Assembly: GCA_963665115.1 (NCBI GenBank)
Contig: OY762007.1
Coordinates: 96,001-160,000, forward strand
Origin: an uncultured Rivularia sp.
Lineage (GTDB): Bacteria > Cyanobacteriota > Cyanobacteriia > Cyanobacteriales > Nostocaceae
Direction of reading: 5' to 3'
Length of the DNA: 64,000 nucleotides
Shown here: piece by piece, positions 1 to 64,000 of the stretch
Layout of the letters: each line of letters opens with the position of its first letter
Position numbering within the stretch: position 1 is the first letter of the stretch
Position numbers and translations under genes: made by a program
Notes under the pieces: model-generated
What the model was told of the DNA's origin: nothing
The model's input: only the letters and a program-made list of their open reading frames with translations
The model's database searches: none

Positions 1-32
1 CTATTGTCAACAGAAAATATAACTGAAGAAGA

Positions 33-140
33 GGGAGTAGGGAGTAGGGAGTAGGAAGTAGGAAGTAGGGAGTAGTAAGTAGGGAGTAGGGAGTAGGGAG
101 TAGGGAGTAGTAAGTAGAAAGTAGGAAGTAGGGAGTAGGG
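33..140. repeat. Short tandemly repeated repetitive (STRR) heptamer run, GGGAGTA-like
   Basis: Tandem gggagta/ggaagta units; STRRs are typical of heterocystous cyanobacteria. Confidence 0.9.
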
Positions 141-360
141 AATATTCTCAAAGTAGCATCCCAAATTTTAATTTTGTAGTGCGTTAGCGTTCACGCGGAG
201 CGTGCGGCTCAGCGTGTCTGAAAGACAAGCATCTTGCTCGCTATATGTCTCAAGCGATCAAGATGTTTGCGCTTCGCGCACACTGCGTTAACGCACTAAC
301 TGCGGATTTTTCAACAATTAGGATGCTCCCAATTCCCAATCCCCAATCCCCAATCCCCAA

Positions 361-933
361 TTAAACTTCTAATTCAATTTCATATCCCAATCTTTTTGCG
401 AGAGAAATTTTATAAACATCACCTTGATTCATTTCTCCCGGCTCTTTCATTTGAGTTAAAGCGGTAACTACTTCATCTGAGTTTGCTGTGAGGATAACTA
501 CGGGTTGATTGCAAGCTATAGGAAAATCATGCCAAGTACCCAGATACAATAAAAGTCCGTGCCCAGGAGGAAAACGTAGCGCTTTTACTTGGGATAAATC
601 CGGTAAATATTGATTGTTTTGATGAGTTGGTGGTGACAAAACCATAATAAAAGGAGATTGCCCCAAAGCGATAAACATTTGCGTCATGTACATATGACGT
701 TCTAACCAGGTTACTGTTGGATAACCCGGCATTATTTTCGCAGTTCTAAAAGTTGCATCGCCGCGATAGGTAAAGTCTATATTTTCACCTTCTAATACTC
801 TTCCTTGATAAAAAGGTATTCCCAATCCCGGTTTACTGACATCATCACCTAGTAAATGTCCGTAAGGTTTAATGTTTTCCGAATTGGCATCAATTACAGG
901 AATTGTTAAAGTTTGAGTTTGAGAAATATTCAT
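361..933 (-). CDS. Ureidoglycolate lyase/hydrolase family (cupin) protein
   Basis: 190 aa with LERH..TQ.F and GTWH motifs of AllA-like cupins; next to a PuuE-like gene. Confidence 0.7.
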   Translation of the reverse strand: MNISQTQTLTIPVIDANSENIKPYGHLLGDDVSKPGLGIPFYQGRVLEGENIDFTYRGDATFRTAKIMPGYPTVTWLERHMYMTQMFIALGQSPFIMVLSPPTHQNNQYLPDLSQVKALRFPPGHGLLLYLGTWHDFPIACNQPVVILTANSDEVVTALTQMKEPGEMNQGDVYKISLAKRLGYEIELEV

Positions 934-1135
934 AGGAATTTTAGATTTTGGGTTTTAGATTTTAACAACGGATACTTTTTTGCATATTGTATTATAAATC
1001 GCAAAACCTCACCCTGTCCTTACGGACATCCCTCTCCTTAGTAAGGAGAGGGAAAGATTTACAATAGGTAAATCGAGGGCGAGTTTTTTTGATAAGTGCA
1101 TTATCGATAGCTAATAATTGATAATTGATAATTGT

Positions 1136-1987
1136 TCATTGATTAATCACTGATTCACATATTTGTTCTCCCGTAGTTATCCAGGTGTCGGGTTGATTTT
1201 TTATGTTCATTAAACATTCTTTTAAATATTTTAACCGCATGGGTTGACCGACTATAAATGGATGCAAACCAATTGCCATTACTCGCGTTTGCGATTCTCC
1301 TTCTTGCCACAATTGATAAAATTGGTCTTCTATGGCTTTAGCAAATTCTGCACCGGAAAAACGGTTGCTCAAACATAAGGTGATATCGTTGGCTTCTATG
1401 GTATAAGGAATAGCTAATAAACGTCCATCTGGAACGGGATACCAATAAGGTTGGTCGTCATTTACCCAATCTGCTGTATATTTAATTCCGGCTGAATGTA
1501 ATAATTCAAATGTTGATTCTGTAATCGAAAATCCCGGTGTTAACCAACCTTTCGGAGTTTTGCCTGTGGCTTGTTTAAGTAATGTTAAAGTTTTACTTAT
1601 AGTATCGGTTTCTGCTTCTCTATCCATGCCACTATGACCTGTAGAATTATTAATTCCATGTGCCATTATTTCCCAGTTGTGAGAAAGCATTGCTTCCATA
1701 ATTTCCGGATATAGCGTGCAAATTTCGCCGTTGACTGCTGCGGTGACGGGAATTTCTAATTCGGCAAATAAATCGAATAAACGCCAGATACCAACTCTAT
1801 TTCCATAATCTCGCCAGCCGTAGTTAGCAATTTCTGGATAACTATTTAAGTGAGGTTGAATTGCCGTTCCTATTTTACCAAATGTAAAATGTTCAACGTT
1901 CATTACTATCCATACGGCAACTCTAGGATTTGATGGTAACTTTAATTCTGGACGTTGGGAAATTGGTTGAAAAGATGGAGGAAGCAT
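1136..1987 (-). CDS. Polysaccharide deacetylase family protein (PuuE/allantoinase-like)
   Basis: NVEHF, DYGNRVGIWR, EIMAHG, GWLTPG, DDQPYW and IGLHPFIVG motifs. Confidence 0.85.
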   Translation of the reverse strand: MLPPSFQPISQRPELKLPSNPRVAVWIVMNVEHFTFGKIGTAIQPHLNSYPEIANYGWRDYGNRVGIWRLFDLFAELEIPVTAAVNGEICTLYPEIMEAMLSHNWEIMAHGINNSTGHSGMDREAETDTISKTLTLLKQATGKTPKGWLTPGFSITESTFELLHSAGIKYTADWVNDDQPYWYPVPDGRLLAIPYTIEANDITLCLSNRFSGAEFAKAIEDQFYQLWQEGESQTRVMAIGLHPFIVGQPMRLKYLKECLMNIKNQPDTWITTGEQICESVINQ

Positions 1988-2062
1988 ATTTGAGTTAGGA
2001 GTTAGGAGTTAGAAGTTGGGAGTTGAGAGTTAGGAGTTAGGAGTTGATTATTATCTAGGTTT

Positions 2063-2170
2063 TATAGTCATTCCAATTAATTTCCGTAGTGCGAGCATCT
2101 TGCTCGCTAGTACCGAGCGAGCAAGATGCTCGCACTACAAATCAATCGGTTTCTATTTAGAATTGCTATA
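2063..2170. mobile_element. MITE-like element carrying a GTAGTGCGAGCATCTTGCTCGC palindrome pair
   Basis: Imperfect terminal inverted repeats TATAGTCATTCCAAT...ATTTAGAATTGCTATA; internal inverted REP-like pair at ~2087-2138. Confidence 0.55.
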
Positions 2171-2636
2171 CTCGCTACTCCCTATTATTTATTGCTCTTA
2201 ACCGTGGGTTTCTTAAAATTTAGCAAATAAAATTTTGTACATTATACAATATCAAATTATTCACCACCAAAAAAAGTCATCTTTTATCCACACAGCGTAC
2301 TTATTTGTTTTGTTTTTGGGGTTTACACAAGTTTTGTCATTATTGATAATTAATCTGTTCTATCAGGAAATTAAAAAAAAATTATTCATTGATTGAGGCA
2401 TAACAGTTTATATGTCAATTTACTATGTCTGCATTAGATCTATTGCCGTACTATTTTATACTAAAATGCGCCCTGTTTAAATTCTCTGGCTCACTCGATA
2501 TCATGGCGTTAGGAAGAGCTAAGCGTTAACAAAGTGTGTAGAGGACACCTGTTAACCCAGCTACTATTAGGTGCAGCAACACACTATACTATGCAAAATT
2601 GTTACTGCAATCAAACCATTTAATAAGACTACAAAC

Positions 2637-3677
2637 TTAGGACATCAGGCTAAATTCCATCACCGTTAAGCTTGTTCCTGTAGGAATGACTTTTTCTAAT
2701 TTAAAACCACTAGCTTCCAATAAATCCTTATATTCTTCTTCCGTGCGCCAGTAACCCCCTGGATTTGTAATCATCATCTGTACGGCAGCTAAAGCTGGCA
2801 TAGTTCCATCGGGATATTCTACAGGGGCACCAAGAGCAGGAACTAAGGTTTGTATCAGTATCAACTTACCATCTTTCGGGAGAGCTTCCTTACAGTTAGT
2901 GAGTACCTTAATTGAATTTTCTTTACTAAACACTGACAGAAAATACTTCATTACAATGGCATCGGCACCTTTTGGCAAGGATTCCAAAGCACTCCCACCA
3001 ACAACTTTTACCGCACCATTAACTCCATATTTAGAAAGGTTATCAGGAGCAGTTTTTACTTCCGACGGCAAGTCAAACAAAATACCCTTACAGCCGAATC
3101 TCTTGACAATACTTGCAATTAATGTGCCTTGATTTCCTCCTACATCCATCACTGTCTCAAAACTACCAAAATCATAAGTTTCAAATAATGAATCAACAGC
3201 TTCATTAGTTAAAAAACTCATGGCATTGTTGAACAGGTTTTTACTGTTGGGATTCTGTGTCATATAGGAACTATAAAAATCCTCACCTTTAGCCAATTCA
3301 AAAGGCACTTCTCCCGTCTTTAAACCGTTTTCCAATTCCCTCCAACCATCCCACATATTAGGTTCTGTAATGTGCATTAAGAAATCACCAATAGATGGGG
3401 AACCATTATTAATCAGAAGTTCTGATAATTCTGTAGAAGCAAAAACCCGTCCTGGTTTTTCTTGGAATACACCTAAATGAGCTAAAGCACGCAACACAAC
3501 ATAAAGTTTTTCCACTTTAGTTCCAGTTTTTTCTGCTATTGCCTCAACAGTTTGAGGCCCATCTTGTAACAAGTTTGGGATACCTAAATTTGTCGCGACA
3601 TAAACGCACTGACTTTGCCAGTAACCGTAGATAATTCTGTAAATTTTCTTCTTAGATTCCGATGCAGAGCCTAGCAT
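2637..3677 (-). CDS. O-methyltransferase (dimerisation domain + Methyltransf_2)
   Basis: N-terminal winged-helix dimerisation region; VMDVGGNQG SAM-binding motif; RT..EY..LL..SGF C-terminal motif. Confidence 0.9.
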   Translation of the reverse strand: MLGSASESKKKIYRIIYGYWQSQCVYVATNLGIPNLLQDGPQTVEAIAEKTGTKVEKLYVVLRALAHLGVFQEKPGRVFASTELSELLINNGSPSIGDFLMHITEPNMWDGWRELENGLKTGEVPFELAKGEDFYSSYMTQNPNSKNLFNNAMSFLTNEAVDSLFETYDFGSFETVMDVGGNQGTLIASIVKRFGCKGILFDLPSEVKTAPDNLSKYGVNGAVKVVGGSALESLPKGADAIVMKYFLSVFSKENSIKVLTNCKEALPKDGKLILIQTLVPALGAPVEYPDGTMPALAAVQMMITNPGGYWRTEEEYKDLLEASGFKLEKVIPTGTSLTVMEFSLMS

Positions 3678-4159
3678 AATTAATTCCCCAAAAAAAATTA
3701 ATCTTATTTTAAACTATTATTCAAGCCTTCTGCTAATACTTTTAAATTTGGTTGCTTTACGAATGAATAATGACTGGAAGGAACCATAATTAGCTGGATA
3801 TCAGCAGCATCTAAGATTGCATACAATTATACCTAAATCAACCGGCGCATTTCGCGTTTTAACCACCGTGTCATTAAATTAAACTGAATAGGAATACCAG
3901 TCTTTTTTATTGATAAAATTGCAGTATTTATACGAAATACATTGTACTAATTTTCATAGTTAATTGTATTCAACGAACTTGTTCAACGGGTTGCGATACC
4001 AGTATATTCACCAACTTCTTTTGCCACTAGTAACAACGTCTTTTACAATTAGAGAGAGAAGTTGAATGGGAGATGTTCTTTCGGCAAACTTTCTCGTACC
4101 AGATTTTAGATTGTCGGCTTGTTTCGATCGGAAGCTGAGAAATTGTAAATTTTAGATAT

Positions 4160-4783
4160 CTACTTATCTCCGACTATACAGACAAATTGTTCTTTAGGTT
4201 GAGAATTCATAATCCACTGAATATTCTTAAAACCTATTGCTTTCATCAAATGTTTTACTTCTTCAATGTCATACACCTGAAAACCATGTTTGGGTAGAGT
4301 TGTTTGTTTCAGAAATCCCTTACAATTAAAACAAATAACTAATGAACCGTTTTCTTCTAGAATTTGATGCAGTTGAGTTAAAGTTTGTTTGACATCCGAC
4401 CAAAAATAGATAGTATTAACCGTGCAAATTTTAGTAAATTTGCTGTCAAAAGAGGCTTTATTTACAGTATTGCTACATTCTAGTTTTAATTTGCCTCTAT
4501 TTATCTCTGAAGCAAAACGCTTTCGACAAAAATCAACCATTTCCGGAGAAACATCTATACCAGCAACAGATTTTACTCCCGGATTTCTCAGAATGTTATA
4601 AAGTAAATAACCTCCACCAAAACCGAATTCCAAAACGCGCTCATCTGCGGATTCTAGATTCAACATTCTTAATGCAAGTTTGTTCATGGCAGCATTGTCT
4701 CTATTTAAAATCCGAGAAATAATTTGCTTACCAAACCATCCTGAAGGCTGACGAAGTTGTGATGCGAAAAATTCACTAATCAT
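4160..4783 (-). CDS. Class I SAM-dependent methyltransferase
   Basis: VLEFGFGGG, GIDVSPEM and TVNTIYFW motifs. Confidence 0.85.
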   Translation of the reverse strand: MISEFFASQLRQPSGWFGKQIISRILNRDNAAMNKLALRMLNLESADERVLEFGFGGGYLLYNILRNPGVKSVAGIDVSPEMVDFCRKRFASEINRGKLKLECSNTVNKASFDSKFTKICTVNTIYFWSDVKQTLTQLHQILEENGSLVICFNCKGFLKQTTLPKHGFQVYDIEEVKHLMKAIGFKNIQWIMNSQPKEQFVCIVGDK

Positions 4784-5121
4784 TATTTTCTGAACCTAAC
4801 TATTTTTGATCGCAATTCAAAAATGGACAATTTCCGGCAGACAAAATTAAGGAATCACACTAATCTGGACTGTACATACAGTTGCAAGATCAATTATTCC
4901 GGAGTCATTTGATTAAGATTAAGTTAAGAAAATCAGCCTGATATAAACTTTGAAATAAATTAAATGACTTATATCTTCAGCCCTCTCAAGATCACTGAAG
5001 ATGTAATGGTTGGTTATAATGATTTGGATTTAGTTGGTTTTGAAGAGACTTTGGCTTATGCAGCCCTAGAATTAATTTCAAGGTGGCGATCGCCCTCAGC
5101 TTTAACTTCGTTACATAGCAA

Positions 5122-5887
5122 TTAAGATTCTCCTTCACCTTGCTTTTCAATAGCTTGTCTAACAACTTCAACTTCTAATTCGAGTGCTTGAGCAATTTGT
5201 TCTACACTTAATCCCATTTTTAACAAACGAGGAGCTACTTCAAGCTTAACTTCCTGATAAAATCTAGTTTGCTGCCATTCGGTTAATCCAAACATCGCTT
5301 CTAACTCCTGTCTACTTTGATTTGAGAATTTATAAATCAACATCCTTTCTACCAATTCTAAAAGCTGACTACGGTTTGTAACATCTGCTTGTTGGACTTT
5401 GTTGATTAAGTTTCTTGCTACTTGTACTGCTTCGTCTTCCGGAGCAACTACTAAACCAATAATCCCTAACCCAATTGAGGAAGAAGTATCGGCTAATTCA
5501 TCCAGATAAATTATTTTAATTTGCCCATTAGATAGTGAGGTTTGATACGCAATGGGGATACCTGGATCGAGGCTACGTTTTGCTCACAGAAACTACAGCC
5601 TGCCAAGGCTTTTCTGGTCTATATTGATTTAAATAAACAAATGCTTCGGTGATTAATCGCCAGTATAAATCATCATCGCGCTGATATTGTACTTCTACAA
5701 AATATATTGGTTCTTGTGGGAATTCGGGTTTCGGTAAAAATAAACCGTCAATTCGCCGCGAGAGTTCTTTTATTTCCACAGAGGAAAATTCGTAATGCAA
5801 AGCTTGTGTAGGAGATTGTTCGAGTAGTTCAAATAATACGCTGGGGAGGTTTTGTAGCAGAGTATAGAAGATGGTATCTGTTTTCAT
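5122..5887 (-). pseudogene. Rpn/DUF2887 PD-(D/E)XK nuclease family gene, disrupted near 5585-5595
   Basis: MKTDTIFY..SVEIKE..RIDGLF..YFVEVQYQ N-half and ..EAMFGLTEWQQTRFYQEV C-half lie in different frames. Removing the extra T still leaves TGA at an expected Trp codon. Confidence 0.7.
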
Positions 5888-5961
5888 CTATTGCCGCTTT
5901 TGAGTCAATAGTAGAGCATAAGTATTATATGATAATGTAATGTTAATTTTTTATTCTATAT

Positions 5962-6300
5962 TTATTTACCATCGGATATTTCAACACTATCAACAGCAGA
6001 AGATTCAACTAATTTATTCGATTTATACAAAAGCTTAAAGTTTTGAAATAACATTGCTCCACCCGTGAATAACATCCATAGTAAACCTAAGCCATTCAGT
6101 AGTACATAAACTGGTTCTAAAGTTTTTCCTAAATATTCACCTTCATGGAGAACCATTAAAAAATGAACTTGATTTCGAGATAGTCCGAACCAATCTTTGG
6201 AAATGCGATAAATAACTCCTGTTGAAACCGTGATTAATAATGGAAGTATGACAATTGGAGCAATGGTGAGGTGTAATTTTCTTAATAGTTGCTTTTTCAT
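5962..6300 (-). CDS. PepSY-associated TM-helix small membrane protein
   Basis: LRKLH..TG, LH.G and LL..TG motifs with hydrophobic helices. Confidence 0.7.
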   Translation of the reverse strand: MKKQLLRKLHLTIAPIVILPLLITVSTGVIYRISKDWFGLSRNQVHFLMVLHEGEYLGKTLEPVYVLLNGLGLLWMLFTGGAMLFQNFKLLYKSNKLVESSAVDSVEISDGK

Positions 6301-6666
6301 GATTCAACTCGGATATATTATTTTTGGAATCATTGTAAATAGAATTGGAAACAAAAAGCGATTTATATCTTATCTATTGCACTATTATCAACACCACCTT
6401 AGAATAAATTCTTGCGCTGCATAAACCTTCGTCTGATAAATCTCACATATTGCACTATTCTCAACGCCGCCTTGGAATAAATTCCCAGGCTAAAACGCAA
6501 AGTCAGATAAATCAGACTGAGTATCGCTTTTAGTACGTTTTAACGTACTTTGTATATTAGCCTTGAAATTAATTTCTCTGCGTTCACGCGGAGCGTGCGG
6601 GCTAGAAAGCCTCCGGCTTACAAGGTGGGGATTTAAACTTAACAACAATGGTGCAAGATATTAGCT

Positions 6667-8065
6667 TTATTCTACTTCTCCATTACCAGGAATTGGAAAA
6701 TCTTCTGCTGAGTAGTTTTTATTGGCATAATTGATAGCACGCTGAATTGTTTTTTCCATCCCAGGTATAAATACAGCATGAATATCGCCAGTTTGAGAAT
6801 CTATTCTTCTCAAAATATGAGTTGTTTTGACACCTTTATTTTTAAGTTTGAAAAAAGTATATTCTTCTATTGTCTCTTGTTCTATTCCTTCTATTAAAGG
6901 TAATTCTTGAGATAAACGAACTGCTCCAATACCTTGAATTAATGCTTCTTGTAAGTCGTTATATTCTTCCTCTAAAATCCATTGAGTTTGCCATTCGCTG
7001 GGATGAATTGCTCCATATTTTTCTGGTAAATAAGTGCCATTATATGCATAAGCAATAAATCCATCTGCGAATTCTATAGCTGTTTCTCCTTCCCCATGAA
7101 GTTGGTTATCTTCATTTACCAAGATTTTTGTTGGGCGATCGCAAATAATACACAGATTATCCACACCTAAAATCCAGCCGCAATATTTTACTAAACCTTG
7201 TAAAGCAGACCATTTTTGCGATTTGTGGGGATAATTGAGTACTGAAATCGCAAAATCAAGCCAAATACAAGAGATTGAACAGCTAGAGGTAATTACGGGA
7301 GGATTTTCTAATAAAAACTTTTGTTCGGAAGGGGATAATCCAGGAATAATTAATTCTCTAAATTTAGGATGTTCTACCCCAGAAATTTTTGCGATTAAAC
7401 TACTTTGGAGCATCTGCTTGAGCCATCCTTTAAATAGCAATTCTTTACCGGGAATCCAACCTAATTGTTGATCGAGCGCTTCTGCTGTCATACCAAAGGA
7501 TTCTTGCCATTCTTCTGGTTGTTTATTCTCCATTATCCTTGAGAATCCAGGTTCTCCTTGACGAGTCATTTGTTTTTTCAAATTATCGAAAAGTGGAGAT
7601 GCTCCAAGGAAAGATTGTTCGACAACATCATAAGTACTCAAATCTTCGGGAAGACAGTTTTCAATATGTTTTTCCAGAGATTTATAGGGTTCTGTAGAAA
7701 CTTGTGCTAGCAAATCGTGAAGCGGTTTTGTTCCAGCATTTTGCTGTTTATTAATAATTTTGATTGTTTCCCAAGCTGCTCTAGCAAATTGAAAAAAATT
7801 GTTTTGGACTTCTTCTCGTAAGGGTTGAGGACTTTCTGGAGGAGTTTCCACATAAGATTGAAGCCGCTCTAAAGCAGCACGGGGACTACTACAGAAAATC
7901 ACCTCTGGTTTCTGCTTTCCCCATGACAGCGTAAGCACCTTGTACTGCTGCCTTTGCTCGATTCCGCTCAATCGGTTGAGTTGATAGATAAATACGTTTC
8001 CATTTCTCCTGATATTCAGGAATTAAAGCTTCTTGCTCCGGTGTAAGAAAATGAATTCGTGTCAT
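6667..8065 (-). CDS. DUF6745-like hypothetical protein (one +1 frameshift near 7920)
   Basis: Upstream frame MTRIHFLTPEQEALIPEYQEKW..AYAVMG joins GKQKPEVIFCSSP after one G is removed; C-terminal CDRP..LHGEG..AIEFADG..YAYNG motif. Confidence 0.65.
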
Positions 8066-8437
8066 TTCACTATTTGGTAGATATCTGAACGCTTACGATT
8101 ATTGTTCCCGGAAATAAATTGAAAATTACTATTAGAACTATCTCTTTCTACTTCTTTCCTCCGCGCTCTCCGCGTCTCTGCGGTTTTATAATCTGCAATC
8201 TTTTAGCACTTTGTAAAGTTTTCACGTAAATCGGACTTCTTTCAGTAATTTAACTATTGTTTTTGTATTTTAAAATGACTAGTACAGTAAGGCGTAAATA
8301 AAGCACCCATTTAAAAAGTTTGAAAGCCTTATCATATAATACTTTTTACTTCTTACTTTTGACTTTTTACTTCCGCGCAGCGGTACTAGGTGATTATAGT
8401 TAATTTTTCGGACATCATATAGATTAAAAATAAAATC

Positions 8438-9361
8438 ATGACAAAAATGCAGAAGAAGTCATATTCAACATTTGGGAAAAAGTTAATTTTACAAGTCTCT
8501 CCACTTGTCGCTACCTCGATGTTAGCAAGTTCACCTGCTTTAGCTGCAACTTTTGCTGGTTCCTTTGGGGATTTAATATTTACAAATTTCAATCGAGAAA
8601 ACGCAGCATTTGAAGCGATTAATGATGCTAATGCTTCTGCTGAAACTAATGCGGATGATAGCATAGCAGATTTTCGGAACTTTTCGAGAACCAATGCTGA
8701 ACCAACTCCATTAGAAATATCTAATATTGCAGAAAGTTTGGTATTTGGTGAGGGTTCAAGCTATAACGCTTCTGCGGAAACCATGCCAAGATTTTTTGCT
8801 AATTTTGATGTAAGTCGCAACGATACTTTATCATTTGACTTTACAACTATTCTTGATTTGGAAGCTTCTGTAGACAAACCAGGAGTTGAAACAGCGAGTG
8901 CTGCGGGAGATATTGCTTTTTATCTTTTGGATACAACTGGTATTTCTACAGAAAATCGGTTTGATTTTCTCAATTCAACACAATTAGAAGCGAATCAGAT
9001 TGGTCAAAATAATATATTAGAATTCTTTACCCTTGCAGCCAATATTGATGCTTTAGGTAAAAAGAATTTTTTTAATAACACTAAGAGTCCAAATATTAAT
9101 CTTACCAGTGATTTCAGTAATTATAGTGTCGAAGAAATTAATGATTTAGGTAGAAGTCAAGCGTTTAGTACTTCTCTTTTTGAGGGTTCTGTAGAAAGGT
9201 TTTTTGAAGAAGATAGAAATATCACTTTATTAGCGTTTAAAAATACAAAATCTAATGTCAAAGTTCCCGAATCTGGAACTAGTTTATGGTCGGTTTTATT
9301 TACATTTTTGATTTCTCTAGGTGTTAAACTAAGAAGTAAAGCTGAGAAAAAGTCTTTTTAA
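8438..9361 (+). CDS. Secreted PEP-CTERM-like surface protein
   Basis: Signal peptide ending SPALA; C-terminal VPES + hydrophobic helix + basic tail. Confidence 0.7.
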   Translation: MTKMQKKSYSTFGKKLILQVSPLVATSMLASSPALAATFAGSFGDLIFTNFNRENAAFEAINDANASAETNADDSIADFRNFSRTNAEPTPLEISNIAESLVFGEGSSYNASAETMPRFFANFDVSRNDTLSFDFTTILDLEASVDKPGVETASAAGDIAFYLLDTTGISTENRFDFLNSTQLEANQIGQNNILEFFTLAANIDALGKKNFFNNTKSPNINLTSDFSNYSVEEINDLGRSQAFSTSLFEGSVERFFEEDRNITLLAFKNTKSNVKVPESGTSLWSVLFTFLISLGVKLRSKAEKKSF

Positions 9362-9596
9362 GAAGCATGAACTTTGGGGATAATCTCGAATTTTTAATTT
9401 TGTAGTTCGAGCAAGATGCTCGCTAAGGCTACCGAGCCAGCAAGATGCTGGCACTAACAACTAAATATTTTTGGTTATTCAACACTTAGTATGCTTAACT
9501 AACATCTTAAATGCCAATTAAGTAAACATCAACCAGGAATAGATAAACGCATTTATGGTGGTATCCTAGATTCGGCACCCTCGACCATAATCATCA

Positions 9597-10145
9597 TCAG
9601 TTCCCCATTGCCAGCAGGTAGTGTAATAAAGCCATAAAGTCTGAAGACTCATCGAAGAAAGCACGACATTTTTTCTCCCTCTTCCATTCCGACTCTCCTG
9701 TGTCAAGCGTCGGAAAATCCGGGATGACATGAAAACCAACGCTGACGACATATTCAACATAATTTGAACTGTTGGTTAAAGCTGTATTCAACCAAGAAAT
9801 TAAATAAAAATTCCCGTTTTTACCTACCAAGTAGTTTTTGTTTTCAATAGGATATTTGCCTGTTAAAACTTCTTGAAAAATAGCTTGACTCGTTTCTACT
9901 TGTTCTGGAATCATACATAAATCCCAAATGCATTTACCTTTGACTCCATCGAGATTAGAACCAACTATGAATCCGCAAGCTTCATTAAAGCAAACTATTC
10001 GACCTAGCCTGTCTTGCACAATTACTAAAACATCAGGATCGTTTATTACAGCTTTGCAAAATTTATGATTTCCTGCAAAGGTTTTAACAAGCGATTTAAT
10101 TTGATCTTCTACTGCAAATAACTTCTCCGAATTTCGGTCTAACAT
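9597..10145 (-). CDS. PAS domain protein, possibly C-terminally truncated
   Basis: D..GRIVCFNEAC..I.G...V.GK.IWD PAS signature; ends in the start of a second PAS-like segment. Confidence 0.7.
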   Translation of the reverse strand: MLDRNSEKLFAVEDQIKSLVKTFAGNHKFCKAVINDPDVLVIVQDRLGRIVCFNEACGFIVGSNLDGVKGKCIWDLCMIPEQVETSQAIFQEVLTGKYPIENKNYLVGKNGNFYLISWLNTALTNSSNYVEYVVSVGFHVIPDFPTLDTGESEWKREKKCRAFFDESSDFMALLHYLLAMGN

Positions 10146-10405
10146 TATTTTTAAAGATAATTTTATTTATCGCGGATTTTCCGGATATCACCTTAAACCT
10201 ATATTGCTCAAATATATTCTTCTTTGCACAACGTTAGAAAGTTCGGCAAGCAATCCGCCAGTCTCAGCGCAATTAATCTTCTACAAATAGATTTCAACCA
10301 GGGAATTTAAACTTTGCTATCAAAAATAATAGATTTGTTACCCAATTCCTGTCTGTACGCCAACGAATATACATAAAATTAAAAAAATATTGCAATAATA
10401 TCGAT

Positions 10406-11128
10406 CTAATTCTTAAACACGCCAAGCAAACGCCTATAGTCCTGTTTGATTATGTTGTAGCACTCGCAAGCGGTTGTTTCTAAAGCATGGCGATCGCATA
10501 TGCTAATATGACCGCGAACGTAGTGAATTATGCCTTTGTCTTGAAGAATGCCAGCTGCCACAGAAACGCCAGCACGACGAACCCCCAGCATATAGGCGAT
10601 AAATTCCTGAGTCAGCGGTATATCCTCTTGCTCCAAGGAGTCTCGCACGGAAAGCAACCACCGAGCCAGTCTTTGCTCAATGGGATGGTGGCTATTGCAG
10701 GCAACATTTAGCGAAATCTGAGTAAACATAGCTTGAGTGTAGAGCAGCAGCAGTTTTGTCAGTTCGCCGTGTAGTAAGCACTCACTTTTAAATGCCGAAG
10801 CATCTAAGGCGATCGCACTACCGCTAACTTGCGCTTGGATGGTGCTAGGTGAGGAATTTCCCCCCCAAAAAATAGGAAGTCCCACCATTCCTTCATTACC
10901 TACTAAAGCAACTTCAGTCGTCAAGCCATTCTCCATAATATAAACATTAGAAATCATTGCACTTACTGGAAAATAAACCAATTTAATTGCTTCTTCGGCT
11001 TCGTAAATAATTTCACCGGAAATGAAGGAGGTTTCTTTGAAATTGACAGCAAGACGTTGGTATTCTGGTTCTGATAAAGCCGCTAATAGTTTATTCTTTT
11101 GTCTGCCTTGATGATTTAAATCTAACAT
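10406..11128 (-). CDS. Crp/Fnr family transcriptional regulator
   Basis: VGNEGMVG, EQRLARWLL and LTQEFIAYMLGVRRAGVS helix-turn-helix. Confidence 0.9.
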   Translation of the reverse strand: MLDLNHQGRQKNKLLAALSEPEYQRLAVNFKETSFISGEIIYEAEEAIKLVYFPVSAMISNVYIMENGLTTEVALVGNEGMVGLPIFWGGNSSPSTIQAQVSGSAIALDASAFKSECLLHGELTKLLLLYTQAMFTQISLNVACNSHHPIEQRLARWLLSVRDSLEQEDIPLTQEFIAYMLGVRRAGVSVAAGILQDKGIIHYVRGHISICDRHALETTACECYNIIKQDYRRLLGVFKN

Positions 11129-11401
11129 TTTTATATTTCCTTAATTATAAGTAAACACTGACTACAGAAAAATTTCTCCTGTAAAAAAATATTTACCGTC
11201 ATTTTTGTTACAGCAACCTAAGTTTTTTAGCGTAAATAACCAGCAAAGAATAAACACGACAAAGGCTGCTAATCCATTCTCATTTATCCAAATACTGCTG
11301 CCCGTTCCCAACCATATTTTGTACACAAAAAAACCAGATTTTTTTTTAACTGTTCTTAAGTCAGTGTTTTTATTCTTATGGAAAGTTTTATTTTTCAGTG
11401 T

Positions 11402-11504
11402 TAAGCTGACGTGCAGCTAAATTTTATAAGGTAAAGAATTTGAACGATTGTAGTGCGGGCATCTTGCCCGCTTCTCATATACAAATTGAATACGCAACAG
11501 CTTA
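11402..11504. mobile_element. MITE-like element, copy 1 (TAAGCTG...CAGCTTA)
   Basis: 103 bp with terminal inverted repeats; near-identical copy at 19454-19578. Confidence 0.75.
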
Positions 11505-12112
11505 CTCCTTTATAGGTAGAAATGAACCTTCTTTATATCCAGCTTCAGACTTTATGTGAGGGGAAATTTATACTTTGCGATTGCTAGACGCAATTGAACA
11601 TCTAACGCAGATCTTAATAGCAAAGGGTTAAACATGATTAAAATCTTTATTCATCGTACATCTATATTTTATATCTGTATGCACGGTACCGCGCATATTC
11701 GCCTACATTTAATCAATAATTAAAGCCCTATGAGTAAATGCTATGAAAGAATATATTGCTTAGTATATAGGCTTAAAATACTTGCTATACAAGCATTAGC
11801 CACAAAAAACTACTTATTTTTATCGCTATAATTAGGCTAATATAAATGTTTTAATTCGGATTAATATTTATTTAACAATTAGCGAGTAGATACTCTCTTA
11901 AATGTTAATAAATATAATTGCAATAGATAATAAAAACGAGCAATATTTAATTTATAAAAAAGCTTTTTATTATATTAATAAATTGAAACAATCTTGCCAA
12001 GGTCTGTTAAACCAATTAGCAATAATGTTTGGCGATGGAAATTTAGAATCCGACACCAAAAAACTCTACTAACAGAAGTAGAGGAATTAACCGCAATAAT
12101 TTGTTCAACAGC

Positions 12113-12808
12113 TTACGGGCTACTCAGCAAGCGAGTCAATTCGCTTTTGACAACATGGTAACAAGAACAACTTGCTGACTCTAAACCCCTTCTATTGAGA
12201 ATTTTGATTCGGCCGCGACTATAGCTAATCAGTTCCATCTTTTGAAGAGCCGCAGAGCCTTCCGAAACGCTAGCACGACGGACTCCCAGCATTTGGGAGA
12301 TAAATTCCTGAGTTAGCATAAACTCGTCTTGCTGTATGCAGTCTTGAACGGACAGCAGCCAACGAGCGAGCTGCTTATCTATGGTATGGTTGGCTCTACA
12401 AGCACCATTTTGTGAAACTTGAGTAAATAATGCTTGGGTATAAATTAGTAAGAGTTTTCGTAGTGTTTCATTTTGACTGCACTCTCTTCTAAATACATCG
12501 GCATCTAGTTTCATCGTATTGCCTTTAACTTGCACTATGGCTGTATTAATGGTGGAATTTCCTCCCCAAAACACTGGAAGACCGACCATTCCTTCATTAC
12601 CTACTATTCCGATTTCGATTGTCAAATTTTCTACAGGGGCAGTTAAAGAAATTACTGAACTCGTTGGAAAATAAACGAATTTTATCAATTCATTGGGTTT
12701 GTGGAGGATTTGCCCAGAAGATAAAAAGACTGTTTCGAGTTGAGGTAAAAGCCGCTGGTATTCCGATTCTTTTAAAGCTGCAAGTAGCTTATTTTTTGAA
12801 GAACTCAT
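12113..12808 (-). CDS. Crp/Fnr family transcriptional regulator (paralogue of 10406-11128)
   Basis: VGNEGMVGLP, LARWLL and LTQEFISQMLGVRRASVS. Confidence 0.9.
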   Translation of the reverse strand: MSSSKNKLLAALKESEYQRLLPQLETVFLSSGQILHKPNELIKFVYFPTSSVISLTAPVENLTIEIGIVGNEGMVGLPVFWGGNSTINTAIVQVKGNTMKLDADVFRRECSQNETLRKLLLIYTQALFTQVSQNGACRANHTIDKQLARWLLSVQDCIQQDEFMLTQEFISQMLGVRRASVSEGSAALQKMELISYSRGRIKILNRRGLESASCSCYHVVKSELTRLLSSP

Positions 12809-13039
12809 ATTCGCTATCCTTGGTTGAGCCGTTGAAAAAAACCGACTGTATCAGGATAGGATTTCAAATATTAGATTAAAATCTTAGCCAAATCATAAAA
12901 GTTTTTTCAGTTTACAGTAAAGATAATTGACAGTTGATTGGCGTTGATTCTATTTTTTTAGCTATCTAAATAGTATACCTCATTTCACTCATCCGTCCGT
13001 ACTCCACTGGACATATAGAAAGTCAAAAAAAGATATTTT

Positions 13040-13480
13040 TCAGTGATTAAGTCTTAAATTTTCAATTAATTCTTGCACCTTTTGTTCTAATTCTTCTAGA
13101 GCTTCTTGGGGAGAAGTTCGATCGATGTCGTGAATTAACCAGTATTCAATATTATCCATCCATTGAAGAAAACGTTCTTGCATCAAAGGGCGATGTTCGG
13201 ATTCATCTACGGCAACAATCAAATCAAACTTTTGGAAATCATCAGCAATTGCAGATTTAGGAAAACGTTCTTCTGGTAGTATGTTAATTCCGCGCTGTTT
13301 GAGAGCTTCAACAGCATACCGAGACATTGCACCAACATTATTAACACCACGCTCGATTGCTAAACCACGAGAATCAGCTTCCCAATCTAAATTTTGTTGA
13401 GTTGCTAAATTATTAAATAATTTTTCAGCAAAACGACTGCGGTAGTAATTACCAGTGCAGAGGAATAAGATTTTTTTCAT
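13040..13480 (-). CDS. Low-molecular-weight protein tyrosine phosphatase family protein
   Basis: ILFLCTGNYYRS = C(X)5R(S) P-loop; likely start MKKILF at 13480. Confidence 0.85.
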   Translation of the reverse strand: MKKILFLCTGNYYRSRFAEKLFNNLATQQNLDWEADSRGLAIERGVNNVGAMSRYAVEALKQRGINILPEERFPKSAIADDFQKFDLIVAVDESEHRPLMQERFLQWMDNIEYWLIHDIDRTSPQEALEELEQKVQELIENLRLNH

Positions 13481-13619
13481 AGAGGGAGTAGGGAAAGAAG
13501 ACGGTATTAATTTAGGTTGTGAATTTTTCAGCCGATAATCCTTGTATAGTAAATATTCCCGCCTTTTACGCCAAAATTTTGGCATCCGTTTGTATTTAAG
13601 AACCAAAAATATTAATCCC

Positions 13620-13705
13620 AATTACCAATTACCAATTACCAATTACCAATTACCAATTACCAATTACCAATTACCAATTACCAATTACCAATTACCAATT
13701 ACCAA
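13620..13705. repeat. STRR heptamer run (ATTACCA)n
   Basis: About 12 tandem units. Confidence 0.9.
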
Positions 13706-14598
13706 TTCCCTTTTTGCTGATAAATTGCTGCTAAGTTTCTTTGAGCCATTTGCCATTCGTCGGGATATGCTTCGCGGGTGTGAACTTGTAATGCTGCTTG
13801 ATAATGATAAATGGCTTTGTCAAGGTTGTTTGCTTTATCTTCCTTGACTCTGTTGGTATAAGCAGTACCCAAATTATTGTGAATCATTGCCCATTCATAA
13901 GGATATGTTTCGCGGGAATGAACTTTTAATCCAGCTTGATAGCAAGAAATCGCCTTTTCGATGTTTTCGGCTTTTTGCCCGCTAATTCTATCGGTGTAAG
14001 CATTCCCTAAATTATATTGAGTAGCCGCCCATTGTTCGGGATAATTGGACGAATTAAACACATGATTTACCACTTCATAACCTGCGATCGCAATTTCCAA
14101 GTTATTTAAGCGCTGCCCTAAAGGAAATTCCTGAATCAAGCTGCTGAAAATACCAATAGTTGTACCGATATCTTCTGCTTCTTCAGAAGTTGATTGAGAT
14201 ATTGCATCCATAGCCCAGCTTTTTAATACTTCAGCAAAATTATTGTCGAGTAATTCGATATTCTTGTGTAGTAAAGGATATACAGCTTCTGGATTACCTT
14301 CGCTTTCTTCAGTAACTAACAATGCCTGTATTAATAATTCACCTTGATTTTCCGCACTAAAATCTGATAATGATAATCCTAAAGCTTCAGCCAACTGAGT
14401 TGAAATACGTAACAAAAATTCCGCAGCATCTTCCTTACCTTGTTCAGAAAACCCTCGCGCTACCTCGATCGTAGTCTGTACTAACCCTGCATCGATATAT
14501 TCAGGTTCGGTATCTAAAGCTATTTCTTCTTCACTACCAGCATTTGTAAGTAATTGATTGATGATATTGAAATAAATTTGGAGACGCTTTTGATCCAT
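13699..14598 (-). CDS. TPR repeat protein
   Basis: WA..Q/HNNLG.AY..R....A.N.E.AI..Y.AL.V repeats typical of cyanobacterial TPR proteins. Confidence 0.8.
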   Translation of the reverse strand: MDQKRLQIYFNIINQLLTNAGSEEEIALDTEPEYIDAGLVQTTIEVARGFSEQGKEDAAEFLLRISTQLAEALGLSLSDFSAENQGELLIQALLVTEESEGNPEAVYPLLHKNIELLDNNFAEVLKSWAMDAISQSTSEEAEDIGTTIGIFSSLIQEFPLGQRLNNLEIAIAGYEVVNHVFNSSNYPEQWAATQYNLGNAYTDRISGQKAENIEKAISCYQAGLKVHSRETYPYEWAMIHNNLGTAYTNRVKEDKANNLDKAIYHYQAALQVHTREAYPDEWQMAQRNLAAIYQQKGNW

Positions 14599-14753
14599 TG
14601 GATTTAAAAATATTTTTTCACTGCTATATTAGAAAACTATTCATAAAGGTTTTTCAAGAGTGAATAAATACAATTGGTAGGGAATTGGGGATTGGGGATT
14701 GGGAAACAGAAATCAAATCAAATAAAATATTTGGTTTTGACAGATAACGTTGG

Positions 14754-14781
14754 GGAGACGTAGCACTGCTACGTCTCTACA
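14754..14781. repeat. GTAG-type REP-like palindrome (GTAGAGACGTAGCA.TGCTACGTCTC family)
   Basis: Further copies near 19266, 20047, 45817, 49617 and 54739; paired arm changes TAG/CTA vs TTG/CAA. Confidence 0.8.
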
Positions 14782-14813
14782 TTTTTTGCGTTAAAATATT
14801 TTAATTCAAATAT

Positions 14814-16458
14814 CTACACAGCACAATTCAATTCCCCAGCTTTTTTAGTAAACCGCATATTTTCGCGATAATCTACACGACAATCAATTACCGCTGGAAC
14901 ATCTTGCGCTAAAGCTTCTTTGAGCATGGGCACTAAATCGGTAGCAGCTTCAACTCGATAACCTTTTAATCCCATACTTTCAGCAAATTTAACAAAGTCG
15001 GGATTACCAAATTTGATAAAAGATGCATTACCTTCACCAAATTGATTTTCCTGTTTCCACTCAATTAAACCATAACCGCCGTCGTTGAAAATCAAGGTTA
15101 CAAATGGCGTACCCACTCGCAAAGCTGTTTCCAATTCCTGAGAGTTCATCATAAAGCCGCCATCACCGCTGACAGCGACAACCTTACGGTTGGGATGAAC
15201 TAATTTCGCCGCTAAAGCACCGGGAATTGCAATTCCCATCGCTGCAAAACCATTGGAAATAATACAGGTATTTGGACTATGACAGTGATAATGACGGGCA
15301 ATCCACATTTTATGTGCGCCGACATCAGATATTACAATATCTTCAGGGCCCCATCACCTGCCGTAAGTCGTAAATTACTTTCTGCGGTTTCATGGGAAAT
15401 GCGTCATCTTTGGCGTGATATTCGTAATCTACACGAATATTTTCCCTGAGTTTAATCGCATAAGGAGACTCTTTATCATGTCTATTTGCTACCTTCAGAA
15501 TCTCGTTTAAAGAGTCAGTTATATCGCCAACAACTTCCACTTCCGGAATATAGCTACTATCTATTTCTGCTAACTTTGTAGCAATATGAATAATCGGAAT
15601 GTTCCCATCTGGATTCCATTTTTTCGGCGAAAATTCAATTAAATCGTAGCCAATTGCAATTACTAAGTCAGTATTATCAAAACCACAAATACTAAAATCT
15701 CTTTGCTGCAATCCTACAGTCCATAAAGCTAAAGGATGAGTATAAGGAATTATTCCTTTACCCATAAAAGTATTCGCAACCGGAATATTTAAGTCGGTAG
15801 CAAATTGAGTTACCGCATCGCTAGCATTTGCACGAATTGCTCCATTCCCAACTAAAATTATCGGATTTGTAGCTTGAGAAATTGCCGCAGCAGCAGCCCT
15901 AATAGTAGAGAAAGAAGCAAAACTTTTTTCTACATTATCTTTACCTAAAGGCTTACCTTCTACCGGCATTGCAGCGATGTTTTCGGGTAAGTCAATATGT
16001 ACCGCACCTGGTTTTTCTCTTTGCGCTCGTTTAAAAGCTTTGCGGACAATTTCCGGGGTAATACTCGGACGAACAATTTGCTTATTCCACTTAGTGACTG
16101 GTGCAAACATTGCTACCAAATCCAAATATTGATGGGATTCAATATGCATTCTATCGGTTCCCACCTGTCCGGTAATTGCTACCAAAGGCGCACCATCAAG
16201 GTTAGCATCTGCAACCCCAGTCATCAAATTAGTTGCACCGGGGCCAAGTGTAGAAAGACATACCCCAGCCTTCCCCGTCAAACGTCCGTAGACATCCGCC
16301 ATAAAAGCCGCACCTTGTTCGTGACGGGTAGTAATAAATTTAATTGGAGATGTTTTCAAAGCCTCCAAAACGTGTAAATTCTCTTCACCGGGGAGTCCAA
16401 ATACATATTCCACCCCTTCATTTTCCAAGCATTTGACTAGCAATTCTGCTGTATCCAT
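14814..16458 (-). CDS. ThDP-dependent acetolactate-synthase-like enzyme, probably 2-oxoglutarate decarboxylase (OgdA); +1 frameshift near 15347
   Basis: RHEQGAAFMA and GDGGF..N ThDP motifs; the two ORFs join as VMGP-EDIVISDVGAHKMW; adjacent to SSADH as in the cyanobacterial TCA shunt. Confidence 0.8.
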
Positions 16459-16579
16459 TATGATTCCCCAAGTTTTAAGTAGTTAGGAGTTAGGAGTTAG
16501 GAGTTATGAGTTAATATTTTATTGAAAGCTACCAACTAATAACTAACAATTAATAACTAACAACTAATAACTAACCAAT

Positions 16580-17947
16580 TTATTTAACCCACACCGTTTT
16601 AACATTGACAAACTCATGTATGCCTTGAATGCTTAATTCTCTTCCATAACCGGAAAGCTTGGTTCCACCGAAGGGCATTCTAGGATCGGATTTGACTAAA
16701 CCGTTGATGAATACAGCCCCTGCCTCGATTTCGGAGATTAAGCGCTGTTGTTCTGCGGTGTCTGTTGTCCAAGCACTGCCACCCAAACCGAAGGGTGTAT
16801 TATTAGCAATTGTTATAGCTTCATCAATATTTTTAACCCGGAATAACATTGCTACAGGGCCAAAAAATTCTTCTTTAGCCGTGGCAGAATCGGGGGCAAT
16901 ATCGGTCAGAATTGTTGGTGGATAATAGTTTCCCTTCATATTTAATAAAGGCTTTCCTCCCATCAATACTTTTGCACCGTTATTGATAGACTTTTGTACT
17001 TGTTCGTCTAATTCTTTAAGAATATCCGCAGTAGCTAATGGTCCGATATCAGTATCTTCCTGCATCGGATCGCCTATCTTCAAGGCTTGAAACTGTTCTA
17101 ACAGCAATTTTTCAAACTCGTCTGCAACAGCTTCGGCCACAATAAACCGTTTTGCTGCTATACAAGATTGCCCGTTATTCAACATACGTGCTGTAGTTCC
17201 AGTCACAGCCGCAGCTTCGATGTCAGCACTTGCTAACACGATAAACGGATCGCTTCCTCCTAATTCCAATACCGTTTTTTTAAGATGCTTACCAGCATTC
17301 TGGGCTAAAGACGCTCCCGCACCTTCACTTCCCGTCAAGGTAGCAGCCTTAACTCGTTCGTCGGCAATAATATTTGCTACCTTGTCCGAACCTATTAATA
17401 AACTTTGAAAAACACCTTGGGGAAAACCCGCTCTTTGAATAATATTTTCAATAGCTAACGCGCACTGAGGTACATTAGAAGCGTGTTTGAGCAAGCCAAC
17501 ATTACCAGCCATCAGCGTCGGAGCCACAAAGCGAAACACCTGCCAGAAAGGAAAATTCCACGGCATCACCGCTAAAATAACCCCTAGAGGCTGGTATTTA
17601 ACAAAACTTTCGCTAGCATCGGTTTCCACTGAGACATCAGCAAGAAACTCAGCAGCCTTATCTGCATAATAACGGCATACCAAAGCGCACTTCCCGACTT
17701 CAGCCATAGCGCTTTTATAAGGCTTACCCATTTCCAAAGTCATTATCTTGGCAAAATCCGCCTTATCCTGCTCCAAAATATCAGCAGCCTTAAGCATCCA
17801 CTCAGAGCGTTGCTCAAAACTCGTCTGGCGGTAATCCCCGAAAGCTTCATGAGCTTTGCTGACTGCATTCTTTACTTCCGCATCGCTCAAAGACTCAAAA
17901 GACTTGAGAGTTTCTCCGGTTGCGGGATTTATCGTGGCGATCGCCAT
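16580..17947 (-). CDS. gabD: Succinate-semialdehyde dehydrogenase (NAD(P)+)
   Basis: MPWNFP, LTGS, LELGGSDP, GQSCIAAKR and EEFFGP motifs; likely start MAIATINP. Confidence 0.85.
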   Translation of the reverse strand: MAIATINPATGETLKSFESLSDAEVKNAVSKAHEAFGDYRQTSFEQRSEWMLKAADILEQDKADFAKIMTLEMGKPYKSAMAEVGKCALVCRYYADKAAEFLADVSVETDASESFVKYQPLGVILAVMPWNFPFWQVFRFVAPTLMAGNVGLLKHASNVPQCALAIENIIQRAGFPQGVFQSLLIGSDKVANIIADERVKAATLTGSEGAGASLAQNAGKHLKKTVLELGGSDPFIVLASADIEAAAVTGTTARMLNNGQSCIAAKRFIVAEAVADEFEKLLLEQFQALKIGDPMQEDTDIGPLATADILKELDEQVQKSINNGAKVLMGGKPLLNMKGNYYPPTILTDIAPDSATAKEEFFGPVAMLFRVKNIDEAITIANNTPFGLGGSAWTTDTAEQQRLISEIEAGAVFINGLVKSDPRMPFGGTKLSGYGRELSIQGIHEFVNVKTVWVK

Positions 17948-18059
17948 TTTTTCACCCCTCGAATAAATAGTGTGAGGTAACTTCATAGTCTTACATTAAA
18001 TTTTCAAAAGCTACCACTTTTGGGAAGAGAATTGGGGGGATGGGGAGATAATAATTACT

Positions 18060-18284
18060 AACTTTTTTACAAATTCCTGGAATTTCGGGAAGCTATGCTA
18101 AACCCGCTGAAACTGAACCAGAGGTGACGGTTACGACTGTTGCAACTATTGTGGGAATTGTCGGTGGAACTATGGCGTAATACCTTTATGCATCAAGCTG
18201 AGCCGCACCTCGCGGTAAACGCTTATCGCCGAACAAGTCCATAAGTGGTATCTCGAATATAAACAGCACAAGCCTGGTAAAAAA
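18060..18284 (+). pseudogene. Decayed copy of the 107-aa gene at 19677-20000, 5'-truncated, with a 47-bp insertion in a HIP1 site
   Basis: Reads ..QIPGISGSYAKPAETEPEVTVTTVATIVGIVGGTMA|insert|IAEQVHKWYLEYKQHKPGKK, colinear with 19740-19910. Confidence 0.85.
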
Positions 18285-18412
18285 TGCGCTTTACTACCTA
18301 AGTAATTTTGACGAATTATAGTGCTATCCTATTTAAGTAAAAAGATGTATCTTATTAATCATTCTTTCTACGTAGTAAAAACTGTAGTATTCTTCTTCTA
18401 GAAATTATACCG

Positions 18413-19195
18413 ATGAAAATCTCACCTAATTTTCGCGCAATGGTTTTAAATGCTACTGCTACGCTCATGGCTTTGGGGTTAAGCATCAGCACTGGAAGCA
18501 CAGTATTGGCACAATCCAAACCCACGATTTCAGTTCCAGAATTCAAAAATGAGTCAGCCTGGTGGTGGTGGCAGAGAAGCACTGCCAGAGATTTGGCAGC
18601 TGCGCTGAGTAATGAATTGAATGCGACAGGAAAGTTTACTGTGGTCGAGCGGCAAAAACTCGGAGCAGTTTTATCTGAACAGGAATTAGCCGAACTCGGG
18701 CTAGTCCGTCAAGGAACCGAAGCGAAGAAAGGACAACTAACAGGGTCTAGGTACATCGTGTTGGGTCAAGTAACATCCTACGAAGAAGGAGTTGCCAAAG
18801 AATCCACCAGAGGTCGAATCGGCGGTATCAAAGTTGGTGGCATTAGGATTGGAGGTGGCGGGGGTAAAAAGTCCCAGGACGCTTATATCGCCATCGATTT
18901 GCGAGTTGTTGATTCCACTACAGGCGAAGTAGTTTATGCGAGAACCGTAGAGGGCCGCGCTACCTCAAAATCTGGAGGTGGTAATGTAGGAGTGAGGTTA
19001 GGTGGTGTGAATTTGGGTGGCGATCGCTCCGAGACAAAGCGTGTCCCTGTAGGAAAAGCGCTGCGTGCAGCTTTAGTTGAAGCAACCGATTACTTGAGTT
19101 GTGTCATGGTTGAAAAAGGATCTTGTATCGCGAAGTTTGACGAGAAAGATCAAAAGCGTCGTGATAGCAACACAGATATACTGAAGCTAGACTAA
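18413..19195 (+). CDS. CsgG/HfaB family protein
   Basis: Signal peptide; I.V.EF.N, L...L...GKF.VVER..L..VL.EQ.L and IDLRVVD.TTGEVV motifs; Gly-rich beta-hairpin segments. Confidence 0.8.
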   Translation: MKISPNFRAMVLNATATLMALGLSISTGSTVLAQSKPTISVPEFKNESAWWWWQRSTARDLAAALSNELNATGKFTVVERQKLGAVLSEQELAELGLVRQGTEAKKGQLTGSRYIVLGQVTSYEEGVAKESTRGRIGGIKVGGIRIGGGGGKKSQDAYIAIDLRVVDSTTGEVVYARTVEGRATSKSGGGNVGVRLGGVNLGGDRSETKRVPVGKALRAALVEATDYLSCVMVEKGSCIAKFDEKDQKRRDSNTDILKLD

Positions 19196-19294
19196 AAATT
19201 TACATTCTCAGGTCGTGCATATACTAAGATTATTGGCTGACTAGAGAATAGAACCAAATAACCTATGTAGAGACGTTGCACTGCAACGTCTCAT

Positions 19295-19439
19295 TAGACA
19301 TCTCCGGAAATAAAAAAAACCTCTCTCCAAACCTCTCTCCTACGAGGAGAGAGGCTTTAAACCCCACTTTCCTGCTCCGGAAAGGGGGGGTAGGGGGGTT
19401 AGGTTTTCAACTCTACTGAATGTTTTCCGGAGATGTCTA
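19295..19439. mobile_element. MITE with perfect 16-bp terminal inverted repeats
   Basis: TAGACATCTCCGGAAA ... TTTCCGGAGATGTCTA, TA ends, internal palindromes. Confidence 0.8.
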
Positions 19440-19453
19440 TTAATTTTGCGAGA

Positions 19454-19578
19454 TAAGCTGACGTGCAGTTAAATTGTATAAGGTAAAGAATTTGAACGAT
19501 TGTAGTGCGGGCATCTTGCCCGCTTCTCATATACATCTTGCCCGCTTCTCTTATACAAATTGAATACGCAACAGCTTA
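19454..19578. mobile_element. MITE-like element, copy 2 (with a 22-bp internal duplication)
   Basis: Matches 11402-11504 plus a tandem catcttgcccgcttctc(a/t)tata. Confidence 0.75.
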
Positions 19579-19676
19579 ACAAAATTTCTTCGGGAGATGG
19601 GGAGATGGAAAGAATTTTAACCTTAATTACTTCTAACCTTTTTTACAATGACATAGAAATGATTCGCAGGTAAATT

Positions 19677-20000
19677 ATGGCAGATATCCAAGTAGCAATC
19701 GAGGGTGAGAATGCAGTTTCCGCAACTGAGGAACTTTTGCAAATTTCTGGTATTTCGGGAAGCTATACTACACCCACAGAAACCGAAAGAGAGGGAACAG
19801 CCGCAACCATTGCAACCATCGTGGGAATTGTTGGGGGGACAATGGCGATCGCCGAACAAATTCGTAAGTGGTATATCGAATACAAACAGCACAAGTCTGG
19901 TAAGAAAATAGCCAAGGTGTTGATTGTGGGCAAGAATGGCGAAAGACTGATTTTGGAAGGGGCTACAGCCGAACAGATTCAGCGGATTTTGAGCAGTTAA
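19677..20000 (+). CDS. Small protein with a central Gly-rich hydrophobic segment (EACC1-like candidate protease partner)
   Basis: 107 aa; TAATIATIVGIVGGTMAIAEQIRKWY segment; directly upstream of a CHAT protease gene; family call is inference. Confidence 0.6.
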   Translation: MADIQVAIEGENAVSATEELLQISGISGSYTTPTETEREGTAATIATIVGIVGGTMAIAEQIRKWYIEYKQHKSGKKIAKVLIVGKNGERLILEGATAEQIQRILSS

Positions 20001-20203
20001 TCTATTTTCGTATTGCTAATTGATTTTTTGGATAACCGAAACCCTTGTAGAGACGTAGCAGTGCTACGTCTCAAAATCTAGATTCACACCTGACAGCAAA
20101 ACCTTTCAACACCGCAGGTAATTATTATATCTAAACAAAAACATCCGGAATCAAACTTGTTACCATTGGGGATAATATTTAACATCCCCATTTTCCCGGA
20201 TTT

Positions 20204-23200
20204 ATGCAAATCCTTCATTTTAATCTCAAGCTTTTACAGAATCATTGCGTAGAGTTACGTTATTTCGAGAATAATCCCAATCAGTATCAAAGCCGCTCTC
20301 TTCCTTTAACAGAGATTGCCGATTTAATTAGATTGGCAGAACAAGATTACTATATTCCTTTACCAGAAGACTATAAGAAAACGGGACAAAAATTATTTGA
20401 TTGGTTGGATGGAAATGACAGGTTTCTGCAACAATTGCTCGACAAGCAGCGGGGTGAAGGGATTGTTTTAGCCATCAGCACGTCGGGAAATATCGCGCAT
20501 CTACCTTGGGAATTATTACACAACGGTAAATGCTTCCTGGTAGAAACAAAACCGGGGATAATTCCGGTGCGGTGGGTGTCGTCAGATGCGGTAAAACAAC
20601 TATCAATCAAACCACAGCCAGAAAATCGAGCTTTGCAAATGCTGTTTATGGCGACTTCTCCTTTAAACGTAAAACCCGTATTGGATTTTGAGAAGGAAGA
20701 AGCGAGTATATTAACAGCTACAGCGCGACAACCTTTGACGTTGACGGTGGAAGAAAGCGGCTGTTTGCAAGAATTGGGATATTTAGTAGAAGATTACGGT
20801 AAAGAAGATGGTAAAAGTTATTTTGATGTTTTACATTTAACTGGTCATGCGACAATCAAGGATGAGACACCAGCTTTTATTACAGAATCGGCAACGGGTG
20901 AAGCTATAGAATCCACCGCCGACGATATCGCTTCAGAATTACAGTTTCAGCTACCCAAATTAATTTTCCTTTCCGGTTGTCGCACTGGGCAAGCAGCTAA
21001 CTGTGGTGCGGTGCCTTCGATGGCGGAATCTTTGCTTGATAAAGGTGCTACTTCGGTTTTGGGTTGGGGGCAAAAGGTTTTAGATGCTGATGCAACTGCT
21101 GCTGCTGAGAGTTTATATCAAGCTTTATCTGCGGGAAAGTTATTAAGCGAAAGTTTGGCTTTGACTTATCAAGCTTTGATTGAAAATAAAGCCAGAGATT
21201 GGCATTTACTGCGGCTGTATGTTGCGGATACTTTACCGGGGAATTTGGTGACATCTTTACGCACTACGGGAAGGATACCAGCATCACCTCGTTCGTTTAA
21301 TGCGGAATTTTTAGATGCTGCTGGTAAAGTGAAGGTGCCAACTAGAGAAAGTTTTGTTGGTAGAAGAAGACAGTTACAATGTTGTTTGAGAACTTTAACT
21401 TTACCCCTCCTAACCTCCCCTTATCAAGGAGAGGAAATTAGTGGAAGAATCGGCGTGTTAATTCATGGAATGGGAGGATTGGGTAAAAGTAGTTTAGCTG
21501 CAAGATTATGTGACAGGTTAACTAATTTTCAGCGCGTTGTTTGGGTGGGAGCAATTGACGAAGCAAGTTTAGTAAATCGTTTGACGGAGAAATTAGATAA
21601 TCAAACCTTGCGAGAAACGCTGCAAAATCCAGATGAAGAATTAAAATTTCGGTTGAGAAGAGTTTTTAATTCATTGCAAGAAACCGGGAATAATCCTTTT
21701 TTACTAGTTTTAGACGACTTTGAAGCCAACTTAGAACCCCGCAACGACAGTTATATATTGCTTCCAGTTGCAGCAAAGGTATTATCAGCTTTAGTTTGGG
21801 CAATTAATGAAACTGACAAACTCCAACGAATTATAATTACCTGTCGCTATGACTTTGAATCAAGTTCTTTACAGCACTTCTACAAACAACCTTTAGAAGG
21901 AATGCATGGTGCAGACTTGCGAAAAAAGCTGAATCGTCTCGCTGCTTTTGAGGAAACATCCCAAGTAGACGAGACGTTACAAGCAAAAGCGCAACGGTTA
22001 GCAGATGGTAATCCCCGGTTGTTGGAATGGTTGGATAAATTATTGCAATCTAATGTTGATGTTGCGGCAATTTTAGATAAATTAGCAGATGATTCTGTAG
22101 AATTGCGAGAGCAGGTTTTAGCTGAAAAATTGTTGCAGCAGATGGATGATACCATGCGAGAAATGTTGCAGCTTGGTTTGGTGTTTGAGTTACCAGTACC
22201 CAGGGAAGCTTTAGAAATCGTTTGTGAAAATATTGCGGAAGTGCAACAGTATATAGATAAAGCGATCGCGTTGGGGTTGTTGGAAGTTAGCCCGGATAAG
22301 TCGTTGCGGGTGCCGAGGATTTTACCTTTGAAGAAATTAAATTCTGGCTTACCCACAGATAATGAAATTACAGTCATTGCGACGACAGGAAGCAATCGCG
22401 AAATATTTGAGATAGCTGCACAGGTTTTATATCGGTTGTGGCGGGAAGATAAAGAAACTTATATAGAAGAGCAAGCATTAGAAATTCATCGCTTGGCTTT
22501 GTTGGGGAGAGAAACCGAAATTTCTGGTAATTTAGCATCTAATCTAGCAAATAACTGGTGGCATAAAAATCGTTATAGAGAAACAGTAGAACTTTGTAAA
22601 TCAACCTTAGAAATTATAGAAGATTATCGTCTTCTCAAGCCAATGGCTTATTGTCAGCAACAATTGGGTGAAGTTGAACAAGCATCAAAGAATTATCAGC
22701 AAGCCTTAAAACTTTGTCCGTTGAAAGAGGAAGCAGAGACATCAGCCATTTATCTTTCTTTTGGAATGCTCAAAGCACAACAAGGTGATGTCGAACAAGC
22801 AATCAACCTTTACCAACAATCTTTGGAATTAGAAGAAAGAATTGGTAACGTACAAGGAAAAGCTGCAATTATTCACAATCTTGCCATAATTTACGCACAA
22901 CGTGGTGAAGTCGATGAAGCAATCAACCTTTACCAACAATCTTTGGATTTAGATGAAAGAATTGGTAACGTACAAGGAAAAGCTGCTTCTCTACACCAAC
23001 TTGCAGGAATTTACGCACAACGTGGTGATGTCGATGAAGCAATCAACCTTTACCAACAATCTTTGGAATTATATGAAAGAATTGGTAACGTACAAGGAAA
23101 AGCTGCTTCTCTACACTGTCTTGCCATAATTTACGCACAACGTGGTGATGTCGATGAAGCAATCAACCTTTACCAACAATCTTTGGAATTATATGAAAGA

Positions 23201-24301
23201 ATTGGTAACGTACAAGGAAAAGCTGCTTCTCTACACCAACTTGCAGGAATTTACGCACAACGTGGTGATGTCGATGAAGCAATCAACCTTTACCAACAAT
23301 CTTTGGAATTAACAGAAAGAATTGGTAACGTACAAGGAAAAGCTGCTTCTCTACACCAACTTGCAGGAATTTACGCACAACGTGGTGATGTCGATGAAGC
23401 AATCAACCTTTACCAACAATCTTTGGAATTATATGAAAGAATTGGTAACGTACAAGGAAAAGCTGCTTCTCTACACCAACTTGCAGGAATTTACGCACAA
23501 CGTGGTGATGTCGATGAAGCAATCAACCTTTACCAACAATCTTTGGAATTAAAAGAAAGAATTGGTAACGTACAAGGAAAAGCTGCTTCTCTACACCAAC
23601 TTGCAGGAATTTACGCACAACGTGGTGAAGTCGATGAAGCAATCAACCTTTACCAACAATCTTTGGAATTATATGAAAGAATTGGTGACGTACAAGGAAA
23701 AGCTGCTTCTCTACACCAACTTGCAGGAATTTACGCACAACGTGGTGATGTCGATGAAGCAATCAACCTTTACCAACAATCTTTGGAATTAACAGAAAGA
23801 ATTGGTGACGTACAAGGAAAAGCTGCTTCTCTACACCAACTTGCAGGAATTTACGCACAACGTGGTGAAGTCGATGAAGCAATCAACCTTTACCAACAAT
23901 CTTTGGATTTAGATGAAAGAATTGGTAACGTACAAGGAAAAGCTGCTTCTCTACACCAACTTGCAGGAATTTACGCACAACGTGGTGATGTCGATGAAGC
24001 AATCAACCTTTACCAACAATCTTTGGAATTAAAAGAAAGAATTGGTGACGTACAAGGAAAAGCTGCTTCTCTAGGTATGCTTGGACAACTTTTAGCTGAT
24101 GAAAAGCAAGACTTTACAACCGCACTGGACTATTTACAGCAATCTTTTGAGATATTACAGCGTATCAAGTCACCGGATGCTCAAACTGTAAAGGAAATAA
24201 TTGATAGAATTAAAGCTGCACAAATTAGATCGACAAGTCAAGATTCTAGTAATGGGATTATTTCTCTTTGGCGAAAATTAGTTAATAAGATAAGAAGTTA
24301 G
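20204..24301 (+). CDS. CHAT (caspase-like) protease - STAND/NB-ARC-like NTPase - TPR protein
   Basis: LPWELL, VLHLTGHA (His), IFLSGCRTG (Cys), FVGRR, Walker A GMGGLGKSS, Walker B LLVLDDFE, DGNPRLL, C-terminal 40-aa TPR array. Confidence 0.9.
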   Translation: MQILHFNLKLLQNHCVELRYFENNPNQYQSRSLPLTEIADLIRLAEQDYYIPLPEDYKKTGQKLFDWLDGNDRFLQQLLDKQRGEGIVLAISTSGNIAHLPWELLHNGKCFLVETKPGIIPVRWVSSDAVKQLSIKPQPENRALQMLFMATSPLNVKPVLDFEKEEASILTATARQPLTLTVEESGCLQELGYLVEDYGKEDGKSYFDVLHLTGHATIKDETPAFITESATGEAIESTADDIASELQFQLPKLIFLSGCRTGQAANCGAVPSMAESLLDKGATSVLGWGQKVLDADATAAAESLYQALSAGKLLSESLALTYQALIENKARDWHLLRLYVADTLPGNLVTSLRTTGRIPASPRSFNAEFLDAAGKVKVPTRESFVGRRRQLQCCLRTLTLPLLTSPYQGEEISGRIGVLIHGMGGLGKSSLAARLCDRLTNFQRVVWVGAIDEASLVNRLTEKLDNQTLRETLQNPDEELKFRLRRVFNSLQETGNNPFLLVLDDFEANLEPRNDSYILLPVAAKVLSALVWAINETDKLQRIIITCRYDFESSSLQHFYKQPLEGMHGADLRKKLNRLAAFEETSQVDETLQAKAQRLADGNPRLLEWLDKLLQSNVDVAAILDKLADDSVELREQVLAEKLLQQMDDTMREMLQLGLVFELPVPREALEIVCENIAEVQQYIDKAIALGLLEVSPDKSLRVPRILPLKKLNSGLPTDNEITVIATTGSNREIFEIAAQVLYRLWREDKETYIEEQALEIHRLALLGRETEISGNLASNLANNWWHKNRYRETVELCKSTLEIIEDYRLLKPMAYCQQQLGEVEQASKNYQQALKLCPLKEEAETSAIYLSFGMLKAQQGDVEQAINLYQQSLELEERIGNVQGKAAIIHNLAIIYAQRGEVDEAINLYQQSLDLDERIGNVQGKAASLHQLAGIYAQRGDVDEAINLYQQSLELYERIGNVQGKAASLHCLAIIYAQRGDVDEAINLYQQSLELYERIGNVQGKAASLHQLAGIYAQRGDVDEAINLYQQSLELTERIGNVQGKAASLHQLAGIYAQRGDVDEAINLYQQSLELYERIGNVQGKAASLHQLAGIYAQRGDVDEAINLYQQSLELKERIGNVQGKAASLHQLAGIYAQRGEVDEAINLYQQSLELYERIGDVQGKAASLHQLAGIYAQRGDVDEAINLYQQSLELTERIGDVQGKAASLHQLAGIYAQRGEVDEAINLYQQSLDLDERIGNVQGKAASLHQLAGIYAQRGDVDEAINLYQQSLELKERIGDVQGKAASLGMLGQLLADEKQDFTTALDYLQQSFEILQRIKSPDAQTVKEIIDRIKAAQIRSTSQDSSNGIISLWRKLVNKIRS
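22775..24072 (+). repeat. Intragenic tandem array of ~11 near-identical 120-bp (40-aa TPR) units
   Basis: aatcaacctttaccaacaatctttgga recurs at 22801, 22921 ... 24001 with an exact 120-bp period. Confidence 0.95.
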
Positions 24302-24702
24302 GAATTGGGTATTGATAATCGTGGTGGCGTGTTGGGTTGGTTTGGATGATAAAAAACCGCAGAGACGCGGAGTACGCGGAGGTAAGAGGTAAGGAGAGGT
24401 TGTAGTGTGTTGGGTTGCGCTGTGGTTTAACCCAACCTACGAAGAATTGGGCATAGGGGATTGGGGATTGGGCATTGGAAATTTCTCGTAATCCGATAAT
24501 CCCATAATTTAATTTACAGATGAACCCACGGAGGTGGGTTTTGCTTGTTTAGACGCGGTTTCCAACCGCCAATATTTAATTGATCATTTTCTTAATACAT
24601 CCGTGGTGCGTTACGGCATTTTCAAACGGATAACCTTTCAATAAAATATCTCGTGCTGTAACACACCCGCGCAAACTCCTCGCAATGACAAACAATATCA
24701 AA

Positions 24703-24746
24703 CTTCCATCTATAAAACCATTACGCATCGGTTTTATAGATGGAAG
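24703..24746 (-). terminator. 17-bp perfect inverted repeat, probable intrinsic terminator
   Basis: CTTCCATCTATAAAACC-N10-GGTTTTATAGATGGAAG, followed by a T-rich tract on the minus strand. Confidence 0.55.
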
Positions 24747-24838
24747 CAAGGTTTCTAAATGCTAATCACTGAAAACTATTGCAGTCTAAGCATTAAAGCA
24801 AGTTAGAGTCTTTTCAAAAATAGTCATTTAAAGTCAAT

Positions 24839-24922
24839 TCAGCGAGCGAAAAACTGAACCGCAAACATTGTCAAAAAGAACAATGAAAATAAGTACATTA
24901 AACTATCTGTATTTAAAAGCAT
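24839..24922 (-). CDS. Candidate 27-aa hydrophobic peptide MLLNTDSLMYLFSLFFLTMFAVQFFAR
   Basis: Read manually; AGGGA SD-like motif upstream, TATACT further upstream, hairpin downstream. Confidence 0.3.
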   Translation of the reverse strand: MLLNTDSLMYLFSLFFLTMFAVQFFAR

Positions 24923-25109
24923 GGTATCTGTTCCCTAAAAACTATTCACTGTAGACTGAGTATATTCACATAATTGTTCCTGAGCAAAATATAAGTATAA
25001 TTACTATATTTAATCATTAAAAAAATATCAATAAGTTTTATAAATAGCAGTATGGTTAATATACCTAAGTGTATAAATTATTCCTGGTATGTAGTGGCGC
25101 TTTAGCGTA

Positions 25110-25220
25110 TCAGTCCAATAATTCCGCGCAGCAAGCCTTTACCTCCTTAGTGCGCTTTCTAACTTCATCAGCGAAATATCCGAAACTATACTTATTAACA
25201 TCGAAAGTAATATTTGTCAT
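25110..25220 (-). CDS. Candidate 36-aa small protein MTNITFDVNKYSFGYFADEVRKRTKEVKACCAELLD
   Basis: GGAG 8 nt before the ATG at 25220; downstream of the cyclase gene. Confidence 0.35.
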   Translation of the reverse strand: MTNITFDVNKYSFGYFADEVRKRTKEVKACCAELLD

Positions 25221-25307
25221 CCCTAGTTCTCCGGTTTTATGGAAATTTATATTTCTATCTAAAGTTAAATCAGAACTAGAATAATTGCGTAGAATTACGT
25301 TACCCAA

Positions 25308-25385
25308 CTATCAATTATCAATTATCAATTATCAATTATCAATTACCAATTATCAATTATCAATTATCAATTATCAATTACCAAT
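25308..25385. repeat. STRR heptamer run (TATCAAT)n
   Basis: Tandem units directly visible. Confidence 0.9.
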
Positions 25386-25403
25386 CCCCAATGCCTAAAA
25401 ATT

Positions 25404-27014
25404 CTAATACCGTTTGCGATTGTGATAAACCGTAACCAACCGCTCAATACCTTTAAACCGATATTTGCCCATAATTTCAAATCTGCGTGGTTTGGAAAGC
25501 ATTTTATAAGTCTCTTCGCTAACTACGCATTCTCCAGGATGACAAATCCCTTCCATCCGTGCTGCTAAATTAATTGTTGCTCCTAAAGCTGTATATTCTA
25601 CTCTTTGAGAACTGCCTACATCACCTACAACCGCTTTACCGCTATTAATCGCAATTCTCAACTCTAAGGGTTCTTGCCAAAACTGATTGTAATTCAAGTT
25701 TTCTAAACGGGCTAACATCCTCATGGCGGCTGCTACAGCCCTATCTGCATGATTGGCTTGCGGTTCAGGTGCGCCGAAAAATGCCATGATGCAATCGCCG
25801 ATATATTTATCCAAAGTACCGCCACAAGCAAATACTTCTTTTAGCATTTCTTCAAATAATTTGTTGAGTAACTCCGCAATTTCCGTAGGAGTAAATCGTT
25901 CGGACATTGCCGTAAATCCGACGACATCGGCGAATAAAATGCTAATTTCGCTTTCTTTGGGCGGTAAACGTCCGTCGGGTAAGGCTCCTAATGCTATCAA
26001 CTGCTGTACCACTGCTGGTGAGTGATAGCGTTCCAATCTTTGCCGAATTATTTCTTCACTTTTGAGCTTTTCGATTAATAACCAACGTTGAACGCTCGAA
26101 GAAACCAGGTTTCCTAAAGTTGAAAAAAAGCTCAAATCTTCGGAACCTTCTCTTACCCAATGATAGGAAGAAAAACTTGCATCGGCATAAAGCACCCCGA
26201 CAACTTTATTTTCATCCCATAAGGGTACTGCCATTGCGCTACGAATTCCTTTGAGAAAAACGCTATGCTCTTCTTCAAATCGTTCGTCTTGATGGGTATC
26301 GGCTAACTGAATCGCGACTTTTTCTTCAAATACTTGCTGACATATGCTTTGAGAGATCCAGCTATCATCAGCCATTAACTGCTGTTTGTTACTAACATTT
26401 CTACTCGCAGCATTTAATAACACTAAATTGCCGCAATTCTTAACATCTATTAACAGCCCCAAACGGTCAATACTATTAAGATAACGAAAGACAACCTGCT
26501 GTACTTGCGAGAAAATTTCTTCAATAGAAGTAGCTCCCGAAAGATTTTTGGCTATATCTACCAAATCCTTTAGACGGGCGATCGTTCTATCTTTGCTCCT
26601 GATATTACCATCGTTACTATCAGCATCTATCCACTGCTCTTGTAATTGTTCAACATTGCGAAGTATAGTTTTACCTTCAGAAAAACCACCATACTTAGGT
26701 GCAATTGCTTTGGGAGGAAGACTTAAAAGCACTATTAGAGAAATATCTCCTACCCAAATTACATCCCCATGAGAAATTGCAGTAGGTTTAGTTACGGGTT
26801 GTTCGTTTAATAGTGTGCCGTTTTTGCTACCCAAATCTTCAACCATCCACAAACCATTCTTTCCTTTCGTAAAACGCGCATGACTGCGAGAAATACCTCC
26901 GAAAGGTAAACTTAGGTTACATTCTGGCAACCTACCAATAATATAAATATCTTGATCCACCGTCACCGTTTTTTGGGTATTTCCCCTTTGGAAACGTAGT
27001 TTCAACTCAGTCAT
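25404..27014 (-). CDS. cyaD: FHA-GAF-class III adenylate cyclase (CyaD-type)
   Basis: FHA (IGR..SRSHA..DLGSKNGT), GAF (SAMAVPL..VVGVLYAD), cyclase (ILFADVVGFT, DKYIGDCIMAFFG, INLAARME). Confidence 0.85.
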   Translation of the reverse strand: MTELKLRFQRGNTQKTVTVDQDIYIIGRLPECNLSLPFGGISRSHARFTKGKNGLWMVEDLGSKNGTLLNEQPVTKPTAISHGDVIWVGDISLIVLLSLPPKAIAPKYGGFSEGKTILRNVEQLQEQWIDADSNDGNIRSKDRTIARLKDLVDIAKNLSGATSIEEIFSQVQQVVFRYLNSIDRLGLLIDVKNCGNLVLLNAASRNVSNKQQLMADDSWISQSICQQVFEEKVAIQLADTHQDERFEEEHSVFLKGIRSAMAVPLWDENKVVGVLYADASFSSYHWVREGSEDLSFFSTLGNLVSSSVQRWLLIEKLKSEEIIRQRLERYHSPAVVQQLIALGALPDGRLPPKESEISILFADVVGFTAMSERFTPTEIAELLNKLFEEMLKEVFACGGTLDKYIGDCIMAFFGAPEPQANHADRAVAAAMRMLARLENLNYNQFWQEPLELRIAINSGKAVVGDVGSSQRVEYTALGATINLAARMEGICHPGECVVSEETYKMLSKPRRFEIMGKYRFKGIERLVTVYHNRKRY

Positions 27015-27540
27015 TCGCTAACAGGATTTACGATTTTGTATTTTGGATTCTCCCGTGTGTTGAAAAACGGCTTTTGGCACGCTTCATCAACGGGGGCTGG
27101 CTGATTTACGGTTACTTAAAACTAATACATTCCATTTATGACACTGTAAACGGCACTCCGACAACTATAACTCTTGTCCGAGCAACCATTAACCCACTTG
27201 TGACTCAAGGAAGCCAAATCGAATATTCTCGTTACAAGTCAAAGCTTTATAACGCAGCTTCGGAGAGGCTTTGCGCCTGTATTCAAGACTATTCCTTCGG
27301 ATTTTTTAGCGTAAGTTATGCGATCGCGATCTATAAATGTTGCTCATTCCCCGTTTTCTGCCCTGTGCTAGAAAAATATTAATCAATTCTTTACATAACC
27401 GGAGTCACATCCGCCATGTGTGAAGAAACAATACAGCAAGAAGCGTTAGAATCAAATTTAATAATTTGCAATGGTTAAGCTATCGAGACAAATCATCACT
27501 TAATAGTTATAGTTGATTTTTTATCCCAAAAAAAATATTT

Positions 27541-29058
27541 ATGAAACAGCATTATAGTTCAAAAAATAATCACTTCAGTCAACTGAGAAACTCGGTTTTT
27601 TTGATTTTAGTTATTTTCAGTATATTAGCAGTAGTAGTCGCAACACTTTATCCTTTCAACTTTTCAGTCCCAAACAATATTTCTAAGCGAGAATTAGTTA
27701 ATAGCTTTGATAATAATAGCTTTTTTAACGATCAGGTAAACAATGTCTTGCTATTTTTACCTTTAGGGTTTGGCTTAACGGGTTTATTACAAAAAAAAGC
27801 AAAATTAGTTGTGCAGATTATAGTCGCAATTTTAGCCAGCGCTGCATTATCATCAAGCGTTGAATTGCTGCAAATTCTCGTACCTTCAAGAACACCAACA
27901 CCCGCCGATATTTTTAATAATAGCTTTGGTGGCTTTCTAGGACTAATTTGCTTTTATATTTGGAATTCTAAAAGCTTTAAAGCGATATTACAAAGAATAG
28001 AAAATAGTCAAGCCAGTAGCTCAATCGGCAAGATTACCTTATTTTTTACAGGCTATATAATTCTGACATTTTTGCTGACAATTCCTTGGCAAGCTACAAC
28101 TAATTTAAGTGGCTGGAATTCCAGTTTCCCATTAATTATCGGCAATGAAAAAACTGCCGATCGAGGTTGGGAAGGTTACATTTCCGAGCTTAATATTACC
28201 AATCGATATTTTTCTCAAAACCAAGTAAAACAAGTATTTTCTCAAAGCAATAATTTTGCAAGTCAGGGAGATTCCCTACTTGCTTCCTATGAATTTAATG
28301 GAAAAGCACCATACAAAGATAAAACCGGAAAACAGCCAGATTTAGTCTGGCAAGGTGAATCAACAACTCAAAATCAAAATAAAGTTTTTATAAGTCCAAA
28401 TCGCTGGCTACAAACAGCAACACCCGTGACATCGTTAACCGAAAGTATCAGTAAAACTTCTAAATTTACGATTAGCACTACCCTTACCACTACTAAAACA
28501 GAACAAAACGGCCCTGCACGAATTATTTCGCTTTCCAACGATTCTTTTCGTCGTAATTTCACCTTGGGACAACAAGGAAGCGATTTAGTATTTAGAGTTA
28601 GAACTCCCCTTACCGGAGCAAATGCTGCTGATGTAAAACTAGATGTTCCTGGTGTATTTAATGATGCAAAACCGCATCACATCGTCATTACCTACTCCAA
28701 ATCATCACTAATTATTTATGTAGACAACATTGCGAATATCCACACCTTAAACTTACTTGACTTAATACCCAAAGAAAAAAGATTTTTCTATTATGGACTA
28801 ACATTTATTCCACTAGGACTTTGTTTAGCACTGCTAACAACATTAGCAAAAAGAAAAATCAACTTTTACCGTTTAATGCTACCCGCAGGAATCATATTAC
28901 CTTCCTTAATATTAGAAGGAATCCTCGTACAAGAAAGCGGTAAAAGCATCAATCCAAAAAACCTATTTCTGGGAATATTATTTACAGCCGGTACAATGTT
29001 GATATTAAAAGCAAGAACGGGAAGTAGTGAGGAGTTAGGAGTAGTAAGTAGTAAGTAG
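27541..29058 (+). CDS. VanZ family membrane protein with a LamG-like domain
   Basis: N..LFLPLG, ELLQ...PSR...DI..N VanZ motifs; GPARIIS..RNFTLGQ LamG-like region. Confidence 0.8.
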   Translation: MKQHYSSKNNHFSQLRNSVFLILVIFSILAVVVATLYPFNFSVPNNISKRELVNSFDNNSFFNDQVNNVLLFLPLGFGLTGLLQKKAKLVVQIIVAILASAALSSSVELLQILVPSRTPTPADIFNNSFGGFLGLICFYIWNSKSFKAILQRIENSQASSSIGKITLFFTGYIILTFLLTIPWQATTNLSGWNSSFPLIIGNEKTADRGWEGYISELNITNRYFSQNQVKQVFSQSNNFASQGDSLLASYEFNGKAPYKDKTGKQPDLVWQGESTTQNQNKVFISPNRWLQTATPVTSLTESISKTSKFTISTTLTTTKTEQNGPARIISLSNDSFRRNFTLGQQGSDLVFRVRTPLTGANAADVKLDVPGVFNDAKPHHIVITYSKSSLIIYVDNIANIHTLNLLDLIPKEKRFFYYGLTFIPLGLCLALLTTLAKRKINFYRLMLPAGIILPSLILEGILVQESGKSINPKNLFLGILFTAGTMLILKARTGSSEELGVVSSK

Positions 29059-29108
29059 TAAGTAGTAAGTAGTAAGTAGTAAGTAGTAAGTAGCGAGTAG
29101 AAAGTAGT

Positions 29109-29403
29109 TATAGCAATCTGAATTTGAATGTGAGAAAATACGTAGATGCAATATTCATATCAAAAGCGCGGCAGTCGCTACAACGCGCTGCCTTGGCTAC
29201 ACAGGCAAAACCCCTTCGGGTAAGGCTAACGCCTCGCTTCGCTAACACTAGTTTGGGGGACGGAAACCGACACCCGCAACTAGATTCACCGCCTGCGCGG
29301 GTTATTTAATTGAGTCCAGGTTGCCGGACTTTGCTTATGTAGTAGCGGTAATAAAGCGCCAGTTTGTTTGTGAAATTCTCACGAATCATTTAGGATTGCT
29401 ATA
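29109..29403. mobile_element. MITE-like element (TATAGCAATC... / ...GATTGCTATA) with nested small GC-rich repeats
   Basis: Terminal inverted repeats; internal GC-rich palindromic pieces. Confidence 0.6.
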
Positions 29404-29469
29404 TCAATTGTAAATTCTTAATTCTTAACTCATTACTCATTACTCATTACTCTCTCCTTGCCCCCCTGT

Positions 29470-30366
29470 TCACTGTTCACTGTTCACTGACTCCGGCACT
29501 TCCAGGGGGAATTGTCCTAAAAGTCCTTTACGATAATCGGTGACAATAGTTCTGGCACTACGCTCTACATCACCTTGATATTTATGTTCGGCTAAAGCGT
29601 ATATATATTCTTCTCCGGTGTATGGTGTGGATTCAAGCTTGTAACGAGATAAGAAAGGATTTTCTGGTAACACTTTCGGCGCAGTTTCTTGCATCTCTCC
29701 AACTATATCTACGAATGCTGCTGCTACTTTTTGATTGTCGTAGGATGCTTCTCCAATATCGTCGCAAATTGCTAATTTTAATGCTGCTTCCTGATTATCT
29801 AATCTTAAAGGAATGACACCGGGAGCATCTAATAATTCTAATTCTTTGGAAATTCGTACCCACCTTAAAGCACGAGTTACACCGGGGCGAGCCGCGCTTG
29901 GTACCACACGTTTACCCAATAAACGATTTATCAAAGCTGATTTACCTACATTCGGAAAACCAATTACCACAGCACGTATAGGGCGAGGTAACATTCCCCG
30001 CTGTTTACGTCGTTGATTAACCGCACTTCCCGCAGATTGTGCTGCTTTAGCAACTCCATTTACCCCTTTTCCTTGTTTGGCATCAGTAAAAATGGGAACT
30101 TCATTATTAGCTCTAAAGTAATCCGTCCATAATTCCCTTACCTCAGATGAAATCATGTCCAACCGATTGATTACCAACAATCTTGCTTTATCTCCTATCC
30201 ATTCCGACACTTGCGGATGGTGAGTTGATAAAGGAATACGTGCATCTCTTACTTCTAAGACAACATCAACTAATTTTAGTTGTTCTTTTAATTGTCTTTC
30301 AGCTTTCGCTATATGGCCGGGATACCATTGAATTAGATTTAATTTATAGTTGTGAGTTATGGGCAT
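29470..30366 (-). CDS. rbgA: Ribosome biogenesis GTPase RbgA/YlqF
   Basis: IQWYPGH, EVRDARIP, GFPNVGKS, PGVT and LLDAPG motifs. Confidence 0.92.
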   Translation of the reverse strand: MPITHNYKLNLIQWYPGHIAKAERQLKEQLKLVDVVLEVRDARIPLSTHHPQVSEWIGDKARLLVINRLDMISSEVRELWTDYFRANNEVPIFTDAKQGKGVNGVAKAAQSAGSAVNQRRKQRGMLPRPIRAVVIGFPNVGKSALINRLLGKRVVPSAARPGVTRALRWVRISKELELLDAPGVIPLRLDNQEAALKLAICDDIGEASYDNQKVAAAFVDIVGEMQETAPKVLPENPFLSRYKLESTPYTGEEYIYALAEHKYQGDVERSARTIVTDYRKGLLGQFPLEVPESVNSEQ

Positions 30367-30573
30367 GAGATTAGGGAGTAGAAAGTAGGAAACGAGGGAT
30401 AAGGAATAAAAGTCTAATATAGCTATTAAAGTATATAACTTTATATATAATGAGTTGAACTATTTTTAGGCGATCGCCATTAATCGCCATTAATTATATA
30501 GTGCAAGAAATATTGGCTAATTATAATTGATTGCTAACATTTTTTTTTGAATATTGCTTCTTTTCCCCACTCC

Positions 30574-30948
30574 CTACTCCCACGACTGATGTAAAATAAT
30601 GCGATTGCCATCAATATCGTAAGCGTAAACCTCTCTACCGTGGGGAGCATGAGTAATTTCGCCGAAAGGGGCATGACCTAATGTTTCAAGATGATACATT
30701 ACACTTTCTAAATCTTTCACTTCTAAACATAAACTAATGCTACTTCTAAAAGAATCACTAAACTCAGAGAAATGAGATTTTTTTGGTTTAAAAATGGCTA
30801 GTTTTAAACCTGAAAGCTGAAACTCTGCATAGCTATTAGGAATATGATTGTTAGGATTTTGACCGAGAAATTTAATGTAAAAATCAGCTAGCTTTACAAA
30901 GTTGATAGTCGCAATAGTTACAAATGCTTCAGTACATTTAAAGGACAT
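30574..30948 (-). CDS. VOC/glyoxalase family protein
   Basis: FY...LG, SISLCLEV and HGREVYAYD.DGNR motifs; likely start MSFKCT. Confidence 0.75.
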   Translation of the reverse strand: MSFKCTEAFVTIATINFVKLADFYIKFLGQNPNNHIPNSYAEFQLSGLKLAIFKPKKSHFSEFSDSFRSSISLCLEVKDLESVMYHLETLGHAPFGEITHAPHGREVYAYDIDGNRIILHQSWE

Positions 30949-31211
30949 ATTAATATACAGGTCAAAACAGTTCAAAATTATCATTACCTAAACTTTGAGG
31001 CTTGAAGCAAGGAATATGCTTTTATATTTTTCCCTTCAAAGGAGAGGCTTATATTCTTAATTAAACAATTAGAAAAATTAGAAAATAATCCTATTTTAAT
31101 TTTTAACTTTTAATTTTTAATTTTGAATCCAAAAAATGCTCAAAGGTGAGAAATTACTGTTTATAGTTAAAGTTAATCGTAAAGTTTAGACAATTGCGAG
31201 TTTACGCTATT

Positions 31212-31757
31212 TTAGTCATTAGTTAAAGCTGTTTTTGCTTCATGTTGAATATCTTTTTCTGGATTACCCAACTCGCGGGTATTTGCGGCAAATTCTAATA
31301 GTATTCCATCGGGATCGAAAAAATAAAATGATGAGATGAAAGTGTTTTCGTCGGCTTCTGATACATAGCCAGAGGGAACATCGGCGTGATGTAAAATTGG
31401 TGTGGTTTGAATCCCTTTGCTATTCAGTTTTTCTCTATATTCTTCAACTTTTTCCAAAGGGATTTTAAAGGCTAGATGATTCAAAGAGCCGTGAGCAGTG
31501 GCTATATTACCTGTTTGTAAAGCGTCGGGGCTTACCGAAGCTATCCCTGGTGATGCTTGTGGTGCTTGAGGAAACCAGAAAAAAGCCAAAGCATCACCGT
31601 TACCAATATCGAAGAAGAAATGCTGTCCACCGTCGGGAAGAGCAATAGTTTTAATTAATTTTAACCCCAGGGTATTAGTATAAAAGTTTACTGTCTGCGC
31701 CATGTCTTTACATACTAAAGCGATATGATTGATTCCTTGAAGTTGAAAGTCTTTCAT
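31212..31757 (-). CDS. VOC/glyoxalase family protein
   Basis: GINHIAL, LNHLAF and SFYFFDPDGILLE metal-binding motifs. Confidence 0.85.
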   Translation of the reverse strand: MKDFQLQGINHIALVCKDMAQTVNFYTNTLGLKLIKTIALPDGGQHFFFDIGNGDALAFFWFPQAPQASPGIASVSPDALQTGNIATAHGSLNHLAFKIPLEKVEEYREKLNSKGIQTTPILHHADVPSGYVSEADENTFISSFYFFDPDGILLEFAANTRELGNPEKDIQHEAKTALTND

Positions 31758-31981
31758 GATGGCTATGCTTGAATGCTCGATAACTTATTGTTTTCACAAT
31801 ACTGTTAAAAACGCAACTACGATCAAAAGCGATGATTTCTTCATAAAAATCAATCATCTGAGATATATATTGGAATAGAAGCTTAAAATCATTGATAATA
31901 AGCGAAAATAGCATTATTTGGCTATAGGTAATTCTTTTTAGTCCAAATTTTCTGACAAGGCTTAACTATTAGGTTTTTTTA

Positions 31982-34900
31982 ATGGCTTATATAAATGATT
32001 TTAAAAGTTCAAAAACCAATAATTATCAGTATCAGGTTGGTGGTAGTTTAGAAAATGATGCTGCCTGTTATGTAGTGCGTGAGGCTGATGAGGAACTTTA
32101 TCAAGCTCTAAAAGCTGGAGAGTTTTGCTATGTATTTAACTCTCGACAAATGGGTAAGTCATCAATTATGGTACGCACCAGCCATAGATTAAAAGAAGAA
32201 GAATATAAATGTACTACTGTTGATATGAGTTGCGTTGGTAGCGAGCAAGTAACTCACGCTCAATGGTACAAAGGAGTAGTTGCTGAATTATGGCGAGGAT
32301 TTCGCTTATTTGGCAAGTTTGACTTAAAATCTTGGTGGCGTGAAGAGGAAGATATCTCAGTGCTTCAACGCTTGAGCCATTTTATCGAAGATGTGCTGTT
32401 AGTACAATTTCCAAAAGATAAAATAATTATATTTATTGATGAAATTGATAGTATTCTCAGTTTAGATTTTCCTGTAGATGATTTATTTGCTTTAATTCGC
32501 TTCTGCTATAACCAAAGAGCATTAAATCCAGAATATCATCGTCTAACTTTTGCTATTTTCGGAGTAGCTACACCAAGCGATTTAATAGCTGATAAAAATC
32601 GTACTCCATTTAATATTGGAAAGCCAATAGAGTTAAAGGGATTTACATTAGATAAAGCACAACATTTAGTTAAAGGTTTAGAAGGGAAAGTTAGCAATCC
32701 TCAAGGAGTTTTTCAAGAAATACTAGCTTGGACTAACGGACAGCCATTTCTCACTCAGAAACTTTGCAAAATGGTGAAAAATAGGGAATGTGTAATTTCA
32801 GAATCAGCAAATAATGTTCAAGATGAAGTTGACAAATTAGTCAATACGCAGATAATTCATAATTGGGAATCACAAGACGAACCCGAACATTTGAGAACTA
32901 TTAGAGATAGAATTCTCCAGCAACAGAAAGCAGGTAGATTGCTCGGTATATATCAGCAGATTTTACAAGGTGTAGAAGTAGAAGCAGATATCAGTAAAGA
33001 GCAAACAGAATTATTTTTATCTGGGTTAGTTATTAAAGACAATAATTTACTCAAAGTTAAAAATCGTATTTATGCAGAAGTATTTAATTTAAATTGGGTA
33101 GCAATAAAATTAACTCAATTACGTCCTTATTCCCAAGCTTTTGATGCTTGGATAATTTCACATCAAACAGATTCTTCACGGCTTTTGCAGGGAAAAGCTT
33201 TAAAAGATGCTAGAAAATGGACTCAAGGAAAAAGTTTAAGTGATTTAGACTATCAATTTTTAACAGCGTCCGAACAGTTTGATAATAATCAAATTCAGCA
33301 ACAATTAGAAGCGCAAAAAGTTAAGGAAATTGAAGCACGTTTCAAAGCAGAAACAAAAAGCGCTAGACGCTTGAATTCGTTGTTATTTGTAGTTAGCAGT
33401 GCTTTAATAATTGTAAGTATTTTAGCTTATATAACATTTGTAGCTTACCGTGAAGCAAAGTTGAATGAAGTTAAAGCCACGGCTACTTCTTCTAGAACTT
33501 TATTTGCATTGGAAAAACGTTTGGATGCATTGATTCTAGGGTTAAGAGCAAATAAGAAGTTTAAAGAATTTGGTGGAGTTGACTCTCCAACAAAAAGAAT
33601 AGTTAAAACTGCTTTAAGAAATGCTCTTTTTTCAGCAGTTGAATATAATCGTATTACTGGAATTGATGCTCAAGTTTGGGATGTTGATTTTAGCCCAAAT
33701 GGTAAAATTATTGCTACTGCTCATAGAGATAATACAATTCAACTTTGGACTCGTGATGGTAAAAACATTGCAATTTTAAAAGGTCATGAAAGTGCTGTTA
33801 GAAGTGTTAGTTTTAGTCCAGATGGACAATTTATTGCTTCTACCAGTAGAGATAAAACAATCAAGTTATGGGATAAAAAAGGTGTTTTACTAAAAACCTT
33901 AACAGTTCATAAAGATGTAGTTGCAAAAGTAGTTTTTAGTCCTGATAGTAAAATTTTTGCCTCCGCTAGCCAAGATAAAACAATTAAAATTTGGACTATC
34001 CACGGTGAATTACTGCGTAGCTTCAAAGCCCATAAAAATTGGATTCCGGAAATTGCTTTTAGCCCAGATGGTAAAAAAATTGCTTCTGCTAGTATCGATC
34101 GAACCGTGAAACTTTGGAATCTCAATGGTGAATTGCTACAAACTTTTAGTCACAACCAAGATGTTTGGACTGTAGATTTTAGTCCAGATGGTAAAACCAT
34201 TATTTCAGGAGGTTCTAACAAAACAATTAAAATTTGGCAAATAGAAGATGGAAAATTAATTGATACTTTAAAAAATCATATTTCTGGAGTATGGAAAGTA
34301 CGATTTAGTCCCGATGGTAAAACTATCGCTTCTGCAAGTTGGGATAAAACGATTAAATTATGGAATACGAATGGGGTTTTATTAAAAACGTTAAAAGGTC
34401 ATAATGGTAGAGTCCGAGGTTTAGCTTGGAGTCCCGACAGTGAAACACTTGCTTCTACAAGTGAAGATAAAACTATCAGATTTTGGAATTTAAATAATGC
34501 TTTAGTTAAAACTGTTTATGGTCATGCCAATGGAATAATTCGAGTTGCTGTTAGTTCGGATGGCAAAATGATAGCTTCGGCAAGCGATGATAACACCGTA
34601 AAACTTTGGAGTCGAGATGGTAGATTAATTCAAACTATCAAAGCTCATAATCGAGGTGTTCTTGATGTTGCATTTAATCCTAATAGCAAAATTATTGCTT
34701 CAGCAAGTAACGACGAACAAATTAAACTATGGACTATTGAAGGTAAAAAAATAGGAACTTTAAAAGGACATACTGCTCCCATTTGGTCTGTAAATTTTAG
34801 TCCCGATGGTAACACTCTTGTTTCAGGAAGTGAAGATGGTACGGTTAAATTATGGAATATTGATGGTAGTTTATTAAATACTATAAATACAGATCAAGGA

Positions 34901-35506
34901 ATAATTCGAGCAGTTGCATTTAGTCCCGACGGTAAAATTATTGCTTCCGGTGGAAAAAATAAAACTATTAAATTGTGGAATCGTCAAGGAAAACTGCTTA
35001 AAACCTTAAAAGGTCATTACGATAACGTTGTAGCAATTGCATTTAGTCCAAATGGTGAAATGATTGCTTCTGCAAGTTTGGATAAAAATATTAAGCTTTG
35101 GAATCGTAATGGTGAACTGATTAATACTTTGCAAGGACACAATACTGATGTGAGAGGAGTTACATTTCTTTCTACACCTCTTAGCTCCTCCGATAATAAT
35201 AAACAGCAAAAGCAGAAAAACTATATGATTGCTTCGGCTAGTGGTGACAATACAGTTAAATTGTGGAATACAAATGGAAAGTTAATTACAACCTTACAAG
35301 GACATAAAGGTGCTGTTTGGGATGTAGAATTTACTCCCGACGGAAAAACTCTTGTTTCCGGAAGCGAAGACAATACATTGATGCTGTGGAATTTAGAAAA
35401 AGTTATTGATAGCGACAAAGTTCTCGATTACGCTTGTGATTTAGTCAGGGATTATTTAAAAAATAGTGCAGAAGTTGACTCCGAAGATAGGTATTTGTGT
35501 GATTAA
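31982..35506 (+). CDS. AAA-like (AAA_35) STAND-type NTPase with a TM helix and ~14 WD40 repeats
   Basis: [31 protein letters not shown] segment; FSPDG..ASAS.D.T.KLW repeats. Confidence 0.88.
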
Positions 35507-35756
35507 TTAGTAATTGGGCATTGGGCATTGGGAATTGGTAATTGGTAATTACTGATGTCGAACAGTTAGGGAGCAAGATGCGAACACCGTGCAAATAGTA
35601 CCCTTCTCATCCTATACTCCCATGCCCAATCCCCTCTTCTCTATTACCAATTACCCATTCCCTTTTATCAAAATAGTTTTTGTCAAACTTTCGGTATAGG
35701 TTGAATTTAGCTAGCATAGCTACCATCAAAGACGGAAGCTTTCTTAGGACAATATC

Positions 35757-36839
35757 ATGACTAGCATCTCCTCTGTACCGGATTTTATCGAATCTTTGCT
35801 AGGTAACGAAGCGAAAGACTTGCTTACTCACAAAGCCAAAGTCTCTCAAAATATGCTCCATTTACCTGGAAGCGATTTTGTAGATAGAGTTTGGATTAAC
35901 AGCGATAGAAATCCCCAAGTATTGCGTAGTTTACAAGCTCTTTACTCTACCGGAAGACTTGCTAATACAGGTTATCTCTCGATTTTACCCGTAGATCAAG
36001 GTATCGAACATTCAGCAGGTGCTTCTTTTGCTCCAAACCCGATGTATTTCGATCCCGAAAATATTGTCAAACTAGCGATAGAAGGTGGTTGTAATGCAGT
36101 TGCTTCAACTTTGGGTGTATTAGGAATAGTTTCCCGTAAATATGCTCATAAAATTCCTTTTATCGTTAAAATTAATCACAACGAATTGCTTAACGTTCCC
36201 AATGGTTATGACCAAATTATGTTCGGTGATGTAGAACAAGCTTGGAAATTGGGTGCTGCTGCTGTGGGTGCCACAATTTACTTCGGTTCGGATAATTCTA
36301 CCCGACAAATCCAAGAAGTTAGCAAAGCCTTCAAACGCGCTCACGAGTTGGGAATGGCTACTATCTTATGGTGCTACTTGCGTAACAGTGCATTCAAGCA
36401 AGACAAAGATTATCACCTCTCAGCCGATTTATCATCTCAAGCCAATCACTTGGGTGTAACAATCGAAGCCGATATTATCAAGCAAAAAATGCCCGAAAAT
36501 AATAACGGTTATGGTGCAGTTGCGAAGGCGATCGGTACGAGCTACGGTAAGACTCACGATAAAGTTTATACCGACTTAACCACAGATCATCCCATCGACT
36601 TAACCCGCTATCAAGTATTAAATTGTTACTGCGGGCGTGCTGGTTTAATTAACTCCGGTGGTGCAACAGGTGAAAACGACTTTGCATCAGCAGTACGTAC
36701 CGCAATTATCAACAAGCGTGCTGGAGGTACCGGGTTAATTTCCGGACGTAAAGCATTCCAACGTCCCTTTGAAGACGGTGTTAAATTGTTCCACATGATT
36801 CAGGATATTTACTTATCTGATGCTGTGACGATCGCTTAG
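35757..36839 (+). CDS. fbaB: Class I fructose-bisphosphate aldolase
   Basis: [29 protein letters not shown] and GRKAFQ motifs. Confidence 0.92.
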
Positions 36840-37020
36840 GTTTGGTAATTGGTAATTGGTATTTTGTAGGGTGTGTTACGGCATTATAAATCTTGCGAGT
36901 AAACGAGATATTTTGATCAGCCGTAACGCACCATTTTTAGGCATGGATTAAACCACGATAATCCTATATTTATTATCAAAATTTTAGGCTTTAGAAACCC
37001 GGTTTTAATTTTCACTGAAT

Positions 37021-37360
37021 TTATTACGTTCTTGTAAACTTGCAACAGAGGTAGGCTTTGCAGCAGGCTCGGCTACTGGTGTTATAGCTGGAACCGCTAT
37101 CGGTAGAGCGATTGGCGCTTTTATTGGACAACATATAGCACTTTGCAGGTATATGAGGTACATTTCCCTACTCCCTACTCCCTACTCCCTACTTCCTCTA
37201 GAAACGATGTGTACCTCACTTAAATGAAATCTGCTGTATAGGTGTATGGTTGGCAAACTTCCTTTGGGAAAATGTTGTTAATAAAAGTGCTTTGTATTTT
37301 AAAGATAAGTTTTCTTGGTTTGGGTTGTTTCCCAACCGAGTGATTGCGAGAACTTGTTAA
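37021..37360 (+). pseudogene. Glycine-zipper gene remnant interrupted by a 103-bp MITE (37138-37240)
   Basis: Removing the insert restores ..GFAAGSATGVIAGTAIGRAIGAFIGQHI-GVWLANFLWENVV..; no start codon seen. Confidence 0.55.
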
Positions 37361-37452
37361 CCAAAGTAATTTGTAATTTTAATCTGGTGCGTTAAGCTGA
37401 AGTTATAACGCACCCTTGTATATTGATAATTTCGGCGACTGAAATTATAGCC

Positions 37453-38073
37453 ATGACTCAAACATTAAACAAAACAATAACATATGAAGAATTTATCGAA
37501 TGGAAGCCAGAAAATAAATTATATGAACTGCACAACGGGGTAATTATTGAAGTGGCTCAACCAATTGGTAAACATGAAAATGTTGTCGGATTTTTAATTG
37601 AAAAAATCTTAGTTGAGTATGTTCGTTTAAAATTACCTTATTTCATTGCTTCAAAGGTACTAGTAAAACCTGATGCTAAAGAATCTGCTTATTTGCCCGA
37701 TGTATTGCTACTAAATAAGCAAAATTTGAAGAATGAGCCATTGTATGAGCAAGAGTCTACTGTTTCTCAAAGTGAATCAATACCTTTAGTTGTAGAAGTT
37801 GTAAGCAGCAACTGGAGTGATGATTATGCTTTAAAGTTTGATGAATACGAAACCATAGGTATACCGGAATATGTAATAGTTGATTATTTAGGATTGGGTG
37901 GTAGAAAATTTATTGGTAATCCCAAACAACCTACGATTACTGTCTGTCAATTAGAGGATGGTGAGTATAAAAGCACTTTATATAAAAATGATGAGGTAGT
38001 TCAATTAAAATCATTCCCTGATTTAAAATTGACTGCTGAAGAAATTTTTCAATCTGCTTATATCGAAAATTAA
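37453..38073 (+). CDS. Uma2 family PD-(D/E)XK endonuclease
   Basis: YELHNG, PDV, LVVEVVS, DDY..K..EY...GIPEY.IVD motifs. Confidence 0.88.
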   Translation: MTQTLNKTITYEEFIEWKPENKLYELHNGVIIEVAQPIGKHENVVGFLIEKILVEYVRLKLPYFIASKVLVKPDAKESAYLPDVLLLNKQNLKNEPLYEQESTVSQSESIPLVVEVVSSNWSDDYALKFDEYETIGIPEYVIVDYLGLGGRKFIGNPKQPTITVCQLEDGEYKSTLYKNDEVVQLKSFPDLKLTAEEIFQSAYIEN

Positions 38074-38107
38074 GTCTTGCCATTCCTTCCAATCCCCTAT
38101 TCCCTTC

Positions 38108-38202
38108 ATTCCTTAGAACAGTTAGAAAATCTTGGAGAAGCATTGCCTGATTTTAGCAGTATGGCTGATTTAGCAGCTTGGATCGAAGAGCTTGAAAGTT
38201 AG
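38108..38202 (+). pseudogene. Remnant of an Rpn/DUF4351 C-terminus
   Basis: SLEQLENLGEALPDFSSMADLAAWIEELES*, similar to the ends of the 38538 and 44927 genes. Confidence 0.7.
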
Positions 38203-38537
38203 CTTGTAGCTAGGCTTCACGGTTCACACGGATATAAGTTTTGAGTAAATAATTTATATTTGAACCTTTTCCCAACATTCTTCTCATCAGTTTTTTACAA
38301 TATTTATCTGTAATCATTATGTTGGGTTACGACACGATAAACAAAGATTCTCATTACAAGTAAAATTTGTTAAACGTGTCTAACCCAACCTACGAACTAG
38401 ATTTTACATAGATTTAATCAACTAAAATTTATCATTTAAAACGCTGCGTTATAGTCTAAGCTGTAACGCATCTTATTATTTATAATTCTGTACAAAATAA
38501 TGTTATTAGTAATTTTAAAAGCTAATAAAATCATCTC

Positions 38538-39392
38538 ATGCGCCGAGATTCTATATTCTATAAACTGTTTCAACAATACCCAAGTTTACTGTTTGAATTG
38601 TTGACAAACCCACCAGAAAATGCATCGAAATACAGATTCGATTCAGTAGCAGTTAAAGAACCAAAATTTGAAATTGATGGGGTATTTCTTCCACCGAAAA
38701 ATGAAAGTCCAGGTGCTGTATATTTCTGTGAAGTGCAGTTTCAAAAGGACGAAAGATTATACGAAAGAGTATTTGCAGAATCTTCCTTATACTTCTACCG
38801 TAACCGCGACCGATTCAACGATTGGCAAGTTGTAATAATTTACCCTTCCCGTAATACAGAACAAAGCGAGATTTTTCCCCATCGCGGACAACTCAACAGC
38901 CCTCAAGTCCGAAGGGTATATCTGAATGAATTGGGAAATATTCGCGAATTACCTGTATGGGTAGCGCTGATGGTTTTGACTACCGTAAACGAACAACAAG
39001 CACCCGAAGAAGCTAGGTATTTAATATCACGTTCTTCCACCGAACAGCCAGAAACTAGAAGTCAGGTAATAATAGATTTAATCACGACGATAATAGCGTA
39101 CAGATTTGAACAACTTAGTCGAAGCGAGGTCGAAACAATGTTAGGAATTACCCTCAAAGAAACCAGAATGTATCAAGACATTAAGGAAGAAGGGAAAGAA
39201 GAGGGAAGAGAAGTAGAAGCGCGATCGCTCATCCTCCGTCTACTAACTCGAAGAGTCGGAGAATTACCATCACCAGTTCGTCAACGTGTTGAAGATCTTT
39301 CCCTAGAACAATTAGAAAATCTCGGAGAAGCGTTGCTTGATTTTAACAGCATGGCCAATTTACAAACTTGGTTGGAGGAAGTTAGTAGTTAG
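38538..39392 (+). CDS. Rpn family (DUF2887 + DUF4351) PD-(D/E)XK nuclease
   Basis: MRRDSIFY, EIDGVF, FCEVQFQ, EEG repeats, LEQLENLGEALLDF. Confidence 0.85.
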   Translation: MRRDSIFYKLFQQYPSLLFELLTNPPENASKYRFDSVAVKEPKFEIDGVFLPPKNESPGAVYFCEVQFQKDERLYERVFAESSLYFYRNRDRFNDWQVVIIYPSRNTEQSEIFPHRGQLNSPQVRRVYLNELGNIRELPVWVALMVLTTVNEQQAPEEARYLISRSSTEQPETRSQVIIDLITTIIAYRFEQLSRSEVETMLGITLKETRMYQDIKEEGKEEGREVEARSLILRLLTRRVGELPSPVRQRVEDLSLEQLENLGEALLDFNSMANLQTWLEEVSS

Positions 39393-39503
39393 GAGTTAAG
39401 AGTGAGGAGTGAGGAGTTAGGAATTAGGAGTTAGGAATGAGGAGTTAATTTTTCTACCCCCTCTTCCCCCTCTACCCCCTCTACCCCCTCTTCCCCTTCT
39501 TCC

Positions 39504-39734
39504 CTATTCCTCCATCTCCTCAACAACTTCCTTCCTATCCGTCAACGGCTTCACAACTTTCGCTATAGCCTCCGATATAAAAGCCTTCACAAATTCATCC
39601 CGACGATTTAATTGAAACTGCCTTTGCACTACTTCCGTCATTCCTCCATCACCCCAATCTTGATCGTGACGGAAATATTCGATAAAACTCTTACCGGCAA
39701 TTCTGGTTAAGTAAGCTGCGGTTACTCCTTGAAT
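39504..39734 (-). pseudogene. Duplicated 3' end of the YcjF-like GTPase gene
   Basis: Colinear with 45896-46129 (IQGVTAAYLTRIAGKSFIEYFRHDQDWGDGG...). Confidence 0.9.
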
Positions 39735-40000
39735 AAATTCCCTAACACTAGGGTTGCGACGTTGAATTATAAGTATTAAAAATTACATTTTATCCAAATA
39801 AATAGTTTATAAAACTTAAGATGTAAGATGCCTATTGAGTTATATGCTTTAATACAATCTTCTAATTTTTTTATAGCGACAGAATTATTTTTGATTAAAT
39901 TACATACTGGTATACAAATAGTAAAATAGATCGAAATACTAATAAAACAATACTTCAAACAAAAAGTAGTCGCTAATTTTTACATTTTATTGTTGTTTTC

Positions 40001-41386
40001 ATGCTGGACACGATATTAAATAGTCGCTATCACATCATCAAAAAATTGGGTGGTGGTGGGTTTGGAGAAACATTTCTTGCTTGCGATCGCTGGTTGGAGG
40101 ATGAGAAATGTGTTGTAAAGCAACTTAAACCGGATACCATGAGTCCGGTAACAGTGCGATTGTTTGAGAGAGAGGCACAGTTTTTAACTAAATTGGGCGT
40201 TCACAACCAAATTCCTCAACTTTTAGCTCATTTTCAGCAAGATGATAATTTTTATTTAGTACAAGAGTTTGTCGAAGGACATGATTTATTACAAGAAATA
40301 ACTCCCGGAAAACTCTGGGATGAAAGCGATGTTATCTATTTATTAGAAGAAATTTTAAAAATACTTAAGTTTGTACATAAGAACAACATTATTCACCGCG
40401 ATATCAAGCCAGCAAATATTATGCGTCGGCACAAAGATAACAAAATCGTACTGATTGACTTTGGTGGAGTCAAACAAGTTAAAGCTCAGACAGATTCTAC
40501 AATGTTAACTCCTGTTGTCGGTACGCACGGGTATATGCCAGATGAACAGTTTAGAAATAACGCTCAACTTTGCAGTGATATCTATGCTGTGGGAATGTTA
40601 GGGATTCAAGCCTTGACGGGGATAGAGCCGAAGCAACTCTTAAGAGATGCGAAAACCGGACAACAGCTATGGCAGGATAAAGCCAAAGTAAGCGAAGGAT
40701 TGGCAAATGTCATAGATAAGATGGTGAGGTTTCACTTTACCGAGCGCTATCAATCAGCAGATGAAGCCTTGGAATCTGTAAAAAATTTATTGCTTAGGGC
40801 ATCATACTGGTTTGAGCGCGGCGATCAATTATTGCAGTCAAAAGTTTATAAGCAGGGGATTAAAGCTTATAACGAAGCTATCAAAATTAAACCAGATTAC
40901 CATCAAGCTTGGTATAGTCGCGGCATCGCATTACGCAAATTGAGGCGGTACGTTGAAGCGATTGACTCTTATGACCAGGCTATCAAAATTAAACCAGATT
41001 ATTATCATGCTTGGTATGGTCGCGCTTGGGTGCTAGATGAATTGGATAGGTATGAAGAGGCGATCGCCTCTTATAATCGAGCAATTCAAATTAAACCAAA
41101 TTGTCATTATGCTTTATACAATCGGGGCATAGCGCTATATAGCCAGAAAAAGTATGAAGAAGCAATATCCTCCTTTGATAAAGCAATTGAAAATAAACGG
41201 CATCTTCCCCAAGCTTGGTATCATCGCGGGATAGCGCTGTACGATCTAGAAAACTACAAAGAAGCATTAAAATCTTTTGATGAAGCACTCTCAATTCAAC
41301 CAGACTACGAATTAGCCAGAGAAAACCGCGATTTAGCTGAGAAAAAGTTACAAAAACCGTTCTTTATGAAGTGGTTGGGTAAGTAA
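40001..41386 (+). CDS. Ser/Thr protein kinase with C-terminal TPRs
   Basis: LGGGGFG, VVK, HRDIKPAN, DFG, GT.GYM; TPR repeats. Confidence 0.9.
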   Translation: MLDTILNSRYHIIKKLGGGGFGETFLACDRWLEDEKCVVKQLKPDTMSPVTVRLFEREAQFLTKLGVHNQIPQLLAHFQQDDNFYLVQEFVEGHDLLQEITPGKLWDESDVIYLLEEILKILKFVHKNNIIHRDIKPANIMRRHKDNKIVLIDFGGVKQVKAQTDSTMLTPVVGTHGYMPDEQFRNNAQLCSDIYAVGMLGIQALTGIEPKQLLRDAKTGQQLWQDKAKVSEGLANVIDKMVRFHFTERYQSADEALESVKNLLLRASYWFERGDQLLQSKVYKQGIKAYNEAIKIKPDYHQAWYSRGIALRKLRRYVEAIDSYDQAIKIKPDYYHAWYGRAWVLDELDRYEEAIASYNRAIQIKPNCHYALYNRGIALYSQKKYEEAISSFDKAIENKRHLPQAWYHRGIALYDLENYKEALKSFDEALSIQPDYELARENRDLAEKKLQKPFFMKWLGK

Positions 41387-41387
41387 T

Positions 41388-43449
41388 ATGAAAGGTGAAA
41401 AACTCAACAGTCGCTACCGCATCATCGAAAAATTAGGACGTGGGGGATTTGGGGAAACCTATCTTGCCACTGATGAATGGCTTGAAGTTGATAATTACTG
41501 TGTAGTTAAGCAACTCAGACCTAATATTGTTAATAAATATACTTTACGTTTATTTGAGCAAGAAGCACAGGTTTTATTTAAATTGGGAACTCACGACCAG
41601 ATTCCCCAGCTTTTAGCCCACTTCGAGCAAGAAGAAAAATTTTATTTAGTACAAGAATATATTGCAGGGACACGATTTATCTGAAGAAATTGAAGAAGGT
41701 AAACGCTGGGATGAAGCTGAAGTAATTGAATTATTAAAGCAAATTCTTACAGTATTAGGATTTGTACATCACAATAACGTGATTCACCGCGACATTAAAC
41801 CAGGAAATATCATGCGTCGTAGTGATGGCAAAATTGTTTTGATTGATTTTGGAGGAGTTAAGCAACTTACAACTCAAACTACTGCTGCAAAGGTATCAAC
41901 TCACGCTGTTGGTACACCAGGTTATATGCCTCAAGAGCAAATTTATAATAATACTCAACCTTGCAGCGATATTTATGCTGTGGGAATGCTAGCCATTGAA
42001 GCGCTTATTGGTGAAGATGCAATTGATATTCCTACAGATTCTAAAACTTATCAACCAATTTGGCGAGATAAAGCTGATGTAAGTGAGAAATTCGCAGATG
42101 TGATTGATAAGATGGTGCGGTTTAGCTTTGAGGAGCGCTATCAATCAGTTAGTGAAGTTTTATATGTGATCGAAAACCTATCCTTGGGTGCATTAGATTA
42201 TTATCAAAAAGGTGAAAAGTTATATACATTAGGGAAATATGAGAAAGCAGTTGTAGAGTTTGATAAAGCAATTGAAATGCAGCCAGATTTTTATCAAGCT
42301 TGGACGGAAAAAGGTTTGGCTTTGCGAGAATTAAAAAAATATGATAAAGCGCTTTATTTTTGTAATAAAGCAATTAATCTAAAACCAGATTATGCTAAAG
42401 CTTGGACAGGTAAAGCTTGGGCTTTAAGTAAATTAGAAAAGTATCAAGAAGCATTAGCAGCTTATCAGCAAGCAATTTATATTCGTCCGAATAATTATAA
42501 AGCTTGGACGGGTAAAGCTGAAGCTCTAATAGACTTGAATAAATACGAAGAAGCTCTTGAATGTTGCGATAGAGCTATTGAAATAGAACCTAGCTATATC
42601 GATACTTGGATTAAGTATAGCTACGTATTGCTAAAGCTTAAAAGTTATAGTGAAGCGCTAGCTTGTTCTAATCGAGCTATTGAATATGAGCCAGATTCTG
42701 ATTTAGCTTGGACTGTTCGCGGTATGGTGCTGAATAATTTAGAACAGTATGATGAAGCTGTGCAAGCTTTTAAAGAAGCAACACATATTAATCCACATAA
42801 TTATCAAGCTTTTTATGGCTGGGGCAATACTTTATTCAATAATAAAAAGTATGAAAAAGCTATTAGATATTATGGTTTAGCGATTGAATATAAACCAGAT
42901 TTTGCCGATGCTTTGTATCAACGAGGAAAGTCGCTATTACAATTAAAAAGTAATCAAGAAGCCTTGGATTATATCGATAAAGCAATCGATATTCAACAAG
43001 ATAACAGTTTATATTGGGAAGCTCGCGCTACGGTTTTGAAACAATTGGTAAGATACGAAGAATCTCTAACGGCTATTGATAAATCGGTAGAAATCGAACC
43101 ACATAAACATACTAGTTGGCTCCTTCATAGTGAGGTGCTATATGCATTAGCAAGATATCAAGAATCTATTGATTCCTACGATAAAGCATTAAATATCAAA
43201 CCTGATTATAAGTTAGCAATAAAACAACGCAAGCAAGCAGTAAGAAAAGCTGTAGCGCCAAAGATTTTACTTGCTTTAATTCCTGCGTTTTACATTATAA
43301 TTTTCACTGTGCTTTTAACTAAAGCTTTAACTAATCAAAGTGTTTGGTCTATGCTATTTTGGCTTTTTATTTTACCTGTAACTGCAATCACAATTAATAT
43401 CGCATTTGCTTACTTATTTATAAAAATTATTAAAACATTTGCAGATTGA
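41388..43449 (+). CDS. Ser/Thr protein kinase with TPRs and two C-terminal TM helices (+1 frameshift near 41668)
   Basis: The two ORFs join as VQEYIAG-HDLSEE after one G is removed; HRDIKPGN, DFG, GTPGYM. Confidence 0.85.
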
Positions 43450-43507
43450 TTTACTATCAAAAATATATAATTTAAATACAAGTTACTACTATTATTATTA
43501 AATAAAT

Positions 43508-44884
43508 ATGTCTAATAAAGAGCCTTGGCTAGCTGTTACCCTGTCAAGCCTTTGGATGGGTACAGGACAAATATATTCTGGATACGGAAAAAAAGGTGTA
43601 TTATTAATGTTATTAGGATTGATACTTTCTCCGCTTTATGCTGTAGGAATGTTATACGCTATGGCAGTATTACTAGGAACTACACCCCTAAATGGTTTTA
43701 TCGTAGTATTATTCCTTGTATTACCTGTATCAATATTTCTATATATATGGAATTTGATTGATGCTTATAAATTGGCAAAAGAGAAAAACACATCAGACTT
43801 TGAAAACAACCGCAAAAAAAATAAAGATGCATGGTTCGCTGTACTCTTGTCTATATTTCAACCAGGATTAGGGCATATATATATTGGGAAAACAATAATA
43901 GGCTTCACTTTCATTTATGTATCCTCATTTATTAATGTTTTCTATGGCTCTGCCTATTCATTGCTGTTTGGCATTTTAATTCCTTTTAATAAGACATTAA
44001 TACATTCTTTTATTATCTACGATGCCTACAAATCAACCCCTGTAAAAACGAAGTACTTTAAGAAAAAAAATATTATCCAAGAAATTTTTACAAGTATAAA
44101 AAGTTGCTTTAAGCCAAAAACAGTAATTGCTAATGTTTGCATATTACTTGTGCTCGTTAAAATTGGTAATTCGCTAAACATAATACATAATTATTTTTAT
44201 GTGTCTGCGGGCTTAAAGCAAAGACAGTACAACGATTTTATGGAACCTACTTTATTGAGTTCGGAGAGTAACTCGAAAGCAGACACAATTATTGTTGCAC
44301 CTCGTTTTATTTATTTAAATAGAACTAGCATAAGATGGCCTTATATATTTCAGCGAGGATTTAATGATTATTTAGATTTGGTTACATGGTTGGATCTAGA
44401 TATGCTGAATAACTTAGAATCTTCTAATATATTTAATTATTCATTTTTATATAATGCTAGACGGGAAGATATAATCACATTTGACTCTTTTGAGCTATAT
44501 TTTGAGCTAAAAAGTTCAAAACTGACAAGACATACAAATTATAAGGATTATAAGGAGATTTTTGATTCTGCTCAACGCATTATCGGTATGCCGGGAGACA
44601 AAGTAGAACTTAAAGAAGGTAAAGTTTATATTAACGACAAGCAGTTAAAGGAAAACTACCTTGCACCGGGACAGACCACCGAACTTGATTTATGTAAGGT
44701 CGATTTTCCGCAACCAGCTTATTTATCTAAACCAGTGACTATACCACCTAAGTCATACTTAGTATTAGGAGATAATCGTAACAAGAGTGTTGACGGTCGC
44801 TGCTGGGGTGTAATTAAAGAAGAATATATTACTGGCAAAGTATCAGGAATAATTTGGCCTCCGGAACGTCAAAGAAGGCTATAA
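43508..44884 (+). CDS. Signal peptidase I (S26) homologue with a multi-TM N-terminus; catalytic residues appear substituted
   Basis: MEPTL, RIIGMPGDKV and YLVLGDNRN.S.D.R.WG boxes are present; Ser and Lys positions read N and Q. Confidence 0.75.
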   Translation: MSNKEPWLAVTLSSLWMGTGQIYSGYGKKGVLLMLLGLILSPLYAVGMLYAMAVLLGTTPLNGFIVVLFLVLPVSIFLYIWNLIDAYKLAKEKNTSDFENNRKKNKDAWFAVLLSIFQPGLGHIYIGKTIIGFTFIYVSSFINVFYGSAYSLLFGILIPFNKTLIHSFIIYDAYKSTPVKTKYFKKKNIIQEIFTSIKSCFKPKTVIANVCILLVLVKIGNSLNIIHNYFYVSAGLKQRQYNDFMEPTLLSSESNSKADTIIVAPRFIYLNRTSIRWPYIFQRGFNDYLDLVTWLDLDMLNNLESSNIFNYSFLYNARREDIITFDSFELYFELKSSKLTRHTNYKDYKEIFDSAQRIIGMPGDKVELKEGKVYINDKQLKENYLAPGQTTELDLCKVDFPQPAYLSKPVTIPPKSYLVLGDNRNKSVDGRCWGVIKEEYITGKVSGIIWPPERQRRL

Positions 44885-44926
44885 GACAATTATTATTAGT
44901 AGCGAAAGAATTAATAAAATTATTTC

Positions 44927-45805
44927 ATGCGCCGAGATTCTATATTCTATAAATTGTTTCAACAATACCCAAGCTTGCTGTTTGAACTGTTGACAAACCC
45001 ACCAGATAATGCATCCGAATACAAATTTGATTCAGTAGCTGTCAAAGAACCAAAATTTGAAATCGATGGTGTATTTCTACCACCAGAAAATCAAAGTCCA
45101 GGTGCTGTATATTTCTGTGAAGTGCAGTTTCAAAAGGACGAAAGATTATACGAAAGAGTATTTGCAGAATCTTCCTTATACTTCTACCGTAACCGCGACC
45201 GATTCAACGATTGGCAAGTTGTAATAATTTACCCTTCACGTAATACAGAACAAAGCGATATTTATCCCCATCGCGGACAACTCAACAGCCCTCAAGTCCG
45301 AAGGGTATATTTAAATGAATTGGGAAATATTCGCGAATTACCTGTATGGGTAGCGCTGATGGTTTTGACTACCGTAAACGAACAACAAGCACCCGAAGAA
45401 GCTAGGTATTTAATATCACGTTCTTCCACCGAACAGCCAGAAACTAGAAGTCAGGTAATAATAGATTTAATCACGACGATAATAGCGTACAGATTTGAAC
45501 AACTTAGTCGAAGCGAGGTCGAAGAAATGTTAGGAATTACCCTCAAAGAAACCAGAATGTATCAAGACATTAAGGAAGAAGGGAAAGCAGAAGGGAAAGA
45601 AGAAGGAAGAGAAGAAGGAAGAGAAGTAGAAGCGCGATCGCTCATCCTCCGTCAGCTAAATCGACGAGTAGGAGAATTACCACAAGAAATACGTCAACGT
45701 GTTGAAAGTCTCTCCCTAGAGCAATTAGAAAATCTTGGAGAAGCGTTGCTTGATTTTAACAGCATGGCAGATTTACAAACTTGGTTAGAAGAGGTTAGGA
45801 ATTAA
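44927..45805 (+). CDS. Rpn family (DUF2887 + DUF4351) nuclease, paralogue of 38538-39392
   Basis: Near-identical protein with an extra EEG repeat and a different C-terminal segment. Confidence 0.85.
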   Translation: MRRDSIFYKLFQQYPSLLFELLTNPPDNASEYKFDSVAVKEPKFEIDGVFLPPENQSPGAVYFCEVQFQKDERLYERVFAESSLYFYRNRDRFNDWQVVIIYPSRNTEQSDIYPHRGQLNSPQVRRVYLNELGNIRELPVWVALMVLTTVNEQQAPEEARYLISRSSTEQPETRSQVIIDLITTIIAYRFEQLSRSEVEEMLGITLKETRMYQDIKEEGKAEGKEEGREEGREVEARSLILRQLNRRVGELPQEIRQRVESLSLEQLENLGEALLDFNSMADLQTWLEEVRN

Positions 45806-45895
45806 GTGTTAGGTGTTGTAGAGACGTAGCAGTGCTACGTCTCCACAGGAGTGAGGAGTTAGGAATTATGAGTTAATTTTTCTACCCCCAATCCC

Positions 45896-47446
45896 CTATT
45901 CCCCAATCTCCTCTTCAACAACTTCCTTCCGATCCGTCAACGGCTTCACAACTTTCGCTATAGCCTCCGATATAAAAGCCTTCACAAATTCATCCCGACG
46001 ATTTAATTGAAACTGCCTTTGCACTACTTCCGTCATTCCTCCATCACCCCAATCTTGATCGTGACGGAAATATTCAATAAAGCTTTTACCCGCAATTCTG
46101 GTTAAATAAGCTGCCGTTACTCCTTGAATTGCTCTACCTATTACAAAAGTTGCAACGTTTAACTGTAGCGCTGTGGAAACTAACTGCAAAGCACCTTTCA
46201 CTATACCCAAACTTGCCAAAGTTTTCGCAAGAGAAAGCGCTAATTCCCTTCCCCTTTCCATGTTAAGTTCGCAACCGTAAACCCGTCCAATTTCTACTAC
46301 CATTTGAGCGTTTACCGCAGCAGTTGCTAATAAATCCACCATCGGTAAAGGTGTAACTGAAACTACACCTGCTCCAATCCACTGAAAACGATCTACAATT
46401 TTATTCGCTTGCCGACGGCGTTGAGTATCGATCAGTTTTCTGGCTTCTTCTCCCAATCTTATTGATTGCAGCAAAATATTATCTGCCACTAAATCTTCAC
46501 CTTCTGCCCGTAAAATTGCTGCCATCCGCCGTAACAATGGCACAATTTCCGGCTCCGAACGGAAAATATCGCCGTTTTCTAACTCTACCTCCTGGGGATT
46601 AGCGGCGATCGCCACGACATCGTTTGTGGGAATAAAGCCCCGCACTCGCTCGCGCAGTTTGGCTAAAATCGCTTGGGTGTCTTCTTCGGCATACAAATCG
46701 GTTTTGTTTAAAACCACCAGCGAACGTTTACCAATTTCCGCTAATGCTTTTAAAGGTTCGTATTCGGAGCGTCGTAAGTCGTTATCTACTACAAATAATA
46801 ATAAATCGGCACTAGTTGCTAATTCCCTAGCTAACTGTTCCCTTTCAGTACCTGCAACTCCCGCTTCCAAAATACCCGGTGTATCAGTAATCAAAATTCT
46901 GCGCTCCATCCCCTTGAGACGCAAACAATAAGTTTCCCCTACGGTGGTAGTTCCCATCGGTGCATCAACATTACCCACCATTCGCCCCATCACCGCATTC
47001 ACCAAAGAAGTTTTACCAGCACTCCCAGTACCAAATACCACCACTTGAATTTCACCGCGTGACAAATTTGCTTCAATTTCGCGGGATTTACTCAACAAAG
47101 CTTGCCGAGAAACTTCATCTTGAATTTGCGAAACCTGTTGGCGCACGGCTGATAAAGTCGTGGAAGCAGTCTCTGTTTTCTTTTCAGGAAGCTTAATATT
47201 AGGGCGTTTACGATTTTTACTGCGCTGTTCCCCAGACTGTATTTTTAATACATAGTAAACAAAAGCCGCAATTAAAGCCGCAACCAAAATCACCAGCAAA
47301 AACAGCAGCAAATTACCCAAAAATGGGGAATAAGACAATTGCCAGTAAAGCCGAGATAGCGAATCTATCAGCCACAGACTAAGCCCGAGGATGACAATTA
47401 AGCCGACAATTAAAGTAACTAAGCGGGATACAGGTATTTTGGGCAT
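45896..47446 (-). CDS. YcjF/DUF697 family membrane GTP-binding protein
   Basis: Two N-terminal TMs, GTGSAGKTS, DTPG, NKTD, C-terminal P.P..D region. Confidence 0.8.
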   Translation of the reverse strand: MPKIPVSRLVTLIVGLIVILGLSLWLIDSLSRLYWQLSYSPFLGNLLLFLLVILVAALIAAFVYYVLKIQSGEQRSKNRKRPNIKLPEKKTETASTTLSAVRQQVSQIQDEVSRQALLSKSREIEANLSRGEIQVVVFGTGSAGKTSLVNAVMGRMVGNVDAPMGTTTVGETYCLRLKGMERRILITDTPGILEAGVAGTEREQLARELATSADLLLFVVDNDLRRSEYEPLKALAEIGKRSLVVLNKTDLYAEEDTQAILAKLRERVRGFIPTNDVVAIAANPQEVELENGDIFRSEPEIVPLLRRMAAILRAEGEDLVADNILLQSIRLGEEARKLIDTQRRRQANKIVDRFQWIGAGVVSVTPLPMVDLLATAAVNAQMVVEIGRVYGCELNMERGRELALSLAKTLASLGIVKGALQLVSTALQLNVATFVIGRAIQGVTAAYLTRIAGKSFIEYFRHDQDWGDGGMTEVVQRQFQLNRRDEFVKAFISEAIAKVVKPLTDRKEVVEEEIGE

Positions 47447-47711
47447 TGGGGATTGGGCATGGGGAATTAGTAATGGGTAATAGGTAATTGTTAACTGTTC
47501 CCCATTCCCTTATTAATAGAAGATTTTCAATCTAAAATCCATAATCATACAACTTCAAACTCCTCACCTTTAAGCTTTAACCTTTAACCTTTAAGCTTTG
47601 ACCTCTAACCTCTAACCTTTGACCTTTAACCTTTAATCTTTGACCTGTATTAAATATTTTATCTAATATAAACATGAAGGTAATTTTTAATAAATTAGGA
47701 GATATCGGGAT

Positions 47712-48236
47712 ATGGGATTATTCGATCAAGTTTTGAATGCGGTGAACAACCCACAAACGCGAGGCAGTATGGATGATATTGGTGGTATTCTCAATACCGT
47801 GCAGCAGTTGAGCGGTAATGCTGGTACAAACTCTTCTACAATGCAGTCTGCTATGGGTGTTGTTGGTAATTTTGTTCGTTCTTCTTTACAAGAAAAGCGA
47901 GTTACAGAAGGCGATCGCCAAGCTGAATCTATAGTAGACCAATTTAGCGGTACTTCCCCTAATTCTCAAGCTGTAAATTCACTTTTCTCTGGTGGTATGC
48001 AGCAGCAGGTAGCCCAAGCTATTTCTCAGCGCACTGGTTTGGATGCAAATATGGCTATGCAAATGTTACCCATGCTGGTTCCTTTGGTGTTGAAATTTTT
48101 ACAGTCGGGTACTAATGCCCAAAATCCCCAGTCTGGTGGAAATTCGGTTCTCAGCAGTTTCCTCGATGCTGATGGTGATGGTGATGTAGATATTTCCGAT
48201 GCGATGGGAATGGCTACCCGTTATTTGGGACGATAG
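47712..48236 (+). CDS. DUF937 family protein
   Basis: MGLFDQVL start, ISQRTGLD and FLDADGDGD motifs. Confidence 0.7.
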   Translation: MGLFDQVLNAVNNPQTRGSMDDIGGILNTVQQLSGNAGTNSSTMQSAMGVVGNFVRSSLQEKRVTEGDRQAESIVDQFSGTSPNSQAVNSLFSGGMQQQVAQAISQRTGLDANMAMQMLPMLVPLVLKFLQSGTNAQNPQSGGNSVLSSFLDADGDGDVDISDAMGMATRYLGR

Positions 48237-48523
48237 TTTCAATTATCAGTTATCAATTATCAAAATTAATTGATAATTGATAAATTTATCCTCTTATATG
48301 CTTTTAACAGATGTTAAGCTATAAAGTTATCAAACTGAATAATGCTAGTCTTGCAGATGCAGACATAGAAAAGATTTATATAATTATTTATAAATTAATA
48401 CTTTTAATGGATATAAATTCGTAGTGCGAGCATCTTGCTCGCTTGAGATATATTATAGCAAGCATCTTGCTCGCACTACGACATATTTTCAACCTGAAAA
48501 GACGCTCTCTACAATTACCAAAT

Positions 48524-49573
48524 TTAAATCCCTTTAAAACCAACTTCATTATCCATCTCTTTAGTTAATTTATCTCGATTGGCAAGACGCTTATTTTCTT
48601 TACGAATACCAAGTTGACTGATAAAAATACCAATAATTACTATACTACCGCCGATATATTGAGCAACACTAGGAACTTCTCCTAAAACAAAAAATGCTGC
48701 AACTATTCCGGAAATAGGAATAAAAGAACCTGCTAAAGAAATCTTAGAAGACGGAGAACCTTCCAACCCGATAAACCAAAATGATTGTCCTAGTGCAACA
48801 ATTACCGCACCATAAAGCAACATCCATTTCCATAAAAATGGTGAGAAAACATCCATAAAATGATTGTTGCCATATAGAATTAAAGCTGCAAAAAAGAAGA
48901 TAATTGCTCCTAGTACGGTACGAAATAAACTGTAAAATCCTGGGGTAATATTATTTAAACTTTTTTTACTCAAGATTGTGGCGATCGCCAAACTAACAGC
49001 CCCAATTGCAGTGAAAATTTCTCCCAAACCGATAGCTGCAAATCCCTCTGCTGTGATCATATTTTCAAAGAAGGTTTGCAGAAGCACTATTATACAAATG
49101 CCAATAAAAGAAATTACTGCTCCAACTACTTGTAATAGATTAACTCTTTCACCTAAAAATAAAAAAGATAAAGCAAGAACTAAGGGAGGTTCAAGTCTAC
49201 TAATCAAAACTACATTAGTTGCTTGAGTACGAGAAAGTGCTTCAAAAATTAACGCAGGTGCCAAAGCTCCAGATAATATTGACACACCAATTAAACTCCA
49301 CCAATCTTTTCGAGAAAGGTGTTTCCAGTAACTAGGATGTAATTGTCTGCCATAAATTAAAAATAATACTAATGCAGCACAAACATTACCTACAAATAAG
49401 ACATTACAGAAAGATATTGGATTTCTGCCATCCATAAAATTTTCCGCACCAATTTCTGTCAATCTTTTAGTAATCGCATTGGCAGCACCAAAGATAATTA
49501 CAGCTATCCATAGAAAAACAGAAGCTGGTAAACGTTTAAATAAGTTAGTTGGTTTATTTGAATTATTAGCCAT
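48524..49573 (-). CDS. DMT/EamA family transporter
   Basis: About 10 TM helices in two EamA repeats (LGER / LGEV). Confidence 0.85.
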   Translation of the reverse strand: MANNSNKPTNLFKRLPASVFLWIAVIIFGAANAITKRLTEIGAENFMDGRNPISFCNVLFVGNVCAALVLFLIYGRQLHPSYWKHLSRKDWWSLIGVSILSGALAPALIFEALSRTQATNVVLISRLEPPLVLALSFLFLGERVNLLQVVGAVISFIGICIIVLLQTFFENMITAEGFAAIGLGEIFTAIGAVSLAIATILSKKSLNNITPGFYSLFRTVLGAIIFFFAALILYGNNHFMDVFSPFLWKWMLLYGAVIVALGQSFWFIGLEGSPSSKISLAGSFIPISGIVAAFFVLGEVPSVAQYIGGSIVIIGIFISQLGIRKENKRLANRDKLTKEMDNEVGFKGI

Positions 49574-49677
49574 TTAAATTTTGGATTTTGGATTTTAGAT
49601 TTTCAACCACAACCCTTGTAGAGACGTAGCACTGCTACGTCTCCCAGCGCTACATCTCCCACAGCAAGGATAAAAAA

Positions 49678-50998
49678 TCAAATATCAAGAACAATTTTTT
49701 CAGTCTTCGGTTGAGAAATACAAATCAAAACTTCACCATCATCGGGAGTACCAGTAGGCTCTTCGTGATATGCAACTTCACCTGATTGAATTTTGCAGCT
49801 ACAGGTTAAACATACACCTACACGGCAGCTAAAAGCAGGATTAATTCCATTAGCTTCGGCAAATTCTAAAATTGTGCCGTCTCCTTGATTCCAAGTTAGG
49901 GTTTTACCAGATTCAGCAAATACAATTTCGGCTGTTTCCACACCTTCAACTGCTGTAGAAGATTCTGACGAAGATTTTTTAGGAGCTTTACTAAAAGATT
50001 CAAAGAAAACTTTATTTTCGTCAACTCCCCATTCTCTCAATCCTTCCCGCAAAGAATCCATAAATGCTGGGGAAACCGCATAAATAAAATTCTGCGTTTT
50101 CATGTGCTAATTCTTTAATCAAATCAATATCAACATAACCAACACTATGACATTTTTCTCCATCTTGAGGACGGCTGTAACGATAATGTACCTTTAAATT
50201 GGGATTTTGTTCGGCTAAAGCCATCACTTCTGGTTGAAAAGCGTGAAAATCTTCGTTTCTAGCACCATGTACAAAATAAATTTGACGGTTGGGATTTTCA
50301 ACAGTACAAGCTTTTGCCATACTAACCATCGGAGTTATTCCCACACCATTACTGATAAATACCGCTGGTGCCGATTCTTCTACATCAATATAAAACTTTC
50401 CATTAGGTGGTTTTGCTGGAATTATCGCTCCTTCTTCAATGCAATCATGCATAAAATTAGAAGCAATACCTGGAGGAAGATCCAAATTGGAAGCAGATTC
50501 GCGTTTAATTGAAAGCCGATAATATTGATTTGGATGGTTATAATCGGAAAGCGAATAAGTACGAATTACAGGTTTCTCTACTCCGGGAATATCAAGCTTA
50601 ATTGTTAAAAATTGACCAGGCTTAAAATTAGGTATTGCACTTCCATCCTGGGGTTTGAGATAAAAAGAAGTAATTTCAGAACTTTCTTTTACTTTTTTGA
50701 AAACTATAAAATTTCGCCAATCTTGCCAAACGTCTTTTTTATAATTAGCTTGAGTCTGACTTGATTCGGGTTCAGATTCTCTACTTGTTTCTTTACCCTT
50801 TAAAACGTAACTTAAAACAGAACCAGCAGTAATACCAGTTAAAGAAGAACAAACAGCGAGTTTATTCAAATCTTTATTTTTCGGATTGATTAAACCGATA
50901 GCTGCACCAGCGACAATTGTTGAAATAGCGAAACCCATGCTTGCATATACAGTAGTTTTAAGCCAGGGATTATCAATTTTTCTAAAACTTTCAACCAT
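49678..50998 (-). CDS. Membrane-anchored FAD/NAD-binding oxidoreductase with a C-terminal 2Fe-2S domain (+1 frameshift near 50074)
   Basis: PGQF, RTYSLS, GVGITP, YLCG-SPAFM after one T is removed; CRVGVCLTC...C cluster motif. Confidence 0.85.
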
Positions 50999-51239
50999 AT
51001 TCTGTATTATCCTTTAATAAAAAGTAGACAATCTAACGGTCGTATCTTAATACTTCGTGCTACCTTCTACAAGGGATATTTTACGCTTATTGATTTTATA
51101 TTGTTAAATACAATAATAATATTAAATTCGTTCGCATCGGAGTGAAAAAAATCATAGAGACACACAGAGCGCAAAGAAAAAAAAGAGAGAAGTAACGCAC
51201 CAATAAATTATGATACGTTACGCATATTCGAGCAAAACT

Positions 51240-52091
51240 TTAGGTTTCAACCGTTTGATAAATTTCACGAATGTCTTCTAAAGTATTTATTGTCCATAAC
51301 TTTTGTTGAATTTGTCTTAATATATCTAAATCTTTTATCAAAGATATTTCTGACATTAATTGTAATCCTTCTGAACCAAACTTTACTTCTAAACCCCGTT
51401 CAATTCCTGAAATTAAACCTTTGATCTCTCCTTGATTCAAAATTTCTTGATACCAGGGTGATTCCTGCAATACAGTCATATCCCACCTCATAATTTGCTG
51501 TACTAATTGAGTTGATAATACAAAGCTAGCAAAGAAAGCTAAAAGTGGTTCTAATTCGTCTAACTTTTCATCGGCACGTAATAACTGTACCGCTTGCTGC
51601 ACAACTGTTATCTCATTTCCACCTTTAAGTATTGGTACAAAAGGTAATAAAGAAGAAAGCGATTGTTGAAAAACTAGCTGTACATCTACTTCCCACAAAT
51701 TAATAACTTGATAGTCTTGACGCGCTTGCAATCCTAAAACTTGCGATTGATAACCATTGGCAATTTCTACTGTTTGCGATGGTGGCAAGATATTAATTAA
51801 TACTGGATAAACTGGTAAATTATATTTTTCCTCTGCAAGCCCTGCATAAGCCCGTATTCTTCTTGGTAAACGAGTGTTGTAACGTAATTGCAATTCGTTT
51901 AACACCAAGAAATTCCCGATTTGTGGGTGATGAGCCTTGACAACTACATCACTTTCTCGGCTAATCCATTGAAACTCCGAAGCAAGAATTTCTCGCGCCG
52001 ATACGTCTGCCGATTGTGTCACCCACTTTACCCAAGCATCTGGAGATAAACTAATTAATCGTTTGCTGCCGATATCTGCTGTTTTTGGCAT
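51240..52091 (-). CDS. Rpn family PD-(D/E)XK nuclease
   Basis: RESDVVV, LNELQLR, RIRAYA, INLWE and ESPWYQEI motifs. Confidence 0.8.
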   Translation of the reverse strand: MPKTADIGSKRLISLSPDAWVKWVTQSADVSAREILASEFQWISRESDVVVKAHHPQIGNFLVLNELQLRYNTRLPRRIRAYAGLAEEKYNLPVYPVLINILPPSQTVEIANGYQSQVLGLQARQDYQVINLWEVDVQLVFQQSLSSLLPFVPILKGGNEITVVQQAVQLLRADEKLDELEPLLAFFASFVLSTQLVQQIMRWDMTVLQESPWYQEILNQGEIKGLISGIERGLEVKFGSEGLQLMSEISLIKDLDILRQIQQKLWTINTLEDIREIYQTVET

Positions 52092-52150
52092 ATTAAATTA
52101 CCAATTACCAATTACCAATTACCAATTACCAATTACCAATTACCAATTAC

Positions 52151-53464
52151 CTATGTCGTATACTCCGCATTAATTTTCACGTAATCGTAACTCAAGTCGC
52201 ATCCCCAAGCTTTACCTTCACCCGCGCCATTTCCAACGCTGACTTTAATAATTACAGGATTATCTACCCTTTGCATATTTACCGTATTCCTATCAACAGT
52301 TAAATCGTTACTATTATTAGTTGCGACAACATCTTTTGGCAAAGAAGATTCTGCTGCTGTTTGTTGCAAATATGCGCTCGCTGCTTTTCTATCAAACTCT
52401 AGGGGTTGTCCTTTTTCCATTAATAAAAAATCTCCCATCTGAATTCTCAAATCGCTTTGCTCGAAGGGTACTCCAGCACGCCCAGCAGCAGCAGCAATTC
52501 TTCCCCAGTTGGCATCTCTACCAAAGATTGCAGATTTAACTAATGAAGAGCCAGCAATGGTTTTGGCAATTTGTACTGCTGATTTTCCATTGACTGCACC
52601 GCTGACTTGCACTTCTATCAAACAAGTTGCACCTTCACCATCGCGAGCGATCGCCTTTGCTAAATGTTGACAAACTGCGGTTAACATTGCTTCCAATTTC
52701 TTGGCTTCGGCAGTCATTTCTGTAATCGCTGGGGTGCGGGATTGTCCGTTAGTTAAAGCAATTAAACTATCATTAGTACTGGTATCGCCATCAACCGTAA
52801 TTGCATTGAAACTCTTATCAGCAGCACGACTGACCATTTCTTGCCACAATTTAGGAGAAACCGCAGCATCGCAAGTCACAAACGCTAACATCGTCGCCAT
52901 ATTCGGATGAATCATTCCCGATCCTTTACTGATTCCGCCAATTCTTACAGGTCGATCGTGTATAGTTGTTTCTAGCGCAATCGATTTTTTCACCAAATCT
53001 GTAGTAATTATCGCCTTTGCTGCTGCGTCACTACCAGTTTCTGAAAGTGCTTCCACTAACTTAGGGATACCTGCTTTAAAAGCATCCATCTTCATTCTTT
53101 GTCCGATTACCCCAGTTGAAGCCAGCAACACCGACTTTGAAGAAATATTAAGTGTTTGCCCCAAGATCATCGCAGTTTCAAGAGCATCCAACCAACCTTG
53201 TTTACCAGTAGAAGCGTTAGCCTGTCCCGCATTGCAGAGAATAGCGCGGGCACTCTGCGACGATAATAACCGCTGACGACAATAGTCAACACAAGCCGCT
53301 GTTACCTGCGACATTGTAAACACACCTGCGGCGATCGCCTCTACATCTGAAACAATCAACGCTAAGTCTGGCGCACCCGAAGGCTTCAGCCCAGCAGCAA
53401 TTCCCCCTGCTTTATATCCTCTAGGTGCTGTAACACCACCATCTATTTCTTGCCAATCACTCAT
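52151..53464 (-). CDS. argJ: Ornithine acetyltransferase / N-acetylglutamate synthase ArgJ
   Basis: [36 protein letters not shown] and [10 protein letters not shown] motifs. Confidence 0.95.
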
Positions 53465-53920
53465 TTCTCTTCCCCTGCTTTTGCTTCTCTGCAAGAGGGG
53501 ATTATATCAATTATTAGTTAACGCGGGCAGGATAACTTATTAGTTATTAATAGGAATTGGGGATTGGGCATGGGGCATTGGGGATTGGGGATTGGGAATT
53601 GGTAAAGTTACTTCCTGCCTAGTAAAAGATTACTTATAATAAAACCGCTCAGACAAGGCAGTGCGTTGCGGAGGTTCCCTCCGTTGTCGCAACTGCCGCG
53701 CAGAGAAACGCGAAGGTAGTAGGAGTTGTTAGCTCAAAATACTGCTTATGCTCCAAGGATAAAGATTATGCAAGCAGCTTGAAAACCCTATTTTTGAAAT
53801 ATCAAGACTTTACAAAGTAGTTTCAGCAATCAATTCAGATCAAGTGTAAATTCAAAATATCAGTTTCAACACCTATACCCAATCCTGAATGCCCAATGCC
53901 CTAACACCGTATAAATACCC

Positions 53921-53973
53921 AAAAAAAAAGAGAGCTACTTGGCAGCTCTCCGGATCATCAGGGTGCATCTACT
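53921..53973 (-). ncRNA. Predicted ~53-nt sRNA, array copy 1
   Basis: AGUAGAUGCACCCUGAUGAUCCG + hairpin GAGAGCUGC-CAA-GUAGCUCUC + U-tract; TGnTATACT upstream. Confidence 0.7.
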
Positions 53974-53997
53974 TAACATAGTATATCACTATTTGTC

Positions 53998-54015
53998 GAG
54001 GGGGCTTTACCCCTC
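53998..54015 (-). promoter_or_regulatory. HetR-type inverted repeat GGGG-N5-CCCC, copy 1
   Basis: GAGGGGTAAAGCCCCCTC on the minus strand, centred 34 nt upstream of the predicted TSS. Confidence 0.6.
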
Positions 54016-54093
54016 AGTTAATTTTGGTTTAAATTTTGGTAAAGAAATTATCTTTAACTTCACAGTATTTTTATTTAGAATTGGAATAAACAT

Positions 54094-54146
54094 AAAAAAA
54101 AGAGAGCCACTTGGGTAGCTCTCCGGATCATCAGGGTGCATCTACT
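54094..54146 (-). ncRNA. Predicted sRNA, array copy 2
   Basis: Same seed; hairpin GAGAGCUAC-CCAA-GUGGCUCUC + U-tract; TGnTATACT. Confidence 0.7.
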
Positions 54147-54171
54147 TAACATAGTATATCACTATAGTCCC

Positions 54172-54188
54172 AGGGGGTGAGACCCCCT
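54172..54188 (-). promoter_or_regulatory. HetR-type inverted repeat, copy 2
   Basis: AGGGGG-TGAGA-CCCCCT, centred at -34. Confidence 0.6.
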
Positions 54189-54243
54189 TACGTAGATTTG
54201 GATAAAAATTTTGCGAAGAAGTCGCAGTTAAATATGAAAAAAC

Positions 54244-54294
54244 AAAAAAGAGAGCTATTTAAACTAGCTCTCCAAACATCAGGGTGCATCTGAT
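54244..54294 (-). ncRNA. Predicted sRNA, array copy 3 (most diverged)
   Basis: AUCAGAUGCACCCUGAUGUUUG + GAGAGCUA-loop-UAGCUCUC + U-tract; TGnTAAAAT. Confidence 0.65.
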
Positions 54295-54320
54295 TATCAC
54301 ATTTTACCATTTATGGCATG

Positions 54321-54335
54321 AGGGATTATACCCCT
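54321..54335 (-). promoter_or_regulatory. HetR-type inverted repeat, copy 3
   Basis: AGGGA-TTATA-CCCCT, centred at -34. Confidence 0.5.
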
Positions 54336-54466
54336 TGGTATTTTTTTTTGTAAAAAATTCTTTCAAAGTATTATACGAGTAATAAGAGTAGAGCTAATTT
54401 ATCGATCGATAATATCATTACGGCATATGCATAGCGGGATTATACGGATATTATCTAAATTTTCGC

Positions 54467-54521
54467 AAAAAAAAACGGAGAGCTACTTGGCAGCTCTCCA
54501 GATCATCAGGGTGCATCTACT
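54467..54521 (-). ncRNA. Predicted sRNA, array copy 4
   Basis: Same seed; GGAGAGCUGC-CAA-GUAGCUCUCC + U9; TGnTATATT. Confidence 0.7.
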
Positions 54522-54546
54522 TAACATAATATAGCATCTTAGATAC

Positions 54547-54563
54547 GAGGGGTGACACCCCCT
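54547..54563 (-). promoter_or_regulatory. HetR-type inverted repeat, copy 4
   Basis: GAGGGG-TGACA-CCCCCT, centred at -34. Confidence 0.6.
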
Positions 54564-54774
54564 ACTTATACTTTTTGTAAATTTTCTGTGAAGAAAGTTA
54601 GATAAGTTTGAAGATTGTACTATTTACTTCTTTATACTTAAGTAAAAATCGGGAATTAGCCGTTGCTAGATAAAGTATTCATGATTTTATGGGTAAAAAT
54701 ACTGTTTTATTGAATTTTGGCTAAAAAATTGAATACAGGGAGACGTTGCACTGCAACGTCTCTACATCAATTTT

Positions 54775-56260
54775 CTATTCAACCAAAGCTTTAAGTTTTT
54801 TGTCTACCAGTTGATTGGTTAACTTTGGATCGGCACGTTTTCCAGTTTTCTTGAGAAACCTGTCCGACGAAAAACCCTTTAACGTTGGTTTTGCCGCTGC
54901 GATATTTCTCGACTTCTTTAGGATTACCAGCTATTGCTTCATCGATCAGAGGTTCGAGTACTGCTGGATCTGTAATTAATTTTTCGCCAGCAAAAACATC
55001 TTTGGGAGAATCACCATTAAGTAAATCTGGTAATTTCTCTTTGGCTTTGGCATTACTAATCTCACCTTTATCAATTAGCTTAACCACCTCAGCTAAGTTG
55101 CTTGGGGTTAAATTAATTTCAGAAATATTCAGTTTTTCCTTGTTGAGATGAGCCGCAATATCCCCCATAATCCAGTTTGCGGCAGTTTTGGAATTTGCTC
55201 CTTTTTCTACAGCAGCTTCAAAATACTCGGCTGTTGCCTTCTCCTCGGTTAAAACTCGCGCATCGTATGCAGAAAGTCCCAACTCGGTTTCATAATAATG
55301 GCGTTTTTTCGCAGGTAAGTCTGGTAATTCGCTTTCCCAACTCTTTAATTGTGCGTCAGTTACCTCGATTGGAGCCAAATCGGGTTCGGGAAAATAACGG
55401 TAATCTGAAGAACCTTCCTTAACTCGCATACTAATAGTGCGTTGGGAACCTTCTTCCCAAAGACGAGTTTCTTGAATGATTTTTTCGCCAGATTCATTCG
55501 CTTCAATTTGACGTTCAATTTCGTATTCAATCGCTTTTTGAATCGCGCTGAACGAGTTCATATTCTTAATTTCAACTTTTGTGCCAAATTCCTCTTGTCC
55601 GACGGGACGAACGGAAATATTTACATCGCAACGTAGCGAACCTTCCTGCATATTTCCGTCGCTGACACCGAGATAGCGGACAATTCGGCGTAATTCTTGA
55701 GCATATTCGGCGGCTTCTTGCCCGGAGCGGATATCGGGTTCCGAAACGATTTCGATTAACGGGATACCGGCTCTGTTGTAATCTACCAAAGAATAGCTCG
55801 AACCAGAAAGGCGATCGCTACCGGCGTGAACTAGTTTTCCTGCATCTTCTTCCATGTGCAAGCGAGTAATACCAATCTTTTTACGAGTGGCGTTACCATC
55901 TTTGTCAACTAACTCAATTTCAATATGCCCGTGTTCGGCGATGGGTAAATCGAACTGAGAAATTTGGTAATTTTTGGGTAAATCGGGATAAAAATACTGT
56001 TTGCGGTCAAATTTGCTATATCTAGCGATTTGACAATTGAGAGCTAAACCTGCTTTTACGGCGTATTCTAATACTTTTTCATTGAGTACCGGCAATACTC
56101 CAGGTAAACCCATACAAATTGGATCGATGTTAGTATTGGGTTCAGCACCGAATTCTGTAGAGCTATCAGAGAAAATCTTAGTTTTAGTAGCGAGTTGACA
56201 ATGGGTTTCCAGACCAATTATCGCTTCGTAATCAGTTTTTACAGTTGTAGCAACAGTCAT
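54775..56260 (-). CDS. gatB: Asp/Glu-tRNA amidotransferase subunit B (+1 frameshift near 54857)
   Basis: IGLETHCQL, FDRKQYFYPDLPK, HMEEDAGK, YRYFPEPDL; removing one T restores GQVLKKTGKRADPKLTN...*. Confidence 0.95.
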
Positions 56261-56831
56261 AAAATTTCAATATTCGAGCTTATATTGCAATCAATAGGTA
56301 TTGTAGCTGTTTCAAGCCAATAACCGATGGATGTTTACGCTCGTTATTATGGTGAGAATTCCGTCCACTGAGAAATTTTATTTGTAATTTCTTGTGGGAT
56401 AAGCATCCCTGCCCGTTTTAAATATCTATGATAGTGGATTATAGTTGTGTTTTTGTAACTTAATTTAAAGTATCTTTACGCCATAGCACATAGAGCCGAC
56501 TTTTACTTTCTTCGGAATTTGTGTATATTTGCGGTTAAACAAATAGTTTTTTACCTGACTTTTCAAATAATACTCTTTAGGTAGATGCACGACAAGCTAT
56601 ATAACTGTTATTAAATGTATAGTTACTCAGAAGGGTTATATCTTCAATTAAAAAAAATCGTTGCCAATGCATTTGTAAATTAAGTTAATTAAAGTATTTA
56701 TTAATTTATCTATTGTAACTTAAAATCGGATAAAAATAGGTAGCAATATGTTATTAGCAAGAGGTATTTAGATACTTAATTCTACTTAATTAAATAATAT
56801 CAGTCCTGCAATAAATAATAGAATAAAGATA

Positions 56832-57899
56832 ATGTCAAATATCTTAGCAATTATAGGAATAGTAATACTAATCTACACGACTTTTGATGTATTGGTAACA
56901 ACCTTAACTGTGGGAGGAGGAGGACCAATAACCAGTAGAATTTCTAGCGGAATATGGTGGTTAGTATTACAAATTCATCAGAAAAAATCTAGTCATAGAT
57001 TGCTATCAATTACTGGGTTGGTATTATTGACTGGAATAGCTTTAGCTTGGTATTTATTAACTTGGGTGGGCTGGACATTCATATTTTGTGCTGAAAATTC
57101 TGCTGTTGTGAATGCTTCTTCTAAAATTCCGGCAGATACTTGGGAAAGAATATATTTTGTGGGTTATAACATATCAACTTTAGGCATGGGAGATTACCAA
57201 GCTCAAGGAATAGTTTGGCAAATAACCACAGCGATATCATCGGCGAGTGGTTTCTTTTTAGTTACCTTAAGTATTGCTTATCTATTACCAATTGTTTCAG
57301 CAGCTTCAGAAAAACGCGCTTTTGCGACATATATTTCTTCATTAGGAGGAACAGCCGACGAAATTTTGAGTCGAGCTTGGAATGGTCAAGATTTTGGAGA
57401 ATTATCTTCACATTTAAGTTCTCTTACACCCACTTTAACTGACCAAGGAGAGAAACATTTAGCATATCCAGTTTTACATTATTTCCACAGTGTAGAACGA
57501 GCTAGGTCTTTACCTTTAAGTTTGATTGCATTAGATGAAGCTTTAACTTTACTACAATATGGAATTCCTCAGAAATATCAACCAGAACCTTCAGTTTTAG
57601 GTCCAGTCAGGAGAGCTAGCGCGGCTTTTTTGAAAACGTTGAAATCGGCTTATTTAGAACCAGCTTCCCATAACCCACAATTTCCTTCTTTAGAAATGCT
57701 GCGTAATAAAGGTATTCCTACAGTTAGCGATGAAGAATTTTGGGAAAATACTAAGATTATAACTAAACGTAGAAGATTCCTTTTAGCATTAGCAGAAAAT
57801 GATGGTTGGACTTGGGATGCTATTTGTTCTACTTTGACTACTAATAGAGCTAGTAGTTTAGATGATGAGACACTTATCGATGATGTGATGTTGCATTAA
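56832..57899 (+). CDS. Two-TM potassium-channel-like (Ion_trans_2) family protein
   Basis: YFVGYNISTLGMGD pore-like motif flanked by TM helices; YPVLHYFH. Confidence 0.75.
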   Translation: MSNILAIIGIVILIYTTFDVLVTTLTVGGGGPITSRISSGIWWLVLQIHQKKSSHRLLSITGLVLLTGIALAWYLLTWVGWTFIFCAENSAVVNASSKIPADTWERIYFVGYNISTLGMGDYQAQGIVWQITTAISSASGFFLVTLSIAYLLPIVSAASEKRAFATYISSLGGTADEILSRAWNGQDFGELSSHLSSLTPTLTDQGEKHLAYPVLHYFHSVERARSLPLSLIALDEALTLLQYGIPQKYQPEPSVLGPVRRASAAFLKTLKSAYLEPASHNPQFPSLEMLRNKGIPTVSDEEFWENTKIITKRRRFLLALAENDGWTWDAICSTLTTNRASSLDDETLIDDVMLH

Positions 57900-57947
57900 T
57901 CGCGAATTGGGCATGGGGCATTGGTAATTGGTAATGGGTAATAGGTA

Positions 57948-58520
57948 ATGTTTGAGGCAATTGGGAACGGGATTAATAATGCTTTGGGGTTGGATGTTAA
58001 GGAATTAAATTTATGGCAGTGCGGATTAAGAGCGGCGGTTATTTATGTTTCTGGATGGATAATGGTAAGGGTTGCGGGGGACAGACGTTTTCTGGGTAAA
58101 CACGCTGCTTTTGATGTTGTTTTAAGTATTATTTTTGGCTCTACTTTAAGTCGTACTATCAATGGTTCGGCTCCTTTTTTTCCTACTATTGGTGCTGGGT
58201 TTGTGTTAGTAGGAATGCATTGGATATTTGCCGGAATTTCTTATCATTTTCCCAAAGTAGAGCAGTTAATTAAAGGTTCATCTCGCGTATTAATTCGTGA
58301 CGGTGAAATTAATTATAAAAATATGCGGAAGAGTCATCTGAGTGAAAAAGATTTAGAATCTTCCTTGCGTTCCCAAGCTAAGTTGACTGAAGTTTCACAA
58401 GTTGAACTTGCGCGTTTAGAAAGTAGCGGACAAGTTAGCGTTTTACCCAAAGAAAAACAGCCGCAAATTATTGAAGTGGCTGTGGAAGAAGGAGTTAAGA
58501 CTATTCGGATAGAATTGTAA
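57948..58520 (+). CDS. DUF421 (YetF) family membrane protein
   Basis: FDVVL.II.GS, LIRDGEI and ARLESSGQVSV motifs. Confidence 0.85.
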   Translation: MFEAIGNGINNALGLDVKELNLWQCGLRAAVIYVSGWIMVRVAGDRRFLGKHAAFDVVLSIIFGSTLSRTINGSAPFFPTIGAGFVLVGMHWIFAGISYHFPKVEQLIKGSSRVLIRDGEINYKNMRKSHLSEKDLESSLRSQAKLTEVSQVELARLESSGQVSVLPKEKQPQIIEVAVEEGVKTIRIEL

Positions 58521-58778
58521 TATATGTATTCTATAAATCAATTGTAGGCTGTGTGACGGTTACGATAAATTATCGAATATGACCAAATAAATGGATTCTG
58601 CCGTCACGCACCACAGATGTTGATAATGGAATGGTACGTTACTACAAGTAGGTATTTCACAACATCTTAATTTATCTACAACATTGATGTTGGGTTACGA
58701 TACGATATTATCAATTATCAGTATCTCTTCAAATTTATTTTCGCGTCTAACCCAACCTACAAGACTGGAACAATAATA

Positions 58779-59027
58779 ATGAAAATCGAAACCGAACAAA
58801 AAACAGCTAACAAAAATGAAAAGCTGAGAACTATTGCTTATAGCATGGATTTACTAATACCTGGAATTTATATCTGGTGTCCTTGGTTTGCATTAATAAT
58901 TGGTGGTAGTACTCCCGATGACAATCCTTACAAGTATCCTGGTATGATTCACAGTTCTACTGGTTTTGGGTTGGTACTACCAGGATACAAAATATTTACT
59001 TCTTATCAAGGTAGTTATGACGCTTGA
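58779..59027 (+). CDS. Hypothetical protein (82 aa)
   Basis: ATG-initiated ORF overlapping the next start codon. Confidence 0.55.
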   Translation: MKIETEQKTANKNEKLRTIAYSMDLLIPGIYIWCPWFALIIGGSTPDDNPYKYPGMIHSSTGFGLVLPGYKIFTSYQGSYDA

Positions 59028-59307
59028 TAAGCATACTATACAGGGATTAGCTGCATTTACTACTAAAACACTACCATCAAACGAATTTGAAAAAAGAATG
59101 ATAAATGCTGGGTATTTTGAAGTTGGAAGCGCACCAGCACAAGGTGGAAGAATTAAAGTATGGTGGTCACATGATGAATATCCCAGAGTTGAATCAATAT
59201 ATAGTCCTGATAAAAAGATTGTGTTGACTGCTTACAGCATATTTCATCTTTGTGTGGTACATTCGGACGGGCAGGGATGCCCATCCCACAAGAGTTTTGT
59301 AATATGA
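59017..59307 (+). CDS. Hypothetical protein (MTLDKH...), 3' end running into a repeat element
   Basis: Likely ATG at 59017, overlapping the upstream stop; C-terminal residues come from a REP-like repeat. Confidence 0.5.
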   Translation: MTLDKHTIQGLAAFTTKTLPSNEFEKRMINAGYFEVGSAPAQGGRIKVWWSHDEYPRVESIYSPDKKIVLTAYSIFHLCVVHSDGQGCPSHKSFVI

Positions 59308-59743
59308 GGCTGTACCTCACTTGTTTGCAAAGTGCTGTATCATGTGTAAACTCTACAAAGCATGACTTCTCATTAAAGGCGATCGCCACGTTTAATCTTT
59401 TGAATTTTTTCAAGCACTTCTTGCGCTTCAGTAAAACGCAGGTTGGGTTAGACGCACAAAAAATAATGGTTTTTATGAAAAATTAATCTTGCGTCGTAAC
59501 CCAACATCAATATTGTGAAATACAAACAATTAAAATGTTGGGTTACGACACGATATTATTAATTCTCCCTATTCTTCAAACTTGTTTTCATGTCTAACCC
59601 AACCTACAAATTAAAATTGCGGTTTTATACTCCGGAAATGGTGCGTTACGGCATTATTAAAATAGTAATTTAAACCGGAAATACAAAAAAACCCGGCTTT
59701 CTCAAAGAAAACTGGGTTTTTAAATCCTTACAAACTTACTAAT

Positions 59744-61156
59744 TTACAATTCCAAACACCACTTACGAAAATCATCACCGCGTACTTCAAAATTTTCATA
59801 CTGGTCAAAACTCGCACAAGACGGAGACAGCAAAACCACTAAGGCACCATGCTTTTTCGCTAATTCCAACCCGCGAGCAACGGCTTTTTCCATCGTTCCC
59901 ATGTCTTCGTAGTTGGAATATCCTTCCTCTTCAAAGCGTTTTGCAAATATCGGTGCTGCATCACCAATTAATAATACAGAAAAGGCTTTTTCTTTGATTT
60001 TCTCTATCCAAGGTTTATCGTTACCGGCTTTTGCAGCACCTCCAGCAATCAAAATAACTGGACTTTTTACCGATGCTAAACCAACTTCGGCAGCATCGTA
60101 ATTTGTGGCTTTACTATCATTAATAAAGTCAATTCCTTCCATAGTCCGAATATGTTCTAGACGATGGGGAACCCCTGCAAATTCGCTAATAGCTTGGTGA
60201 ATTGCTGATTTTTCAATTCCCGCTAATCTTGCTGCTGCTATTGACAGCAATAAATTCTGCAAATTGTGTTCTCCCACCATTCGCAATGCGGAAATTGGCA
60301 TAATTTGTTGGTCTTCCGATACAGATGCGATGTGCTGCGTCTCTACAACCCAACCATTCTCTATATAAAAACCTTTACCACCAATTAATTCATCTTTGCC
60401 TTTAATGCTCGTCCAATAAGCATCTTTCCAATCAGTTTCACCCATTTTTCTTAAGTATGGATCGTCACCATTGAAAACCTGCATTTGAGAACGATGCAAT
60501 AATTGCGCTTTGATATTGTAATAGTTATCTAAAGTTTTGTGACGCGCTAAATGGTCTGGGGTAAATGTCGTCCAGATACCGATTTTGGGGGTTATTGAGT
60601 TAGAAGATTCGATTTGATAACTGCTGAGTTCGGCGATTATCCACTCTAAAGGAGGAGGTGGAGAATTATTTTCTATCTCTTCTCCTTGTCCTCTCTCCTT
60701 ATTCTCAATTGCAATTTCAGTAGCAGCAAGACCAATGTTACCGCAAGTGGGTGCGTGTAAACCCGCTGTTTGAAATATTGCTCCGATTAATGATGTGACA
60801 GTAGTTTTACCATTGGTTCCGGTAACTGCTATCCAAGGAGTGGAACGTAAATTGCGCCATGCAAGCTCCATTTCCCCTACGGTTTCAATTCCTTTTTCCC
60901 GCGCTGCAATTAATGCGGGAATGTCCCAGGGAACACCGGGACTAACTACAATTAATTTCGGTAATTCGGTATCGTTTAGTTTCAGGGAATACTCTAATTT
61001 AACAGTGATTCCCTCTACAGCAAGTTCTTGTTGTTGTTTGAGGAGGTCAGGGGAGGTTTTTGTATCACCAATTTCCACCTCCCAACCCTCTCTATTCAAC
61101 AATCTCGCCGCAGCAACACCGGACTTTCCTAATCCAATTACATGAGCTTTAGGCAT
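59744..61156 (-). CDS. murD: UDP-N-acetylmuramoyl-L-alanine--D-glutamate ligase
   Basis: GLGKSG, VSPG, TGTNGKTT, ELSSYQ, PDHL.RH, HRLE, NDSKATN and LSP.CASFDQ motifs. Confidence 0.95.
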   Translation of the reverse strand: MPKAHVIGLGKSGVAAARLLNREGWEVEIGDTKTSPDLLKQQQELAVEGITVKLEYSLKLNDTELPKLIVVSPGVPWDIPALIAAREKGIETVGEMELAWRNLRSTPWIAVTGTNGKTTVTSLIGAIFQTAGLHAPTCGNIGLAATEIAIENKERGQGEEIENNSPPPPLEWIIAELSSYQIESSNSITPKIGIWTTFTPDHLARHKTLDNYYNIKAQLLHRSQMQVFNGDDPYLRKMGETDWKDAYWTSIKGKDELIGGKGFYIENGWVVETQHIASVSEDQQIMPISALRMVGEHNLQNLLLSIAAARLAGIEKSAIHQAISEFAGVPHRLEHIRTMEGIDFINDSKATNYDAAEVGLASVKSPVILIAGGAAKAGNDKPWIEKIKEKAFSVLLIGDAAPIFAKRFEEEGYSNYEDMGTMEKAVARGLELAKKHGALVVLLSPSCASFDQYENFEVRGDDFRKWCLEL

Positions 61157-61236
61157 AGACTGTAAGCAGGCCCTGGTTAAGCAACTTTATACTAACGTTT
61201 CTTGGCATAATTTACACCATGTTTTGTTGATTTTTA

Positions 61237-63388
61237 CTACAGATTTTTTACAATTGCGCCAAAATCAGCCAACACGCGAGCGTGGTTACGTAATAACCCT
61301 AGTAAATACAGACGATTTCGTTTAATGTCCGGATTGTCATCCATTACTAACACGCTTTCTGGGGCCGTCGAAGAATGTGCTAACTGTAGGTGCTATTTCC
61401 GTTAATCCTGCTATCAGTTGTTGGTAATTCCGCTGTTGTTGTGCTGCTTGGGTTTGCGGTACTAAGCCAACAACGGCGTTATAAAATGATTCTTCGGATG
61501 ATTTCTGAAATAAGTCTTTTTGTACTAAATTGCCCGGTTCGAGCTGTTGGGTATCTAAATCGCCTTGGGCTGCTAATCTCGTGGAACGATTTACCGTTTC
61601 GTAGATTTTATCTAAGGTGCCGTTGTTACGAATTTCTTGTAGGAATAAAGCGCGATCGCGAACGTCTAGTAAGTCTTGTAATGCCCGCTCAGTATACTCT
61701 TTGTCGTTTTCTCCCAATACTGCATTAACTAAATCGTAGTCGATATGTTTTTCATCTTGTAACAACGTGCGGATGCGTTGTAAGAAGAAATCTTCTAAAG
61801 AAGCGACTAATTCGGCTTTATCTTTATTATGTGTATTCGCAAATTCCGTTGCAGTTTCTGCGAGCAACTGCTGTAAGTTAATTGCTAAATCGCCATCCCA
61901 AATAATATTAACAATAGCAGTCGCGGCTCTCCGTAATGCGAAGGGATCGGAGGAACCCGTGGGAATCATTCCCAAACCAAAAATACTTACTAAGGTATCA
62001 ACTCTATCTGCAATAGCAACAACTCTACCCGTAACAGTTTGCGGTAAAATATCATCCGCACCTCTGGGTAAATAATGTTCAAAAATCGCATCGGCTACAG
62101 CTTCCGGTTCGTTACTTTTGACAGCGTATTTTTGACCCATAATTCCCTGCAATTCCGGGAATTCATACACCATTGAACTAACTAAATCGGCTTTACATAA
62201 TAAAGCTGCTCTTTGAATATATTCTTGTTGTTGAGAATCTAAATTTAACTGCTTTGAAATTCTTTGAGCAACCGTACAGATTCTATCAACCTTTTGCCGT
62301 AAAGAACCCAAATCTTCCTGAAAAGTTACCGTTTCTAATTGCGGTAAAAAGCTTGACAAAGATTGCTTAATGTCCTTATCGTAAAAATATCTACCGTCAG
62401 ATAAACGAGCGCGAATTACCCTTTCATTACCTTTCGCAATGATATCTGATTTTTTCGGGTCGCCATTAGAAACCGTAATAAAATAAGGCAGCAATTCTTT
62501 ACTATTCTCAGCTTTAAACACCGGAAAATACTTTTGATGAGAAACCATCACCGTGGTAATAACTTCCGGTGGTAGCTCCAAAAATTCCGGTTCAAAATTA
62601 CCCACAACAGCAGAAGGATATTCGACTAAATTAACAACTTCTTCTAATAAATCGGGATAAATTTGAGCGTAACCATTATATTTCTTCGCAGCTTCTTGTA
62701 CCTGTTGAGTTATGGTATTAACTCGGGTTTGTGTATCTGCAACCACGGAAGCGGAATACAAAGTATCAATATAAAAGATAGGTTGAGCAATAGTTACGTC
62801 ATTTGGATGCAATACCCGATGTCCCCTGGAAGTATTACCGCTTTTGACAACTTCCGAATTATTTTCGATTTCCAACGGTAAAACTTTATCATCTAATAAA
62901 GCCACCAACCAGCGAATTGGACGAGAAAACTTTAAATCCCCGTCACTCCACCGCATTAACCGCTTACCTTCTAACTTAAAAATCCAATTGGGAATTGCTT
63001 CGGCGAGAATATCAGCAGTAGATTGTCCTTTGATGCTTTTCTTAACAAAAACAAAATCACCTTTATCCGTAGGACGAATTTCTAAAGCGGAAACATCAAC
63101 ACCTTGCTTTTTCGCGAAACCTTCCGCCGCCTTAGTGGGCTTGTCATCCTTAAAAGCAGCCTTCGCGGGTGGCCCCTTTACTTCCTCTTCCCTATCCGCT
63201 TGCTGTTGCGGTAAACCTTTGATTAACACAGCTAACCTGCGGGGAGTACCGTAAATCTCTACCGCATCAGTGTCAAGAAAATTTTCCTTTAAAGATTCGG
63301 GAATAAGCTGCTTCCACTGAGTTAAAGCACCGCTCAAAAAGCTTGCAGGTAACTCTTCCGTTCCGACTTCCAATAAAAAATTAGCCAT
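61237..63388 (-). CDS. glyS: Glycine--tRNA ligase beta subunit (+1 frameshift near 61362)
   Basis: [34 protein letters not shown]; removing one C restores [12 protein letters not shown]...NRL.LL...[10 protein letters not shown]. Confidence 0.95.
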
Positions 63389-63558
63389 AACACACGCGAA
63401 TATCTTTCACAATTTCAACAGTTTACCGTGGGTTTTGGTTTGGTTGGTGGGATTGGGGATAATATATTTTTTTAAACGCAGAGGAGCGCGGAGGTTAACG
63501 CAGAGGAACGCTGAGGGAGAATTTTTTAGTAATACAGTATGAGGAAGAGGTATAAAAT

Positions 63559-63849
63559 ATGGATGCTGAGTATGATTTTAGTCAAGGTAAACGTGGTGCG
63601 ATCGAGCCTACAGGCGAAGGTAAAACAAGGATTACAATTCGCTTAGATGATGATATTTTGACATGGTTCCGCGAACAAGTTCATCTTGCTGGTGGTGGAA
63701 ACTATCAGACTTTGATAAATAATGCGTTACGTGAATATGTGCAACAGCGTAGAGAACCTTTAGAGGAAATTTTACGGCGCGTTGTACGGGAAGAGTTGAG
63801 TCAGATAAATTTCAAGCAGCGAGATGGATGGGAGAGCATGACGCACTAA
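63559..63849 (+). CDS. BrnA-type antitoxin (RHH)
   Basis: EYDFS.GKRG, KTRITIRLDDDIL.WFR, YQTLIN.ALR motifs. Confidence 0.85.
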   Translation: MDAEYDFSQGKRGAIEPTGEGKTRITIRLDDDILTWFREQVHLAGGGNYQTLINNALREYVQQRREPLEEILRRVVREELSQINFKQRDGWESMTH

Positions 63850-64000
63850 GTTTTTGTCCTCATATAGGAATTGCTAGTGGGCTTGTTACGGTTGGATATG
63901 TAGGCACACCTCTTAAATATAGCTGTTCGGTATTTGGAACACCTGTTACCTATGCAAACCGATGTACATCAGTCAAGCCTGAAATAAAAGATATGGTTTC

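Follow-up and report, generated by a model that had tools for sequence, protein, structure and literature searches.

The closest described relatives of the locus analysed here are EACC1 two-gene systems, in which a small 5' gene is followed by a 3' gene of the caspase superfamily with variable C-terminal domains (Kaur et al. 2020, PMC7159879). A pair from Ktedonobacter racemifer was characterized by Evans et al. (2025, 10.1101/2025.11.14.688446). In that work, KrAvs12 cuts KrEACC1 into fragments of 5.7 and 7.1 kDa at Asp49, the only mapped EACC1 site, toxicity comes only from the C-terminal piece, and the cleaved protein makes liposomes leak. Because this was shown for another EACC1-caspase-STAND pair, a cut-and-pore mechanism is already demonstrated for modules of this kind. 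The figures and supplement of that work may already include EACC1 with CHAT-STAND-TPR partners.

The window, a stretch of 64,000 nucleotides from an uncultured Rivularia sp. (contig OY762007.1, positions 96,001 to 160,000), contains two ORFs of 107 and 1365 aa on the same strand, exactly where a sequence-only reading had placed them (Table 1). The 5' gene product has one conserved small-residue hydrophobic segment with alpha/beta flanks, and the adjacent 3' gene encodes an N-terminal caspase-superfamily peptidase and a variable C-terminal domain, as in the EACC1 system. The protease is likewise fused to a STAND sensor in KrEACC1-KrAvs12, whose small protein has 114 aa. The present pair differs from these EACC1-caspase systems in being mainly cyanobacterial, in its small protein, which is below the Pfam cut-off, and in its constant STAND module followed by a near-identical TPR array or GUN4. 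In the reading we judge probable, which agrees with the mechanism proposed in the sequence-only reading, the separase-type CHAT protease of the STAND receptor cuts the EACC1-like protein at Arg38 and sets free a fragment that would form membrane pores and kill the cell; the conserved gene pair, the intact dyad and P-loop and the basic residue 38 are its observed basis. The pair is a variant of the described EACC1 cell-suicide module, with an architecture that a specialist would expect; what it adds is the predicted switch in specificity and the putatively repeat-shuffled sensor. Pore-forming cell suicide of this type, for which one pair from Ktedonobacter has been tested to date, would thereby reach a cyanobacterial clade of wide distribution that the Pfam profile overlooks.

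Table 1. Features of the locus, numbered from the first letter of the window
Feature	Position	Strand	Basis or remark
Decayed partial second copy of small gene	18064-18290	+	codons 20-79 only, no start codon
Small EACC1-like gene (107 aa, predicted latent pore-forming effector)	19677-20000	+	ORF, relatives, AlphaFold model
Arg38, predicted P1	19788-19790	+	loop joining strands 2 and 3, modelled at low confidence
Hydrophobic segment rich in small residues (residues 40-58)	19794-19850	+	modelled strand 3 and start of helix 2, uncut monomer
CHAT-STAND-TPR gene, 1365 aa	20204-24301	+	ORF
Separase/Csx29-type protease (residues 1-345): N-terminal subdomain and CHAT catalytic domain	20204-21238	+	Pfam CHAT, model, fold match
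His215	20846-20848	+	dyad
Cys259	20978-20980	+	dyad
Asp294, predicted S1	21083-21085	+	secondary-structure position
STAND NTPase module	21239-22603	+	NB-ARC, nSTAND1
Walker A	21467-21490	+	motif
Walker B	21704-21718	+	motif
Array of eleven 40-aa TPR units, predicted sensor	22778-24097	+	repeat comparison

The small ORF is a real conserved gene, with 372 of 415 candidate relatives at E<=0.001. Contigs from run X1 are identical to the window over 19506-22826 (zero differing letters), and pieces from X2 and X3 covering parts of this stretch show 0-1 differing letters; X1-X3 are runs of one study, possibly the assembly's own source, and the TPR array is unspanned by the listed contigs. A promoter and terminator scan of the locus gave chance-level results only, and no RNA run was listed with a match to it. 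The decayed copy of the small gene carries a 47-base insert at 18178-18224, with the same sequence in the X1-X3 contigs. It adjoins gabD, the ancestral position, and a csgG-family gene lies between it and the intact copy; in close relatives the locus is stable beside gabD.

Conservation of the gene neighbourhood, which the sequence-only reading had named as a check and whose absence it had named as a refutation, was evident: at 77 of 80 genome loci, a CHAT-STAND-TPR gene has the small gene directly upstream. Linkage was also seen at 64 of 80 metagenome loci, the rest being too short downstream (11), unscored (three) or without the partner (two). Among 301 genomes drawn at random, 29 full-length small-gene matches were counted, 27 of them linked and two orphans. 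Conversely, 27 of 29 close CHAT matches had the small gene upstream, the other two carrying a divergent or a contig-cut copy of it. Six sister-clade loci (L242-L246, L248) keep the dyad intact yet lack a small gene in the vicinity, so receptors of this sort can do without the small partner. The mainly cyanobacterial set also includes a small number of metagenome loci with high GC (L146-L148, L163). No copy was found in the viral contigs searched.

No defence-island context was seen: the flanks gave 267 clusters, and of 147 representatives 12 matched PADLOC, mostly through generic domains, as a raw, uncontrolled count. This result and the fixed position within lineages would also suit a host signal or stress as the trigger, the same cut and pore then serving a programmed death of cells as filaments develop or break, in place of anti-phage defence. 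Evans et al. (2025, 10.1101/2025.11.14.688446) suggest that EACC1-DnaK fusions sense stress, HetF, a CHAT protein of cyanobacteria, is reported to have a developmental role (PMC9457339), and tetrapyrrole binding has been described for GUN4-like sensors (PMC8195603). We nevertheless regard a host trigger as unlikely: the full-length small gene is patchy (26 of 301 sampled genomes), at 19 of 59 loci the large ORF does not reach 900 aa, five copies are plasmid-borne and the repeat sensor changes rapidly, features that suit conflict genes more than they suit a core switch of development.

The small protein has the charge pattern that had been noticed from its sequence, namely an acidic N-terminus (net charge -7, residues 1-39), the linker TETEREG (residues 34-40) and a basic C-terminus (net charge +5, residues 59-107), with net charge 0 over residues 40-58. 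The proposed membrane hairpin was not upheld. There is a single hydrophobic segment (top 19-residue hydropathy 1.75, residues 41-59), and across 119 sequences of the family the median hydropathy is 2.13 for the best segment and 0.64 for the second best. The AlphaFold model (pLDDT 86.7; mean 67 over residues 31-40) places this segment inside the fold and predicts that the uncut protein is a soluble ferredoxin-like monomer. Foldseek against solved structures returned no match at E<=0.001, and a wide search of solved structures reached at most Z 6.9, to generic ferredoxin/ACT-like folds and nothing specific. Longer forms were found in five matches, one of which (P0147) is a probable deletion-fusion.

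The guess that this protein is EACC1-like holds at the level of fold. P0010, an 85% identical homologue, matches an actinobacterial EACC1 cluster with TM 0.71/0.70 over 96 residues of predicted models, above its TM of 0.53-0.54 to ACT domains; the match reaches the Atlas naming bar, and EACC1 is the nearest named Atlas fold. The Pfam EACC1 profile (PF19953, length 107, curated cut-off 23.6 bits) does not match the window's small protein, has no match in the window's own genome and has one across the 301 sampled genomes. Two of 46 close relatives match it, both weakly (best E 0.037), and the best score of any relative is 17.6 bits (E 0.004), below the cut-off. Matches of L107 (E 0.004, likewise below the cut-off) and L106 (E 0.026) span profile positions 18-99 and 14-99 of 107, respectively. 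Even the canonical-looking P0121 falls just short at 23.0 bits, and the profile is therefore narrow. The other families considered earlier, Pepco and Trypco, were absent from Pfam matches at E<=1 for the window protein, the 46 close relatives and 14 further proteins, as was the bacterial gasdermin profile. The cyanobacterial EACC1-type L081 family (alignments A3 and A7), encoded ahead of a caspase-like gene at the L081 locus, occurs in the same hosts and is collinear with the small protein end to end over 100-105 columns, at about 12-15% identity and a weak profile score. It lies nearer to PF19953 than the small protein does (12 of 22 match at E<=0.1). Profile comparisons with this cyanobacterial set only, from shallow alignments, were weak but collinear (E 0.31; P 0.011-0.038; E 0.006 at probability 6%). 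The window's genome has one L081-family copy, which is not directly followed by a protease gene.

The His/Cys dyad reported as intact and caspase-like is indeed so (HLTGH 211-215, LSGC 256-259), and it is kept in 117 of 117 pairs. Residues 59-332 match CHAT PF12770 (E 2e-20, 73.9 bits, cut-off 24). The modelled protease region (pLDDT 87.1) aligns over residues 1-345 with Csx29 (Z 20.5) and human separase (Z 18.9), and over residues 143-345 with SAVED-CHAT (Z 15.8). Profile, dyad and two-part fold all place it among the CHAT proteases, and fold and dyad are common to Csx29 (Craspase TPR-CHAT), SAVED-CHAT and separase. The protease here has no CRISPR or SAVED link; it is predicted to be switched by STAND, with a small pore precursor as substrate. 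It also differs from KrAvs12, whose caspase-like domain is shorter and carries Cys152, in being a 345-aa separase/Csx29-type CHAT region with Cys259.

Cleavage had been proposed near the linker, and the alignments refine this to a likely cut after residue 38, which is basic (Arg or Lys) in all 119 sequences and in 117 of 117 pairs. The predicted P1 residue thus differs from the Asp of KrEACC1. By eye, Asp49 of KrEACC1 lies in a P1-x-G-T-hydrophobic motif as Arg38 does here, and a similar h-A-Q/E-x-h-x-x-W helix follows the motif in both proteins. Protease position 294 is Asp in 90 of 90 Arg38 pairs and in 15 of 27 Lys38 pairs, the top column of 345; the pattern, which traces to three loss events (rough p 0.011), is non-significant on independent pairs, where the comparison is underpowered. 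A PDB sequence search with the CHAT alignment gave one chance match only (E 0.26), and Asp294 was therefore matched to the separase S1 anchor by secondary structure. It sits at the start of helix 295-309, after strand 284-289 of the protease model, and is placed like Asp1082, the P1-Arg anchor in the C. elegans separase model (PMC4626109). Arg38 and Asp294 together form a residue-level prediction of how a different protease family would read the same latent effector. A strict separase-type ExxR site was ruled out, an acidic P4 being present in only 63 of 117 pairs.

The same module could instead be cut after Glu39, with Arg38 as a P2 contact. Glu39 is found in 118 of 119 close relatives, and the sole mapped EACC1 site, Asp49 of KrEACC1 (10.1101/2025.11.14.688446), is acidic. 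This placement is nonetheless improbable. Residue 39 varies across the 117 pairs (E 110, G 5, D 1, A 1), so that it is Gly or Ala in six, and 13 of the pairs have Pro at position 40; both features argue against cleavage after Glu39. Pro at P1' blocks most proteases. Both predicted S1 anchors of the protease, moreover, are acidic, namely the invariant Glu163/165/166 and Asp294.

Under cleavage after Arg38, the acidic residues 1-38 (4.0 kDa) are predicted by the model to cover the hydrophobic segment of the uncut partner. By analogy with Avs proteins, the TPR array would bind a ligand of foreign origin, probably a protein from a phage, upon which the STAND module would oligomerise and the protease would switch on. 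The bond between Arg38 and Glu39 would then be cut with Asp294 in the S1 pocket, and the basic C-terminal fragment of 7.45 kDa (7.1 kDa in KrEACC1) may oligomerise in the membrane; the affected cell would die and the filament would be protected, the last two steps being modelled on Ktedonobacter EACC1. The small protein could alternatively be a regulator, either a securin-like inhibitor or a membrane sensor, with the protease cutting itself or host proteins. A sensor role was the original EACC1 proposal (Kaur et al. 2020, PMC7159879), and the separase-like protease fold, the partner-less sister receptors and the protection against phage by an effector-free caspase, reported by Evans et al. (2025, 10.1101/2025.11.14.688446), are in line with a regulator. 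A pseudo-substrate, however, is not expected to have a P1 residue, and here Arg/Lys38 never varies; conservation extends to the hydrophobic segment, and the C-terminal fragment of KrEACC1 is toxic alone (10.1101/2025.11.14.688446). We give a regulatory role only a small chance. The orphan small genes do not separate a regulator from a killer.

The large protein has the STAND receptor layout of N-terminal effector, NTPase and C-terminal repeat sensor, and the Walker motifs noted earlier are intact (Walker A GMGGLGKS 422-429, Walker B LVLDD 501-505). Walker A is kept in 66 of 66 long homologues. Further NTPase motifs are IITCR at 544 and GNPR at 602, and NB-ARC (E 1.8e-7) and nSTAND1 (E 7.3e-7) each score over the cut-off. 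The TPR array described from the sequence was recovered by Pfam, with TPR_12 at 12 stretches; in DNA its units are 80-100% identical (mean 93%). Behind the constant STAND module only the last domain varies, being a TPR array or GUN4, which replaces TPR in seven of 12 C-termini scanned, a set chosen for unusual ends. The effector-STAND-TPR layout is common to the Avs antiviral receptors (PMC13581612), from which the present sensor differs as a homogenised tandem array. The large protein matched no Avs model in PADLOC 2023, which is older than newer families, and the pair's terms and accessions were absent from the supplements of PMC13581612 other than its large tables.

The arrays vary in repeat count and have a few hypervariable positions. 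Fungal NLRs with high internal repeat conservation are reported also to combine effector, NTPase and near-identical repeats of variable number, again with a few hypervariable positions (PMC4986451, PMC12222747); the likeness is an analogy only. A bacterial separase-type protease specific for Arg/Lys, joined to an EACC1 pore precursor and acting at the position where caspase-type partners cut after Asp, together with hypervariable TPRs reshuffled by recombination, might conceivably give cyanobacterial filaments a fungal-style sacrifice of cells on meeting non-self, in place of a fixed detector of phage protein, an idea that we hold to be rather doubtful. The plasmids of Nostoc punctiforme PCC 73102 carry named copies (NPUN_RS35065/35070 and NPUN_RS35420/35415), one with a GUN4 sensor, which makes the trigger and targeted cell death in filaments directly testable. 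The small and large ORFs overlap on two Nostoc punctiforme plasmids.

The two genes form a real and conserved module whose proposed mechanism is well precedented. The sequence-only reading had proposed an NLR-like pair in which a protease cleaves a small membrane-hairpin protein, and it placed both genes correctly. As it claimed, the large protein consists of a CHAT protease (Pfam CHAT E 2e-20), a STAND NTPase (NB-ARC and nSTAND1 both above cut-off) and a TPR array, with His215, Cys259 and the Walker A and B motifs all intact. The described charge pattern of the small protein was also seen, but a single hydrophobic segment was found in place of the hairpin. Named close relatives of the small protein came from Rivularia, Calothrix and Richelia, which makes a filamentous Nostocales cyanobacterium the probable host. 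The genome of the window is one 8.69 Mb contig.

Features of the module and its surroundings in the window
Feature	Position	Strand	Remark
TPR-like protein, 299 aa	13699-14598		weak TPR-S similarity
Acetolactate-synthase-like gene	14814-16458		split
Decayed partial duplicate of small gene	18064-18290		ancestral site adjoining gabD
csgG-family gene	18413-19195		between decayed and intact small-gene copies
Small gene, EACC1-like, 107 aa	19677-20000	+	
Large gene, CHAT-STAND-TPR, 1365 aa	20204-24301	+	
Second receptor-like gene, NTPase-WD40, 1174 aa	31982-35506		7.7 kb downstream of module; translation only

The best 80 of 240 confirmed genome loci were fetched, and in 77 of these a CHAT gene started at most 2 kb downstream of the small gene on the same strand. 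One of the other three had its CHAT gene upstream, one had none within 4.6 kb, and one comprised just 263 bases. The genes were adjacent in 64 of the best 80 of 147 metagenome loci; 11 were too short, three were unscored and two lacked a CHAT gene. An even sample of the phylum (301 genomes) yielded small-gene matches at E<=0.01 in 39 genomes. Counting the 29 full-length matches (26 genomes) and leaving out partial and weak ones, a CHAT gene lay downstream of 27. Conversely, a full-length small gene preceded 27 of 29 close CHAT matches, the remaining two having a divergent 124-aa copy and a contig-cut copy. Seven more distant CHAT matches were kept apart from this count; six had an intact dyad and no nearby small gene, and one was degenerate. 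No copy of the module was found in the viral contigs searched, and five copies were on plasmids. In the two from Nostoc punctiforme the reading frames share 4 bases in one case and 1 in the other, and a small ParG-like gene, a possible regulator, lies immediately upstream on the same strand (L255:5698-5859, L256:5741-5887).

Several relatives depart from this arrangement. The six distant CHAT matches with an intact dyad (L242-L246, L248) belong to a sister clade: these CHAT-STAND-TPR receptors are 45-50% identical, carry an insertion behind the catalytic His and lack a small partner gene. At L249:1767-2138 a CHAT gene is preceded by the divergent 124-aa partner, which may link this family to other EACC1 clades; it matched the small-protein family weakly (E 9e-8) and the Pfam EACC1 profile PF19953 not at all. 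In four genomes from a single genus (G119, G148, G156, G188) all that is left of the small gene is its first 45 codons, and these genomes gave no close CHAT match, which suggests a shared loss of the module.

The small protein received no significant name from Pfam, NCBIfam or PADLOC. Its AlphaFold model (pLDDT 86.7) was predicted as strand-helix-strand-loop-strand-helix-strand-strand-helix, least confident at residues 31-40, and resembled generic ferredoxin-like folds among solved structures. In Atlas, a source of predicted-fold clusters, the model of a relative (P0010, 85% identical) matched an EACC1-named actinobacterial cluster (TM 0.71/0.70, 96 residues); a feature search returned clusters with 10% EACC1 members, from the same single source. 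PF19953 was matched weakly, across most of the profile, by two divergent relatives and more weakly still by two of 46 close relatives, and a cyanobacterial EACC1-type family, compared by profile, aligned collinearly but weakly. Since fold and context agree, yet the match falls below the Pfam cut-off, the small protein is termed EACC1-like. The same genome carries a canonical-type cyanobacterial EACC1-like gene (L236:1047-1427; G000:C1:484746-485126) with no protease gene directly downstream; it may be orphaned, or encode a substrate that is cut in trans.

The predicted structure of protease residues 1-345 (pLDDT 87.1) aligned over its full length with Csx29 (Z 20.5) and separase (Z 18.9), whereas caspases matched far more weakly (Z about 10, residues 129-345 only). 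Among 117 non-identical pairs (of 131), every protease kept an intact dyad and every small protein had a basic residue 38, the putative P1 (Arg 90, Lys 27); residue 39 was Glu in 110, Gly in five, and Asp and Ala in one each, and residue 40 was Pro in 13. By eye, Arg38 shares its motif position with Asp49 of KrEACC1 from Ktedonobacter racemifer. Protease Asp294, modelled at the start of the helix following the fifth core strand, was singled out beforehand on the strength of what is known of separases. Of the 345 columns then compared, it showed the strongest association with whether partner residue 38 was Arg or Lys, being Asp in 90/90 Arg pairs and 15/27 Lys pairs. All three lineage-level losses fell on Lys branches (22% of the tree; rough p 0.011), and significance was out of reach in an independent-pair test; the sequence association is suggestive, not established. 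A separase model has a P1-Arg anchor at the corresponding point of its fold (PMC4626109).

In the model the hydrophobic segment forms a core strand, and a cut in the loop would thus release it from the N-terminal strands; the predicted C-terminal fragment has a mass of 7.45 kDa and a pI of 9.7. In Kaur et al. 2020 (PMC7159879), EACC1 systems pair a small 5' gene, with a hydrophobic segment rich in small residues, with a 3' caspase-superfamily protease bearing variable C-terminal domains. A system of this kind was demonstrated in 2025: Evans et al. (10.1101/2025.11.14.688446) report trigger-dependent toxicity of KrEACC1-KrAvs12, cleavage of KrEACC1 into 5.7 and 7.1 kDa pieces at a site modelled at Asp49, a toxic C-terminal piece and liposome leakage. 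We somewhat favour a model in which the STAND-triggered protease cuts its small partner and the fragment forms a pore. Linkage, motifs and conservation stand as observations and the folds as predictions; the activation, trigger, cut site and pore of this model are inferred. New features are a separase-type protease, for which the predicted P1 is basic, and a homogenised sensor. The accessible EACC1 literature yielded no description of this CHAT-paired cyanobacterial clade; figures of Evans et al. may show it.

The predicted sensor comprises eleven 40-aa TPR units (mean DNA identity 93%) that vary most at unit positions 19, 34 and 37; the same three positions lead in variability among 187 units recognised by pattern in 66 long homologues (706-1610 aa). 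GUN4 replaced the TPRs in seven of 12 scanned C-termini, chosen for unusual ends, and of 59 loci with sufficient DNA, 19 had a large ORF shorter than 900 aa, in some cases perhaps through assembly errors. In one sequencing run (X4) the receptor gene differed from the window at 118 of about 2000 bases, plus a 4-base deletion, and its upstream flanks at just 3-12 positions per 1.3-1.6 kb. Given this varying sensor and length, the GUN4 swaps, the short ORFs and the X4 divergence, the receptor behaves as a conflict gene. Avs TPR sensors that bind phage proteins offer a precedent for a phage trigger (PMC13581612). Against a phage role count the ordinary flanks (PADLOC matches in 12 of 147 scanned representatives, mostly cyclases, kinases and a methylase) and the stable position beside gabD in close relatives.

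In nine close relatives gabD lies directly upstream, without csgG. The decayed small-gene copy contains a 47-base insert that breaks a GCGATCGC site and partially matches a short stretch downstream of what we take to be a petA-like gene. The split in the acetolactate-synthase-like gene is probably an assembly error, because base 15346, present in run X1, is missing from X2, X3 and X4; together with gabD, this gene presumably resembles the cyanobacterial 2-oxoglutarate bypass pair. The 299-aa TPR-like gene is retained near the module in close relatives, and at locus L004 the matching region holds a CHAT-like ORF.

Follow-up and report, generated by a model that had tools for sequence, protein, structure and literature searches.

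We propose that four predicted genes of regulatory RNAs, each about 53 nt long, represent an old sister branch of the small RNA NsiR1. They lie between gatB and argJ in a stretch of 64,000 nucleotides from an uncultured Rivularia sp., referred to here as the window. HetR would bind a palindrome in each of the four promoters and, sitting over the -35 position, repress transcription; the front end of the RNA would pair with the hetZ/patU junction and lower the synthesis of the anti-sigma factor PatU. The sister branch would be wired directly to HetR and the hetF array driven by sigma-HetZ, and both would bring the same seed onto one sigma/anti-sigma pair. For this reading as a whole, HetR-repressed sister RNAs of NsiR1 acting on PatU, the balance tips slightly in favour. 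Observed are the anatomy of the array, its conserved place between gatB and argJ, the agreement of the box with the published HetR site, the way the box accompanies hetR and disappears with it, and complementarity together with synonymous-site constraint at the junction. That the units are transcribed, that HetR binds them, in which direction it regulates and how PatU is affected, we infer. The features are as follows.

54468..54521, minus strand: unit A, predicted sRNA, 54 nt including the U-tail; terminator stem 54500-54476; 37.2 bits with Rfam RF02399
54528..54536, minus strand: unit A, extended -10 (TGn-TATATT)
54547..54563, unstranded: unit A, HetR-type box; top-scoring site in the 8.69-Mb genome
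54240..54294, minus strand: unit B, predicted sRNA, diverging most among the four; stem 54273-54249; no Rfam match
54301..54309, minus strand: unit B, extended -10 (TGn-TAAAAT)
54320..54336, unstranded: unit B, HetR-type box, one mismatch in an arm; 17.5 bits
54094..54146, minus strand: unit C, predicted sRNA; stem 54124-54101; 33.9 bits with RF02399
54153..54161, minus strand: unit C, extended -10 (TGn-TATACT)
54172..54188, unstranded: unit C, HetR-type box; 23.9 bits
53922..53973, minus strand: unit D, predicted sRNA; stem 53951-53929; 33.1 bits with RF02399
53980..53988, minus strand: unit D, extended -10 (TGn-TATACT)
53999..54015, unstranded: unit D, HetR-type box; 18.6 bits read on the RNA strand and 22.7 on the opposite one
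54791..56260, minus strand: gatB, conserved neighbour upstream of the array
52151..53494, minus strand: argJ, conserved neighbour downstream of the array

The array between gatB and argJ and its relation to NsiR1

Much of what an earlier note had said of the array from its letters was borne out. The four tandem minus-strand units described there are marked by a 15-nt core with four exact copies in the 64-kb window, each of them on the minus strand; the count is still four when two mismatches are tolerated (0.06 expected in shuffles), and the start-to-start distances are 173, 148 and 227, as it had given them. Its extended -10 elements were read correctly as well, TGn-TAnnnT standing in the same register in every unit (TATATT in A, TAAAAT in B, TATACT in C and D), and gene calls place the array where the note had it, with gatB upstream and argJ downstream, both on the strand of the units. 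Two of its claims need slight correction. The 5' core that it called invariant is exact in all four units over 15 nt, but unit B differs in the three bases preceding it. The hairpin given as GAGAGCU...AGCUCUC with a U-tract is a terminator in all four units, each recovered by a terminator scan, but a G-U wobble stands in the 3' arm of unit C in place of the letters given. Terminator-like sites in the array region number nine against 1.0 expected, and the folding z-scores across the four units are -3.8, -3.3, -1.9 and -2.1. These array features are real; the start sites are predicted. The main feature, a HetR-type palindromic box, was absent from the earlier description. A palindrome GGGG-N5-CCCC, or a form one base off, is present in each of the four units, ends 15 nt upstream of the -10 hexamer and is centred at -34 from the predicted start.

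Several further observations concern the neighbourhood. Heptamer tandem repeats in inverted orientation (53553-53609 and 53871-53908) flank the array, as do two dispersed repeats (53643-53712 and 54742-54765) with many copies in related runs. The C-terminus of gatB (54791-54860) is off the usual frame, probably by an assembly error in a short T run, because one base at 54856 is missing from runs X6 and X2. At 49678-50998, ORFs resembling an FAD-binding oxidoreductase and a ferredoxin, both named by eye, overlap in different frames. One base at 50073 is missing from run X1, and the two ORFs are probably one gene split by an assembly error. A glyS-like ORF (61337-63388, also named by eye) ends abruptly, with loose ends of run X8 at 63390, and may be cut by another frameshift.

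Judged from sequence, it is very probable that the units are expressed sRNA genes. Three RNA-labelled public runs give contigs over units B-D with DNA-like cover, and runs X1 and X2 extend across each of the 30 bins of an 18-kb stretch, with the spacers. One 54-nt contig corresponds to unit D over its full length. It stops at 53973, where the assembly of run X6, spanning the entire stretch, breaks as well, and this point lies about one k-mer inside a repeat common to units C and D. The transcript table of PCC 7120 (PMC10287535), a strain which may lack a copy, gives no unit between thrC and argJ. The sRNA table of that strain has a single core-bearing entry, the hetF-array RNA, and its lower size limit of 45 nt is near the predicted RNA length.

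The RNA is conserved at the gatB-argJ locus in many genomes, as a search of relatives proposed in the earlier note revealed. A strict pattern of box, -10 element and core occurs in 131 of 300 genomes of the window's family (reversed control, 0), and the core alone in 120 of 401 phylum genomes, a few of these being chance matches. A scan with the RNA body only, which is a sample, gave at least 119 loci, and the 80 of them that are named include Leptolyngbya, Microcoleus, Lyngbya, Spirulina, Anabaena, Nostoc and Chroococcidiopsis. With gatB directly upstream in 80 and argJ downstream in 73 of 141 loci, the context is widely shared; in the genus of one named locus (L152) a single copy lies 142-365 nt before argJ in 17 of 18 genomes. 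Pairing in the terminator stem amounts to 90.3% over 64 sequences, six of its ten pairs show two-sided changes, and none of 500 shuffles reached its covariation score, a result inflated by the relatedness of the sequences. The locus is far older than the heterocyst-forming lineages. At loci L066, L076 and L254-L257 the same seed belongs to a third type of RNA body, whose stem is different and whose box lies nearer the -10 element.

NsiR1 has been described as 12 copies upstream of hetF (PMC9045159; PMC4030482), driven by promoters with DIF1, a -35 element recognised by sigma-HetZ (PMC13342950). The earlier note had pointed to a resemblance to its core, and rightly so: Rfam model RF02399 aligns to units A, C and D, and the 5' core is identical to that of NsiR1 of PCC 7120 over 16 nt in these units and over 14 in B. 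The comparison with the model that it suggested thus supported the shared core, but the three scores stay under the gathering cut-off of 39 bits and unit B gave no match to RF02399. Both RNAs are 50-60 nt long, end in a single terminator hairpin and occur in tandem copies with their own promoters (PMC9045159; PMC4030482), and the units agree with NsiR1 as short RNAs with an intrinsic terminator in their predicted structure. Beyond this they diverge. Known NsiR1 has a DIF1 promoter and adjoins hetF, whereas the window units have a HetR-type box with a housekeeping-type extended -10 element and lie between gatB and argJ. Their stem sequence differs from that of NsiR1, and RNAs of the window type, unlike NsiR1, also occur in lineages that form no heterocysts and, box-less, in those that have no hetR. 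The DIF1 motif TCCGGA is found at -35 in none of the four units and, among the matches listed, in none of 166 sister bodies.

The same genome has a canonical array elsewhere (G000, 7.50 Mb), with 11 DIF1-promoter copies adjoining hetF; together with one orphan they score 51-69 bits, and TCCGGA stands near -35 in 12/12. The orphan DIF1-promoter copy lies at a distance from hetF, flanked by lgt and a precorrin-4 methyltransferase gene (G000:C1 5759041-5759091). Since promoter and stem differ, and the canonical DIF1 array is found elsewhere in the genome, we assign the window copies to a second class: predicted RNAs with the core of NsiR1 that lack the DIF1 promoter, the hetF neighbourhood and an Rfam score above the cut-off. 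The earlier suggestion of a sibling family in a different context and with a different promoter type is supported by the DIF1-less promoters and the gatB-argJ locus. Sibling sRNAs with a common seed and separate regulators are a general class, and the present case resembles it in that homologous RNAs share one seed under different transcriptional inputs. It differs in that the sigma-HetZ input is itself downstream of HetR and the predicted target is the anti-sigma factor of that very sigma. DIF1-type NsiR1 copies outside the window's family were seen at L053 and L248 (genome G538), L249 (G609), L052, L059-L061, L074 and L078; those of G609 form an array beside a hetF-like gene, and G538 has no hetR match.

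In the titles, abstracts and passages searched, to which the founding NsiR1 papers and supplements may add, no second NsiR1 class, no HetR box at an NsiR1 promoter (some supplements may bear on this) and no role of patU as an NsiR1 target are described. NsiR1 homologues outside heterocyst formers are marked in a supplementary table from 2016 and are mentioned for Limnospira (PMC8400943), in neither case with an analysis of promoters in the passages covered.

The HetR-type box

GGGnnnnnCCC is required by HetR, whose site at hetP is a 17-bp repeat (PMC4192349). The strict form GGG-N5-CCC is present in all four units, B being one base short of the longer 4+4 form. Among the 166 bodies listed, which had been chosen by the RNA sequence only, the promoter had strict GGG-N5-CCC in 130, one mismatch in 33 and no box in three. 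On matrices made from sister promoters, the published hetP site reaches 23.5-24.3 bits (24.3 on the matrix of 100 promoters). A second matrix, built from 58 boxes of non-Nostocales type, from distant relatives, was scanned over the 8.69-Mb genome. Units A, C and D took the 1st, 2nd and 4th rank, the site upstream of hetP the 5th and that of a hetP-like gene the 17th; the genome has only these two hetP-family genes, so both were retrieved. That the box might be an RNA hairpin we rejected because its arms show no compensatory swaps among 101 boxes.

Presence of the box follows that of hetR. In 70 genomes picked by hand outside the window's family, comprising most core-positive genomes and some core-negative ones, a boxed core was found in 41 of 41 hetR-positive and 1 of 29 hetR-negative genomes; the genomes are kin and the counts are not independent. 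The sole boxed genome without a hetR match is G609, in whose family 17 of 19 genomes pass the hetR cut-off, and an assembly gap is a possible but unproven cause. In family f5, 27 of 28 genomes are without hetR, and 18 of those keep one RNA; all 18 copies are beside gatB or argJ and none is boxed, the best scoring 7.2 bits. Boxed copies are present in the single hetR-positive genome of f5 (72% complete), and in family f6 eight genomes retain a copy without a box, in a different gene context. Four named Nostoc loci have a decayed box of about 5 bits, one copy scoring -5. The published HetR ChIP lists for PCC 7120, which may lack a copy, give no peak at argJ; hetZ is also missed there.

The direct HetR promoters of Anabaena PCC 7120, those of hetP and hetZ, share the GGG-N5-CCC inverted repeat with the units, whereas the box of the window would control a predicted non-coding RNA. 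Known HetR sites are described in heterocyst formers, whereas all 41 hetR-positive genomes outside the window's family have the sister box. We consider it highly likely, by these matches and patterns of inheritance, that the box is read by HetR. Other strong HetR-type boxes in the genome (G000:C1 1108441, 4548701, 6571922 and 7218129) lie by GGDEF, DUF218, unnamed and dynamin-like genes, which are candidate direct HetR targets. In one hetR-less group (L116, L213, L215, L217 and L219), an NtcA-like sequence, GTA-N8-TAC, stands where the HetR box sits elsewhere; with one lineage it could be chance.

Predicted pairing with the hetZ/patU junction

The gene patU follows hetZ and encodes a likely anti-sigma factor (PMC7377430; PMC13342950); in this genome it gave no family match and is named only by its position after hetZ. 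Units A, C and D begin with 11 nt that are a perfect complement to positions -12 to -2 relative to the ATG overlapping the hetZ stop, and a further stretch of the RNA is able to pair farther upstream. Co-folding gains at the junction are -15.3 kcal/mol for A, -7.9 for B and -20.3 for both C and D, and -14.7 kcal/mol for canonical NsiR1 copies. With at most 5 of 200 shuffles as good taken as criterion, pairing is better than in shuffles at 16 of 28 hetZ loci and at none of four paralogue loci; at the other 12 hetZ loci it is not. An Ala codon in the site is GCA in 16/16 sequences and ranks first of 140 four-fold columns, against a background of 193 GCA among 823 Ala codons. In a genome-wide ranking of targets, the hetZ/patU site (-20.6 kcal/mol) is outside the top 20.

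Not all conservation at this place need come from pairing. A Ser-Gly pair at the 3' end of hetZ (L339:2606-2634) is coded TCC GGA in 24/25 and 23/23 hetZ genes, and this TCC GGA is located 18 nt before a hexamer GAATAG overlapping the hetZ stop and the next ATG. The two elements are probably an internal sigma-HetZ promoter within hetZ. Such an element, overlapping the site, would explain part of the local conservation, and the transcript initiated from it would start past the pairing site.

Other candidates were considered as well. The region upstream of hetF has a 16-nt complement (-34.0 kcal/mol), which is the antisense of the first array copy, and the start regions of the two hetP-family genes reach -9.4 and -4.9 kcal/mol, being poor for canonical copies too. 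A site near a GAF histidine kinase gene, the best non-self complement in the genome, was rejected with strong pairing in 1 of 20 orthologue loci, its own. The start of sigF was likewise discarded, only two of 30 loci being at or below 5 of 100 shuffles. Some sigF leaders from beyond the window's family (L299, L304-L306, L308 and L311) have a short, partial seed complement 15-25 nt before the start, with energies that are not significant. Of the three candidates compared across genomes, the patU junction alone had conserved pairing. We lean, by a little, towards the patU junction as a real target of the RNA. Families f5 and f6 and genome G402 keep the RNA without a hetZ match, so other targets must exist.

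Sign of control, other readings and meaning

In the hetZ promoter, which HetR activates, the box is centred at -45, both by our reading of the promoter in this genome and from the mapped start in Nodularia (PMC3610870), whereas in the window units it is centred at -34, over the -35 position. In 24 of 93 matches listed (counted by hand) it is 4-9 nt closer still, between -35 and -10, and all 23 copies examined in genomes without hetR retain the -10 element after the box has been lost. HetR is described to repress some promoters in vegetative cells (PMC7761841). Position over -35 favours repression, and repression by HetR rather than activation is the sign that we consider fairly probable. If HetR activates instead, the same RNAs and box would form a feed-forward arrangement, in which it turns on both the hetZ-patU operon and an RNA limiting the translation of patU, so that sigma rises over anti-sigma at an early stage of differentiation. 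Activation would agree with the behaviour of hetZ and hetP, the two HetR promoters tested in E. coli, which were both turned on through such sites in a reconstituted system (PMC13342950). It is kept alive by the tight spacing at the gatB-type locus, where 170 of 228 boxed copies share one offset (the set includes box-selected loci); further, -34 and -45 are about one helical turn apart, and a scan with the sigma-70 consensus gave a match to none of the four unit promoters, which are without a recognisable -35 match. The box covering -35, or standing between -35 and -10 in many paralogues, speaks against activation, and so does the fact that promoter and RNA outlive the loss of hetR and box. 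We regard the activating circuit as rather unlikely.

Co-occurrence cannot separate genes that are inherited together, and hetZ tracks hetR in most of 36 genomes. The box might thus be read by another regulator travelling with hetR in filamentous cyanobacteria, or be an element of an alternative-sigma promoter; the boxed genome G609 without a hetR match, as well as top matrix sites beside genes not known as HetR targets, such as those of GGDEF and dynamin-like proteins, would fit this. It is nevertheless improbable: the consensus is the published HetR site (24.3 bits), both hetP-family promoters were retrieved with it, G402 has hetR and the box with no hetZ match, and G538 has a HetZ-related gene and neither hetR nor box. 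A different doubt concerns the target. HetR-controlled RNAs could act on the hetF leader, on a housekeeping mRNA or through a protein that binds the seed, and the strong hetF complement, a seed unchanged in lineages without hetZ or full-length hetF, and binding of NsiR1 by PatR in CLIP (PMC11797042) point that way; against it stands the conserved pairing found only at the patU junction among three candidates, which is compatible with further targets. That one of these, and not patU, is the conserved target we find unlikely. Finally, ordinary repeats are also present in the region, and the units could be repeated DNA elements or terminators with no RNA product. Here promoter, seed and stem are kept in register while spacers diverge, in many families and at one locus, and the seed is that of an experimentally shown sRNA, NsiR1, which makes such an explanation very improbable.

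Returning to sister RNAs repressed by HetR and directed at patU, we tentatively extend the proposal, while holding the extension itself for doubtful. The gatB-linked boxed RNA would be the ancestral NsiR1 and the missing post-transcriptional part of the HetR/sigma-HetZ/PatU circuit, set by HetR and itself setting the sigma:anti-sigma ratio, in essentially all hetR-bearing cyanobacteria, and the hetF array would be its sister under opposite or delayed input.

Few direct targets of HetR are known, and its job in filamentous species without heterocysts is described as an open question (PMC7761841; PMC8400943). The 70-bp unit promoter with its strong HetR-type site offers a ready reporter for the role of HetR where heterocysts are absent. 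Experiments with deletion or antisense of NsiR1 would have to allow for the extra gatB-linked copy. A study from 2026 puts the sigma/anti-sigma pair at the centre of cell-fate choice (PMC13342950), and overexpression of NsiR1 raises HetR (PMC9045159). If pairing with patU is true, the NsiR1 family acts on that very pair, which could help to explain the rise of HetR. If our readings are true, HetR would have a testable job even in species that make no heterocysts.

Follow-up and report, generated by a model that had tools for sequence, protein, structure and literature searches.

The window, meaning the whole 64,000-nucleotide stretch of DNA that was analysed, contains between gatB and argJ four repeats on the minus strand, spaced 173, 148 and 227 nt apart, that are predicted to be small RNA (sRNA) genes resembling NsiR1 (Table 1). 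Each repeat comprises, in minus-strand order: an A/T tract; a G/C palindrome (the box); a -10 hexamer with a TG extension; an RNA 5' end free of pairing, which reads AGUAGAUGCACCCUGAU except in copy 3, where it begins AUCAGAUG; a hairpin of 9-11 pairs; and a U-run. The possible second promoter of copy 3 has a -35 hexamer that reaches 5/6 matches in only 9 of 20 loci from the genus. At the 3' end of gatB (window 54840-54870) the last codons seem out of frame past a T run, and the GatB family match ends at residue 469-475 of 489, probably owing to a one-base assembly error or a frameshift. The gap between argJ and the array holds short tandem 7-mer repeats in an inverted arrangement, together with one variant form of a GC-rich repeat that is dispersed in the genome (window 53553-53609, 53872-53908 and 53660-53700 for these features).

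Table 1. Features of the gatB-argJ interval, in window coordinates
Feature	Position	Strand	Remark
gatB	54791..56260	-	upstream neighbour; named by NCBIfam
argJ	52151..53464	-	downstream neighbour; named by NCBIfam
Box 1, GGGG-N5-CCCC palindrome, predicted HetR operator	54001..54013	.	centre 54007
Extended -10, copy 1 (TG-n-TATACT)	53980..53988	-	conserved columns in orthologues
Predicted sRNA copy 1, 52 nt: unpaired NsiR1-type 5' end, GC hairpin, U-run	53922..53973	-	RF02399 33.1 bits
Box 2, GGGGG-N5-CCCCC palindrome	54173..54187	.	centre 54180
Extended -10, copy 2 (TG-n-TATACT)	54153..54161	-	sequence
Predicted sRNA copy 2, 53 nt	54094..54146	-	RF02399 33.9 bits
Box 3, imperfect, sense GGGG-TATAA-TCCC	54322..54334	.	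centre 54328; contains TATAAT hexamer
Extended -10, copy 3 (TG-n-TAAAAT)	54301..54309	-	read from sequence
Predicted sRNA copy 3, divergent 5' end (AUCAGAUG)	54242..54294	-	RF02399 18.1 bits
Possible second sigma70 promoter, copy 3 (TTTACA-18-TATAAT)	54325..54354	-	11/12 match; -10 inside box 3
Box 4, GGGG-N5-CCCC palindrome	54549..54561	.	centre 54555; genome's best score against family profile
Extended -10, copy 4 (TG-n-TATATT)	54528..54536	-	sequence
Predicted sRNA copy 4, 52 nt	54470..54521	-	RF02399 37.2 bits

The initial annotation described a GGG-N5-CCC palindrome with conserved arms and differing centres at -34 in all four promoters, over the -35 position of extended -10 promoters. Its account of the places is borne out: in all four copies, as read from the sequence, the centre of the box lies over the -35 position, at a distance of 21 nt from the -10 hexamer and 37 nt from the A with which AGATG opens. 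The figure of -34 assumes the predicted +1, 6 nt past the -10 hexamer, and would become -35 by the NsiR1 start mapped in PCC 7120, which falls on the next G (PMC4734099, Table S3). The GGG-N5-CCC core itself is found in copies 1, 2 and 4 (3/4); copy 3, with the core GGG-TATAA-TCC, departs from it because a T replaces the inner C of one arm, and the same deviation recurs in all 20 genus loci, which were retrieved by BLAST and not by the box pattern. At these loci the core is kept in 55 of the 59 copies of types 1, 2 and 4, with variation in the centre and flanks. The centres nevertheless differ less freely than had been supposed: among 97 orthologous boxes, 43 of them outside the genus, T occupies position -2 in 84-89% and A position +2 in 86-87%, the arm columns of this set being circular because its loci were largely retrieved by the box pattern.

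The bare motif is common in the 8.69-Mb genome (552 GGG-N5-CCC and 73 GGGG-N5-CCCC, many of them within a dispersed repeat), and the four boxes are not four independent events because they are tandem duplicates. Counted with strand orientation, the genome has 1104 GGG-N5-CCC sites, and only 3 of them, the boxes of copies 1, 2 and 4, have an extended -10 at this spacing. The frequency of GGGG-N5-CCCC in the dispersed repeat, together with the flagging of all four boxes as terminator-like on the plus strand, would fit a palindrome that acts as a short RNA hairpin, such as a plus-strand terminator, or that was carried along as a relic when the repeat was duplicated. This we regard as very unlikely: the stems have just 5-6 pairs, the deviant boxes inspected lose one arm with no compensating change in the other, and a hairpin would need neither the fixed spacing to a minus-strand -10 nor the tracking of hetR described below.

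The predicted RNAs share with NsiR1 (Rfam RF02399, Nostoc sp. PCC 7120) the 5' end GUAGAUGCACCCUGAU, a length of 50-60 nt, a terminator hairpin and an organization in tandem copies that each have their own promoter. They contain the conserved NsiR1 5' sequence, divergent in copy 3, and all four score below the RF02399 gathering cut-off of 39 bits; they differ from NsiR1 in their hairpin (GGAGAG arm), in their location between gatB and argJ, which is not the place of the tandem array upstream of hetF, and in promoters that combine an extended sigma70-type -10 with the GGG-N5-CCC box, the DIF1 element (TCCGGA) being absent from -35. The contrast with DIF1 promoters to which the initial annotation had pointed is upheld within this same genome, which carries elsewhere 12 true NsiR1 copies with TCCGGA promoters and scores of 51.5-69.4 bits, 11 of them upstream of hetF (array at C1:7.50 Mb) and one as a single copy. 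Because the 5' end is the same and the hairpin, locus and promoter are other, the array is, judged from its sequence, a separate sister branch of NsiR1; score, promoter and locus all place it outside RF02399. The single NsiR1 copy away from hetF (L134:1542-1592; G000:C1:5759087), with its TCCGGA promoter, has counterparts in 5/5 family genomes among the matches listed. Copies 1 and 2 do contain a TCCGGA, but within the transcribed part (window 53949-53954 and 54122-54127) and not at their -35.

HetZ is a sigma factor for TCCGGA, a -35 element (Hu et al. 2026, PMC13342950), and sigma-HetZ/DIF1 promoters, whose TCCGGA is missing from that place in the window promoters, drive other copies of the same RNA core, both in the heterocyst-forming family and beyond it. 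In the class as a whole, the core is accompanied almost wholly by these two promoter types (among the matches listed, 150 of 701). Among hetR-positive genomes that lie beyond the heterocyst-forming family (for example G454:C7, G446, G371), copies of the NsiR1 core with TCCGGA or TCCTGA promoters are common and in many cases dispersed, and the exact NsiR1 core occurs in 131/133 hetR-positive genomes; core matches in G432, G536 and G543, which have neither promoter nor hairpin, were treated as chance. Contigs from three metatranscriptome runs (two samples) span the array but are uninformative on start, strand and level because argJ and gatB are covered too; one contig of 54 nt has its end at the predicted +1 and was rejected as an RNA 5' end, as it overlaps a further contig. 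The literature on NsiR1, HetR, sRNAs, patU and argJ, surveyed in part, yielded no description of the sister branch or its box. NsiR1 homologues beyond heterocystous genomes were already flagged in 2016, since 27 of the 38 counted lay in heterocystous genomes (PMC4734099, Table S3).

Comparison with known sites, together with the distribution described below, makes the palindrome a likely HetR site. Binding of HetR in EMSA and in the structure requires a GGG-N5-CCC core (PMC4649674; the EMSA mutants carried paired changes only), which boxes 1, 2 and 4 have in common with the hetP and hetZ sites; the flanks match the hetP inverted repeat, and the right arm of the orthologue consensus, ACCCCTC, equals the right arm of the hetP site (inverted repeat and consensus in PMC4192349). 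The HetR of this genome retains the DNA-contact residues R62, H69, E71, K73, R74 and K76. The outer G at position 8 from the centre, which in our own mapping corresponds to the Arg62-contacted g3, is present in one arm of copies 1, 3 and 4 and in neither arm of copy 2; outside the genus, C stands at +8 in 91% of 43 boxes and G at -8 in 21%. In contrast to the hetZ site, centred at -45, the window boxes are centred at -34/-35 over the -35 region, and they differ from both the hetP and hetZ sites in preceding a predicted sRNA and in being conserved across lineages outside the heterocyst-forming family.

Direct binding by HetR, as initially proposed, is thus favoured by the core match and by the distribution of hetR and hetZ (below), but not by the published HetR ChIP data from PCC 7120, the first of two parts of which (0.14-5.35 Mb) lists no peak at 2.428-2.691 Mb; the orthologous position is inferred to lie at about 2.4797 Mb, between thrC and argJ. 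That study missed hetZ as well. Close relatives of PCC 7120 have a degenerate box, GGG-N5-CTC, in a comparison that returned 19 stretches, PCC 7120 itself not among them. Table S3 of PMC4734099 has no row for the orthologue, as expected because its pipeline dropped starts <200 nt from a same-strand gene and a close relative shows a spacing of about 196 nt; PMC10287535 lists no transcription unit between thrC and argJ of PCC 7120.

Genomes of the class were surveyed in one draw of 261, of which 133 contain hetR as recognized by PF03574. The box and sRNA core occur together in 119/261 genomes, comprising 118 of the 133 hetR-positive genomes and 1 of the 128 others (19/20 versus 1/18 by family), counts that do not amount to a statistical test because kin are not independent; a reversed-pattern control gave 0 matches in the 261 genomes. 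Outside the heterocyst-forming family, to which the window belongs, the layout is present in 113/122 hetR-positive genomes, against 5/11 within it, where several inspected boxes are degenerate. Heterocyst circuit would be too narrow a label, because the layout is best conserved outside that family.

Since RNA and box could be inherited together, the informative cases are genomes in which the elements are uncoupled, which were drawn from the same 261 genomes and 55 further ones. Nine genomes in which no hetR was found (G052, G333, G045, G311, G186, G190, G237, G331 and G229, in families f17, f10 and f8) keep the core and the extended -10 without GGG-N5-CCC. The hairpin of the branch is present in all eight that were fetched, in three the RNA is still situated between gatB and argJ, and a GatB tree (40 loci) parts G045 from G052 and G333 by a well-supported branch, giving at least two places. 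hetZ is absent as well from 6/6 of these genomes tested (a weak match only in G190). G170, G209 and G225, on the other hand, have hetR and the box but no hetZ and no TCCGGA copy. The box appears to track hetR, and TCCGGA to track hetZ, as the biochemistry predicts. TCCGGA-type copies were also seen in G321 and G350 beside a hetZ-related gene below the cut-off, with no hetR found. In the hetR-less copies of f8 (L109-L112, G229:C2:92304-92375) the sequence GTA-N8-AAC precedes the -10 by exactly 22 nt, the spacing of NtcA-activated promoters; a rewiring of these copies from HetR to NtcA is possible.

The same uncoupled genomes bear on whether the palindrome binds some other protein whose gene co-occurs with hetR, for example HetZ or a further regulator of filamentous cyanobacteria. 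Two drafts, G353 (99% complete, 80 contigs) and G044 (92%, 850 contigs), carry the box and hetZ with no hetR detectable by family or protein search, and at the inferred orthologue position in PCC 7120 a weak wild-type anti-HetZ peak (1.9-fold, 2479542-2479873) is found where the first part of the HetR table lists none. That peak, located by an alr2073 search, appears in the wild-type list only and is absent from the differential list, however, and the motif is the known HetR core, the box accompanies hetR without hetZ in G170, G209 and G225, and HetZ reads TCCGGA (PMC13342950); another protein as the ligand is accordingly improbable.

The initial annotation left open whether HetR would repress or activate; the geometry leans to repression, to which we give slightly better than even credence, picturing the box as an operator that would shut off the promoters of the NsiR1-sister sRNAs as HetR rises. 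Each repeat would be a stand-alone sRNA gene of the sister branch, with a promoter that would need no activator, having a TG-extended -10 without a proper -35 at 17 nt, so that a HetR dimer at -34/-35 would be expected to block the sigma-4 end of RNA polymerase. The RNA would be made in low-HetR cells, and the housekeeping-type promoter would be off in high-HetR cells, while sigma-HetZ would turn on the TCCGGA copies, which share that 5' end. HetR would be expected to bind less well at copy 3. The 5' end might then pair with the hetZ/patU junction and lower the anti-sigma factor PatU, the step that we hold least certain.

Several features of position argue for repression over activation. The activating hetZ box is centred at -45, whereas the window boxes lie on the -35 region itself. 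The TG-extended -10 is 95-97% conserved at key columns and survives the loss of hetR, and within box 3 lies a TATAAT that has a -35 at 18 nt on its upstream side. Sites that overlap the -35 usually repress, whereas PhoB-type activators replace the -35 element; HetR is said, by Videau et al. in 2014, to act both ways. Boxes of paralogues (n=20, with other hairpins) lie clearly at -26 to -32, off helical phase, in 13 cases (the scripted range was -24 to -37, and several other picks were wrong hexamers), and an activator would hardly tolerate such sliding. Orthologous boxes, by comparison, lie exactly at -34 in 88/99 cases and at -33 in 8, with 3 mis-picked.

This strict spacing of the orthologues suits an activator, and it is possible, if rather doubtful, that HetR activates these promoters through a box that replaces the missing -35 and recruits polymerase, the RNAs rising early in differentiating cells; with patU as target, this would form a coherent feed-forward loop that tips the balance between sigma-HetZ and its anti-sigma factor towards the former. 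The match to the HetR core and the distribution of hetR fit activation equally well. No good -35 stands at 16-18 nt (mean 1.5-2.7 of 6), and the embedded GTGACA was rejected as a working -35, being 19 nt from the -10 with a mean of 2.9/6 matches. The hetZ box of this genome is centred at -45, the Nodularia/Anabaena arrangement (PMC3610870), 11 bp further out than the window boxes, which places -34 one helical turn from an activating site; HetR activates PhetZ and PhetP through such sites (PMC13342950). The NtcA-like site, at an activating spacing in five hetR-less copies, looks as if one activator had been swapped for another. Against activation stand the paralogue boxes, which at -26 to -32 fall in the spacer and out of phase, the strength of the extended -10 and its persistence without hetR, and the lack of any replacement site in G052 and G333. 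Repression by HetR remains the preferred reading.

A candidate target of the sRNAs is patU, named here by position (PMC7377430), its ORF having no family match; PatU is described as a likely anti-sigma factor of HetZ (PMC13342950). Over its first 11 nt the sRNA is fully complementary to positions -12 to -2 relative to the ATG overlapping the stop codon of hetZ. In a genome-wide target scan with crude ORF starts, the patU start ranks 20th of 13,366 start regions, 19 scoring better. At the 23 of 31 hetZ loci that have the overlap, the duplex averages -16.1 kcal/mol against -12.8 kcal/mol under synonymous resampling (0/300 as low); the pairing is strong in 12/23 loci, whereas 6 do not exceed the mean of the resampled sequences, and a strict pattern for the site is found in only 15/261 genomes, in some of them away from hetZ. 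The 3' ends of hetZ (L145:2605-2633, L146-L174) contain an invariant TCC GGA (23/23) with TGAA 17 nt later, the published sigma-HetZ promoter consensus, which runs across both the patU start and the segment complementary to the sRNA; that segment doubles as a sigma-HetZ promoter spacer, which may account for its conservation. patU as a target is offered as a lead only, and the changed 5' end of copy 3 would pair less well with it. A full 16-nt complement of the sRNA core stands directly before an ATG in G074 (C1:3921673), G528 and G398, as another candidate target.

As far as sequence comparison can tell, the layout is real and conserved, with an imperfect copy 3, and it would work like a HetR-controlled promoter on an NsiR1-like RNA. 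A more speculative proposal, in which we place limited confidence, is that it represents an ancestral two-promoter switch of HetR-bearing cyanobacteria, in which one sRNA seed under HetR-operator and sigma-HetZ promoters would tune PatU. Were this so, there would be an RNA layer inside the core circuit of HetR, sigma-HetZ and PatU, older than heterocysts, and no known direct target of HetR would be conserved more widely than the box. Many filamentous cyanobacteria that form no heterocysts retain HetR, and its targets in them have been described as largely unknown (PMC4192349); if HetR binds the box, it would be a rare direct target common to species that never make nitrogen-fixing cells. With its fixed position in 113/122 genomes, the box offers a 60-bp test object for the role of HetR outside the heterocyst-forming family, and for how the position of a site decides between activation and repression by HetR. 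NsiR1 likely has an unnoticed sister with the same 5' end, and probes, antisense knock-downs and array deletions directed at it may be affected. Other boxes that score highly against the family profile, and are candidate HetR sites, lie at positions 1108449, 4548709, 6571930, 3778657, 7218137 and 5783551 of G000:C1.
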